Shown here: piece by piece, positions 1-32,421 of the stretch | Layout of the letters: every line of letters begins with the position of its first letter | How positions within the stretch are numbered: position 1 is the first letter of the stretch | Source: a virus | Virus genome (UHGV): UHGV-0019613 | Reading direction: 5' to 3' (one strand) | DNA: 32,421 nucleotides | Translations under genes and position numbers: made by a program | Notes under the pieces: model-generated | Databases searched by the model: none | Told to the model about the DNA's origin: nothing | The model's input: the letters and a program-made list of their open reading frames with translations, nothing else

Positions 1-56
1 AAAAGGTGATAAAGCGAATACCTGGGCCGTCTACGGTTCCACAGGATTCAAAGGAG

Positions 57-77
57 TGAATGCGACCAATAACTGAC
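57..77. repeat. Candidate attL core: 13-bp ACCAATAACTGAC (65-77) is identical to 32345-32357, extending to about 19 bp with 2 mismatches
   Basis: Direct repeat seen at both ends of the prophage, just outside the int 3' end and just outside ogr; position is consistent with site-specific integration. Confidence 0.4.
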
Positions 78-167
78 TTGGTAGCCCCCGCCGTAGCGGT
101 ATTTTCTGTTGTATTACAATTAGTTAAATTACTCATATCGCTTCAATTGGCTCTAGTTAACTCTGGT

Positions 168-1163
168 TTATGGACGCATTATGGACATTCCTGACACCGG
201 GTTAAGAGTCACTGCATCTTGTAAGAAATCCGGTGCAAAGTGTGCGTAGGTCATAGTTTGCTGAATGTTAGAATGACCCAGGATGCGCTGCAATGTGATT
301 ATGTTACCTCCATTCATTATAAAATGTGTGGCAAATGTATGCCTCAAAACATGCACTGCCTGTCCGTCAGGTAAATCGGGTTTTACTTCCCTGAGAGCGT
401 TGCGCACTTTGTAGTAACTGGCATTAAAAAGCCTGCCTGAATTTTTGGTCTTGATCCGTTTAATCAGGTCCTGTGAAACGGGAATTGTCCTGCGCTTTCC
501 GTTTTTAGTTTTCATAAACGTAACCATCTGGTTAATGATGTGTTCAGCTTTTAAATTAGACACTTCACTCCAGCGTCCACCAGTAGAAAGGCAGACCAGA
601 GTCGCATTTAATTCATCACCATCGAGCATGGATAACAGCCGTGTAATCTCTTCACTGGACAAAAAAGCCATTTCTGTAACAGCTTCACGTAATCGCTTAA
701 CCTCACGGAACGGGTTGTGAGAATGGTATTCACCGGCGTCAATTAACTTGGTGAACATCCCGCTCATTATTGCCAGATGCCGATTTACGCTGGCTGGTTT
801 TAGACCATCGTTCATCATTACAACGCGATAATCAGTTATCGTTTTCTTTGTTAGCTGGTCAGCTCTGGACACTCCCATTTCTGCAAATTTGGCGATTATT
901 GTCGTCAAACGCCCCCGTTCAATATCTCCACGCTCATGTGATTTTCCGTGATATATCCACCATCTGCCTAACAACTCTGTAAGAGTTCGGCGGTCGGCTG
1001 GCTTCTCCAGCCACTCTTTGTTGTGGTAGTTAACCAGTACATGACGTTCGAATGCTTGAGCTTCACCTTTAGTTTTAAATTTCCGCCTGATACGTTTTCC
1101 ATCTGCACCCTGCGGTCTGACGTCCACTTCATAACGACCATCATCGAGCTTTTTAATAGACAT
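168..1163 (-). CDS. int: Tyrosine site-specific integrase (P2 Int family)
   Basis: 331-aa ORF with N-terminus MSIKKLDDGRYEVDVRP and C-terminal catalytic region HVLRHTFATHF...LGHSNIQQTMTYAHF (R-H-R-Y type); GGAGGG RBS upstream of ATG; first gene inside the att repeat as in P2. Confidence 0.9.
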   Translation of the reverse strand: MSIKKLDDGRYEVDVRPQGADGKRIRRKFKTKGEAQAFERHVLVNYHNKEWLEKPADRRTLTELLGRWWIYHGKSHERGDIERGRLTTIIAKFAEMGVSRADQLTKKTITDYRVVMMNDGLKPASVNRHLAIMSGMFTKLIDAGEYHSHNPFREVKRLREAVTEMAFLSSEEITRLLSMLDGDELNATLVCLSTGGRWSEVSNLKAEHIINQMVTFMKTKNGKRRTIPVSQDLIKRIKTKNSGRLFNASYYKVRNALREVKPDLPDGQAVHVLRHTFATHFIMNGGNIITLQRILGHSNIQQTMTYAHFAPDFLQDAVTLNPVSGMSIMRP

Positions 1164-1256
1164 AAAGCCCTCCGATGACGCTGTTTACTTCTACTACTTG
1201 AAAATTAATGCAATTTTCTTTCGTACATTTACTGCACACAAAAGCTGAATAAATCG

Positions 1257-1568
1257 TCAGCCAGTCTTTTGGTCTGAGTGGTGCAAGGTTGTTGAGTCTT
1301 GCCCAATGTGCGCGAGCGCCGGGGCTATTTGTCCGCCAGCGGGATCAGTTTCATCAAACATGAACCAGTCACGGTACTTGCGAAATCTTTCTGGCTTGAA
1401 AAATTTCATGCCTGCGTCAAAAGACATCTTTACTTTTCCCTGCTCATATCCAGCATAGGTGTTGTAGTTAATTCCAGTTAATTCAGCAACTTGCTTCCTT
1501 GTCATTCTTTCTGACTCCCGAATAAGTGCGAGTTTCTCTGCTTGAGATGTGATTTGTGTATTTGACAT
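1257..1568 (-). CDS. C: Immunity repressor, P2 C-like (HTH)
   Basis: About 103 aa from the internal ATG at 1568; HTH segment MTRKQVAELTGINYNTY; C-terminal GQIAPALAH motif resembles P2 C; sits between int and cox as in P2. Start codon choice is uncertain. Confidence 0.7.
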   Translation of the reverse strand: MSNTQITSQAEKLALIRESERMTRKQVAELTGINYNTYAGYEQGKVKMSFDAGMKFFKPERFRKYRDWFMFDETDPAGGQIAPALAHIGQDSTTLHHSDQKTG

Positions 1569-1672
1569 GAATTGTCGTATCTCGTAATTTATGTTGCATG
1601 CGACACGCCAGAACAACGCAGAGCGGCTTCAAATAGCTCTGGTTGAATGGCACCAAAGTTGAGGATATCAAA
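1569..1672. promoter_or_regulatory. Lysis-lysogeny switch region between C and cox (expected early and repressor promoters plus operators)
   Basis: About 100-bp gap between divergently oriented repressor and cox genes; function inferred from P2/186 organisation, individual promoter hexamers not confidently resolved. Confidence 0.4.
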
Positions 1673-2029
1673 ATGAGTATTGGATCAGAAATGAATAACG
1701 ATGTTGGAGAAAAAGTATCTGATCTCACAAAAAGTAAAAAATGTGACATCAAACTTGCAGCCGCACCGTCGGATTTGCTCTCGAAAGAGGGATTTGCTCT
1801 TTACATCGGTAAGACGCCTCGTGCTGTTGCTGAAATGGCGAAAGCAGGAAAGTTACCAGCCTTTTATATGACGGACCCATTAAAGCCGGGCGGTCATGCT
1901 GAGTTATGGATTAATCGCCGTGAGTGGGACAAGTACGCAGCCCAACTAGTTGATGAAGCTCCGACAGAATGGCATGACTGGAAAAATCGCATTAGTTACA
2001 GCAAATCAAGACATGGCCGTGCGGCTTAA
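1673..2029 (+). CDS. cox: Cox-like excisionase/transcriptional regulator
   Basis: ATG at 1673 preceded by GAGGA; contains LPAFYMTDP...ELWINRREW, resembling the P2 Cox core; longer than P2 Cox. Confidence 0.6.
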   Translation: MSIGSEMNNDVGEKVSDLTKSKKCDIKLAAAPSDLLSKEGFALYIGKTPRAVAEMAKAGKLPAFYMTDPLKPGGHAELWINRREWDKYAAQLVDEAPTEWHDWKNRISYSKSRHGRAA

Positions 2030-2039
2030 GGTGGAAAGG

Positions 2040-2210
2040 ATGAACGAGCCTCGTTGTATTGCTCAGTTATTGCGTAACGAAAGCCCTAGGGCGATTGACT
2101 TCACCATTACCCACGGTAAGGGGCGTAAGGGAATCATTATCCGCACCAAAAAACAGAGTCCGTTAAAAAAGGCTCTGACCTTTCTGAAAAGCCGGAGGGT
2201 ATGGAAATGA
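2040..2210 (+). CDS. Small basic early protein (P2 orf78 position)
   Basis: 56-aa ORF with strong RBS AAGGTGGAAAGG before ATG 2040; its stop overlaps the next ATG (ATGA), suggesting translational coupling; lysine/arginine rich. Confidence 0.45.
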   Translation: MNEPRCIAQLLRNESPRAIDFTITHGKGRKGIIIRTKKQSPLKKALTFLKSRRVWK

Positions 2211-2707
2211 CAGTGATGACGCTCAATCTCGTTGAAAAACAACCAGCAACTATGCGCCGGATAATTGGTAAGCATCTTGCCGTCCCTCGCTGGCAGGAGA
2301 CATGTGATTATTATAATCAGATGATGGAGCGCGAACGGCTAACGGTTTGCTTCCATGCGCAGTTAAAACAGCGTCATGCAACGATGCGTTTTGAAGAAAT
2401 GAACGACGTCGAACGTGAACGGCTGGTTTGTGCAATTGATGAATTGCGTGGGGCATTCTCAAAACGCCGTCAGGTCGGTGCAAGTGAGTATGCATATATT
2501 AGCTTTTTAACTGTCAGTCAGCGCCGTACTTTATTTATGCACGCACGACTGACAGAAAAAGAATTTAACCAGCCATACTGGCGAATTAATGAAGAGTCAT
2601 GTTACTGGCGTGATGCTTTATTCCGTGCATTACGTGAATTATTCAGTCTGTTTGAATATGCACCGACAATTCTGACGTCGGTAAAACCAGAGCAATATCT
2701 GCATTAA
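2207..2707 (+). CDS. B: Replication protein B-like (P2 gene B position, helicase-loader role in P2)
   Basis: 166 aa from ATG 2207 with GGAGGG RBS 7 nt upstream; same length and position as P2 B; no sequence-level confirmation possible here. Confidence 0.5.
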   Translation: MTVMTLNLVEKQPATMRRIIGKHLAVPRWQETCDYYNQMMERERLTVCFHAQLKQRHATMRFEEMNDVERERLVCAIDELRGAFSKRRQVGASEYAYISFLTVSQRRTLFMHARLTEKEFNQPYWRINEESCYWRDALFRALRELFSLFEYAPTILTSVKPEQYLH

Positions 2708-2770
2708 GTAATTAACCAAAGTTTTTAACGCACTTAATTGTGCGGGGCTTCTTTTTGCCTGGAGAAAGTC

Positions 2771-2983
2771 ATGCATATAGTTTCTGAAAATCAGTGCGGT
2801 AAATACGCATTAATGCTGCAACAGGCCAGAACCGAAGCACAGGCCGATGCAGCAACGCGCATTTCGTCTCATCTTGATGCCATGATTCGCCACATCACAA
2901 AGGCGGAGTTATCCCGCGTGGAGATAGTCGAGTTGCTCAGTCAGGAGTCTGCCAAATTCCATAATCTAGGACTCAATAAATAA
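2771..2983 (+). CDS. Hypothetical small early protein
   Basis: 70-aa ORF with GGAGAAA RBS before ATG 2771; in the early operon between B and A. Confidence 0.5.
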
Positions 2984-2997
2984 CAGGAAAGTTGGAG

Positions 2998-3243
2998 ATG
3001 ACAAATACAAAATGGTTCAGGAAACACTTAACAGATTATCAACTTTCATTACTTAAAAAATTAGATGACAAGACTCCACTACATCCTTCAAGCGATGTCT
3101 TCCGCTCCTGTCCTAGTCGTGTGGAAAAAGCATTTATAGCAATGGGGAAATGGGGGCTTGTGACCAAATCAAGAGAAGGTTTCTGTATTACCGATAATGG
3201 CCGGGAAATGATTGATTCTGCGGAGAGGGCATATAGCGAATGA
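2998..3243 (+). CDS. Hypothetical small early protein (AT-rich)
   Basis: 81 aa from ATG 2998 with AGGAAAG RBS; by-eye AT-rich relative to neighbours. Confidence 0.5.
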   Translation: MTNTKWFRKHLTDYQLSLLKKLDDKTPLHPSSDVFRSCPSRVEKAFIAMGKWGLVTKSREGFCITDNGREMIDSAERAYSE

Positions 3244-3530
3244 AAAATATATTGCTTAATAACTGGCTGAAGATTTCAGTCATGAAAAATGGTGATTTGT
3301 CGCTAGCTGATATTAAACGCGATAAAAACACTGGGGATATGGTGGAATCAACTATAGCCATTTATGCGGATAAATTAAATCTCCTGTCTGATGTGGTTAA
3401 TTTACTTGTTAAACGCGCTGTATTTCATAAGCAAATTTCATCCGTGGATGAACTGACAAAATTAACGACAGAAATCGCCAGCTATTGCGCTGATGAATTT
3501 AAGAAACTGAACGACAAAAGGAGCTGGTAA
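3240..3530 (+). CDS. Hypothetical small early protein (AT-rich)
   Basis: 96-aa ORF; ATG overlaps previous stop (ATGA); AT-rich codon usage unlike the P2 backbone. Confidence 0.5.
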   Translation: MKNILLNNWLKISVMKNGDLSLADIKRDKNTGDMVESTIAIYADKLNLLSDVVNLLVKRAVFHKQISSVDELTKLTTEIASYCADEFKKLNDKRSW

Positions 3531-3754
3531 TGCCGGACAACGTGGATTTTATTCAGGAACAACAGGCTGAATTACTGGAGCGCCAGATTAACGCGGCAAG
3601 GGTAAAACATTGCGGTGCTTCTGCGCTGGTTTGCGAAGAGTGTGATGCGCCAATACCTGCTGCCCGTCGTGCGGCTTATCCATCAGCCACGCGTTGTGTT
3701 TCCTGTCAGTTAGTCTTTGAAGCAAAAAACAAGCATTACCGGAGAACGGCATGA
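3530..3754 (+). CDS. TraR/DksA-family C4 zinc-finger protein
   Basis: 74 aa; CxxC...CxxC pattern (CEECD ... CVSC); start overlaps previous stop (TAATG); such proteins are typical of P2-like early operons. Confidence 0.7.
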   Translation: MPDNVDFIQEQQAELLERQINAARVKHCGASALVCEECDAPIPAARRAAYPSATRCVSCQLVFEAKNKHYRRTA

Positions 3755-4026
3755 GTATTCGTATTGAAATTGGCGAACGTTATGTCGTTACCAGTGACAG
3801 CTTTCAGTTTATTCTCCACGAGAAAAAGAGAGCTGAAAGCGGTAAAAACGCCGGTCAGGAATGGCTGGCGGTGGTTGGTTATTACCCGAAATTAAGCCAG
3901 CTCGTTTCCGGCCTGATGCATCACGATATTCTGACCGGAAGCGCAAAGTCTTTTGCTGATTTAAACGCGCAGGTTGAGCAACTCAGCAGGCGTTGTTCAG
4001 AGGCATTTGGCTCATATGGCCGTTAA
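3751..4026 (+). CDS. Hypothetical early protein
   Basis: 91-aa ORF with GGAGA RBS; ATGA overlap with preceding gene. Confidence 0.5.
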   Translation: MSIRIEIGERYVVTSDSFQFILHEKKRAESGKNAGQEWLAVVGYYPKLSQLVSGLMHHDILTGSAKSFADLNAQVEQLSRRCSEAFGSYGR

Positions 4027-6286
4027 AGCCTCCGGGCGTTTTGTCCCTCCGTCAGCATTTGCCGCAGGCACCGGTAAGGCGTTTACCGGTGCTTATGCAT
4101 GGAATGCGCCACGCGAGGCTGTCGGGCGCGAAAGACCCCTTACACGTGACGAGATGCGTCAGGTGCAAGGTGTTTTATCCACGATTAATCGCCTGCCTTA
4201 CTTTTTGCGCTCGCTGTTTACTTCACGCTATGACTACATCCGGCGCAATAAAAGCCCGTTACACGGGTTTTATTTCCTCACATCCACTTTTCAGCGTCGT
4301 TTATGGCCCCGCATTGAGCGTGTGAATCAGCGCCATGAAATGAACACCGACGCGTCGTTGCTGTTTCTGGCAGAGCGTGACCACTATGCGCGCCTGTCGG
4401 GAATGAATGACAAGGAGCTGAAAAAGTTTGCTGCCCGTATCTCATCGCAGCTTTTCATGATGTATGAGGAACTCTGCGATGCCTGGGTTGATGCACATGG
4501 CGAAAAAGAATCGCTGTTTACGGATGAGGCGCAGGCTCACCTCTATGGTCATGTTGCTGGCGCTGCACGTGCTTTCAATATTTCCCCGCTCTACTGGAAA
4601 AAATACCGTAAAGGGCAGATGACCACGAGGCAGGCATATTCTGCCATTGCCCGTCTGTTTAACGATGAGTGGTGGACTCATCAGCTTAAAGGCCAGCGTA
4701 TGCGCTGGCATGAGGCGTTACTGATTGCTGTCGGGGAGGTCAATAAAGACCGTTCTCCTTATGCCAGTAAACATGCCATTCGTGATGTGCGTGCGCGCCG
4801 CCAGGCAAATCTGGAATTTCTTAAATCGTGTGACCTCGAAAACAGGGAAACCGGCGAACGCATCGACCTTATCAGTAAGGTGATGGGCAGTATTTCTAAT
4901 CCTGAAATTCGCCGGATGGAGCTGATGAACACCATTGCCGGTATTGAGCGTTACGCCGCCGCTGAGGGTGATGTGGGGATGTTTATCACGCTGACCGCGC
5001 CGTCAAAGTATCACCCTACACGTCAGGTTGGAAAAGGTGAAAGTAAAACCGTCCAGCTTAATCACAGCTGGAACGATGAGGCATTTAATCCAAAGGATGC
5101 GCAGCGTTATCTCTGCCGTATCTGGAGCCTGATGCGCACGGCATTCAAGGATAATGATTTACAGGTCTACGGTTTGCGAGTCGTCGAGCCACACCACGAC
5201 GGAACGCCGCACTGGCATATGATGCTTTTTTGTAATCCACGCCAGCGTAACCAGATTATCGACATCATGCGTCGCTATGCGCTCAAAGAGGATGGCGACG
5301 AAAGAGGAGCCGCGCGAAACCGTTTTCAGGCAAAACATCTTAATCGGGGCGGTGCTGCGGGGTATATCGCGAAATACATCTCAAAAAATATCGACGGCTA
5401 TGCACTGGATGGGCAGCTCGATAACGATACCGGCAGACCGCTGAAAGATACTGCCGCGGCTGTTACCGCATGGGCGTCAACGTGGCGCATTCCGCAATTT
5501 AAAACGGTTGGCCTGCCGACAATGGGGGCTTACCGTGAACTACGCAAATTGCCTCGCGGCGTCAGCATTGCTGATGAGTTTGACGAGCGCGTCGAGGCTG
5601 CACGCGCCGCCGCAGACAGTGGTGATTTTGCGCTGTATATCAGCGCGCAGGGTGGGGCAAATGTCCCGCGCGATTGTCAGACTGTCAGGGTCGCCCGTAG
5701 TCCGTCGGATGAAGTTAACGAGTACGAGGAAGAAGTCGAGAGAGTGGTCGGCATTTACGCGCCGCATCTCGGCGCGCGTCATATTCATATCACCAGAACG
5801 ACGGACTGGCGCATTGTTCCGAAAGTGCCGGTCGTTGAGCCTTTGACTTTAAAAAGCGGCATCGCCGCGCCTCGGAGTCCTGTCAATAACTGTGGAAAGC
5901 TCACCGGTAGTGATGTTTCGTTACCGGCTCCCACACCTTCTGAGCACGCCGCCGCAGTGCTTAATCTGGTTGATGACGGTGTTATCGAATGGAATGACCA
6001 GGAGGTCGTGAGGGCGCTCAGGGGCGCATTAAAACACGACCTGAGAACACCAAACCGTCAGCAAAGAAGCGGAAGCCCGTTAAAACCGCATGAAATAGCG
6101 CCATCGGCCAGACTGACCCGGTCGGAACGAATGCAAATTACCCGTATCCGCGTTGACCTTGCTCAGAACGGTATCAGGCCGCAGCGATGGGAGCTTGAGG
6201 CGCTGGCGCGTGGGGCAACTGTAAATTACGACGGGAGAAGCTTCAGTTATCCTGTTATATGTGATTGGAGAGCGTATGAATTATGA
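4016..6286 (+). CDS. A: Rolling-circle replication initiation endonuclease (P2 gpA family)
   Basis: About 756 aa; HUH-type motif TPHWHMMLF and downstream tyrosine-rich region AGYIAKYISKNIDGY; size and position match P2 A. Start could be the TTG at 3974 or the ATG at 4016. Confidence 0.85.
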   Translation: MAVKASGRFVPPSAFAAGTGKAFTGAYAWNAPREAVGRERPLTRDEMRQVQGVLSTINRLPYFLRSLFTSRYDYIRRNKSPLHGFYFLTSTFQRRLWPRIERVNQRHEMNTDASLLFLAERDHYARLSGMNDKELKKFAARISSQLFMMYEELCDAWVDAHGEKESLFTDEAQAHLYGHVAGAARAFNISPLYWKKYRKGQMTTRQAYSAIARLFNDEWWTHQLKGQRMRWHEALLIAVGEVNKDRSPYASKHAIRDVRARRQANLEFLKSCDLENRETGERIDLISKVMGSISNPEIRRMELMNTIAGIERYAAAEGDVGMFITLTAPSKYHPTRQVGKGESKTVQLNHSWNDEAFNPKDAQRYLCRIWSLMRTAFKDNDLQVYGLRVVEPHHDGTPHWHMMLFCNPRQRNQIIDIMRRYALKEDGDERGAARNRFQAKHLNRGGAAGYIAKYISKNIDGYALDGQLDNDTGRPLKDTAAAVTAWASTWRIPQFKTVGLPTMGAYRELRKLPRGVSIADEFDERVEAARAAADSGDFALYISAQGGANVPRDCQTVRVARSPSDEVNEYEEEVERVVGIYAPHLGARHIHITRTTDWRIVPKVPVVEPLTLKSGIAAPRSPVNNCGKLTGSDVSLPAPTPSEHAAAVLNLVDDGVIEWNDQEVVRALRGALKHDLRTPNRQQRSGSPLKPHEIAPSARLTRSERMQITRIRVDLAQNGIRPQRWELEALARGATVNYDGRSFSYPVICDWRAYEL

Positions 6287-6333
6287 GATTGTGATAAAAA
6301 GTAAATAATTAATATAATGCAATTGCTTGACTG

Positions 6334-6372
6334 TTTTAAAAGGGACAACGTAGTTGTGAACTATATTGTCCC
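6334..6372 (-). terminator. Rho-independent terminator candidate for the endonuclease gene (possibly bidirectional)
   Basis: Inverted repeat GGGACAA...TTGTCCC (6342-6372) followed on the minus strand by TTTTAAAA; lies between convergent A and endonuclease genes. Confidence 0.45.
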
Positions 6373-6379
6373 GGGAGTA

Positions 6380-7435
6380 TTAATTTTTAAATATGGATTG
6401 TATGTATTCTATAGTGCTATCTTTAGCTCTGATGTCTTTTAAAGTGTTATTTATGAAATCTATTATTCTGTCATTACTTAATAGTGGCGATAACGCATAA
6501 CATGTTGTTGTGAATGTCATGACGTCACTAAAGCTTAGTGAAACACCTTTTGTCGCAGCGTTCTCAATCGCAAGAGACTCATCAATATCTAAGTTTGTTG
6601 CTCTTGGCCCTTTAAGGAAGATAACTTTTGAAATCCCGGATGCAGATGCTTTTGAAACGGCGTGATTAACATCTTGATAATTAAATGGTTTGTCTTTCAC
6701 TTCTATAGAAAGGAAAACTATATCATCATGATATACATCTATGTCCAGTATCTCTTTTGAGGAGCTACCGGCCTGATTGACGGGATGTGCTTTTATTATC
6801 CATCCTCTTTGTTCACCTAATAAATGTAACGAAATTGCGGCAGCAATCGCGCATGTTTCTCCATCACAAGGATGAGATATAATATTATAAATAATCTTAT
6901 GGAAATCAAAATTAATTGAGTTCGGCGTTATAACTCTATTGGTTCGCTGTAGGGTAAAATATAATGCAATAACAAGCATTTCATAAGCTAAGGTTTGGGT
7001 TGTTGCTGCATGTAATATATCAATTGAAAGTTGTTGTAAAACCTTATCATTTCCTCTGCGCACAGGGTTATCAGAGGAGTGGAGCATGTAACGAGCTGGT
7101 TTATTTAGAAATGGCTCATTTGATGCGCCTAACTTACCCTCTAAAAATGGGCCTTCTACTTTGCCTACTATTACCGAATGACATAAACTCCTTGCATCAT
7201 AGGCTCCGTCTACGGGGGCATTAGCTTGTAAAGCCAGAGGGTTAACTCTAGGGTCTGTTGCTTTTGCAAGTAAACCAGTAATAAGTATATATCTGTATGT
7301 AAGGTGGGTGCCTAAAATTACATTTTGAATGGAGACCCATTGATTATTTGTTTTGTAATCAGTTAATTTTTTTGCATCGTTGATTGCATTTATAATTACA
7401 TTATAGGCTTGCTCATGATTTACTAATACTTTCAT
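6380..7435 (-). CDS. Candidate Type II restriction endonuclease (PD-(D/E)xK-like)
   Basis: 351-aa ORF in AT-rich cargo; D-x7-E-x-K-like motif in YHDDIVFLSIEVKDK; co-oriented with and overlapped by an upstream small HTH gene and divergent from a C5-methyltransferase; AAGGA RBS before ATG 7435. Confidence 0.55.
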   Translation of the reverse strand: MKVLVNHEQAYNVIINAINDAKKLTDYKTNNQWVSIQNVILGTHLTYRYILITGLLAKATDPRVNPLALQANAPVDGAYDARSLCHSVIVGKVEGPFLEGKLGASNEPFLNKPARYMLHSSDNPVRRGNDKVLQQLSIDILHAATTQTLAYEMLVIALYFTLQRTNRVITPNSINFDFHKIIYNIISHPCDGETCAIAAAISLHLLGEQRGWIIKAHPVNQAGSSSKEILDIDVYHDDIVFLSIEVKDKPFNYQDVNHAVSKASASGISKVIFLKGPRATNLDIDESLAIENAATKGVSLSFSDVMTFTTTCYALSPLLSNDRIIDFINNTLKDIRAKDSTIEYIQSIFKN

Positions 7436-7682
7436 AGGTGTCCTTTAGTAAGATATCCATTGGTAGACCTAATCGGCTTGCAACCACCTCTAATAATTCA
7501 AATAGTTCTAAAGCATCTAATCGCCTTTCAAAGCTTTCGATTTTAGATATATCTGATTGTGATAATCCTAGAAAAATGGCCAATTCTGACTGCGAAAGAG
7601 AAGCTTCTTTGCGTAGTTTGGTGAGAAGCTGGACTAGGCACCTGTATCTATGATCATGTATAGTTGGTTGTCGTTTTGCCAT
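7413..7682 (-). CDS. Small HTH controller (C-protein-like, XRE family) of the R-M module
   Basis: About 90 aa from ATG 7682 (alternative ATG at 7727); HTH segment LSQSELAIFLGLSQSDISKIE; its 3' end overlaps the endonuclease start by 23 nt, the arrangement typical of C-regulated R-M operons. Confidence 0.55.
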   Translation of the reverse strand: MAKRQPTIHDHRYRCLVQLLTKLRKEASLSQSELAIFLGLSQSDISKIESFERRLDALELFELLEVVASRLGLPMDILLKDTYESISKS

Positions 7683-7702
7683 GTGGTTTAGAAGGTGATT
7701 GA

Positions 7703-8857
7703 TTGTGTGTCGATCCTTACCTATCATTGGTTTTATTCCAAAATCGAATAATTGGTGCTAAAGAAGTGAACAAAATTTCAGCGGTGAGCTTATTTACTGG
7801 GGCAGGAGGGATGGATGTCGGTTTCTCTAATGCCGGGTTCCGAACAGTTTGGGCCAATGATATAGATAAGGATGCATGTGATACATTTAAGCTTAATCAT
7901 GAATCACCTGTTTTTTGTGGTGATATTGATGAGATGCTAAGTGAATTGTCTGGGCTGAAAAATATAGGTTGTGTTTTTGGTGGGCCTCCATGCCAAGGAT
8001 TTTCTGTGGCAGGGAAAATGGACGCTCATGATCCACGTAGTAAGCTGGTTATGTCATTCATGCGGGCGGTGGATATAATTCAACCAGAATGCTTTGTTAT
8101 GGAGAATGTTAAGGCTTTAGCACAGTTGTCCAAATTTGAACCAGTTAGGTGTGAACTGTTTAAGATGGCTGAAAAGTCAGGCTATCGTTCAGCCTTGCTG
8201 GTGCTGAATTCTAAAGATTTTGGCGTTCCTCAGAATAGGGAACGTATGTTTTTTATAGGGTTTCGTTCCGAAAATGATGTGAAACGAGTTGAGGCGGCGA
8301 TAAAAAAATACCAATATCTTTCGCCAACAGTTGGTGAGATTATTCGGCCTTTAGGGCGAGCGGGTAATCCAAATAATTCAAGAGTCTGTAATGCAAGGAT
8401 TACAAATGCTGCTAAGCCAGTATTACGGAAGTCACCTTACGCGGGAATGATGTTTAACGGGCAGGGAAGACCAATTAACCCGAATGGGTATGCTTCAACT
8501 ATAGCTGCTTCTATGGGGGGGAATAGGACACCAATTATTGATGAAGAACACCTTTATGATGGCTCAACAAGTTATGTTGAGACTTATCATAATCATCTAA
8601 TGAATGGTGGTGAGCCAAAAGATATGCACGATGTACCTAGTCGTTTACGTCGACTAACGATAGATGAGGCTCTTTTGATTCAAACATTCCCGAGTAATTA
8701 TGTCTTTGTGGGGAAAAATTCGTCAATTTGGCGTCAGATAGGGAATGCTGTGCCTTGTAAATTGGCGCAGGCTGTTGCTGCAGGGGTTTTGGATGTCCTT
8801 ACTGGTAAAACTATTAATGTTCAAAAGAGTCAAACAGAGTTGAGTTTGAATTCGTAA
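7703..8857 (+). CDS. DNA (cytosine-5)-methyltransferase
   Basis: Canonical m5C MTase motifs: FTGAGGMDVGF (motif I), GGPPCQGFS (motif IV), ENV (motif VI), QNRERMFFIG (motif VIII), GNAVP (motif X); start is a TTG at 7703 with AAGGTGA RBS, exact start uncertain. Confidence 0.85.
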   Translation: MCVDPYLSLVLFQNRIIGAKEVNKISAVSLFTGAGGMDVGFSNAGFRTVWANDIDKDACDTFKLNHESPVFCGDIDEMLSELSGLKNIGCVFGGPPCQGFSVAGKMDAHDPRSKLVMSFMRAVDIIQPECFVMENVKALAQLSKFEPVRCELFKMAEKSGYRSALLVLNSKDFGVPQNRERMFFIGFRSENDVKRVEAAIKKYQYLSPTVGEIIRPLGRAGNPNNSRVCNARITNAAKPVLRKSPYAGMMFNGQGRPINPNGYASTIAASMGGNRTPIIDEEHLYDGSTSYVETYHNHLMNGGEPKDMHDVPSRLRRLTIDEALLIQTFPSNYVFVGKNSSIWRQIGNAVPCKLAQAVAAGVLDVLTGKTINVQKSQTELSLNS

Positions 8858-9013
8858 AACGGATCACATTTTCAAACCGATGGATGCAGAATTTAACATT
8901 GCTGCATGAGTTTGCATCTTGAAATCATAAGCTGTACTGCTTGGCTTGACCAGAATTGATGTGGGTAAGAAGTGGTTATGCACCCGCATTAAAACCGCCC
9001 CATTAAGCGGGCG

Positions 9014-9032
9014 GGCGAGGCGGGGAAAGCAC
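9014..9032. other. P2-type cos cohesive-end sequence (GGCGAGGCGGGGAAAGCAC)
   Basis: 19-nt string matches my recollection of the P2 cohesive end, and sits between the A-side cargo and Q exactly where cos lies in a P2 prophage. Confidence 0.55.
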
Positions 9033-9174
9033 TGCGCGCTGACGGTGGTGCTGATTTTATTTTTTCAGCGTCTGAGCGCGTCGTGATGGCGTTTAGATTG
9101 TGCGCCGGGGCGTTGGTGTGTCTGCGGGGTGTTTTGTGCGGTGGTGAGCGTGTGAGGGCGTGATGACGGGATGT

Positions 9175-9196
9175 AAAAAAGCCGCCCGCAGGCGGC
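9175..9196 (-). terminator. Rho-independent terminator downstream of Q
   Basis: GCCGCC-CGCA-GGCGGC hairpin followed on the minus strand by a run of six T. Confidence 0.5.
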
Positions 9197-9201
9197 GATG
9201 T

Positions 9202-10236
9202 TCAGCCGTTGTCAGTGTCCAGTGAGTAGTTTTTAAAGCGGATGACCTCCTGACCGAGCCAGCCGTTTATCTCGCGGATCCTGTCCTGTAACGGGATAAG
9301 CTCATTGCGGACAAAGACCTTTGCTACTTTCTCAATATCACCCAGCGACCCGACGTTCTCCGGCTTGCCGCCCATCAACTGAAAGGGGATGCGGTGCGCG
9401 TCCAGCAGGTCAGCGGCGCTGGCTTTTTTGATATTAAAAAAATCGTCCTTCGTTGCCACTTCACTGAGCGGGATAATTTTAATGCCGTCAGCTTTCCCCT
9501 GCGGGGCATAGAGAAACAGGTTTTTAAAGTTGTTGCGGCCTTTCGACTTCACCATGTTTTCGCGGAGCATTTCGATATCGTTGCGATCCTGCACGGCATC
9601 AGTGACGTACATGATATATCCGGCATGAGCGCCGTTTTCGTAATACTTGCGGCGGAACAGCGTGGCCGACTCATTCAGCCAGGCAGAGTTAAGGGCGCTG
9701 AGATATTCCGGCAGGCCGTACAGCTCCTGATTAATATCCGGCTCCAGCAGGTGAAACACGGAACCGGGCGCGAAGGCTGTCGGCTCGTTGAAGGACGGCA
9801 CCCACCAGTAAACATCCTCTTCCACACCACGGCGGGTATATTTTGCCGGTGAGGTTTCCAGTCTGATGACCTTACCGGTGGTGCTGTAACGCTTTTCCAG
9901 AAACGCATTACCGAACACCAGAAAATCCAGCACAAAGCGGCTGAAATCCTGCTGGGAAAGCCACGGGTGCGGAATAAACGTTGAAGCCAGAATATTGCGT
10001 TTGACGTAAATCGGTGAGCTGTGATGCACGGCAGCACGCAGGCTTTTTGCCAGACCGGTAAAGCTGACCGGTGGCTCATACCATCTGCCGTTACTGATGC
10101 ACTCGACATAATCCAGAATGTCACGGCGGTCGAGAACCGGCACCGGCTCGCCAAAGGTGAATGCCTCCATTTTCGGGGCGCTGGCGGTCATTGTTTTCAC
10201 CGCTGGCTGCGGTGTTTTCCCTTTTTTCTTTCTCAT
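9202..10236 (-). CDS. Q: Portal protein
   Basis: 344 aa, identical in length and position to P2 Q; ATG overlaps the stop of P (ATGA). Confidence 0.9.
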   Translation of the reverse strand: MRKKKGKTPQPAVKTMTASAPKMEAFTFGEPVPVLDRRDILDYVECISNGRWYEPPVSFTGLAKSLRAAVHHSSPIYVKRNILASTFIPHPWLSQQDFSRFVLDFLVFGNAFLEKRYSTTGKVIRLETSPAKYTRRGVEEDVYWWVPSFNEPTAFAPGSVFHLLEPDINQELYGLPEYLSALNSAWLNESATLFRRKYYENGAHAGYIMYVTDAVQDRNDIEMLRENMVKSKGRNNFKNLFLYAPQGKADGIKIIPLSEVATKDDFFNIKKASAADLLDAHRIPFQLMGGKPENVGSLGDIEKVAKVFVRNELIPLQDRIREINGWLGQEVIRFKNYSLDTDNG

Positions 10237-12008
10237 CAGTAAAACTCCAGAATGGTGGATGTCAGCGGTGTGCTGATACCGGCGGTGAGTGGCTCATTTA
10301 ACAGGGCGTGCATGGTCGCCCAGGCGAGGTCGGCGTGGCTGGCTTCCTCGCTGCGGCTGGCCTCATAGGTGGCGCTGCGTCCGCTGCTGGTCATGGTCTT
10401 GCGGATAGCCATAAACGAGCTGGTGATGTCGGTGGCGCTGACGTCATATTCCAGACAGCCACGGCGGATGACGTCTTTTGCCTTGAGCACCATTGCGGTT
10501 TTCATTTCCGGCGTGTAGCGGATATCGCGCGCGGCGGGATAGAACGAGCGCACGAGCTGGAACACGCCGACACCGAGGCCGGTGGCATCAATTCCGATGT
10601 ATTCGACGTTGTATTTTTCGGTGAGTTTGCGGATGGATTCCGCCTGGGTGGCAAAGTCCATGCCTTTCCACTGGTGACGCTCAAGTATTCTGAATTTGCC
10701 ACCGGCCACCACCGGTGGTGCCAGCACCACGCATCCGGCACTGTCGCCACGGTGTGACGGGTCGTAACCAATCCATACCGGGCGGGAGCCGAACGGATTG
10801 GCGGCAAACGGCGCATAGTCTTCCCATTCTTCCAGCGTGTCGACCATGCAGCGTTGCAGCTCCTCGAACGGGAATACCGATGCCTTGTCGTCAACAAATT
10901 CACACATGAACAGGTTTTTAAAATCGTCGGCGCTGTTTTCGCGTTTGAGCTGCTCAATGTCGAACAGCGTGCAGCCGCCTTTCAGGGCGTCCTCAATGGT
11001 GACAATCTGTCGCCACTGGCCGTCCGCACAGAGAAGCCCACCGGCAAGGGCGTTATGACTGACGTCGATTTCCACGCGTTCAGCGGCGCTGGCGCGTCCC
11101 CGGTTAAACAGTTCACCCGACCAGAACGGGTAGGCGTCGTGCGCCAGCGTGGACGGGGTGGAGAAATAGGTCGAGCGCAGGTGACTCTGTGAGGCCATAC
11201 CTGATGCCACCTTACGGAGCACCTGAAAATTCGGGATCCAGAAAATCTCGTCGACGTACAGGTCGCCGTTATGGCTCTGCGCGGTGTTGGAGTTGGTGCC
11301 GAGAAAAATCAGTTTTGCGCCGTTATTGCCCAGGACAATCGGGTCACCGGTCAGGTCAACGTCAACCAGCCGGGCAAAGGCGATGATGTATTCACGGAAC
11401 ACATACGCCTGCGTTTTACTGGCCGACAGAAAAATCTGGTTATGACCTGTTTTCAGGGCGCGCAGCAGCGCCTCGCGGGAAAAATAAAACGTCGCGCCAA
11501 TCTGGCGGGATTTCAGGATATCGCGGATGCGGTGCTCAAGCCCGGCGCGATACCAGTGCAACTGATATTCGAAAGACTGCTCAAAGAAAATCTGCTCCAG
11601 CTTTTCGATGGCCTCGTCACTGAAAAAATTCTTTTTCGGTTTGCGACGCCCGCCTTTGTTGCGGTTAGCGACGTTCGGATTAAGGTCTGCCTCGTTGCCG
11701 GTCTGACTGTAACGGTTGACCCGTGCCAGTCGTTCAATCTGGCGTCCCAGCAGGTCAATTTCCTTGAAGTCACCGCCGGTTTTCTGCGGTTTGATGATGA
11801 GCTGGGTCAGCCGCGCTTCCAGGCTCATTTCGACACGGCTGATGGGGGCAACACTGTCCCAGCCGTCGCGCTGTTTCCAGCTCTGCACCGTCGGGCGTTT
11901 CATCTGCAACATGGCGGCAATCTGCGGCACGGAAAATCCCTGCCAGTACAGCAGCGCCGCCTGACGACGCGGGTCGTGTAAAAGAGTGGTGTCTGTGGTG
12001 ATGGTCAT
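10236..12008 (-). CDS. P: Terminase large (ATPase) subunit
   Basis: 590 aa from ATG 12008 with GAGGT RBS (the ORF track's upstream TTG is unlikely); length equals P2 P; divergent from O. Confidence 0.9.
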   Translation of the reverse strand: MTITTDTTLLHDPRRQAALLYWQGFSVPQIAAMLQMKRPTVQSWKQRDGWDSVAPISRVEMSLEARLTQLIIKPQKTGGDFKEIDLLGRQIERLARVNRYSQTGNEADLNPNVANRNKGGRRKPKKNFFSDEAIEKLEQIFFEQSFEYQLHWYRAGLEHRIRDILKSRQIGATFYFSREALLRALKTGHNQIFLSASKTQAYVFREYIIAFARLVDVDLTGDPIVLGNNGAKLIFLGTNSNTAQSHNGDLYVDEIFWIPNFQVLRKVASGMASQSHLRSTYFSTPSTLAHDAYPFWSGELFNRGRASAAERVEIDVSHNALAGGLLCADGQWRQIVTIEDALKGGCTLFDIEQLKRENSADDFKNLFMCEFVDDKASVFPFEELQRCMVDTLEEWEDYAPFAANPFGSRPVWIGYDPSHRGDSAGCVVLAPPVVAGGKFRILERHQWKGMDFATQAESIRKLTEKYNVEYIGIDATGLGVGVFQLVRSFYPAARDIRYTPEMKTAMVLKAKDVIRRGCLEYDVSATDITSSFMAIRKTMTSSGRSATYEASRSEEASHADLAWATMHALLNEPLTAGISTPLTSTILEFY

Positions 12009-12181
12009 GAATACCTCGCCGTGATGAATACATGGCAAGGCTACTGAGTCGCGCCCCGCGATTCGCTAAGGTGCTGTTGTGTCAGTGATAAGCCATCCGG
12101 GACTGATGGCGGAGGATGCGCATCGTCGGGAAACTGATGCCGACATGTGACTCCTCTAATCACTATTCAGGACTCCTGACA
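12009..12181. promoter_or_regulatory. Divergent late promoter region (P2 PP/PO equivalent, Ogr-dependent)
   Basis: Intergenic region between divergent P and O; function inferred from P2 organisation, no motif confidently identified. Confidence 0.4.
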
Positions 12182-13036
12182 ATGGCAAAAAAAGTCTCAA
12201 AATTCTTTCGTATCGGCGTTGAGGGTGACACCTGTGACGGGCGTGTCATCAGTGCGCAGGATATTCAGGAAATGGCCGAAACCTTTGACCCGCGAGTCTA
12301 TGGTTGCCGCATTAACCTGGAACATCTGCGCGGCGTCCTGCCTGACGGTATTTTTAAGCGTTATGGCGATGTGGTCGAACTGAAGGCCGAAAAGATTGAC
12401 GATGATTCGGCGCTGAAAGGCAAATGGGCGCTGTTTGCGAAAATCACCCCGACCGATGACCTTATCGCGATGAACAAGGCCGCGCAGAAGGTCTACACCT
12501 CAATGGAAATTCAGCCGAACTTTGCCAACACCGGCAAATGTTATCTGGTGGGGCTGGCCGTCACCGATGACCCGGCAAGCCTCGGCACGGAATACCTGGA
12601 ATTCTGCCGCACGGCAAAACACAACCCCCTGAACCGCTTCAAATTAAGCCCTGAAAACCTGATTTCAGTGGCAACGCCTGTTGAGCTGGAATTTGAAGAC
12701 CTGCCTGAAACCGTGTTCACCGCCCTGACCGAAAAGGTGAAGTCCATTTTTGGCCGCAAACAGGCCAGCGATGATGCCCGTCTGAATGACGTGCATGAAG
12801 CGGTGACCGCTGTTGCTGAACATGTGCAGGAAAAACTGAGCGCCACTGAGCAGCGCCTCGCGGAGATGGAAACCGCCTTTTCCGCACTTAAGCAGGAGGT
12901 GACTGACAGGGCGGATGAAACCAGCCAGGCATTCACCCGCCTGAAAAACAGTCTCGACCACACCGAAAGTCTGACCCAGCAGCGCCGCAGCAAGGCCACC
13001 GGTGGTGGCGGTGACGCCCTGATGACGAACTGCTGA
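12182..13036 (+). CDS. O: Capsid scaffolding protein
   Basis: 284 aa from ATG 12182 (AGGA RBS), equal to P2 O; coiled-coil-rich C-terminus. Confidence 0.85.
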   Translation: MAKKVSKFFRIGVEGDTCDGRVISAQDIQEMAETFDPRVYGCRINLEHLRGVLPDGIFKRYGDVVELKAEKIDDDSALKGKWALFAKITPTDDLIAMNKAAQKVYTSMEIQPNFANTGKCYLVGLAVTDDPASLGTEYLEFCRTAKHNPLNRFKLSPENLISVATPVELEFEDLPETVFTALTEKVKSIFGRKQASDDARLNDVHEAVTAVAEHVQEKLSATEQRLAEMETAFSALKQEVTDRADETSQAFTRLKNSLDHTESLTQQRRSKATGGGGDALMTNC

Positions 13037-13094
13037 CCGGCGTCAGTCAGTCCGGGAAAACCTTCACGATTAACCCTTAATTTCAGGAAAAACT

Positions 13095-14168
13095 ATGCGC
13101 CAGGAAACCCGCTTTAAATTTAATGCCTACCTGTCCCGTGTTGCCGAACTGAACGGCATCGACGCCGGTGATGTGTCGAAAAAATTCACCGTTGAACCAT
13201 CGGTCACCCAGACCCTGATGAACACCATGCAGGAGTCCTCTGATTTTCTGACCCGCATCAACATTGTGCCGGTCAGCGAAATGAAAGGGGAAAAAATTGG
13301 TATTGGTGTCACCGGCTCCATCGCCAGCACCACCGACACCGCCGGTGGCACCGAGCGTCAGCCGAAGGACTTCTCGAAGCTGGCGTCAAACAAGTACGAA
13401 TGCGACCAGATTAACTTCGATTTTTATATCCGCTACAAAACGCTGGACCTGTGGGCGCGTTATCAGGATTTCCAGCTCCGTATCCGTAACGCCATTATCA
13501 AACGCCAGTCCCTTGATTTCATCATGGCCGGTTTTAACGGCGTGAAGCGTGCCGAAACCTCTGACCGCAGCAGCAATCCGATGCTGCAGGATGTGGCGGT
13601 CGGCTGGCTGCAGAAATACCGCAATGAAGCCCCGGCGCGCGTGATGAGCAAGGTCACTGACGAGGAAGGCCGCACCACCTCTGAGGTTATCCGCGTGGGT
13701 AAGGGCGGTGATTATGCCAGCCTTGATGCACTGGTGATGGATGCGACCAACAACCTGATTGAGCCGTGGTATCAGGAAGACCCTGACCTTGTGGTGATTG
13801 TGGGACGTCAGCTACTGGCGGACAAGTATTTTCCCATCGTCAACAAGGAGCAGGACAACAGCGAAATGCTGGCCGCTGACGTCATCATCAGCCAGAAACG
13901 CATCGGTAACCTGCCGGCGGTACGCGTCCCGTACTTCCCGGCGGATGCGATGCTCATCACGAAGCTGGAAAACCTGTCCATCTACTACATGGATGACAGC
14001 CATCGCCGCGTGATTGAGGAAAACCCGAAACTCGACCGCGTGGAGAACTACGAGTCAATGAACATTGATTACGTGGTGGAAGACTACGCCGCCGGCTGTC
14101 TGGTGGAAAAAATTAAGGTCGGTGATTTCTCCACACCGGATAAAGCGACCGCAGAGCCGGGAGCGTAA
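13095..14168 (+). CDS. N: Major capsid protein
   Basis: 357 aa, same length and position as P2 N. Confidence 0.9.
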   Translation: MRQETRFKFNAYLSRVAELNGIDAGDVSKKFTVEPSVTQTLMNTMQESSDFLTRINIVPVSEMKGEKIGIGVTGSIASTTDTAGGTERQPKDFSKLASNKYECDQINFDFYIRYKTLDLWARYQDFQLRIRNAIIKRQSLDFIMAGFNGVKRAETSDRSSNPMLQDVAVGWLQKYRNEAPARVMSKVTDEEGRTTSEVIRVGKGGDYASLDALVMDATNNLIEPWYQEDPDLVVIVGRQLLADKYFPIVNKEQDNSEMLAADVIISQKRIGNLPAVRVPYFPADAMLITKLENLSIYYMDDSHRRVIEENPKLDRVENYESMNIDYVVEDYAAGCLVEKIKVGDFSTPDKATAEPGA

Positions 14169-14171
14169 CCG

Positions 14172-14915
14172 ATGACGAGTCCCGCACAGCGCCACATGAT
14201 GCGGGTCTCGGCAGCGATGACCGCGCAGCGGGAAGCCGCCCCGCTGCGACATGCAACTGTCTATGAGCAGATGCTGGTCAAGCTGGCCGCAGACCAGCGC
14301 ACACTGAAAGCGATTTATTCAAAAGAGCTGAAAGCCGCGAAAAAACGCGAACTGCTGCCGTTCTGGTTGCCGTGGGTGAACGGCGTGCTGGAGCAGGGCA
14401 AAGGTGCACAGGATGACATTCTGATGACGGTCATGCTGTGGCGTCTGGATACCGGCGATATTGCCGGTGCGCTGGAGATTGCCCGTTATGCCCTGAAGTA
14501 CGGTCTGACCATGCCGGGTAAACACCGCCGCACCCCGCCGTACATGTTCACCGAGGAGGTGGCGCTTGCGGCCATGCGCGCTCACGCTGCCGGTGAGTCT
14601 GTGGATACCCGCCTGCTGACGGACACCCTTGAACTGACCGCCACGGCTGACATGCCTGATGAAGTGCGCGCAAAGCTGCACAAAATCACCGGCCTGTTTC
14701 TGCGTGACGCTGGTGATGCCGCAGGGGCGCTGGCTCACCTGCAACGTGCGACACAGCTCGACTGTCAGGCAGGCGTCAAAAAAGAGATTGAACGACTGGA
14801 GCGGGAGCTGAAACCGAAGCCGGAGCCGCAGCCCAAAGCGGCCACCCGCACTCCGCGTAAGACCCGGAGCGTGACACCGGCAAAACGTGGACGCCCGAAA
14901 AAGAAAGCCAGTTAA
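14172..14915 (+). CDS. M: Terminase small (endonuclease) subunit
   Basis: 247 aa, same as P2 M; basic KR-rich C-terminal tail. Confidence 0.85.
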   Translation: MTSPAQRHMMRVSAAMTAQREAAPLRHATVYEQMLVKLAADQRTLKAIYSKELKAAKKRELLPFWLPWVNGVLEQGKGAQDDILMTVMLWRLDTGDIAGALEIARYALKYGLTMPGKHRRTPPYMFTEEVALAAMRAHAAGESVDTRLLTDTLELTATADMPDEVRAKLHKITGLFLRDAGDAAGALAHLQRATQLDCQAGVKKEIERLERELKPKPEPQPKAATRTPRKTRSVTPAKRGRPKKKAS

Positions 14916-15014
14916 CAACCGAATGCGCCCCGCGCCAGGGCGGCACGCCGGTCAGTGAGGGTGAATCACCTGACACTGTACCGGCGTCCACCGCCCGACT
15001 TTTCAGAGGTAGTC

Positions 15015-15524
15015 ATGACGACGCTGATTATTCCGCGAAAGGAGGCTCCTGTATCCGGTGAGGGTACGGTGGTCATCCCGCAACCGGCAGGCGACGAGCC
15101 GGTGATTAAAAACACGTTCTTTTTTCCCGATATCGACCCGAAGCGCGTCCGGGAACGTATGCGCCTTGAGCAGACCGTCGCCCCCGCCCGTCTGCGAGAG
15201 GCCATCAAGTCAGGCATGGCGGAGACGAATGCGGAGCTGTACGAGTATCGCGAACAGAAAATTGCCGCCGGTTTTACGCGTCTGGCGGACGTCCCGGCGG
15301 ACGACATCGACGGTGAAAGCATCAAAGTTTTTTACTACGAGCGCGCCGTGTGTGCGATGGCGACCGCGTCGCTTTATGAGCGTTACCGCGGCGTGGATGC
15401 CAGTGCAAAAGGCGACAAGAAGGCCGACAGCATTGACAGCACCATTGATGAACTGTGGCGGGATATGCGCTGGGCGGTGGCGCGTATCCAGGACAAGCCG
15501 CGCTGCATCGTGAGTCAAATCTGA
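15015..15524 (+). CDS. L: Head completion/stabilisation protein
   Basis: 169 aa from ATG 15015 with AGAGGT RBS; equals P2 L. Confidence 0.8.
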   Translation: MTTLIIPRKEAPVSGEGTVVIPQPAGDEPVIKNTFFFPDIDPKRVRERMRLEQTVAPARLREAIKSGMAETNAELYEYREQKIAAGFTRLADVPADDIDGESIKVFYYERAVCAMATASLYERYRGVDASAKGDKKADSIDSTIDELWRDMRWAVARIQDKPRCIVSQI

Positions 15525-15727
15525 TGAAGACCTTTGCGCTACAGGGCGACACGCTCGACGCCATTTGTGTCCGGTATTACGGGCGCACTGAGGGCGTGGT
15601 CGAGGCTGTGCTCGCCGCAAATCCGGGACTGGCTGAACTGGGGGCGGTGCTGCCACATGGCACCGCCGTCGAACTGCCCGACGTTCAGACCGCGCCCGTG
15701 GCTGAAACTGTCAATCTGTGGGAGTAA
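15524..15727 (+). CDS. X: Tail protein X (LysM-like)
   Basis: 67 aa; ATG overlaps L stop (TGATG); same size as P2 X. Confidence 0.75.
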   Translation: MKTFALQGDTLDAICVRYYGRTEGVVEAVLAANPGLAELGAVLPHGTAVELPDVQTAPVAETVNLWE

Positions 15728-15730
15728 CGC

Positions 15731-16012
15731 ATGACAGCAGAAGAAAAAAGCGTCCTGTCGCTTTTCATGATTGGGGTGCTAATTGTTGTCGGCAAGGTGC
15801 TTGCCGGTGGTGAACCCATCACCCCGCGTCTGTTTATCGGGCGCATGTTGCTCGGTGGTTTTGTCTCGATGGTTGCCGGTGTTGTTCTGGTGCAGTTTCC
15901 TGACCTGTCACTGCCTGCGGTGTGCGGCATCGGCTCCATGCTGGGTATCGCCGGTTATCAGGTGATTGAGATTGCCATTCAGCGCCGCTTTAAGGGCAGG
16001 GGGAAACAGTAA
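15731..16012 (+). CDS. Y: Holin
   Basis: 93 aa with multiple hydrophobic helices and charged C-terminus; matches P2 Y length. Confidence 0.75.
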   Translation: MTAEEKSVLSLFMIGVLIVVGKVLAGGEPITPRLFIGRMLLGGFVSMVAGVVLVQFPDLSLPAVCGIGSMLGIAGYQVIEIAIQRRFKGRGKQ

Positions 16013-16509
16013 TGCCGGTAATTAACACGCATCAGAATATCGCCGCCTTTCTCGACATGCTGGCCGTGTCCGAAGGGACGGCGAATCATCCGCTGACGAA
16101 AAACCGGGGCTATGACGTGATAGTCACCGGACTGGACGGAAAGCCGGAAATTTTCACCGACTACAGTGACCACCCGTTCGCGCATGGCCGACCGGCGAAG
16201 GTGTTTAACCGTCGCGGTGAAAAATCCACGGCCTCCGGTCGCTATCAGCAGCTTTACCTGTTCTGGCCGCATTACCGCAAACAGCTTGCCCTGCCGGATT
16301 TCAGTCCGTTGTCACAGGACAGACTCGCCATTCAGTTGATCCGCGAACGCGGTGCACTGGATGACATCCGGGCGGGACGCATTGAGCGCGCCATTTCACG
16401 CTGTCGCAATATCTGGGCGTCCCTGCCGGGTGCCGGTTACGGTCAGCGTGAGCATTCACTGGAAAAACTGGTCACCGTCTGGCGTACCGCTGGCGGCGTA
16501 CCGGCTTAA
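16012..16509 (+). CDS. K: Endolysin
   Basis: 165 aa, same as P2 K; follows holin. Confidence 0.85.
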   Translation: MPVINTHQNIAAFLDMLAVSEGTANHPLTKNRGYDVIVTGLDGKPEIFTDYSDHPFAHGRPAKVFNRRGEKSTASGRYQQLYLFWPHYRKQLALPDFSPLSQDRLAIQLIRERGALDDIRAGRIERAISRCRNIWASLPGAGYGQREHSLEKLVTVWRTAGGVPA

Positions 16510-16523
16510 ACGGAGTAAACACC

Positions 16524-16949
16524 ATGAAGAAATTATCCCTTTCACTGATGCTGAACGTGTCGCTGGCGCTGATGCTGGCACTGTCCATGATTTATCCGCA
16601 GAGCGTGGCCGTCAGTTTTGTCGCCGCCTGGGCGATTCTGGCGACGGTTATCTGTGTGGTTACCGGTGGTGTCGGCGTGTATGCCACTGAGTATGTGCTG
16701 GAACGCTATGGGCGGGAGCTGCCGACGGAATCGCTGGCCGTGAAGATTGTCACGTCGCTGTTTTTGCAGCCGGTGCCGTGGCGCAGACGGGCAGTGGCTC
16801 TGGTGGTGATGGTGGCGACATTTATCTCGCTGGTCGCTGCCGGGTGGATTTTTACCGCGCTGATTTATCTTGTGGCGTCGCTGTTTTTCCGGCTGATACG
16901 TAAAGCCTGTCGTCAGCGTCTTGAGGGGCGGGAACCATGTCAAGGCTGA
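16524..16949 (+). CDS. lysA: Lysis timing membrane protein LysA
   Basis: 141 aa, highly hydrophobic, P2 lysA length and position. Confidence 0.7.
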   Translation: MKKLSLSLMLNVSLALMLALSMIYPQSVAVSFVAAWAILATVICVVTGGVGVYATEYVLERYGRELPTESLAVKIVTSLFLQPVPWRRRAVALVVMVATFISLVAAGWIFTALIYLVASLFFRLIRKACRQRLEGREPCQG

Positions 16950-17362
16950 TGACTGTGCTGGTTGTGTTGTTATCACTGGCGGTGGCCGGTCTGTTTCTGG
17001 TGAAACACAAAAATGCCAGCCTGCGCGCCTCGCTGGACAGGGCGAACAGCGTCGCCAGTGAACAGCAGACGACCATCACCATGCTGAAAAATCAGCTTCA
17101 TGTTGCCCTCACCAGGGCAGACAAAAACGAGCTGGCGCAGGTGGCACTGCGTCAGGAACTGGAGAACGCCACGAAGCGTGAAGCACAGCGCGAGAAAACC
17201 ATCACGAGGTTACTCAATGAAAACGAAGATTTTCGCCGCTGGTACGGTGCTGACCTGCCTGATGCTGTGCGCCGGTTGCACCAGCGTCCGGCCTGCGCCG
17301 ACGCCAGTGATTGTCCACAACGCCTGCCCGAAAGTGAGTCTTTGCCCGATGCCGGGCAGTGA
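16937..17362 (+). CDS. lysB: Spanin inner-membrane component (LysB, Rz-like)
   Basis: 141 aa; N-terminal TM helix then coiled coil; P2 lysB length. Confidence 0.7.
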   Translation: MSRLMTVLVVLLSLAVAGLFLVKHKNASLRASLDRANSVASEQQTTITMLKNQLHVALTRADKNELAQVALRQELENATKREAQREKTITRLLNENEDFRRWYGADLPDAVRRLHQRPACADASDCPQRLPESESLPDAGQ

Positions 17363-17507
17363 CCCGGAGACGAACGGCGATTTAAGTGCCGATATCCGGC
17401 AGCTTGAGAACGCGCTGGCACGCTGTGCCAGCCAGGTAAAAATGATTAAACACTGTCAGGACGAAAACGATGCTCAAACCCGACAGCCTGCGCAGGGCGC
17501 TGACTGA
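17217..17507 (+). CDS. lysC: Spanin outer-membrane lipoprotein (LysC, Rz1-like)
   Basis: 96 aa from ATG 17217 (GAGGT RBS), in the +1 frame overlapping the lysB 3' end; lipobox LCAGC; proline-rich. Confidence 0.65.
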   Translation: MKTKIFAAGTVLTCLMLCAGCTSVRPAPTPVIVHNACPKVSLCPMPGSDPETNGDLSADIRQLENALARCASQVKMIKHCQDENDAQTRQPAQGAD

Positions 17508-17937
17508 TGCCGTCACGGTGCTGAAAACCAGTCCCGAGATGCTGCGGATATTCGTGGATAACGGGAGTATTGCCTCCACACTGGCGACGTCGTTGTCATT
17601 CGAAAAGCGTTACACGCTCAATGTCATTGTGACCGACTTTACCGGTGATTTTGACCTGCTCATCGTGCCGGTGCTGGCGTGGCTGCGGGAAAATCAGCCC
17701 GATATCATGACCACCGACGAAGGCCAGAAAAAGGGCTTCACGTTTTATGCGGACATCAACAATGACAGCAGTTTTGATATCAGCATCAGCCTGATGCTGA
17801 CCGAGCGCACGCTGGTCAGTGAGGTGGACGGCGCGCTGCATGTGAAGAATATCCCGGAACCTCCGCCGCCGGAGCCGGTTACCCGCCCGATGGAGCTTTA
17901 TATCAATGGCGAACTGGTGAGCAAGTGGGATGAATGA
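17470..17937 (+). CDS. R: Tail completion protein R
   Basis: 155 aa, same as P2 R. Confidence 0.8.
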   Translation: MLKPDSLRRALTDAVTVLKTSPEMLRIFVDNGSIASTLATSLSFEKRYTLNVIVTDFTGDFDLLIVPVLAWLRENQPDIMTTDEGQKKGFTFYADINNDSSFDISISLMLTERTLVSEVDGALHVKNIPEPPPPEPVTRPMELYINGELVSKWDE

Positions 17938-18382
17938 GTTTAAGCGTTTTGAAGACCGGCTGACCGGACTTATTGAGTCGCTGTCACCGTCAGGGCGTCG
18001 GCGACTGAGTGCCGAACTGGCGAAACGTCTGCGGCAGAGTCAGCAGCGTCGGGTGATGGCTCAGAAAGCCCCGGACGGCACACCCTACGCGCCACGCCAG
18101 CAGCAGAGCGCCAGAAAAAAGACCGGTCGTGTTAAGCGAAAAATGTTTGCGAAACTTATCACCAGTCGTTTTTTGCATATCCGCGCCAGCCCGGAACAGG
18201 CATCAATGGAGTTTTACGGCGGGAAGTCACCGAAAATCGCCAGCGTGCATCAGTTCGGTCTGTCGGAAGAAACCCGGAAAGACGGTAAGAAAATTGATTA
18301 TCCGGCGCGTCCTCTGCTCGGCTTTACCGGTGAGGATGTGCAGATGATTGAAGAGATTATCCTGGCTCACCTCGACCGTTAG
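17930..18382 (+). CDS. S: Tail completion protein S
   Basis: 150 aa, same as P2 S. Confidence 0.8.
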   Translation: MNEFKRFEDRLTGLIESLSPSGRRRLSAELAKRLRQSQQRRVMAQKAPDGTPYAPRQQQSARKKTGRVKRKMFAKLITSRFLHIRASPEQASMEFYGGKSPKIASVHQFGLSEETRKDGKKIDYPARPLLGFTGEDVQMIEEIILAHLDR

Positions 18383-18448
18383 TTGTGCCATTCCTGACAC
18401 CTCATCGTCACATTGCCGCCGGTATGACCCGGCGGCATCCTTCCCGTT

Positions 18449-19084
18449 ATGAACACTCTCGCAAATATTCAGGAACTCGCGCGCGCACTGCGCAACATGA
18501 TCCGCATCGGCATTATCGTCGAAACCGACCTTAACGCCGGTCGCTGCCGTGTGCAGACCGGCGGCATGTGCACCGACTGGCTTCAGTGGCTGACCCATCG
18601 CGCCGGTCGTTCGCGCACATGGTGGGCACCTTCCGTGGGGGAACAGGTGCTGATTCTGGCCGTGGGTGGTGAACTCGACACGGCGTTCGTTCTGCCGGGG
18701 ATTTATTCCGGCGATAACCCCTCGCCGTCTGTGTCGGCGGATGCCCTGCATATCCGTTTCCCTGACGGGGCGGTGATTGAATATGAACCCGAAACCAGTG
18801 CACTCACGGTAAGCGGAATTAAAACAGCCAGCGTGACGGCTTCTGATTCTGTTACTGCCACGGTGCCGGTGGTCATGGTGAAAGCATCAACCCGCGTCAC
18901 CCTGGACACACCGGAGGTGGTCTGCACCAACAGGCTGATTACCGGCACGCTGGAAGTGCAGAAGGGCGGGACGATGCGCGGCAACATTGAACACACCGGC
19001 GGTGAACTCTCATCAAACGGTAAGGTACTGCACACCCATAAACACCCCGGCGACAGCGGCGGCACAACCGGGAGTCCTCTATGA
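18449..19084 (+). CDS. V: Baseplate spike/assembly protein V
   Basis: 211 aa, same as P2 V. Confidence 0.85.
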   Translation: MNTLANIQELARALRNMIRIGIIVETDLNAGRCRVQTGGMCTDWLQWLTHRAGRSRTWWAPSVGEQVLILAVGGELDTAFVLPGIYSGDNPSPSVSADALHIRFPDGAVIEYEPETSALTVSGIKTASVTASDSVTATVPVVMVKASTRVTLDTPEVVCTNRLITGTLEVQKGGTMRGNIEHTGGELSSNGKVLHTHKHPGDSGGTTGSPL

Positions 19085-19428
19085 CAGCGCGTTATCTCGG
19101 AATGAATCGCAGTGATGGCCTGACTGTCACTGACCTTGAGCATATCAGCCAGAGTATCGGCGATATCCTGCGCACACCGGTCGGCTCACGGGTGATGCGT
19201 CGTGATTACGGCTCGTTGCTGGCATCAATGATTGACCAGCCGCAGACCCCGGCGCTTGAGTTGCAGATTAAGGTCGCCTGTTACATGGCGGTGCTGAAAT
19301 GGGAACCCCGCGTCACCCTGTCATCCGTCACCACGGCGCGCAGCTTTGACGGGCGAATGACGGTCACGTTGACCGGCCAGCACAACGACACCGGCCAGCC
19401 ACTTTCGTTAACCATCCCTGTGAGTTGA
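19081..19428 (+). CDS. W: Baseplate protein W (gp25-like)
   Basis: 115 aa, same as P2 W. Confidence 0.85.
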   Translation: MTARYLGMNRSDGLTVTDLEHISQSIGDILRTPVGSRVMRRDYGSLLASMIDQPQTPALELQIKVACYMAVLKWEPRVTLSSVTTARSFDGRMTVTLTGQHNDTGQPLSLTIPVS

Positions 19429-19432
19429 AACC

Positions 19433-20341
19433 ATGCCGATTATCGACCTGAACCAGCTACCCGCACCGGATGTGGTCGAGGAGCTGGACTTTGAAACCAT
19501 TCTTGCCGAACGCAAGGCGACACTGATTTCCCTTTACCCGGAAGACCAGCAGGAGGCGGTCGCCCGTACCCTGACGCTGGAATCCGAGCCTCTCGTCAAA
19601 CTGCTGGAGGAAAATGCTTATCGTGAGCTTATCTGGCGTCAGCGTGTGAATGAGGCCGCACGGGCGGTGATGCTGGCCTGTGCCTCCGGTAATGACCTTG
19701 ATGTGATTGGTGCCAATTACAACACCACGCGCCTGATTATCACTCCGGCAGATGATTCGACCCTCCCGCCGACACCGGCAGTGATGGAATCTGACACGGA
19801 TTATCGTCTGCGTATTCAGCAGGCGTTTGAAGGTTTAAGCGTCGCCGGGTCAGTGGGAGCCTATCAGTATCATGGTCGCAGTGCCGACGGGCGTGTCGCG
19901 GATATTTCTGTCACCAGTCCGTCTCCGGCCTGCGTCACCATCTCTGTGCTGTCACGTGAAAATAACGGTGTCGCATCCGAAGACCTGCTGGCGGTGGTGC
20001 GTAACGCCCTTAATGGCGAGGACGTCAGGCCGGTGGCCGACCGCGTGACCGTGCAGTCTGCCGCCATCGTTGAATACCAGATAAACGCCACGCTGTATCT
20101 TTACCCTGGTCCCGAAAGCGAACCCATTCGCGCTGCCGCCGTGAAAAAACTGGAAGCGTATATCACGGCACAGCACCGGCTGGGGCGCGACATCCGTCTG
20201 TCTGCCATTTATGCCGCTTTGCATGTGGAAGGCGTGCAGCGTGTCGAACTGACTGCACCGCTGGCTGACATCGTGCTTAACAGCACGCAGGCGTCTTTCT
20301 GTACCGAATACCGCGTCGTGACCGGAGGCTCGGATGAGTGA
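19433..20341 (+). CDS. J: Baseplate protein J
   Basis: 302 aa, same as P2 J. Confidence 0.85.
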   Translation: MPIIDLNQLPAPDVVEELDFETILAERKATLISLYPEDQQEAVARTLTLESEPLVKLLEENAYRELIWRQRVNEAARAVMLACASGNDLDVIGANYNTTRLIITPADDSTLPPTPAVMESDTDYRLRIQQAFEGLSVAGSVGAYQYHGRSADGRVADISVTSPSPACVTISVLSRENNGVASEDLLAVVRNALNGEDVRPVADRVTVQSAAIVEYQINATLYLYPGPESEPIRAAAVKKLEAYITAQHRLGRDIRLSAIYAALHVEGVQRVELTAPLADIVLNSTQASFCTEYRVVTGGSDE

Positions 20342-20864
20342 TTCGCGACTGCTGCCGACCGGCTCATCACCGCTTGAAGTTGCCGCCGCACAAGCCTGTG
20401 CGGAAATTGAAAAAACGCCGGTCAGGATTCGTGAACTGTGGAACCCGGATACCTGTCCGGCAAATCTGCTGCCGTGGCTGGCGTGGGCGTTTTCGGTCGA
20501 CAGGTGGGATGAAAAGTGGCCGGAAGCGACAAAACGCGCCGTTATCCGCGATGCCTATTTCATCCACTGTCATAAAGGCACAATAGGTGCAATCCGGCGT
20601 GTGGTGGAGCCGCTCGGCTATCTCATCAACGTGACGGAGTGGTGGGAAAACAGTGACCCGCCCGGCACCTTCCGGCTTGATATTGGTGTACTGGAAAGCG
20701 GCATCACAGAGGCAATGTATCAGGAAATGGAACGGCTGATTGCTGATGCCAAACCTGCAAGCCGCCACCTTATTGGCCTGAACATTACCCGGGACATTCC
20801 CGGCTACCTGTTCGCCGGTGGTGTGGCTTACGACGGCGATGTAATTACGGTTTACCCCGGATAA
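20334..20864 (+). CDS. I: Baseplate protein I
   Basis: 176 aa, same as P2 I. Confidence 0.85.
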   Translation: MSDSRLLPTGSSPLEVAAAQACAEIEKTPVRIRELWNPDTCPANLLPWLAWAFSVDRWDEKWPEATKRAVIRDAYFIHCHKGTIGAIRRVVEPLGYLINVTEWWENSDPPGTFRLDIGVLESGITEAMYQEMERLIADAKPASRHLIGLNITRDIPGYLFAGGVAYDGDVITVYPG

Positions 20865-20874
20865 GTGAGGAATA

Positions 20875-22992
20875 ATGAACACAAAATTCAGAACCGTTAT
20901 CACCACTGCCGGTGCAGCAAAGCTGGCAGCGGCAACCGCACCGGGAGGGCGGAAGGTCAACATTACCACGATGGCCGTCGGGGATGGCGGTGGTAAATTG
21001 CCTGTCCCGGATGCCGGACAGACCGGGCTTATCCACGAAGTCTGGCGACATACGCTGAACAAAATCAGCCAGGACAAACGAAACAGTAATTATATTATCG
21101 CAGAGCTGGTTATTCCGCCGGAGGTGGGCGGTTTCTGGATGCGTGAGCTTGGCCTGTACGATGATGCGGGAACATTAATTGCCGTGGCGAACATGGCCGA
21201 AAGTTATAAGCCAGCTCTTGCCGAAGGCTCAGGGCGTTCGCAGACCTGTCGCATGGTCATCATCGTCAGCAGTGTGGCCTCAGTGGAGCTGACCATTGAC
21301 ACCACAACAGTGATGGCGACGCAGGATTACGTTGATGACAAAATTGCAGAGCATGAACAGTCACGACGTCACCCTGACGCCTCGCTGACCGCAAAAGGTT
21401 TTACTCAGTTAAGCAGTGCGACCAACAGCACGTCTGAAACACTCGCCGCAACACCAAAAGCGGTAAAAGCAGCATATGACCTTGCTAACGGGAAATACAC
21501 TGCACAGGATGCCACCACCGCACGAAAAGGCCTTGTCCAGCTCAGTAGCGCCACCAACAGCGATTCTGAAACGCTTGCGGCAACGCCAAAGGCGGTAAAG
21601 GCCGCGTATGACCTTGCTAACGGGAAATACACTGCACAGGATGCCACTATAGCGCGAAAAGGTCTTGTCCAGCTCAGTAGCGCCACCAACAGTGATTCTG
21701 AAATGCTGGCCGCGACATCAAAAGCGGTGAAGTCTGCCAATGACAATGCTGAAAAACGTCTTCAGAAAGATCAGAACGGTGCGGATATTCCTGATAAAGA
21801 ACGCTTCTTGAGTAACATTAATGTTTACAGCAAAGGTGAAGTGGATAAGAAAAAGGGAATGCGAAAGTATTCGTTTGCAGCCCCTGCAAATGTCGTTGCC
21901 GGGAAGTGGTATCCCGTTATCTTTCGCCGTGCTGCCAGCCTTTCAGGAGAAATGGCTTCCCGCGTCGTTATTTCCACTGGTTGTTATAACAGCGATTATG
22001 TAATGAATAACTGCGAGTTTAATGGCATGGTTATGCCCGGAGGCTGGACTGATCGTGGTTCTTATGCGGCAGGTTACTTCTGGACGTATCAGACTAATGA
22101 GCGTTCAATCCATTCCATTGTTACAAGCCTGAAAGATGATGATGTATGTAGTGTTTTTTATGTTGAAGCCAGAGCTTTCCCTGTACAAATTCTTGCAGAG
22201 GAAGGGCTAACGGTTATTGTTCCGACAGAGGATTATGTCGTCGGTCAAACGACATATAAGTGGGGGGCAACTAATCCCGCTACAGAAAGCACGAACGCAC
22301 AGGCTATTCTGGATTTTAAAAATGGACGTGGTTATTACTGTTCACATCCATTTATTTCCAGCCTTTCAGGAAATGCTGCAACAGCAACGAAGTTAGCGAA
22401 CGCAAGAAATATTAATGGTGTCAGATTTGATGGCTCTGCCGATATAAATATTAATACACTGGTATCCAGAAACCGTGTTACTGCATTAGGTGGGAGCGTA
22501 AAGGGGACACCAGGTATTCAGATGTATGAGGCATACAACAATGGCTACCCAACAGCCTATGGTAATGTGCTTCATCTCACTGGTGTAACCGCAGTAGGAG
22601 AGGGTGAGTTACTTATTGGCTGGAGTGGAACCAGCGGTGCTCATGCTCCGGCATATATTCGCTCCCGACGAGATACCACAGATGCTAACTGGTCTGGATG
22701 GGCGCAACTATATACAACTGCTCATAAACCCTCAGCGGGAGATGTTGGTGCATACACCAAAGCTGAGTCAGATTCACGTTATGTGAGAGACATGCGGCTG
22801 GGCGGTGCATCTACATATAAACCAGCAAATAATGGTACTACATGGACGCATCAGGCTCCGTCAGGTTGCGTATATACCGGCATTATTGTTCAGGATACCG
22901 GCTCAAACTCTGCCGATAACATTGGTGGCGTATATTACAGACCGGTGCAGAAATACATTAACGGGACATGGTATAACGTGGCGCAGGTATAA
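20875..22992 (+). CDS. H: Tail fibre protein
   Basis: 705 aa; conserved P2 H-like N-terminus (FRTVITTAGAAKLAAA) and C-terminal YINGTWYNVAQV; internal tandem repeats. Confidence 0.85.
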   Translation: MNTKFRTVITTAGAAKLAAATAPGGRKVNITTMAVGDGGGKLPVPDAGQTGLIHEVWRHTLNKISQDKRNSNYIIAELVIPPEVGGFWMRELGLYDDAGTLIAVANMAESYKPALAEGSGRSQTCRMVIIVSSVASVELTIDTTTVMATQDYVDDKIAEHEQSRRHPDASLTAKGFTQLSSATNSTSETLAATPKAVKAAYDLANGKYTAQDATTARKGLVQLSSATNSDSETLAATPKAVKAAYDLANGKYTAQDATIARKGLVQLSSATNSDSEMLAATSKAVKSANDNAEKRLQKDQNGADIPDKERFLSNINVYSKGEVDKKKGMRKYSFAAPANVVAGKWYPVIFRRAASLSGEMASRVVISTGCYNSDYVMNNCEFNGMVMPGGWTDRGSYAAGYFWTYQTNERSIHSIVTSLKDDDVCSVFYVEARAFPVQILAEEGLTVIVPTEDYVVGQTTYKWGATNPATESTNAQAILDFKNGRGYYCSHPFISSLSGNAATATKLANARNINGVRFDGSADININTLVSRNRVTALGGSVKGTPGIQMYEAYNNGYPTAYGNVLHLTGVTAVGEGELLIGWSGTSGAHAPAYIRSRRDTTDANWSGWAQLYTTAHKPSAGDVGAYTKAESDSRYVRDMRLGGASTYKPANNGTTWTHQAPSGCVYTGIIVQDTGSNSADNIGGVYYRPVQKYINGTWYNVAQV
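21397..21750 (+). repeat. Tandem 132-bp (44-aa) repeat inside tail fibre gene H, two near-identical copies plus a diverged third
   Basis: GFTQLSSATNS(T/D)SETLAATPKAVKAAYDLANGKYTAQDAT(T/I)ARK repeated with period 132 nt (for example GACCTTGCTAACGGG at 21478 and 21610). Confidence 0.7.
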
Positions 22993-22995
22993 TTT

Positions 22996-23523
22996 ATGCA
23001 GCATTTAAAAAATATTACGGCGGGTAATCCAAAAACGGTTGAACAATATCAATTGACAAAGAATTTTGATGTTGTCTGGTTTTTTTCAGAAGATGGTAAG
23101 AACTGGTACGAAGAACAAAAGTATTTTGCTGATAACACGATAAAAATAGCGTACGACAAAGATAATATCATCCACTATGTGGAAAAGGATGTGACAGCTA
23201 TCAGACCGGAGGGATTAAGTGTTGTTGAAGTGGCGGATATTACTGCTAACCGACGGGCGGATATTTCAGGGAACTGGATGTTTAAGGATGGCACAGTGAT
23301 CAAACGAATTTATACGGCAGAGGAATTGCAACAGCAGGCAGAAAACAGGAAAGCCAGACTTCTTGCAGATGCTGAATCCGTGATTTTGCCGCTGGAGCGC
23401 GCTGTCAGGCTGAATATGGCAACAGAGGAGGAGCGTAGCAGACTGGAAAGATGGGAACGCTACAGCGTTCTGGTCAGTCGTGTGGATCCTGCAAATCCTG
23501 AATGGCCAGAAATGCCGCAATAA
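22996..23523 (+). CDS. G: Tail fibre assembly chaperone
   Basis: 175 aa, same as P2 G; directly follows H. Confidence 0.8.
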
Positions 23524-23558
23524 GTTGTATGAGTTCTGGTGGGAGTTTACATATCTAT

Positions 23559-23608
23559 GGCACAGAGTAAAGCCTAATCTGACAGTCCGCTCTGTGCCAG
23601 GAGCGGAC
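23559..23608 (+). other. Two overlapping, mutually exclusive hairpins downstream of G
   Basis: GGCACAGAG (23559-23567) pairs with CTCTGTGCC (23590-23598); alternatively GTCCGCTC (23585-23592) pairs with GAGCGGAC (23601-23608); no T-tract follows. Confidence 0.4.
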
Positions 23609-23817
23609 ATCCCACACTTCTGCTTCTGTGGCCAAAATCCGTATGCCACTACACTGCTGGCTTTTTAAGCGGCATTAATCATATGGCTTCCTATGAATAC
23701 GAAGGGTAAAATGGATAGGTATACGCTATAGAATTATGTATATGCTACATATACCAACAACGAAAGCAGGTTGCAAAGCAGCCTGTATAATCATCACTTA
23801 AGTTCATGGAATAAAAT

Positions 23818-25119
23818 ATGCATACTGGCTTTAAGGGAACTTATGACGCACTTTTGAGGCTTGAGAAGGCTATAGAAGGTCTGACCATCCAAGATGGGTT
23901 GATGACGAATACTCTTGGAGTTGAGGTTCCGGCAATAACATCAGATGACCTAATTGACCAAATAATTTGCATTATTAACAAGCTGAAAGCATATGGTGAT
24001 ATTGAACTAACTGAAAAAGAAATTGTCGCTTATTCATCTCTCCCTGAAAAAATTGACACACTCATTAAAGTTCACGTCCCAGAGTTCTCAGGCGTTAACT
24101 CCGCACGAGCTATATCTTCATATATGCTAACACTGGCATATGTTGACCATTTCTTGGATGAATCGTTTACATGGAAGCGGTTGGATAATGCTAATTTACT
24201 TCCTAGAAATTTAAGCAGAAAAATTAAAAGCATGGAGGCGAGAATTAACAAGATTGATCCTGAGATGGATGCTCTTGAGAGTAAAGTTAAAACGATTAAT
24301 GATGCTCATGTAGCTGCAGAAAATATACCTATAGACTTAAATGAATTAAAGGAATACAACAAAGAAGCATCTGATTTAAAGGAGAAGATATCTAAAACTC
24401 ATTTCAGTTTAGAGTCCCAAGAAGAAGCTGCAAAAAAAATTATTGATGAGTTGCAAGAAAAAAATATAGAGGCTGCCCGGTATCTGGCTCTTTGCGAAGA
24501 GGCTATTAGGGCTTCAACATCGAAAGGCTTAGCAGGAGCATTTGAAATAAAAGCAGATAAGCTTAACCGAAGTATCCAACTATGGGTTGCCGGTTTGGCA
24601 GTTGCTTTGGGGCTTGGTGGTTTAGTCGGATATGAAAGATTGAAAGTTCTTTCTGGGGTTTTGAATAACCCAAATCCCAGTGCGGTAGTAATACTCACTC
24701 AATTACTATTATCTGTTTTTAGCATAGGCGCCCCTCTTTGGTTTGCTTGGATGTCTACAAAACAAATTAATCAACGTTTCAAACTCGCAGAGGATTATGC
24801 TTATAAAGCTTCTGTGGCTAAAGCGTATGAGGGATACAAAAATGAGGCATGCAAGGTATCAGATGGAGAGTTCGAAAAACGCTTATTTGATTCTGCGCTA
24901 AGTCGACTTGAAGAGGCTCCATTGCGTTTTGTGAAAGATGAAGATCATACTACTCCTTGGACAGAAATGCTTAATTCTAAGTCGTTTCAAAAATTCTTAG
25001 ATGCCTCCATTGATAATGTAAATTATGTTAAAGGGATTATAAGTAAGAAAGGCCAATCAGCAGCTAAAGCAAGCAATGATGAGGTTAATCACATTGAAAA
25101 ACTAAAGAATGAAGCTTGA
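23818..25119 (+). CDS. Uncharacterised cargo protein: coiled-coil N-terminal region, two central transmembrane helices, soluble C-terminal domain; candidate defence/abortive-infection effector
   Basis: 433-aa uninterrupted ORF in a by-eye AT-rich island at the P2 Z/fun locus; hydrophobic stretches about residues 254-272 (IQLWVAGLAVALGLGGLVGY) and 288-312 (AVVILTQLLLSVFSIGAPLWFAWM); TATAAT 27 nt upstream; tandem terminators downstream; no Walker A or nuclease motif recognised. Confidence 0.75.
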   Translation: MHTGFKGTYDALLRLEKAIEGLTIQDGLMTNTLGVEVPAITSDDLIDQIICIINKLKAYGDIELTEKEIVAYSSLPEKIDTLIKVHVPEFSGVNSARAISSYMLTLAYVDHFLDESFTWKRLDNANLLPRNLSRKIKSMEARINKIDPEMDALESKVKTINDAHVAAENIPIDLNELKEYNKEASDLKEKISKTHFSLESQEEAAKKIIDELQEKNIEAARYLALCEEAIRASTSKGLAGAFEIKADKLNRSIQLWVAGLAVALGLGGLVGYERLKVLSGVLNNPNPSAVVILTQLLLSVFSIGAPLWFAWMSTKQINQRFKLAEDYAYKASVAKAYEGYKNEACKVSDGEFEKRLFDSALSRLEEAPLRFVKDEDHTTPWTEMLNSKSFQKFLDASIDNVNYVKGIISKKGQSAAKASNDEVNHIEKLKNEA

Positions 25120-25130
25120 ATTATAATACT

Positions 25131-25153
25131 GCCTCCGCAAGTGCGAGGCTTTT
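25131..25153 (+). terminator. Rho-independent terminator immediately after the cargo gene
   Basis: GCCTCCGCA-AG-TGCGAGGC hairpin followed by TTTT. Confidence 0.55.
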
Positions 25154-25160
25154 ACATTAA

Positions 25161-25189
25161 CTGCCCTGCAGTAAATCTAGGGCAGTTTT
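25161..25189 (+). terminator. Second tandem terminator-like hairpin
   Basis: CTGCCCT...AGGGCAG (7-bp stem, 11-nt loop) followed by TTTT. Confidence 0.5.
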
Positions 25190-25506
25190 ACGTGCTAGGG
25201 GCTGAGTTGGCTAACCGGCTCTTTCAGCAGTCGGTCTGCCGCTATTGAGCTGGGGCTCAACGTGTGTGAGAACGTCAGATTCAATACGTAGGTATGGCCT
25301 CACTCCTTATTTGAGCACTCGCAATACAGAGAGTTAAAGTGATCGCCTTTCGGTACTGATCTGCGAATGACTTTGGGGGATTTGCACTCAGGGGAGAGTA
25401 ACTTCGTGACAACTTCCGCTCTTAGCTAAAAGCAGACTGTCAGATTTGATAGCGTTTCGGCAATGTAAATAGTCAGTCGGAAAATGAGTGTGTACAAGTC
25501 AGGACA

Positions 25507-25530
25507 GGCGGGCTGATTTCCCGCCTTTTC
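25507..25530 (+). terminator. Terminator-like hairpin upstream of the FI late promoter region
   Basis: GGCGGG-CTGATTT-CCCGCC followed by TTTTCTTTAT. Confidence 0.45.
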
Positions 25531-25629
25531 TTTATCTGTTGTTTCATCCCCTGACCAGCCAGGTCAAATAGCGTCTCATGTACTACCCAACGGAAAATAG
25601 TTGCACCCATTAACCACGGAGTTAAACGG

Positions 25630-26820
25630 ATGAGTGACTATCATCACGGCGTGCAGGTGCTGGAGATTAACGACGGCACCCGCGTCATTTCCACCGTATC
25701 CACGGCTATTGTCGGCATGGTCTGCACGGCCAGCGATGCGGATGCGGAAACCTTCCCCCTCAATAAACCGGTGCTGATTACCAATGTGCAGAGCGCAATT
25801 GCAAAGGCCGGTAAAAAAGGCACGCTGGCGGCATCGTTGCAGGCCATCGCCGACCAGTCAAAACCGGTCACCGTTGTCGTGCGTGTGGAAGACGGCACCG
25901 GCGAAGACGAAGAAACGAAACTCGCGCAGACTGTTTCCAATATCATCGGAACCACCGACGAAAACGGTCAGTACACCGGACTGAAAGCCCTGCTGGCGGC
26001 GGAGTCGGTAACCGGTGTTAAACCACGAATTCTCGGCGTACCGGGACTGGACACCAAAGAGGTGGCTGTTGCACTGGCATCAGTCTGTCAGAAGCTGCGT
26101 GCTTTCGGATATATCAGCGCATGGGGCTGTAAGACCATTTCCGAGGTGAAAGCCTACCGCCAGAATTTCAGCCAGCGTGAACTGATGGTTATCTGGCCGG
26201 ATTTCCTCGCATGGGATACGGTCACCAGTACCACCGTCACCGCGTATGCCACCGCCCGTGCGCTGGGTCTGCGTGCAAAAATCGACCAGGAGCAGGGCTG
26301 GCATAAAACGCTGTCCAACGTCGGGGTAAACGGTGTTACCGGCATCAGTGCCTCTGTATTCTGGGATTTGCAGGAGTCCGGCACCGATGCTGACCTGCTT
26401 AACGAGTCTGGCGTCACTACGCTGATTCGCCGCGACGGTTTCCGCTTCTGGGGTAACCGTACCTGCTCTGATGACCCGCTGTTCCTCTTTGAAAACTACA
26501 CCCGCACCGCGCAGGTGCTGGCCGACACGATGGCTGAGGCGCACATGTGGGCGGTGGACAAGCCCATCACCGCAACGCTGATTCGCGACATCGTTGACGG
26601 CATCAATGCCAAATTCCGTGAGCTGAAAACAAACGGCTATATCGTGGACGCGACCTGCTGGTTCAGTGAAGAATCCAACGATGCGGAAACCCTCAAGGCC
26701 GGAAAACTGTATATCGACTACGACTATACCCCGGTGCCTCCTCTTGAAAACCTGACCCTGCGCCAGCGTATTACCGATAAATACCTGGCAAATCTGGTCA
26801 CCTCGGTTAACAGCAATTAA
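25630..26820 (+). CDS. FI: Tail sheath protein
   Basis: 396 aa, same as P2 FI. Confidence 0.9.
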   Translation: MSDYHHGVQVLEINDGTRVISTVSTAIVGMVCTASDADAETFPLNKPVLITNVQSAIAKAGKKGTLAASLQAIADQSKPVTVVVRVEDGTGEDEETKLAQTVSNIIGTTDENGQYTGLKALLAAESVTGVKPRILGVPGLDTKEVAVALASVCQKLRAFGYISAWGCKTISEVKAYRQNFSQRELMVIWPDFLAWDTVTSTTVTAYATARALGLRAKIDQEQGWHKTLSNVGVNGVTGISASVFWDLQESGTDADLLNESGVTTLIRRDGFRFWGNRTCSDDPLFLFENYTRTAQVLADTMAEAHMWAVDKPITATLIRDIVDGINAKFRELKTNGYIVDATCWFSEESNDAETLKAGKLYIDYDYTPVPPLENLTLRQRITDKYLANLVTSVNSN

Positions 26821-26832
26821 GGAGCCTGACCG

Positions 26833-27351
26833 ATGGCAATGCCGCGCAAACTCAAGTTAATGAACGTCTTTCTGAACGGCTACAGCTATCAGGGCGTTGC
26901 AAAGTCCGTCACGCTGCCAAAACTGACCCGTAAGCTCGAAAACTATCGCGGTGCGGGGATGAACGGCAGCGCACCGGTAGACCTCGGCCTTGATGATGAT
27001 GCGCTGTCAATGGAGTGGTCGCTCGGGGGCTTCCCGGATTCGGTTATCTGGGAGCTTTACGCCGCAACCGGTGTGGATGCTGTGCCGATTCGTTTTGCAG
27101 GCTCTTACCAGCGCGACGATACCGGCGAAACGGTGGCCGTCGAGGTGGTCATGCGTGGACGTCAGAAAGAAATCGACACCGGCGAGGGCAAACAGGGAGA
27201 AGACACCGAGTCGAAAATCTCCGTGGTCTGCACCTATTTCCGGCTGACGATGGACGGTAAGGAGCTGGTCGAAATCGACACCATCAACATGATTGAGAAG
27301 GTGAACGGCGTCGACCGGCTGGAGCAACACCGCCGCAATATCGGCCTGTGA
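26833..27351 (+). CDS. FII: Tail tube protein
   Basis: 172 aa, same as P2 FII. Confidence 0.9.
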   Translation: MAMPRKLKLMNVFLNGYSYQGVAKSVTLPKLTRKLENYRGAGMNGSAPVDLGLDDDALSMEWSLGGFPDSVIWELYAATGVDAVPIRFAGSYQRDDTGETVAVEVVMRGRQKEIDTGEGKQGEDTESKISVVCTYFRLTMDGKELVEIDTINMIEKVNGVDRLEQHRRNIGL

Positions 27352-27407
27352 TTTTCATCCGGTCAGCCTGGCTGACCGGTTAACCCCGATTCAGAAGTGA
27401 GAAAACC

Positions 27408-27683
27408 ATGAACAAAGAAAATGTGATTACCCTGGACAATCCGGTCAAGCGTGGTGAGCAGGTTATCGAACAGGTCACGCTGATGAAACCTAATGCCGGG
27501 ACGCTGCGCGGTGTCAGTCTGGCTGCGGTCGCGAACTCCGAAGTCGATGCACTGATTAAGGTGCTGCCGCGCATGACGGCACCGATGCTGACCGAGCAGG
27601 AAGTCGCCGCGCTGGAACTGCCTGACCTTGTGGCGCTGGCCGGTAAGGTGGTCGGTTTTTTGTCGCCGAACTCGGTGCAGTGA
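27408..27683 (+). CDS. E: Tail assembly chaperone E
   Basis: 91 aa; contains slippery heptamer near its 3' end. Confidence 0.8.
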   Translation: MNKENVITLDNPVKRGEQVIEQVTLMKPNAGTLRGVSLAAVANSEVDALIKVLPRMTAPMLTEQEVAALELPDLVALAGKVVGFLSPNSVQ

Positions 27684-27835
27684 CGTTTCCGAAAAATCTC
27701 TCGGTCGATGACCTGATGGCGGATGTGGCAGTGATATTTCACTGGCCGCCATCAGAACTGTATCCCATGAGCCTGACCGAACTCATCACATGGCGCGAAA
27801 AGGCGCTCCGGCGAAGCGGAAACACGAATGAGTAA
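27408..27835 (+). CDS. E': Tail assembly chaperone E+E' produced by programmed -1 ribosomal frameshift
   Basis: Slippery T6G (27656-27662); the -1 frame continues open to TAA at 27833-27835, giving 142 aa in total, the size of the P2 E+E' product; the T start codon overlaps its end. Confidence 0.7.
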
Positions 27836-30275
27836 CAATGTAAAATTACAGGTATTGCTCAGGGCTGTTGACCAGGCATCCCGCCCGTTTAAATCCATCC
27901 GCACAGCGAGTAAGTCGCTGTCGGGGGATATCCGGGAAACACAAAAATCACTGCGCGAGCTGAACGGTCACGCATCCCGTATTGAGGGATTTCGCAAAAC
28001 CAGTGCACAGCTTGCCGTGACTGGTCATGCACTTGAAAAGGCACGGCAGGAAGCTGAAGCCCTTGCCACACAGTTTAAAAATACCGAACGACCGACCCGT
28101 GCTCAGGTGAAAGTGCTGGAATCCGCAAAGCGTGCGACGGAGGACTTACAGGCGAAATATAACCGCCTGACGGATTCCGTTAAACGCCAGCAGCGGGAAC
28201 TGGCCGTTGTGGGAATTAATACCCGCAATCTTGCACATGATGAGCAGGGACTGAAAAACCGTATCAGTGAAACCACCGCACAGCTTAACCGGCAGCGCGA
28301 CGCGCTGGCGCGTGTCAGTGCGCAACAGGCAAAACTTAACGCAGTCAAACAGCGTTATCAGGCCGGAAAGGAACTGGCCGGAAATATGGCCTCAGTAGGC
28401 GCTGCCGGTGTGGGGATTGCGGCGGCGGGAACGATGGCCGGAGTTAAGTTGCTGATGCCCGGTTATGAGTTTGCGCAGAAAAACTCAGAATTGCAGGCCG
28501 TGCTCGGAGTGGCAAAAGACTCCGCCGAAATGACCGCACTACGCAAACAGGCGCGCCAGCTCGGCGACAATACCGCCGCCTCGGCGGATGATGCGGCCGG
28601 TGCACAGATAATCATCGCGAAAGCGGGTGGGGATGTTGATGCCATTCAGGCGGCAACGCCGGTCACGCTGAATATGGCGCTGGCGAACCGCCGCACGATG
28701 GAAGAAAACGCCGCCCTGCTGATGGGGATGAAATCCGCCTTTCAGCTTTCAAACGATAAGGTCGCTCATATCGGGGATGTTCTCTCCATGACGATGAACA
28801 AAACCGCCGCCGATTTTGACGGCATGAGCGATGCGCTGACCTATGCCGCACCTGTGGCAAAAAATGCCGGTGTCAGCATTGAAGAAACCGCCGCAATGGT
28901 CGGGGCGCTGCATGATGCAAAAATCACAGGCTCAATGGCGGGGACGGGAAGCCGTGCCGTGTTAAGCCGCCTGCAGGCACCGACGGGAAAAGCATGGGAT
29001 GCACTCAAAGAGCTTGGTGTGAAAACCTCAGACAGTAAGGGAAACACCCGACCAGTATTTACCATTCTGAAAGAAATGCAGGCCAGTTTTGAGAAAAACC
29101 GGCTCGGTACTGCCCAGCAGGCTGAATACATGAAAACCATTTTCGGGGAGGAGGCCAGTTCAGCCGCCGCCGTGCTGATGACTGCCGCCTCAACCGGAAA
29201 GCTGGACAAACTGACCGCTGCGTTTAAAGCCTCAGACGGAAAGACCGCAGAGCTGGTAAATATCATGCAGGACAACCTCGGCGGTGACTTTAAGGAGTTT
29301 CAGTCCGCTTATGAGGCGGTGGGGACTGACCTGTTTGACCAGCAGGAAGGCGCACTGCGTAAGCTCACGCAGACGGCCACAAAGTATGTGTTAAAACTCG
29401 ACGGCTGGATACAGAAAAACAAATCACTGGCGTCAACCATTGGCCTCATTGCCGGTGGTGCGCTGGCGCTTACTGGCATCATCGGTGCAATTGGTCTTGT
29501 AGCCTGGCCGGTTATCACCGGCATCAATGCCATCATCGCGGCAGCAGGCGCAATGGGGGCAATCTTCACGACGGTTGGTAGTGCCGTTATGACGGCCATC
29601 GGGGCGATTAGCTGGCCGGTTGTGGCTGTGGTGGCCGCCATTGTCGCCGGGGCGTTGCTTATCCGTAAATACTGGGAGCCTGTCAGCGCATTCTTTGGCG
29701 GTGTGGTTGAAGGGCTGAAAGCGGCATTTGCGCCGGTGGGGGAGCTGTTCACGCCACTGAAACCGGTGTTTGACTGGCTGGGTGAAAAGTTACAGGCCGC
29801 GTGGCAGTGGTTTAAAAACCTGATTGCCCCGGTCAAAGCCACCCAGGACACCCTGAACCGTTGCCGTGACACGGGTGTCATGTTCGGGCAGGCACTGGCT
29901 GACGCGCTGATGCTGCCGCTTAATGCGTTCAACAAACTGCGCAGCGGTATTGACTGGGTACTGGAAAAACTCGGTGTTATCAACAAAGAGTCAGACACAC
30001 TTGACCAGACCGCCGCAAGGACTCATGCCGCCACGTATGGCACCGGTGGTTATATTCCGGCGACCAGCTCTTATGCAGGCTATCAGGCTTATCAGCCGGT
30101 CACGGCACCGGCTGGTCGCTCTTATGTGGACCAGAGTAAAAACGAATATCACATCAACCTGACGGGCGGTACTGCGCCGGGGACTCAGCTCGACCGCCAG
30201 TTACAGGATGCGCTCGAAAAATACGAGCGGGATAAACGTGCGCGCGCCCGTGCCAGCATGATGCATGACGGTTAA
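27828..30275 (+). CDS. T: Tail tape measure protein
   Basis: 815 aa, same as P2 T; alanine/glycine-rich with hydrophobic central segments. Confidence 0.9.
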   Translation: MSNNVKLQVLLRAVDQASRPFKSIRTASKSLSGDIRETQKSLRELNGHASRIEGFRKTSAQLAVTGHALEKARQEAEALATQFKNTERPTRAQVKVLESAKRATEDLQAKYNRLTDSVKRQQRELAVVGINTRNLAHDEQGLKNRISETTAQLNRQRDALARVSAQQAKLNAVKQRYQAGKELAGNMASVGAAGVGIAAAGTMAGVKLLMPGYEFAQKNSELQAVLGVAKDSAEMTALRKQARQLGDNTAASADDAAGAQIIIAKAGGDVDAIQAATPVTLNMALANRRTMEENAALLMGMKSAFQLSNDKVAHIGDVLSMTMNKTAADFDGMSDALTYAAPVAKNAGVSIEETAAMVGALHDAKITGSMAGTGSRAVLSRLQAPTGKAWDALKELGVKTSDSKGNTRPVFTILKEMQASFEKNRLGTAQQAEYMKTIFGEEASSAAAVLMTAASTGKLDKLTAAFKASDGKTAELVNIMQDNLGGDFKEFQSAYEAVGTDLFDQQEGALRKLTQTATKYVLKLDGWIQKNKSLASTIGLIAGGALALTGIIGAIGLVAWPVITGINAIIAAAGAMGAIFTTVGSAVMTAIGAISWPVVAVVAAIVAGALLIRKYWEPVSAFFGGVVEGLKAAFAPVGELFTPLKPVFDWLGEKLQAAWQWFKNLIAPVKATQDTLNRCRDTGVMFGQALADALMLPLNAFNKLRSGIDWVLEKLGVINKESDTLDQTAARTHAATYGTGGYIPATSSYAGYQAYQPVTAPAGRSYVDQSKNEYHINLTGGTAPGTQLDRQLQDALEKYERDKRARARASMMHDG

Positions 30276-30289
30276 GGAGGTGACGAAAA

Positions 30290-30769
30290 ATGATGCTCGC
30301 GTTAGGTATGTTTGTTTTTATGCGCCAGACGCTGCCACACCAGACCATGCAGCGTGAATCAGATTATCGCTGGCCGTCAAATTCCCGTATCGGTAAACGG
30401 GATGCCTTTCAGTTTCTCGGTGTTGGCGAGGAAAACATCACGCTTGCCGGTGTGCTTTATCCCGAACTGACCGGCGGCAAGCTGACGATGACCACGCTCA
30501 GACTGATGGCAGAGGAAGGCCGGGCGTGGCCGTTGCTGGATGGCACCGGCATGATTTACGGCATGTATGTCATCAGCAGGGTGAGTGAAACAGGGAGTAT
30601 TTTCTTTGCAGACGGCACACCACGGAAAATTGATTTTACGCTGTCGCTCACCCGCGTTGATGAGTCACTGGCCGCGCTTTATGGCGATATCGGTAAACAG
30701 GCAGAATCGCTCATCGGTAAGGCTGGCAGTATGGCGACCAGATTCACGGGTATGACGGGGGCGGGATAA
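30290..30769 (+). CDS. U: Tail protein U
   Basis: 159 aa, same as P2 U. Confidence 0.85.
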   Translation: MMLALGMFVFMRQTLPHQTMQRESDYRWPSNSRIGKRDAFQFLGVGEENITLAGVLYPELTGGKLTMTTLRLMAEEGRAWPLLDGTGMIYGMYVISRVSETGSIFFADGTPRKIDFTLSLTRVDESLAALYGDIGKQAESLIGKAGSMATRFTGMTGAG

Positions 30770-31932
30770 TGCTGGATGCGCTGACATTTGATGCAGGCAG
30801 TACGCTGACGCCGGATTACATGCTGATGCTCGACAGCAGGGATATTACCGGCAATATCAGCGACCGTCTGATGAGCATGACCCTGACGGATAACCGGGGC
30901 TTTGAGGCTGACCAGCTTGATATTGAACTGAACGATGCCGACGGGCAGGTCGGGCTGCCGGTTCGTGGCGCTGTCCTGACGGTGTATATCGGCTGGAAAG
31001 GTTTTGCCCTGGTATGCAAAGGGAAATTTACCGTTGATGAGGTTGAACACCGGGGCGCACCGGATGTGGTCACCATCCGCGCCCGGAGTGCAGATTTTCG
31101 CGGGACGCTCAATTCCCGCCGTGAAGGTTCATGGCATGACACCACGCTCGGTGCGATTGTTGAGGCGATAGCCTCCCGTAACAGGCTGGAAGCCAGTGTC
31201 GCTCCGTCACTGGCCGGAATTAAAATCCCGCACATCGACCAGTCGCAGGAGTCTGATGCGAAATTCCTGACCCGTCTTGCAGAACGCAACGGCGGTGAGG
31301 TCTCGGTAAAAATGGGAAAACTGCTGTTTCTCAAAGCGGGGCAGGGGGTGACGGCCAGCGGTAAAAAAATCCCGCAGATTACCATCACCCGCAGCGACGG
31401 CGACCGTCATCATTTTGCGATTGCTGACCGTGGAGCTTACACCGGCGTAACGGCAAAGTGGTTACACACCAAAGACCCGAAGCCGCAAAAGCAGAAGGTA
31501 AAACTGAAACGCAAAAAGAAAGAAAAACACCTGCGCGCACTGGAGCACCCGAAAGCGAAACCAGTCACGCAGAAGAAAGCGCCAAAAGTACCGGAAGCGC
31601 GCGAAGGTGAATACATGGCCGGTGAGGCTGACAATGTTTTTGCCCTGACCACGGTATATGCCACGAAAGCGCAGGCCATGCGCGCCGCTCAGGCGAAGTG
31701 GGATAAACTGCAACGGGGCGTTGCGGAGTTCTCCATCAGCCTGGCTACCGGTCGTGCAGATATTTACACGGAAACACCGGTCAGAGTGTCAGGTTTTAAG
31801 CGCGTCATAGACGAGCAGGACTGGACAATCACTAAGGTGACACACTTTCTGAATAATAGCGGCTTCACGACGTCCTTAGAGCTTGAGGTCAGGCTTTCTG
31901 ATGTGGAGTACGAAACAGAAGGTGATGAGTAA
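30769..31932 (+). CDS. D: Tail protein D (late control gene D)
   Basis: 387 aa, same as P2 D; ATG overlaps U stop. Confidence 0.85.
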   Translation: MLDALTFDAGSTLTPDYMLMLDSRDITGNISDRLMSMTLTDNRGFEADQLDIELNDADGQVGLPVRGAVLTVYIGWKGFALVCKGKFTVDEVEHRGAPDVVTIRARSADFRGTLNSRREGSWHDTTLGAIVEAIASRNRLEASVAPSLAGIKIPHIDQSQESDAKFLTRLAERNGGEVSVKMGKLLFLKAGQGVTASGKKIPQITITRSDGDRHHFAIADRGAYTGVTAKWLHTKDPKPQKQKVKLKRKKKEKHLRALEHPKAKPVTQKKAPKVPEAREGEYMAGEADNVFALTTVYATKAQAMRAAQAKWDKLQRGVAEFSISLATGRADIYTETPVRVSGFKRVIDEQDWTITKVTHFLNNSGFTTSLELEVRLSDVEYETEGDE

Positions 31933-32013
31933 TGTTTTGTTTTTATCTGTTTGTTTTGTAAGGATAAATTAACTAAAATGGCACCATCAACAAAACCGGA
32001 AGAGGTGCTCGCG

Positions 32014-32232
32014 ATGTTTCATTGTCCTTTATGCCAGCATGCCGCACATGCGCGTACAAGCCGCTATATCACTGACACGACAAAAGAGCGTTATCATCAG
32101 TGCCAGAACGTGAATTGCAGCGCCACGTTCATCACTTATGAGTCGGTACAGCGATACATCGTGAAGCCGGGAGAAGTCCACGCCGTAAGGCCGCACCCGT
32201 TGCCATCAGGGCAGCAAATTATGTGGATGTAA
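32014..32232 (+). CDS. ogr: Zinc-finger late-gene transcription activator Ogr
   Basis: 72 aa from ATG 32014 (GGAAGAGGTG RBS); CPLC...C..NC zinc-binding pattern; last gene before attR as in P2. Confidence 0.8.
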   Translation: MFHCPLCQHAAHARTSRYITDTTKERYHQCQNVNCSATFITYESVQRYIVKPGEVHAVRPHPLPSGQQIMWM

Positions 32233-32245
32233 TTACAAACAGAAA

Positions 32246-32269
32246 GCCCCTCAGTCGAGGGGCTTTTTT
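32246..32269 (+). terminator. Rho-independent terminator after ogr
   Basis: Perfect GCCCCTC-AGTC-GAGGGGC hairpin followed by TTTTTT. Confidence 0.7.
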
Positions 32270-32338
32270 GTCGATGTGGTCAATGTGTGGACGTGACCAG
32301 AAATAAATCCTTTTATTTCATGTGATTAGATATCAAAA

Positions 32339-32357
32339 AATGTCACCAATAACTGAC
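32339..32357. repeat. Candidate attR core (direct repeat of 57-77)
   Basis: ACCAATAACTGAC identical to 65-77, with AATG also shared upstream; located right after the ogr terminator. Confidence 0.4.
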
Positions 32358-32421
32358 ATTGCGGTGTTTCTCCAGATGTGGCCCATCTGAGGCCGTGTTG
32401 GTGCGCAGCTCGAAGGCTACG

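What the first reader, a model, noticed from the sequence alone, without database searches (positions are those of the whole stretch)
2990..3530. AT-rich two-gene cassette inside the early replication operon
Two consecutive small ORFs (2998-3243 and 3240-3530) are visibly more AT-rich than flanking early genes. They are translationally coupled to their neighbours (overlapping ATGA junction at 3240) and encode proteins with no recognisable motif. Small early-expressed accessory proteins of this kind are typical candidates for host takeover, anti-defence or superinfection-exclusion functions, and the compositional contrast suggests later acquisition.
Basis: partly seen in the sequence, partly recalled or inferred. 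Interest (0 to 1): 0.45.

Follow-up and report, generated by a model that had tools for sequence, protein, structure and literature searches.

The report
Rare winged-helix gene beside P2 orf81
In this P2-like prophage, the second of the two flagged small genes is the ordinary, conserved P2 early gene orf81, and the first is a rare optional gene for a small winged-helix, probably DNA-binding, protein of untested function carried by about 3% of P2-like prophages.

Summary
Both ORFs exist exactly as described (2998-3243, 3240-3530, ATGA overlap at 3240). The region is moderately AT-rich: 38% GC against 44-51% in the neighbouring early genes. It is not a two-gene acquired cassette.

ORF2 is P2 orf81 (Pfam DUF5405, E 4.6e-27). 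It is present in all 75 Peduovirus phage records, and P2's own copy is just as AT-rich (37% GC).

Compared with P2, the real difference is a 426-bp mosaic block (2950-3375). It holds the 3' tail of orf80, one extra 81-codon gene (ORF1), and a divergent 5' half of orf81.

ORF1 occurs in 54 of 5,426 complete E. coli genomes. That is 56 of about 1,834 P2-like prophage copies. It is also in 2 of 75 phage records.

Homologues 45% identical to ORF1 sit in the same slot, directly after orf80, in Lelliottia-type P2-like phages. There too the gene is optional.

The most likely role is a dispensable, early-expressed DNA-binding (or RNA-polymerase-binding) modulator. This is inferred, not shown. Interest is modest.

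The parts
2729..2757 (+). Terminator-like hairpin plus T-run after gene B. It corresponds to P2's annotated 'putative rho-independent terminator' upstream of orf80.
   Evidence: stem 2729-2744 followed by a T-rich tail. One search gives the P2 annotation. The sequence is identical to P2 in the alignment.
2771..2983 (+). orf80 homologue (DUF2732, 70 aa). Its last ~11 codons (from 2950) belong to the mosaic block and differ from P2.
   Evidence: Pfam DUF2732 E 6.7e-9 and phrog_128. It is 89% identical to P2 Orf80, with a different C-terminal tail.
2950..3375 (+). Mosaic (recombinant) block relative to P2: the orf80 tail, ORF1, and the 5' half of orf81.
   Evidence: Identity to P2 is 95.6% for 2700-2949 and 62% for 3244-3375. 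ORF1 is absent from P2. Identity is 95.5% for 3376-3530 and 98.9% for 3531-3620.
2985..2991 (+). Shine-Dalgarno-like AGGAAAG, 6 nt upstream of the ORF1 ATG.
   Evidence: Read directly from the sequence.
2998..3243 (+). ORF1: accessory 81-aa basic protein (pI 9.0) with a stand-alone winged-helix fold. It belongs to phrog_11056, of unknown function, and is absent from P2.
   Evidence: - Family assignment and rarity.
- Selection.
3240..3243 (+). ATGA overlap: the ORF1 stop (TGA) overlaps the orf81 start (ATG).
3240..3530 (+). ORF2 = P2 orf81 (DUF5405, 96 aa). The N-terminal ~45 residues are a different allele from P2. The C-terminal ~50 residues match P2 almost exactly (one difference near the C-terminus).
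   Evidence: Pfam DUF5405 E 4.6e-27 and phrog_265. Alignments. Found in all 75 Peduovirus records.
3530..3754 (+). orf82 homologue: a TraR/DksA-type zinc-finger protein. P2 Orf82 has been shown to bind RNA polymerase.
   Evidence: Pfam zf-dskA_traR E 2e-10; TIGR02419 at 76 bits. Experimental evidence in PMC9239242.
3751..4026 (+). orf83 homologue, a second DUF5405 paralogue. It overlaps the start of replication gene A.
   Evidence: Pfam DUF5405 E 6.7e-13. Alignment.

Best explanation
**What the window is.** It is a complete P2-like (Peduovirus) prophage. The flagged stretch lies in the Pe-driven early operon, between the replication genes B and A.

**ORF2** is simply P2 orf81 (DUF5405). It is a core Peduovirus early gene that is intrinsically AT-rich.

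**ORF1** is an optional 81-codon gene.
- It came in by homologous recombination with a more divergent P2-like phage.
- It is part of a 426-bp block whose crossovers lie in the 3' end of orf80 and in the middle of orf81.
- It has no promoter or terminator of its own. It is read from the early polycistronic mRNA and is translationally coupled to orf81 through the ATGA overlap.
- It therefore should be made only during lytic development or induction.

**The ORF1 product** is a small, basic, single-domain winged-helix protein. The residues best conserved between its two subfamilies lie in the helix-turn-helix segment: FRSCPS-x-V-x-KA, meaning the turn plus the start of the recognition helix.

**Most likely role.** It binds DNA, probably as a dimer, and fine-tunes transcription or another DNA transaction of phage or host early in infection. 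It is non-essential.

**Shown versus inferred.**
- Shown: identity of the genes, synteny, rarity, mosaic boundaries, purifying selection, and the predicted fold.
- Inferred: expression from Pe, DNA binding, and a regulatory role.
For: **Gene identities and synteny with P2:**

**Mosaic boundaries:**

**Rarity and strict co-inheritance with the window-type orf81 5' half:**
- 54 genomes carry ORF1, and 54 carry the window-type 5' half at >=95% identity.
- The orf81-3'/orf82 segment occurs at 1,834 places in 1,600 genomes.
- In 80 IMG/VR loci with near-identical orf83, 3 carry the block, 76 have the P2 architecture and 1 was unresolved. No other insertion type was seen.

**A real gene under constraint:**
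- The within-clade non-synonymous/synonymous ratio is 0.21. Neighbours are orf80 0.18, orf81 0.15, orf82 0.18 and orf83 0.13.
- dN/dS is 0.25 between the two 74-aa homologues.
- 45% identical homologues sit in the same position after orf80 in Lelliottia and metagenomic P2-like phages.
- They are optional there too: Enterobacter phage ENT4 lacks the gene at the same junction.

**Fold:**
- The AlphaFold2 model has pLDDT 80 and pTM 0.66, with H1-b1-H2-H3-b2-b3 topology.
- Weak sequence matches all fall on the H3-wing segment.

**Other points:**
- All members are basic, pI 9.0-9.8.
- There is no internal promoter, terminator or repeat.
Against: - No wHTH family is matched above its curated threshold. 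The best is HTH_45 at 14.4 bits against a cutoff of 25.5. The fold rests on a model built from only four sequences.
- The basic wing residues of the Escherichia type (K57, R59) are acidic in the 74-aa type (E, D). That is unusual for a wing that contacts DNA.
- C38, conserved between the subfamilies, is Trp in several Escherichia alleles.
- No candidate operator was found in or near the block.
- Some winged-helix domains bind proteins rather than DNA, for example the T4 MotA N-terminal domain.
- About 3 independent disrupted copies (IS1 insertion, A-run frameshift) appear among 33 carrier loci fetched, which include a few duplicate contigs. The gene is dispensable in prophages.
Confidence: 0.5

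Rival explanations
1. ORF1 is a protein-binding winged-helix factor. It would act like the N-terminal domain of T4 MotA, which docks on the C-terminus of sigma-70. It would bind host RNA polymerase, sigma, or another host or phage protein. It might cooperate with the neighbouring TraR-like Orf82 to reprogram host transcription, or it might block a host defence protein.
For: - The PHROG MotA-like profile matches at E 0.003, and MotA entries appear among the BFVD hits.
- The wing is acidic in the 74-aa subfamily.
- ORF1 sits two genes upstream of a proven RNA-polymerase-binding protein.
- In Lelliottia-type phages it occupies the slot held by orf81 and orf82 in P2.
Against: - Many DNA-binding MarR-type proteins score the same or higher, with similar percent identity. 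The MotA similarity is therefore not specific.
- There is no MotA C-terminal domain, and no AsiA-like partner is expected in a P2-like phage.
- All sequence matches are far below significance.
- PADLOC gave nothing. That library covers defence systems, not anti-defence proteins.
Confidence: 0.25
2. ORF1 is functionally tied to Orf81. The block carries ORF1 together with a matched N-terminal allele of Orf81 because the two proteins interact, for example as an accessory pair acting in P2 DNA replication between B and A.
For: - The same number of complete E. coli genomes (54) carries ORF1 and the window-type orf81 5' half at >=95% identity.
- All carrier loci examined have both.
- The two genes are translationally coupled by the ATGA overlap.
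Against: - Physical linkage within one 426-bp recombination block explains the co-inheritance without any interaction.
- The 45% identical homologues occur in phages with no orf81 at all.
- Similar orf81 N-terminal sequences occur without ORF1 (loci L003 and L004).
- The PHROG label 'replication initiation protein' for DUF5405 is an untested annotation.
Confidence: 0.1
3. ORF1 is a decaying hitch-hiker with no current function. It persists only because the block recombines between related prophages.
For: - It is present in only about 3% of P2-like prophages.
- Copies disrupted by IS1 or by frameshift exist.
- A conserved Cys is replaced by Trp in several alleles.
Against: - The non-synonymous/synonymous ratio of 0.21 matches the neighbouring conserved early genes.
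- dN/dS is 0.25 in the sister subfamily, and synonymous sites are saturated between the subfamilies while a 45% identical protein with an intact hydrophobic core is retained.
- The gene is intact in two isolated, plaque-forming Yersinia/E. coli phages.
- 28 of 33 carrier loci have an intact, ungapped copy.
Confidence: 0.1

Closest known systems
Bacteriophage P2 Orf81 (NP_046792; Pfam DUF5405), closest to ORF2
   Same: - Same position, between orf80 and the TraR-like orf82.
- Same family: DUF5405 at 94.7 bits.
- 77-79% identical overall, and the C-terminal ~50 residues match almost exactly (one difference near the C-terminus).
- Same low GC: 37.3% in P2 against 35.7% here.
-.
   Different: The N-terminal ~45 residues are another allele. 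The DNA is 62% identical there, and the sequence is closer to the orf81 of more distant P2-like prophages (loci L003, L004) than to P2. The function of Orf81 itself is unknown.
MarR-type and other small prokaryotic winged-helix DNA-binding domains (e.g. E. coli MarR-operator complex 5h3r, Sco5413 4b8x, SSO2273 2x4h, H. salinarum RosR 6ez1), closest to ORF1
   Same: - Predicted H1-b1-H2-H3-b2-b3 core.
- The H3-wing sequence pattern '..G(L/Y)V....G..IT..G' aligns with SSO2273.
- The protein is basic.
   Different: - Only 81 aa. It lacks the N- and C-terminal helices that form the MarR dimer and ligand pocket.
- No Pfam MarR or other HTH hit passes threshold.
- The wing-tip basic residues are not conserved across the family.
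N-terminal (activation) domain of T4 MotA (1bja/1i1s)
   Same: - Phage-encoded and expressed early.
- Similar size (95 aa).
- Weak PHROG MotA-like match, E 0.003.
   Different: - No MotA C-terminal DNA-binding domain.
- Not from a T4-like phage, and no AsiA-based sigma appropriation context.
- The similarity is no better than to generic wHTH proteins.
P2 Cox (a winged-helix excisionase/repressor in the same operon)
   Same: A small (91 aa) winged-helix DNA-binding protein encoded in the same early operon (PMC3936717, listed).
   Different: No detectable homology: hhalign probability 0.2%. There is no Pfam Phage_Cox hit for ORF1, and the window has its own cox gene at 1643-2029.
Phage 'morons' and the P2 cargo hotspots (Z/fun, tin/old)
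   Same: Presence/absence polymorphism among otherwise near-identical phages, and AT-richer than the neighbours.
   Different: - No promoter or terminator of its own.
- Located inside the early lytic operon rather than in the known cargo hotspots.
- Only one alternative gene content was seen at this site in 80 sampled relatives.

Membership tests
P2 Orf81 / Pfam DUF5405 (ORF2) | Significant match to the family profile, above the curated threshold | tested here: met
   PF17399 E 4.6e-27, 94.7 bits against a cutoff of 21.6, covering profile positions 1-88 of 88. phrog_265 E 2.4e-49.
P2 Orf81 / Pfam DUF5405 (ORF2) | Orthologous position in the P2 early operon: after orf80, and overlapping the start of the TraR-like orf82 | tested here: met
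   The P2 annotation and the DNA alignment show collinearity. The DNA is 95.5% identical from 3376 onward.
Winged helix-turn-helix fold (ORF1) | H1-b1-H2-H3-b2-b3 topology, with strong structural matches to solved wHTH domains | tested here: met
   - AlphaFold2 model (4-sequence alignment): pLDDT 80, pTM 0.66.
- Elements: H13-25, b28, H33-35, H39-51, b55-58, b61-64, H66-80.
- This rests on a predicted structure, not a solved one.
Winged helix-turn-helix fold (ORF1) | Sequence match to a curated wHTH family above threshold | tested here: not met
   - HTH_45 scores 14.4 bits (cutoff 25.5) and wHTH-PRTase_assc scores 14.2 (cutoff 27).
- The homologues P0001 and P0009 give no hits.
- PDB profile search gives E 1.6 to SSO2273.
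- NCBIfam gives nothing.
MarR family transcription regulators (ORF1) | A protein of about 140 aa in which N- and C-terminal helices flank the wHTH and form the dimer interface and ligand pocket | tested here: not met
   ORF1 is 81 aa (74 aa in the sister subfamily). Only a short N-terminal helix and one C-terminal helix flank the core. There is no Pfam MarR hit.
T4 MotA-type middle-transcription activators (ORF1) | Two-domain protein: an N-terminal sigma-70-binding domain plus a C-terminal 'double wing' DNA-binding domain | tested here: not met
   Only phrog_1345 profile positions 49-87 of 210 are matched, at E 0.003. The protein is too short to hold a C-terminal domain. The structural similarity covers the N-terminal domain only.
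T4 MotA-type middle-transcription activators (ORF1) | Binding to the C-terminal region of sigma-70 | not testable with these tools
   This needs a pull-down or two-hybrid assay, or a complex prediction. No multimer prediction tool was available.
Phage moron (ORF1) | Autonomous transcription unit: its own promoter and terminator flanking an accessory gene | tested here: not met
   No sigma-70-like promoter or terminator-like site lies in 2950-3375 on the + strand. The gene is tightly packed and overlaps orf81.
Phage moron (ORF1) | Presence/absence polymorphism between close relatives, with deviating base composition | tested here: met
   - ORF1 is in 3 of 80 close relatives, 54 of 5,426 E. coli genomes, and L027 but not ENT4.
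- GC is 40% against 44-46% in the neighbours here. It is 36% against 42-47% in L006 and L027.
Known anti-phage defence components (PADLOC) | Significant match to a defence-system protein model | tested here: not met
   Only noise was found: LmuC at E 0.05 for ORF1 and BrxC at E 0.018 for ORF2.

The most novel reading that the evidence does not exclude
ORF1 founds an uncharacterised, portable family of phage early winged-helix proteins. Instead of binding DNA, they would dock on host RNA polymerase or sigma-70 in the manner of the MotA N-terminal domain, or on a host immunity protein. They would form an exchangeable 'host-transcription takeover' slot in P2-like early operons, alongside or in place of the TraR-like Orf82.
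Probability: 0.15. Interest if true: 0.55.

Novelty: new member of a known kind. Interest (0 to 1): 0.27.

Why it matters
P2 is a classic model phage, yet the small genes between B and A (orf80-83) remain unexplained apart from the TraR-like Orf82. This analysis shows three things:

- That stretch has at least three natural gene contents: with or without the winged-helix gene, with or without orf81-orf82, and with or without orf82 alone.
- One optional member is a constrained, basic winged-helix protein.
- Natural isogenic-like pairs exist that differ only by a 426-bp block.

That gives a cheap experimental handle on what these early accessory genes do. Candidate roles are transcription control, host takeover, and interplay with satellites or defences. 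If ORF1 is only a minor DNA-binding modulator, the result is mainly a corrected annotation: ORF2 is orf81, and ORF1 is a 'winged-helix protein' instead of 'hypothetical'.

Tried and rejected
- **Two-gene foreign cassette:** rejected. ORF2 is P2 orf81 with the same GC in P2.
- **Variable cargo hotspot at the orf80/orf81 junction:** rejected. Of 80 close relatives, 76 show the P2 architecture, 3 show the window architecture and 1 was unresolved. No other insertion type was seen.
- **Linkage of ORF1 to a particular immunity region or to the SacI-type R-M cargo:** rejected. Carriers have at least 4 int/C/cox types, and only one other fetched locus (L028) shares the R-M.
- **Homology of ORF1 to Cox or to Orf81:** rejected. 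hhalign probability is 0.2% for each.
- **Structured RNA in the region:** no Rfam hit anywhere in the window.
- **Internal promoter, terminator or operator-like repeats in 2700-3600:** nothing convincing.
- **Defence-protein models (PADLOC) and NCBIfam:** no hits for ORF1 or ORF2.
- **PDB by sequence:** nothing significant for ORF1, Orf81 or Orf83.
- **Exhaustive HMMER search of 1.84 billion representatives:** one true distant homologue. The 231-aa low-complexity hit P0008 was dismissed as spurious.
- **Profile search:** it also recovered the Lelliottia protein P0009, which belongs to that same 74-aa subfamily.
- **Metagenome and GTDB genome scans:** only Escherichia-type copies.
- **Literature:** no paper on DUF5405 or on this gene.
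- **First single-sequence model of ORF1:** pLDDT was only 58, so its Foldseek matches were treated as a lead only.

Full report
**1. Context**

The 32.4-kb window is a complete P2-like (Peduovirus) prophage.
- Integrase lies at 168-1163(-), an HTH repressor at 1257-1550(-) and cox at 1643-2029.
- An orf78-like ORF ends at 2210, and replication gene B lies at 2201-2707.
- Five small ORFs follow, then replication gene A (to 6286). Late genes run to an ogr-like ORF at 31951-32232.
- Megablast of 2700-4100 finds 75 phage records, all Peduovirus. Phage P2 itself is about 96% identical over 72% of the query. Two Yersinia pestis-plated phages, vB_YpM_115 and vB_YpM_117, cover 100% at 98.3%.

**2. Checking the observation**

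- ORF1 runs 2998-3243 (ATG; 81 aa). An AGGAAAG Shine-Dalgarno sequence lies at 2985-2991, 14 nt after the orf80 stop.
- ORF2 runs 3240-3530 (96 aa).
- The ATGA overlap at 3240-3243 is real. So are the TAATG (3528-3532) and ATGA (3751-3754) overlaps further on.

The AT-richness is real but modest.
- GC is 38.1% for 2990-3530, at about the 6th percentile of 541-nt windows of this 51%-GC window.
- ORF1 is 40.2% GC and ORF2 is 35.7%. By comparison, cox, B and orf80 are 44-46%, orf82 is 51%, orf83 is 47% and A is 53%.

The 'no recognisable motif' statement fails for ORF2. It hits Pfam DUF5405 at 94.7 bits, against a gathering cutoff of 21.6.

**3. What ORF2 is**

ORF2 is P2 orf81.
- P2 has the order B - terminator - orf80 (DUF2732) - orf81 - orf82 (TraR/DksA zinc finger) - orf83 - A. 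The window is collinear with this.
- ORF2 is 77-79% identical to P2 Orf81. Its C-terminal ~50 residues match P2 almost exactly, with one difference near the C-terminus.
- tblastn finds the gene in all 75 Peduovirus records.
- The orf81-3'/orf82 segment occurs at 1,834 places in 1,600 of 5,426 complete E. coli genomes.
- P2's own orf81 is 37.3% GC. The low GC of ORF2 is therefore an inherited property of orf81, not a sign of recent acquisition.
- Orf81 and Orf83 both belong to DUF5405, so they are paralogues flanking orf82.
- The function of DUF5405 is unknown. The PHROG label 'replication initiation protein' is an annotation, not a tested function. No PDB relative was found, and no paper mentions DUF5405.

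**4. What really differs from P2**

The alignment with P2 shows a sharply bounded mosaic block, window 2950-3375.
- The flanks are 95.6% identical on the left (2700-2949).
- On the right they are 95.5% (3376-3530) and 98.9% (3531-3620).
- Inside the block, the last ~11 codons of orf80 differ, ORF1 is absent from P2, and the 5' part of orf81 is only 62% identical.
- The window-type Orf81 N-terminus resembles that of more distant P2-like prophages (L003, L004) more than it resembles P2's.

The simplest history is homologous recombination with a divergent P2-like phage, with crossovers in orf80 and in the middle of orf81.

**5. Distribution of ORF1**

- ORF1 DNA is in 54 of 5,426 complete E. coli genomes (56 places, all chromosomal).
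- The window-type orf81 5' half at >=95% identity is found in the same number of genomes, 54.
- That is about 3% of P2-like prophage copies. It is also in 2 of 75 phage records.
- In a sample of 80 IMG/VR loci with near-identical orf83, 76 have the P2 architecture, 3 have the window architecture and 1 could not be resolved. No other insertion type was seen. This is a two-allele polymorphism, not a cargo hotspot.
- Carriers have at least four different int/C/cox types. Only one other fetched locus (L028) shares the window's R-M cargo. The block therefore moves independently of both.
- Disrupted copies exist: an IS1 insertion with a 9-bp duplication in IHE3034, and a +1 frameshift in an A-run in E. 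albertii-type copies.

**6. ORF1 is a real, constrained gene with an older history**

The protein family is tiny.
- The word-indexed search of 5.8 billion proteins found only Escherichia copies.
- The exhaustive HMMER search of 1.84 billion representatives added one true distant homologue, P0007 (74 aa, reported at 45-47% identical depending on the tool).
- The profile search also recovered P0009 from Lelliottia, which belongs to that same 74-aa subfamily. IMG/VR added a third copy of that subfamily, L027.

In all of these, the gene sits directly after orf80 in a P2-like early operon.
- There it is followed directly by the orf83-like DUF5405 gene and A, with no orf81 or orf82.
- The related Enterobacter phage ENT4 lacks the gene at exactly this junction. 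It is therefore optional in that lineage too.

Selection points to a functional gene.
- Synonymous sites between the two subfamilies are saturated (pS 0.86), while pN is about 0.4.
- Between the two 74-aa genes, dN/dS is 0.25.
- Within the Escherichia clade the normalised non-synonymous/synonymous ratio is 0.21. The neighbours are orf80 0.18, orf81 0.15, orf82 0.18 and orf83 0.13. Gene B is 0.05.

The gene is AT-richer than its neighbours in both lineages: 40% against 44-46% here, and 36% against 42-47% in L006 and L027.

**7. Fold of ORF1**

- A single-sequence AlphaFold2 model was poor (pLDDT 58) but already had a winged-helix-like topology. Its Foldseek hits were nearly all wHTH proteins, at non-significant E-values.
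- With the four-sequence alignment the model reached pLDDT 80 and pTM 0.66. Its elements are H13-25, a strand at 28, H33-35, H39-51, strands 55-58 and 61-64, and H66-80.
- All the weak sequence matches fall on the same recognition-helix-plus-wing segment. They are HTH_45, wHTH-PRTase_assc, the PHROG MotA-like profile, ribosomal protein S19e and SSO2273. None is significant on its own.
- All family members are basic, pI 9.0-9.8.
- The block best conserved between the subfamilies is FRSCPS-x-V-x-KA (residues 35-45). In the model this is the turn and the start of the recognition helix.
- Against a simple DNA-binding picture, the wing residues K57 and R59 are E and D in the 74-aa type. C38 is W in several alleles.
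- ORF1 is not homologous to Cox or Orf81.

**8. How it most likely works**

No promoter-like or terminator-like site and no notable repeat lies inside the block. There is no Rfam hit.

ORF1 must therefore be expressed as part of the early operon from Pe. P2 annotates a putative terminator after B, so transcription of this stretch would have to read through it. ORF1 is translationally coupled to orf81 through the ATGA overlap.

Expression in the lysogen is therefore unlikely, which argues against superinfection exclusion. Both points are inference.

My best estimate is a non-essential, early-expressed winged-helix DNA-binding modulator (confidence about 0.5). The rivals are:
- a protein-binding factor of the MotA N-terminal domain type, acting on RNA polymerase or on a host protein (about 0.25);
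- a partner of Orf81 (about 0.1);
- a functionless hitch-hiker (about 0.1).

The neighbouring Orf82 homologue is the only gene of this cluster with experimental data. P2 Orf82 binds the RNA polymerase secondary channel and inhibits rrnB P1 (PMC9239242).

**9. Comparison and novelty**

- ORF2 is already known as P2 orf81, although its function is unknown.
- ORF1 is annotated everywhere as 'hypothetical protein' and belongs to phrog_11056, 'unknown function'. No paper was found on it.
- It is a new, very narrow family of a well-known kind: a small phage winged-helix protein.
- It is not a MarR-family or MotA-family member, because it is too short and lacks their defining extra parts. It is not a classical moron, because it has no transcription signals of its own.

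**10. Verdict**

Interest is low to moderate (0.27). The value lies in the corrected annotation and in a clean natural polymorphism for probing the unexplained P2 early accessory genes.

Noticed in passing
window 6380-8857: An AT-rich (30-42% GC) type II restriction-modification cargo sits in the tin/old hotspot just after replication gene A.
- SacI-family endonuclease at 6380-7435(-): Pfam RE_SacI E 1.9e-76.
- Controller-like HTH protein at 7413-7727(-).
- C5 cytosine methyltransferase at 7703-8857(+).
- Only one other fetched ORF1-carrying locus (L028) shares it.
   Followed up: partly
window 23818-25119 (+): A 433-aa ORF lies in an AT-rich stretch (about 38% GC) at the Z/fun cargo hotspot, between the tail-fibre genes and the tail sheath gene. 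It has no Pfam or PADLOC family, only a weak coiled-coil (Tropomyosin) match. It is a possible uncharacterised defence or cargo gene.
   Followed up: no
window 3240-3530 and 3751-4026: Orf81 and Orf83 both match Pfam DUF5405, although they are only 16% identical. They are distant paralogues flanking the TraR-like orf82. PHROG labels both 'replication initiation protein' without evident experimental basis.
   Followed up: partly
L004 (E. coli T-HYM1, NZ_CP141767.1) 1477-2051; L006 and L027: Gene content between orf80 and A varies among P2-like prophages.
- T-HYM1 has orf81 followed directly by orf83, with no TraR-like orf82.
- Lelliottia-type phages (L006, L027) lack both orf81 and orf82.
- Enterobacter phage ENT4 has orf80 followed directly by orf83.
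   Followed up: partly
L005 (E. coli IHE3034, NC_017628.1) 690-1712; also L003 296-993: IS1 insertions in P2-like early operons.
- One lies inside ORF1 in IHE3034, with a 9-bp target duplication of ORF1 nucleotides 35-43.
- One lies inside gene B in strain 600029.
   Followed up: partly
window 3026 (codon 10 of ORF1): The window's ORF1 has His10, where every other fetched copy has Arg10. Several alleles, including phage vB_YpM_115, carry Cys38Trp at a position conserved in the Lelliottia-type homologues.
   Followed up: no

Follow-up and report, generated by a model that had tools for sequence, protein, structure and literature searches.

The EcoT38I Type II restriction-modification (R-M) system was described on P2 prophages of E. 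coli TH38, which the title of the report calls defective (Kita, Kawakami and Tanaka 2003, J Bacteriol 185:2296, PMC151499). Structures are available for its endonuclease, R.EcoT38I (PDB 7E8R and 7EDB), and for its controller, C.EcoT38I (PDB 2EF8). C.EcoT38I is among the REBASE C proteins, with a predicted upstream motif (PMC2632904); operator sequences are absent from the main text of the C-protein survey. P2-like phages are known to use the gpA-gpQ locus as a defence hotspot (Rousset et al. 2022, PMC9122126). EcoO109I, likewise a C-protein-controlled Type II R-M system beside a P2-type cos, is carried at the hotspot close to cos in P4-like satellites (Kita et al. 1999, as cited in PMC9122126), but on another element, satellite P4, and with enzymes other than those of EcoT38I. 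PvuII and EcoRV share with EcoT38I a small helix-turn-helix (HTH) controller gene that precedes the endonuclease gene and is transcribed together with it, a divergent methyltransferase gene and a palindromic operator in the shared region.

We analysed a 32,421-nt stretch of viral DNA (UHGV-0019613; the window, in whose coordinates all positions are given). It contains an R-M module whose endonuclease (R), controller (C) and methyltransferase (M) have the same sequences as those of EcoT38I of TH38, in the same head-to-head orientation, with C overlapping R, and at the same place, flanked by P2 genes A and Q. We therefore assign a probability of about 0.93 to the reading that this island is EcoT38I, a Type II R-M system that a P2-like prophage carries as cargo in its cos-proximal variable locus. 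A sequence-only reading of this DNA had proposed a compact, controller-regulated R-M module here. Since EcoT38I and its P2-prophage location have been known from publication since 2003, that finding is correct but not new; the arrangement had gone unrecognised there as a published case. In contrast to the defective TH38 prophages, all essential P2 genes are full-length here, with 95-100% amino-acid identity. The integrase, repressor and cox are 53%, 48% and 35% identical to those of P2, a non-P2 immunity type common to phages such as pro147.

Location and extent of the island

The island and its neighbouring features are as follows.

6256-8985, no strand: AT-rich cargo island replacing P2 orf91-tin-old between gene A and cos/gene Q
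6342-6372, minus strand: inverted repeat GGGACAA-N17-TTGTCCC, after which the minus strand reads TTTTAAAA; lies between A and R, which converge here, as read from the sequence
6380-7435, minus strand: ecoT38IR, encoding R.EcoT38I, 351 aa, SacI family, PD-(D/E)xK catalytic domain (PDB 7E8R identity, Pfam RE_SacI)
7413-7682, minus strand: ecoT38IC, encoding the controller (C) protein, 89 aa, XRE-type HTH (PDB 2EF8, Pfam HTH_3)
7766-8857, plus strand: ecoT38IM, encoding a C5-cytosine methyltransferase, 363 aa from GTG (UniProt Q83VT0, Pfam DNA_methylase)
9014-9032, plus strand: P2-type cos cohesive-end sequence GGCGAGGCGGGGAAAGCAC

A blastn search of the window showed that homology to P2 (NC_001895) ends at 6255 (P2 30273) and restarts at 8986 (P2 33547), and the island therefore replaces orf91-tin-old. 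No tblastn match to P2 orf91, tin or old was found in the window. The GC content is 32-43% in the island compared to 50-59% in the flanks. The module sits between gpA and the portal gene gpQ, and the P2-like prophage adjoins yegR. GC content, open reading frames and the P2 comparison thus agree with the earlier proposal of an AT-rich three-gene island between gene A and cos, at the position of tin and old in P2. Its bounds, proposed as 6287-8860, were right in location and too narrow in extent, the loss of P2 homology giving the slightly wider 6256-8985. The 19-nt string taken for cos is identical to the annotated cosL (1-19) and cosR (33575-33593) of NC_001895. P2 and the present prophage therefore use the same gpA-gpQ site adjoining cos for exchangeable AT-rich defence cargo, with the abortive-infection genes old and tin in P2 and a classical Type II R-M system here. 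The inverted repeat at 6342-6372 may terminate the C-R transcript; with a loop of more than 8 nt, it was passed over by the terminator scan.

Endonuclease, controller and methyltransferase

The 351-aa ORF was identical at 351/351 residues to PDB 7E8R_A, 'EcoT38I restriction endonuclease', and matched Pfam RE_SacI (PF09566) at 258 bits, against a curated gathering threshold of 19.3, over profile positions 4-276 of 276. A model for R was not found in NCBIfam. The protein is thus a restriction endonuclease and not a homologue of a non-nuclease family. It also belongs to a nameable family, contrary to the sequence-only reading, and corresponds residue for residue to an enzyme of solved structure. 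R has the restriction-endonuclease-like PD-(D/E)xK fold, with the acids D231/D233 followed by E245-x-K247. Across 31 family members D231 and D233, in 'LDIDVY', are invariant; in HDDIVFLSIEVK, the sole invariant part is E245-V-K247, while D237 and D238 vary. The PD-(D/E)xK-like motif pointed out earlier was therefore sound as to the nuclease domain and E245-x-K247, but the "DD" it cited is not conserved, and the conserved acids are D231/D233.

The specificity had been left unassigned, yet R.EcoT38I is reported in REBASE and in the abstract of Kita 2003 to cut G(A/G)GC(T/C)^C. Further mentions of EcoT38I in the literature searched were reference-list entries, in which the recognition sequence is not stated.

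The controller was identical to PDB 2EF8 at 84/84 residues and matched Pfam HTH_3. Its scores against the PADLOC Control_protein models were weak (2e-4 and 4e-3), and its PDB matches, apart from 2EF8, were XRE proteins of a generic kind; none was a classical C-protein structure. In sequence, C.EcoT38I stands far from the C.PvuII/AhdI/Esp1396I group. The C gene lies within the 330-nt gap between R and M (7436-7765), and its 3' end (the stop codon ends at 7413) overlaps the R start (7435) by 23 nt; the roughly 90-aa XRE-type HTH gene overlapping the endonuclease start was thus recognised correctly. The R-M intergenic distance of the TH38 system reportedly agrees with these 330 nt.

M is an exact match, over 363 aa from GTG 7766, to UniProt Q83VT0 (taxon Peduovirus P2). 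It matched Pfam DNA_methylase (PF00145) with an E-value of 1.3e-66 and 225.7 bits, over profile positions 2-320 of 324, and TIGR00675 dcm at 200 bits. FTGAGG, PPCQGFS, ENV, QNRER and GNAVP (motifs I, IV, VI, VIII and X) are seen in its translation. The near-full-length match and the five motifs bear out the description of a divergent C5 methyltransferase with all canonical motifs. A controller followed by the endonuclease, opposite a divergent methyltransferase, is the Type II R-M layout that had been proposed, and it is seen directly in the ORFs. None of the three observations named in the sequence-only reading as counting against it (a non-nuclease family for the 351-aa protein, an orphan methyltransferase, a 19-nt string other than cos) was made.

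We compared ten loci in all, of which nine were aligned for starts and promoters and eight were used for invariance counts. The divergent orientation of M relative to C-R is kept in nine related loci. The longest-ORF readings were too long for both C and M. For C, ATG 7682 is conserved as the start in 9/9 aligned loci. The upstream ATG 7727 is missing in Serratia, and the spacer 7727-7682 contains a 13-nt indel; the comparison thus ruled out the 104-aa reading from ATG 7727. A clear Shine-Dalgarno sequence was not found in the enterobacterial C leader. For M, the conserved start is GTG 7766, aligned with ATG in five relatives among the nine aligned loci, and the comparison ruled out the 384-aa reading from TTG 7703. 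Annotations of 348 aa were also rejected, as they would begin at 'MDVGF' and lose motif I. Counted from GTG 7766, M codons 12 and 15 are both GGG, in agreement with the rare-codon positions given in the EcoT38I entry of Table 3 of PMC6456624.

Candidate operator, predicted promoters and a conserved block in the C gene

The control features, assigned from the comparison of loci, are as follows.

7633-7664, no strand: invariant 32-nt block inside ecoT38IC, codons 7-17 (column conservation, eight loci)
7699-7727, plus strand: predicted M promoter, -35 TTGATT, 17-nt spacer, -10 TATCAT, 9/12 consensus matches
7713-7741, minus strand: predicted C/R promoter, -35 TTGGAA (7741-7736), 17-nt spacer, weak -10 AAGGAT (7718-7713)
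7733-7751, no strand: palindromic operator (candidate C-box) TTATTC-GATTTTG-GAATAA, perfect 6-7-6, between the divergent C/R and M

The 17-nt palindrome core, TATTCGATTTTGGAATA (7734-7750), is the longest run in the 2.5-kb module that is invariant across the eight loci. In the most distant locus, from Pseudoalteromonas, the palindrome appears as ATGC-N7-GCAT, a symmetric double substitution. This conserved symmetry upstream of C makes the palindrome a candidate C-box operator, and the C-box that the sequence-only reading proposed to look for upstream of the controller gene may accordingly lie at 7733-7751. The operator of EcoO109I is reportedly CTAAG-N5-CTTAG; no operator of that type appeared in a palindrome scan of 7436-7800. 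EcoT38I has the single ATTC-N7-GAAT palindrome, whereas PvuII-like sites are a 35-bp double box.

The -35 element of the predicted C/R promoter lies within the palindrome's right arm. TTGGAA or TTGGCA, a spacer of 17-18 nt and AAnnAT are found in 9/9 loci, and the A, A and T of the -10 are invariant. The predicted M promoter is interleaved with the predicted C/R promoter, and four relatives (L004-L007) have TTGCAT, TTGCTT or TTGTAA as -35, a 17-nt spacer and a -10 at the M-promoter position. We infer the promoter and operator assignments from these patterns. The invariant palindrome, together with an invariant 32-nt block within the C gene, is new detail that emerged from the ten loci.

These assignments suggest how the system may work. 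M.EcoT38I would methylate a cytosine in the recognition sequence, reportedly G(A/G)GC(T/C)C, protecting host and prophage DNA, and R.EcoT38I would cleave unmethylated recognition sequences in incoming DNA. C.EcoT38I and R would be produced from one leftward transcript, with a predicted start at about 7706. A C dimer would bind the palindrome ATTC-N7-GAAT at 7733-7751. This site overlaps the -35 of the weak predicted C/R promoter and would lie at about +1 to +17 of the interleaved rightward M promoter, whose transcript would start at about 7734, at the palindrome edge; with C in place, expression of C and R would therefore be turned on and that of M dampened. In Kita 2003, C.EcoT38I is reported to activate R and repress M. 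In a new lysogen, M would be made first and R only once C has built up, and this delay would spare the unmethylated chromosome. The lysogen would thereby be able to restrict foreign DNA, and cells losing the prophage would face post-segregational killing.

This simple control model leaves the 32-nt block within the C gene unaccounted for. Across the eight loci, 31/32 of its columns are invariant compared to 43% overall, and the best 30-nt window reaches 29/30. The conservation extends to synonymous sites in the eight diverged enterobacterial relatives, and the edges of the block coincide with a plus-strand promoter-like pair, TAGGCA-N18-TATAGT. The block may be an antisense promoter or a second M promoter, firing through the C start and colliding with C/R transcription; alternatively, it may be a second protein-binding site. 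An RNA hairpin was also considered (MFE -15 kcal/mol, z -2.17), but found no support, as its leader pairing partner is not conserved in the relatives. We put forward only tentatively that the block is an undescribed cis-regulatory element and that the apparently intact prophage could still be packaged and, as a live phage, disseminate EcoT38I.

Possible roles in defence and prophage stabilisation, and distribution

There are no GRGCYC sites in the P2 backbone and one in the window, which lies in foreign cargo; the targets of the enzyme are therefore the host chromosome and foreign DNA, not the phage. This would suit a module that is mainly an addiction cassette, stabilising the prophage by post-segregational killing. 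The view of R-M systems on mobile elements as selfish stabilisers is widespread, and the papers citing EcoT38I belong to that literature. Addiction is, however, compatible with defence, as any Type II R-M system restricts unmethylated incoming DNA that bears its sites, and other P2-like phages carry experimentally validated anti-phage systems at the gpA-gpQ locus (PMC9122126). We thus consider it rather unlikely that addiction in place of defence is the main role. The site counts themselves were compared to dinucleotide shuffles, in which about 26-28 GRGCYC sites are expected, against zero in P2 and one in the window. In 50 kb of host chromosome the density is 0.14 sites per kb, which predicts about 4.7 in P2 (Poisson P of zero about 0.01). 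Most of the depletion is thus general to E. coli, and we rejected a special avoidance of GRGCYC by P2 as a strong finding.

The EcoT38I cassette occurs in 20 complete E. coli genomes, 0.37% of 5426, and its DNA is at least 99.6% identical across them. This argues against a silent or decayed cassette in which an orphan methyltransferase stands beside an inactive endonuclease, as do the three intact ORFs, identical to the deposited EcoT38I proteins, and the intact catalytic residues of R. A methyltransferase annotated as two pieces in one related genome (H19) speaks for decay, which is nevertheless very improbable. An isoschizomer of SacI, recognising GAGCTC rather than the degenerate GRGCYC, is suggested by the family assignment, since RE_SacI was the sole family found and the PGAP name is 'SacI family'. 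A family name leaves specificity unfixed, however, and every residue is that of the deposited EcoT38I, whose specificity is reportedly GRGCY^C; we regard this reading as scarcely credible. Among deposited phage genomes no close homologue was found by megablast, and the best tblastn match, in Evtepia phages, was 35% identical.

As a discovery the locus carries little weight: the enzymes and controller are published, as are structures for two of these three proteins, and the defence hotspot has been textbook knowledge since 2022. The predicted operator palindrome, interleaved promoters and 32-nt block are testable detail on a less-studied controller class. For annotation, the PGAP labels are 'SacI family', 'helix-turn-helix domain-containing protein' and 'DNA cytosine methyltransferase'; the 20 E. 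coli carrier genomes could be labelled EcoT38I, with the start codons of C and M corrected.

The EcoT38I genes

The sequence-only reading described a controller-regulated Type II restriction-modification (R-M) module at 6287-8860, and all three of its open reading frames (ORFs) were found in place:

6380-7435, minus strand: R (ecoT38IR), endonuclease, 351-aa ORF
stop codon ending at 7413, minus strand: C (ecoT38IC), controller, small HTH ORF overlapping the start of the 351-aa ORF by 23 nt
ending at 8857, plus strand: M (ecoT38IM), C5-cytosine methyltransferase ORF

The GC content of this island was 32-43%, compared to 50-59% in both flanks. The endonuclease, whose family and specificity had been left unknown, can be named. 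R matched Pfam RE_SacI at 258 bits (cut-off 19.3) and a PADLOC Type II REase model over its full length (834 bits), and agreed at 351/351 residues with PDB 7E8R/7EDB, whose deposited name is "EcoT38I restriction endonuclease". When 31 SacI-family proteins (38-79% identical to the R query) were aligned, D231, D233, E245, K247, D248 and K249 were among the residues invariant in the C-terminal part of R; D237 and D238, previously read as motif residues, were not conserved. C was identical to PDB 2EF8 over 84/84 residues, and M read from GTG 7766 (363 aa) was an exact match to UniProt Q83VT0, filed under Peduovirus P2. Counting from the starts of M (7766) and R (7435), the R-M intergenic distance is exactly 330 nt, which is also the distance reportedly given for EcoT38I by Kita, Kawakami and Tanaka in 2003. 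C.EcoT38I is included in the REBASE C-protein listing, with a predicted upstream motif (PMC2632904). The published EcoT38I codon table (PMC6456624) gives AUA at codon 15 of the REase and GGG at codons 12 and 15 of the MTase, and the window genes agree with both fingerprints. The original observation is confirmed and its interpretation supported, the one error being that the endonuclease was left without a family or specificity; the EcoT38I system and its location in a P2 prophage are already in print and are not new.

Location and distribution of the cassette

The 19-mer at 9014-9032, GGCGAGGCGGGGAAAGCAC, taken as cos by the sequence-only reading, exactly matches both cosL and cosR as annotated in P2 (NC_001895). 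By blastn, P2 homology stops at 6255, within the 3' end of gene A, and restarts at 8986, 28 nt ahead of cos. Therefore, 2.73 kb in the window stands in place of the 3.27 kb orf91, tin and old segment of P2, which bears out the proposed tin/old site. The cos-proximal gpA-gpQ locus has been described as an anti-phage defence hotspot (Rousset et al. 2022, PMC9122126). All essential P2 genes are present at full length with 95-100% amino-acid identity; orf30, fun(Z), orf91, tin and old are missing or replaced, and the P2 annotation marks all of these as nonessential except orf91, which has no such note.

Of 5426 complete E. coli genomes, 20 carried the cassette at no less than 99.6% identity, chromosomal in every case, and Salmonella enterica also has recorded R proteins that are identical or nearly so. 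In four unrelated complete E. coli assemblies (H1, H10, H16 and H20) the module lies at exactly the same record coordinates, 2272-4845, indicating that each record opens where P2 gene A starts; the probable cause is a start-fixing tool that took the replication gene of the phage for the origin gene of the chromosome.

GRGCYC, the documented EcoT38I recognition site, has a single copy in the window (25253, in non-P2 cargo) and none in P2, compared to ~26-28 sites in dinucleotide shuffles. Since the sites number just 0.14 per kb over 50 kb of host chromosome (~7-fold depleted), most of this depletion is general to E. coli. Relative to ~4.7 expected sites, the P2 count of zero represents a modest, only mildly notable phage-specific excess depletion.

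Related loci and candidate control elements

Nine related loci were retrieved, with R proteins 52-79% identical. All nine have the M|C-R layout, including two (L010 and L011) in which the C gene was missed by the gene finder and is visible in the alignment. In L007, L009, L010 and L011 the module lies between portal and gpA in P2-like prophages of other genera. Modules were also found outside the gpA-gpQ locus in Pseudescherichia (L005, 2573-6500) and Yersinia (L006, 2575-6574); one of this pair has a yegS-like gene ~1.5 kb away and no phage genes in its vicinity, and the other directly adjoins ogr and gpD, at the opposite end of a P2-like prophage. The alignment gave ATG 7682 as the conserved C start (89 aa) and 7766 as the conserved M start, which is ATG in five related loci.

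A search for a C-box palindrome, as proposed earlier, yielded a candidate operator flanked and overlapped by candidate promoters:

7733-7751: palindrome TTATTC-GATTTTG-GAATAA, candidate operator, retained in all aligned loci
7718-7713: AAGGAT, -10 of the candidate C/R promoter
7699-7727, strand opposite the C/R promoter: candidate M promoter, TTGATT-17-TATCAT

Just 43% of columns are invariant across eight enterobacterial modules, and the longest invariant run is the 17-nt palindrome core. In Pseudoalteromonas the arms are ATGC...GCAT rather than the ATTC...GAAT found elsewhere, a symmetric double change as would be expected of a dimer-bound site. As read from the alignment, the candidate C/R promoter pairs a -35 (TTGGAA) lying in the palindrome's right arm with a weak -10 (AAnnAT) after a spacer of 17-18 nt. 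It interleaves with the candidate M promoter, whose position (-35, 17-nt spacer and -10) is shared by the relatives checked, L004-L007, and whose predicted start (~7734) abuts the palindrome. C bound to the palindrome would assist RNA polymerase in using the weak C/R promoter and would block transcription of M. This proposed control fits the regulation reported by Kita in 2003, where C is said to act positively on R and negatively on M.

Within the C gene lies a 32-nt block (7633-7664, codons 7-17) in which 31/32 positions do not vary among the eight enterobacterial loci, even at synonymous sites; outside the palindrome and this block, invariant runs do not exceed 8 nt. The block contains the rare codons ATA, AGA, AGG and CTA and a GATC-centred palindrome, ATGATCAT, and its ends match a plus-strand promoter-like pair, TAGGCA-N18-TATAGT. 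In the alignment it was not kept in Pseudoalteromonas. An RNA hairpin is a weak explanation for the block (z -2.17), its pairing partner not being conserved in relatives.

Other segments that differ from P2

The integrase, immunity repressor and cox proteins (window 1-2030) are 53%, 48% and 35% identical to those of P2, and their DNA is 98-99.6% identical to peduoviruses such as pro147 and S164. This is a non-P2 immunity type common to phages such as pro147. The peduovirus match begins at 59-65, the left prophage end. Between orf80 and orf81, P2 homology is broken by an AT-rich segment (~38% GC) with an 83-aa ORF (2992-3243), for which no Pfam or PADLOC family was found. The second P2 variable locus (23609-25408), occupied by fun(Z) in P2, carries instead a plus-strand 433-aa ORF (23818-25119) that has two hydrophobic stretches and a middle part resembling a coiled coil. 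It had no Pfam family above threshold and only marginal PADLOC matches, and could represent an uncharacterised gene for defence or exclusion. P2 orf30 is absent, with ~64 bp in its place (18385-18448). Tail-fibre protein H, over its C-terminal two-thirds, and assembly protein G (75% identity) also differ from P2 (21601-22937), a divergence that suggests a different receptor specificity.

Follow-up and report, generated by a model that had tools for sequence, protein, structure and literature searches.

The region between genes G and FI of the P2-like Escherichia coli prophage sequence UHGV-0019613 (analysed over a window of 32,421 nucleotides, the full length of the stretch) carries a single cargo gene encoding a 433-aa protein, and the best reading of this gene is that it specifies a single-protein, membrane-acting abortive-infection defence, an interpretation that we put forward tentatively. 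The protein is not an orphan: sequence comparisons indicate that it belongs to a large unnamed family, and its closest known relatives by architecture appear to be AbiZ/Pfam DUF6161 and DS-34, to which the linking sequence signals are marginal. On mobile elements, and at both P2 hotspots, homologues of the protein are found as lone cargo genes.

The G-FI cassette

The open reading frame (ORF) starts with ATG and was found exactly where the initial annotation had placed it, and the chance of a 433-codon open frame at such a base composition is ~4e-15. No further credible ORF was detected in the cassette, in agreement with its earlier description as holding a sole cargo gene. Assignment of the locus to the P2 G-FI (Z/fun) hotspot, where three validated defence systems plus fun have been described (Vassallo et al. 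2022, PMC9519451), was likewise correct; the G-FI locus of P2-like phages is also treated as a defence hotspot in PMC13586616 and in the iLund4u preprint. The 2.1-kb interval separating G from FI has a 100% identical counterpart in E. coli SWHEFF_58, within a P2-like prophage on which RefSeq annotates G and FI and lists the 433-aa ORF as a 'hypothetical protein'. Feature coordinates are collected in Table 1.

Table 1. Features of the G-FI interval and of the 433-aa protein, in window coordinates
Feature	Position	Strand	Basis or remark
Gene G, tail-fibre assembly	22996-23523		5' neighbour of the 433-aa ORF
Left arm of imperfect inverted repeat	23576..23607		32 nt, 81% complementary to 25415-25446
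Cargo cassette, ~1.8 kb	23611..25414		Between conserved P2 segments 3' of G and 5' of FI
Perfect TATAAT hexamer	23786..23791	+	27 nt 5' of the ATG; read from the sequence
433-aa ORF, sole cargo gene	23818..25119	+	Predicted inner-membrane protein, both ends cytoplasmic (hydropathy, AF2 model, 146 representatives)
N-terminal all-helical domain, aa 1-125	23818..24192	+	Least conserved folded part; candidate sensor
Long helix/coiled coil, aa 130-250	24205..24567	+	Continues into TM1
A7 homopolymer, codon 214	24458..24464	+	Alignment with NZ_AP022049 and NZ_CP190018
TM1, aa 253-272	24574..24633	+	Kyte-Doolittle hydropathy
TM2, aa 288-311	24679..24750	+	Kyte-Doolittle hydropathy
Most conserved part, predicted cytoplasmic helices, aa 312-370	24751..24927	+	
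Two terminator-like hairpins, both with a trailing U run	25131-25149 and 25159-25187	+	First begins 12 nt past the stop codon; RNA fold and reading of the sequence
Non-coding 3' part of cassette	25188..25414		Always accompanies the gene
Right arm of imperfect inverted repeat	25415..25446		Corresponds to the 'right inverted repeat' of AJ512685
Gene FI, sheath	25630-26820		3' neighbour of the 433-aa ORF

Alignment with the Z-regions of P2-EC30 and P2-EC67 showed that identity is lost after ~23610 and regained at ~25415. The cassette thus bounded has a GC content of 0.397 compared with 0.55 for the backbone on either side, which bears out the AT-rich island previously noted by eye; the ORF itself has a GC content of 0.378, with a third-position value of 0.30 versus 0.67 in FI. 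The inverted repeats at the cassette edges are those known for the G-FI locus, the left arm falling inside the feature that AJ512676 and AJ512685 label 'left inverted repeat'. Among 5,426 complete E. coli genomes the whole interval occurs in 19 and the flanks alone in 1,360, while phage records (P2, Wphi, L-413C and others) match the flanks only, at 14% coverage. The ORF shares with P2 fun(Z) and with the PD systems its slot, its inverted-repeat borders and its small size as cargo; it has no sequence similarity to them or to another described G-FI cargo gene, and none of the PADLOC PD-T4, PD-T7 and PD-lambda models matched the 433-aa protein.

Regulatory signals within the cassette were few. 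The TATAAT hexamer upstream of the start codon is possibly part of a promoter belonging to the ORF itself, one that would function without a good -35 element; a consensus scan upstream of the ORF called no promoter, and nothing convincing emerged that could drive expression in the lysogen. Neither the consensus scan nor reading of the sequence revealed a canonical terminator in the stretch from G to the ORF. Downstream of the gene, the region with the two hairpins (25131..25187) folds as RNA at -25.1 kcal/mol (z = -1.8), and the consensus scan did not list these hairpins. Segment 25195-25412, within the non-coding 3' part, was present in the same 19 E. coli genomes as the gene and in no others, and the cassette contained no Rfam match.

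The gene is frequently disrupted, with 8 of the 19 copies in complete E. coli genomes affected. In many strains a one-base deletion in the A7 tract splits it into ORFs of 216 and 174 aa, and >300 contigs carry the resulting products (P0122 and P0123). The disruption of 8 of 19 copies fits a costly toxin but also a dispensable gene.

Protein architecture and conservation

The two hydrophobic helices that the initial annotation had located at about residues 254-272 and 288-312 were recovered by Kyte-Doolittle hydropathy at 253-272 and 288-311. None of the 146 family representatives examined lacks either segment, and the intervening loop has 14-20 residues. Its account of the flanking regions held in part. 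Of the ~250-aa coiled-coil N-terminus, the stretch from ~130 to 250 is indeed coiled-coil-like, whereas residues 1-125 form a helical bundle in the AF2 model (helices spanning 3-124, block pLDDT 80-94); of the ~120-aa C-terminal soluble domain, only residues 312-370 are both conserved and confidently helical, pLDDT dropping below 50 at residues 363-381 and from 397 onward. The AF2 model is that of a monomer with a pTM of 0.35 and carries no information on pores. Family, sequence and fold searches found no catalytic signature, as had been claimed.

Conservation is low at the N-terminus and very high in the membrane module. Residues 1-125 score 1.1-1.8 bits per column, and a profile search with this domain alone retrieved fragments of the same family only, with no fusion to other effectors. 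A single helix runs from residue 130 to 282 in the AF2 model; its 130-250 portion bears the conserved motif I160-x2-A163...P171-x-D-L-x2-L177 and a juxtamembrane motif, T-S/T-x-G-L-A-x-x-F (234-242), and residues 120-240 matched generic coiled-coil families only. Within TM1, the small-residue zipper G259/A263/G267/G271 is occupied by G, A or S in 77%, 94%, 94% and 99% of the 146 representatives, respectively, and W256, L260 and L264 are nearly invariant. TM2 has a polar position in mid-membrane, residue 295, which is N, Q or H in 117 of the 146 sequences, followed by the motif S302-x-G-A-P-x-W-F-A-W, in which P306 is conserved in 97% and W308 and W311 in 100%. With its conserved stripe resembling a glycine zipper and its polar residue inside the membrane, the hairpin is evidently more than a membrane anchor. 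The loop joining the helices, predicted to face the periplasm, is among the least conserved stretches (1.25-1.7 bits). Beyond TM2, conservation reaches 3.3-3.9 bits per column at 301-340 and 361-370, dipping to 2.6-2.8 at 341-360, and residues 312-370 contain the motif T-K-Q-I-x-Q-R-F-x-L-A-E-D-Y-A-F-K-A-S-V-A-K-A-Y-E-G-Y ... R-L-E-E-A-P-L-R.

Family size and distribution

No named family in Pfam, NCBIfam, PADLOC or the PDB sequences claims the 433-aa protein, so that the earlier statement to this effect stands; matches to Tropomyosin, SMC, Rad50, DruC and LmuB in scans of these collections were coiled-coil noise. In PHROGs the protein falls in PHROG 34659 (full-length match, 1013 bits), which is annotated 'unknown function', as is PHROG 30912, with which it has residues 179-407, the membrane module, in common (E 8.8e-12). 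A literature search by accession number returned nothing. The family comprises 2,190 clusters at 50% identity (E<=1e-3) from several phyla, with a constant architecture. A search of the C-terminal module also returned many proteins of ~300 aa, but these do not amount to a new architecture in at least the Pseudomonas syringae case, where the gene is broken into two parts (159 + 299 aa).

The distribution of the family is rare and patchy. In a collection with one genome per species (~185,000 species) there were 207 confirmed matches, with homologues in Proteobacteria, Bacteroidota, Leptospira, Verrucomicrobiota and other groups. Homologues were present on 74 IMG/VR viral contigs, and among 50,697 phage records searched with tblastn there was one distant homologue only, in a temperate Providencia phage.

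Genomic context of homologues

At ~27 loci, homologues lie directly upstream of the portal gene Q, which is the other P2 hotspot (old/tin), and these have 33-65% identity; the G-FI position contained near-identical copies only. This pattern suggests that the gene moves between the P2 hotspots as a unit. Further homologues were found on one integrative mobilisable element and on 17 plasmids. When the neighbours of 153 loci were clustered, no conserved partner gene emerged and only P2 core genes recurred, which argues that the family acts as a single-gene unit. The 148 ORFs lying within two genes of chromosomal homologues included five integrases and strong PADLOC matches to type I restriction-modification, AbiU, Old, PD-T4-2, AbiEi, DrmD, NsnA, PbeA and type IV restriction enzymes. 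Enrichment of defence genes near homologues was tenfold or more, a rough figure obtained against an unmatched background in which ~0.65% of proteins have a PADLOC hit. Ordinary chromosomal settings were also encountered: a homologue in Luteimonas adjoins recBCD, and one in Cronobacter is surrounded by housekeeping genes.

Comparison with known systems

AbiZ of Lactococcus lactis confers a premature lysis phenotype and is thought to act through the holin (PMC13064643, PMC6356687). As with the 433-aa protein, it is a single-gene, mobile-element-borne product without a fold match in the PDB; it is an Abi protein whose N-terminal domain is predicted in a review to be separate. The family has the AbiZ-type architecture, in which an N-terminal helical/coiled-coil part precedes a two-TM hairpin, followed on the C-terminal side by a conserved segment predicted to be cytoplasmic. 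The family differs from AbiZ in its length of ~430 aa, with an extra 125-aa N-terminal helical domain, and in its occurrence in Gram-negative bacteria and Bacteroidota, whereas the AbiZ-labelled UniRef50 cluster of DefensePredictor comes from Bacillota. AbiZ is included in Pfam DUF6161 (PF19658), and this was the sole Pfam family matched recurrently, by 7 of 54 module sequences at E<=0.1 (best E 3.8e-6), every other Pfam family being matched by three or fewer of the 54. The one DUF6161 match that was mapped, a weaker one, scored 21.3 bits, below the PF19658 gathering score of 27 bits, and covered profile positions 101-206 of 216, spanning TM1 to the post-TM2 helix (R-L-E-E-A-P). For the 433-aa protein itself there was no match to DUF6161 at E<=1, and PADLOC models including those for AbiZ gave only coiled-coil noise (DruC, LmuB) at the same threshold; RefSeq named no homologue DUF6161.

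DS-34 of DefensePredictor, listed there as validated, consists of the 323-aa E. coli protein WP_000377448.1 with a CI-like repressor. It resembles the family in being cargo of P2-like prophages and in its layout, a coiled coil at 77-142 being followed by a two-TM hairpin at 184-237 and this by a cytoplasmic tail that is conserved. The DS-34 table places DUF6161 at 178-281, and the region of DUF6161 matched by both the family and DS-34 is the two-helix membrane hairpin plus the segment after it. In hhalign, a comparison of the family with the DS-34 family (including plasmid relatives) gave a probability of 31% and an E of 5e-4 over 69 columns, with the hairpins in register from before TM1 through TM2 only; against the single DS-34 sequence the E value was 0.095, and HMMER detected no similarity between the family and DS-34. 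The two differ after TM2, where DS-34 has S-K-K-Y-T-H-E-S-I-R-R-K-D-R-x-H-A...D-W-N and the family has A-E-D-Y-A-F-K-A-S-V-A-K-A-Y-E-G-Y...R-L-E-E-A-P-L-R, and DS-34, unlike the family, is a two-gene unit. The occurrence of both on one prophage contig (L099/L177) points to distinct systems.

SLATT effectors, which belong to CBASS, retrons and further conflict systems, combine a two-TM hairpin with a cytoplasmic helical part and are predicted to be membrane-disrupting death effectors. The family has the same combination of hairpin and cytoplasmic helices, a resemblance in possible mode of action, and one weak Foldseek match to a viral SLATT protein was obtained (E 0.088). The Pfam SLATT_1-5/DUF4231 models matched neither the 433-aa protein (E<=1) nor any of 18 modules (E<=10), and SLATT was absent among the 25 most frequent of the 35 families matched by 54 modules (E<=0.1). 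Unlike SLATT systems, the family has no associated nucleotide-signalling enzyme, and the 153 loci and the N-terminal domain search showed no conserved association with SMODS/CD-NTase, SLOG, TIR or reverse-transcriptase partners. Holin, antiholin and spanin families in Pfam, PHROGs and NCBIfam gave no match, and there was no significant fold or sequence match to membrane machines of the MotA/ExbB/ZorA or CorA type.

Proposed mechanism and alternative explanations

The analysis establishes the gene, the topology features of its product, the pattern of conservation, the family and the behaviour as cargo of mobile elements and defence hotspots; the anti-phage role of the protein, its oligomerisation, sensing by its N-terminus and permeabilisation of the membrane are what we infer. 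Under the proposed mechanism, the prophage would carry a single-protein anti-phage system as exchangeable cargo, and the protein would span the inner membrane as a hairpin of two helices, its two large parts lying on the cytoplasmic side. Detection of an infection cue, perhaps a phage protein or a membrane/holin event, would fall to the variable N-terminal helical domain, and the long coiled-coil helix, running straight into TM1, would link this sensor domain to the hairpin. The hairpin, with its TM1 zipper and its N/Q/H in TM2, together with the cytoplasmic helices after TM2, may then assemble or open an oligomeric lesion that depolarises or permeabilises the membrane and so aborts the infection, as proposed for AbiZ with its premature lysis.

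Several observations make the abortive-infection or exclusion function proposed in the initial annotation more plausible, namely the solitary-cargo habit in both P2 hotspots and on other mobile elements, the known defence genes beside some homologues, the pairing of a variable N-terminus with a highly conserved membrane module, and an architecture that matches AbiZ/DUF6161-type proteins. An anti-phage role is further favoured by the position of the ORF as sole gene of a low-GC cassette with its own terminator-like hairpins, by the standing of the G-FI locus as a validated defence hotspot of P2-like phages, and by the rarity and patchiness of the family. The same reading is weakened by the failure of the 433-aa protein to match PADLOC or DUF6161, by the restriction of the DS-34 match to the hairpin, by the ordinary chromosomal neighbourhoods of some homologues and by the want of a convincing lysogen promoter.

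Those chromosomal homologues also lend themselves to an accessory function outside defence, in which the protein would be a membrane scaffold or channel, linked to lysogenic conversion or to stress, whose benefit to the host is unrelated to phage. P2 hotspots are known to house partition systems and cytolethal distending toxin as well (PMC9122126), and a defence database (PADLOC) does not recognise the protein. The family is nevertheless patchy, rare and tied to mobile elements, recurs in two defence hotspots, has restriction-modification and Abi genes nearby at several loci, and combines a variable N-terminus with a conserved effector-like module in the usual pattern of immune proteins, so that we regard a non-defence function as unlikely, if the strongest of the competing accounts. 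Genome entry is blocked by prophage membrane proteins such as P22 SieA, T4 Imm and HK97 gp15, and a single-gene, predicted inner-membrane protein carried as prophage cargo at the locus of P2 fun(Z) might similarly exclude superinfecting phages by blocking entry of the incoming genome into the lysogen without killing the cell. This is improbable on the present evidence: the part facing the periplasm is only the short, poorly conserved loop, the conserved mass is predicted to be cytoplasmic, the protein is far bigger than typical exclusion proteins, and its frequent inactivation suggests a cost.

Least probable, and very much so, is an antiholin-like or holin-accessory modulator of the prophage's own lysis timing that would serve P2 itself. 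The suggestion draws on AbiZ, the closest architectural analogue, being thought to work through the holin, and on the placement of the gene downstream of a late operon with no canonical terminator after G. It is at odds with the presence of the gene in only 19 of ~1,360 E. coli genomes that have this P2 backbone, with the homologues on plasmids and non-phage elements, and with the complete P2 lysis module elsewhere in the same prophage, whose holin, endolysin, LysB and LysC genes are located away from the 433-aa ORF.

The abortive-infection reading can be extended to the family as a whole, a broader proposal in which we have somewhat less confidence. The proteins would form a hitherto unnamed family that crosses phyla, with at least 2,000 clusters (50% identity) and no more than a very distant relationship to AbiZ; each would be a membrane immune sensor made of one protein and built around a conserved glycine-zipper hairpin pore gated by a cue. 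A diversifying cytoplasmic helical domain would read the phage cue, a rigid coiled-coil helix continuous with TM1 would gate the pore, and the cassette would be exchanged among plasmids, integrative elements and both of the P2 hotspots.

Significance

The conserved positions provide precise targets for mutagenesis, namely G267, G271, N/Q/H295, W308, W311, E325-D326-Y327 and Y337-E338-G339-Y340, and the presence of one cargo family in both P2 hotspots bears on how cassettes are exchanged. This gene of a P2-like E. coli prophage is a good candidate for a defence that acts by membrane-mediated killing of the infected cell. If it proves protective, a large defence family missed by Pfam, NCBIfam and PADLOC 2.0, and spanning Proteobacteria, Bacteroidota, spirochaetes and other phyla, would be added to those known, and 'membrane clock' defence of the AbiZ type, which is little understood, would be extended to Gram-negative bacteria.

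Results

The window is a P2-like prophage that, over 23524-25629, matches E. coli SWHEFF_58 (NZ_CP055048) at 100% identity. The RefSeq gene order there is P2-typical on both sides of a hypothetical protein, with baseplate genes, the H tail fibre and the G assembly protein before it and the FI sheath and FII tube after it. The initial annotation had described a single long ORF in an AT-rich island as the only cargo between G and FI, and every element of that description held. The 433-aa ORF is real (the chance of an open frame as long, at its own base composition, is ~4e-15); GC is 0.397 for the cassette (23611-25414) and 0.378 for the ORF versus 0.55 for the backbone on both sides, with a GC3 of 0.30 for the ORF versus 0.67 for FI; and the cassette holds no second credible ORF. 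Alignment to the 'Z-region' records of P2-EC30 and P2-EC67 placed the cassette borders at ~23610, where backbone identity stops, and ~25415, where it returns, and the bracketing repeat arms correspond to the inverted repeats that those records annotate as left and right. Because the same repeats bracket unrelated cargo in P2-EC30 and P2-EC67, it is suggested that they mark exchange points of the G-FI hotspot. The arms are part of the conserved backbone, the left one with a perfect 8-bp stem (GTCCGCTC...GAGCGGAC).

Positions of features in the window and of segments in its 433-aa protein
Feature	Position	Strand	Remarks
433-aa ORF	23818-25119	+	ATG start
Imperfect inverted repeat	23576-23607 vs 25415-25446		32 nt, 81% complementary; brackets cassette
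TATAAT, perfect	27 nt 5' of ATG		No good -35 element
A8 tract	24432-24439		Within ORF
A7 tract	24458-24464		Codon 214
Two hairpins	25131-25149, 25159-25187		U run after each; first begins 12 nt past stop codon
3' non-coding DNA	25188-25414		~230 nt
'SIR2 family protein', 864 aa	~5359-7953	-	A-Q hotspot
Small hypothetical ORF	~8411-8680	+	A-Q hotspot
Small hypothetical ORF	~8673-9143	+	A-Q hotspot
Helical bundle	aa 3-124		AlphaFold2, pLDDT 80-94
Single long helix	aa 130-282		AlphaFold2; continues straight into TM1, short loop after
Helix	aa 289-346		AlphaFold2; TM2 and conserved segment
Helix	aa 350-364		AlphaFold2; low-confidence tail beyond
Conservation	N-terminal domain		1.1-1.8 bits per column
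Conservation	aa 161-180		2.4 bits per column
Conservation	aa 231-260		2.5-3.1 bits per column
Conservation	aa 301-340, 361-370		3.3-3.9 bits per column
Conservation	aa 341-360		2.6-2.8 bits per column
Conservation	beyond aa 400		<1.2 bits per column

The cassette was present in 19 of 5,426 complete E. coli genomes and the flanking backbone in 1,360. No promoter was called by the scan at the TATAAT upstream of the ORF. The non-coding DNA 3' of the two terminator-like hairpins accompanies the gene in 19/19 genomes; its segment 25195-25412 was found in the same 19 E. coli genomes and nowhere else in E. coli, with no Rfam match and no credible ORF. GC of the entire 3' region (25120-25414) was 0.49, above that of the ORF. 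Many E. coli/Shigella copies have a one-base deletion in the A7 tract, which leaves a 216-aa ORF, stopping short of the TM hairpin, and a 174-aa ORF. The gene is split in 7 of the 19 complete genomes (two verified at the sequence level) and interrupted by IS1 in one, and split products occur on >300 contigs; the deletion could mean that a costly gene is decaying or that it is switched on and off by strand slippage. In Pseudomonas syringae pv. actinidiae (loci L014-L017) the homologue is spread over two ORFs 40 nt apart, one of 159 aa that is equivalent to the N-terminal domain and one of 299 aa that encodes the coiled coil and membrane module. The 299-aa product was found on at least 117 contigs, and the split represents either a frameshift that has become fixed or a natural two-gene form.

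The window protein is far from an orphan: by word-indexed search it has >1,076 relatives, nearly all of 420-470 aa and none with a Pfam domain. When 1.84 billion representative proteins were searched exhaustively with an HMM, 2,190 clusters matched at E<=1e-3 (547 at E<=1e-30), the best 150 of which were nearly all co-linear and full-length. The distribution is rare and patchy: a scan in which each species was represented by a single genome confirmed 207 matches, in Gamma-, Beta- and Alphaproteobacteria, Bacteroidota, Leptospira, Verrucomicrobiota, Acidobacteriota and Nitrospirota. Relatives were present on 74 viral contigs (IMG/VR) and on 17 plasmids (PLSDB), annotated as 'hypothetical protein' in all of the latter; in a set of 50,697 sequenced phages, the sole carrier is Providencia phage PSTCR8lys. 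The family corresponds to phrog_34659 (PHROGs, unknown function), and the related phrog_30912 has only the membrane module in common with it. More distant subfamilies retain the module and have exchanged the N-terminal domain for a plain coiled coil; a search with the N-terminal domain found no fusion of it to another effector.

Hydropathy analysis (Kyte-Doolittle) identified two hydrophobic segments, TM1 (aa 253-272) and TM2 (aa 288-311), bearing out the two helices of the initial annotation. Both are kept in 146/146 family representatives (mean hydropathy 1.78 and 1.42; loop of 14-20 residues). Lys+Arg counts of 2.2 and 2.9 in the flanks and 1.8 in the loop mildly favour a topology with both termini cytoplasmic, with which the 250-aa N-terminal part, apparently without a signal peptide, would be consistent. 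An AlphaFold2 model (116 input sequences; mean pLDDT 74.9, pTM 0.35) has the helical elements given in the table, and conservation along the protein is strongly uneven (see table). TM1 has a small-residue stripe at i+4 spacing (G/A/S at 259, 263, 267 and 271 in 77%, 94%, 94% and 99% of sequences), beside which W256, L260 and L264 are nearly invariant; in TM2, 80% of sequences have a polar N/Q/H at 295, after which comes S302-x-G-A-P-x-W-F-A-W, its two tryptophans invariant. By comparison with established glycine-zipper motifs, such features would be those with which helices pack against one another in membrane oligomers. The conserved stripe, polar residue and TM2 motif argue for a functional role of the hairpin beyond anchoring.

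In a scan of the membrane modules of 54 diverse members, DUF6161 (PF19658) was the sole recurrent Pfam family (7/54, best E 3.8e-6), every other family matching at most 3/54 with far weaker E-values. One DUF6161 match, when mapped, began at TM1, ended at the R-L-E-E-A-P motif and covered profile positions 101-206 of 216; its score was 21.3 bits versus a cut-off of 27. DUF6161 is relevant because, in the DefensePredictor supplementary tables (Science 2026, PMC13092281), the UniRef50 cluster that bears the label of DefenseFinder's AbiZ model has the name 'DUF6161 domain-containing protein'. The same tables give as validated the DS-34 system, in which a CI-like repressor is paired with WP_000377448.1, a protein of 323 aa with a coiled coil at 77-142, TM helices at 184-237 and an HHpred DUF6161 match at 178-281. 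AbiZ, a lactococcal Abi protein, makes cells lyse prematurely, probably in concert with the phage holin; according to its review it has no PDB fold match, and none was found for the window protein (PMC13064643, PMC6356687 for AbiZ). In a separate preprint, a DUF6161 family of Pseudomonadota scores highly as a defence candidate.

The architecture is clearly common to AbiZ/DS-34 and the window family. HMMER detected no similarity between the window family and DS-34; hhalign gave E 0.095 against the single DS-34 sequence and, against an alignment of eight DS-34 relatives built from a viral contig and plasmid records, a probability of 31% and E 5e-4 over 69 columns. This match aligns the pre-TM1 region, TM1, loop and TM2 in register and ends at TM2, past which the conserved cytoplasmic motifs of DS-34 are unlike those of the window family. 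Given the absence of HMMER similarity, the weak match and the differing motifs, the family may belong to the AbiZ/DUF6161 superfamily, but membership is unproven. The initial annotation had placed the protein in no named family; it is in fact a member of a large family that is still unnamed, and it has an architectural analogue in AbiZ/DS-34 with a marginal sequence link. One P2-like viral contig (IMGVR_UViG_2913167280_000013) has, in its A-Q hotspot, a paralogue sharing 65% identity with the window protein (L099) and, near the contig end, a DS-34 pair of CI-like repressor and AbiZ/DUF6161-like two-TM protein (L177); the two are thus separate systems, here stacked as membrane-hairpin candidates in a single prophage. 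On Sinorhizobium sp. M14 plasmid pSinB (L183, 1003-1935), a 310-aa protein annotated as TIR domain-containing, adjoining a patatin-like phospholipase gene, has a DS-34-type two-TM module at its C-terminus; no description of such a fusion was found in the literature searched. The fusion supports an effector or membrane-targeting role for modules of the DS-34 type.

Across 153 loci there was no conserved neighbour gene, P2 core genes alone recurring. In ~27 loci with P2 core proteins mapped, a homologue (33-65% identity to the window protein) lies directly upstream of portal gene Q, with gene A on its other side wherever the flank reaches so far; the site between A and Q is the classical old/tin hotspot. 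The G-FI position holds near-identical copies only (L098, L100, L102). Thus, one cargo family occupies both P2 defence hotspots. Other homologues lie in an integrative mobilisable element of Stenotrophomonas (with integrase, MobA and TraD), a small prophage remnant of Enterobacter, and ordinary-looking chromosomal sites in Luteimonas and Cronobacter. Among 148 ORFs at most two genes away from chromosomal, non-P2 homologues, Pfam identified five integrases and three ResIII helicases, and strong PADLOC matches comprised type I restriction enzymes/methylases, AbiU, Old, PD-T4-2_A, NsnA, AbiEi, DrmD, PbeA and type IV restriction enzymes. Relative to the ~0.65% of RefSeq proteins marked by PADLOC, PADLOC matches are enriched roughly tenfold or more, on an approximate count of distinct proteins and against an unmatched, RefSeq-wide baseline.

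The A-Q hotspot of the window prophage is itself low in GC (0.37-0.43 over 6001-9000), and its SIR2 protein and two small ORFs, with coordinates carried over from RefSeq's entry for the identical genome, are likely a second defence cargo. The 3' part of H together with G (22000-23523) has a GC of 0.45, below the backbone, and G is just 77% identical in the L098 and L102 prophages, the rest of which is 96-100% identical; both observations fit the receptor-binding module swapping reported beside the G-FI hotspot (iLund4u preprint). A 360-aa subfamily with the membrane module and a pure coiled-coil N-terminus is encoded between YqaJ-like exonuclease and RecT genes on 11 phage contigs (L155-L165, IMG/VR gut metagenomes), a recombination module being an unusual site for cargo.

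Discussion

The sequence analysis establishes the gene, its topology features, its pattern of conservation, the family's size and its behaviour as cargo; the anti-phage role, trigger, oligomerisation and permeabilisation are inferred. An anti-phage function of some kind is somewhat more likely than not for the window protein, and the best-supported specific reading, which we hold tentatively, is abortive infection by a single protein that acts on the membrane. In this reading, a trigger would be sensed by the cytoplasmic N-terminal domain, the coiled-coil helix would couple it rigidly into TM1, and the conserved hairpin and post-TM2 helices would be the effector, possibly oligomerising and compromising the membrane by permeabilisation. 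The initial annotation had proposed either such an effector or superinfection exclusion; its observation is confirmed and its interpretation supported in part. Exclusion is improbable, a reading weakened by the tiny and poorly conserved periplasmic loop. A non-defence accessory membrane protein is unlikely, though less so than exclusion, and modulation of the prophage's own lysis is very improbable.

Uncharacterised candidates are known to abound in P2 hotspots, with 110 unique proteins counted in hotspot 1 alone (Vassallo et al., PMC9519451). To a specialist, the window protein would be a good candidate and no surprise.
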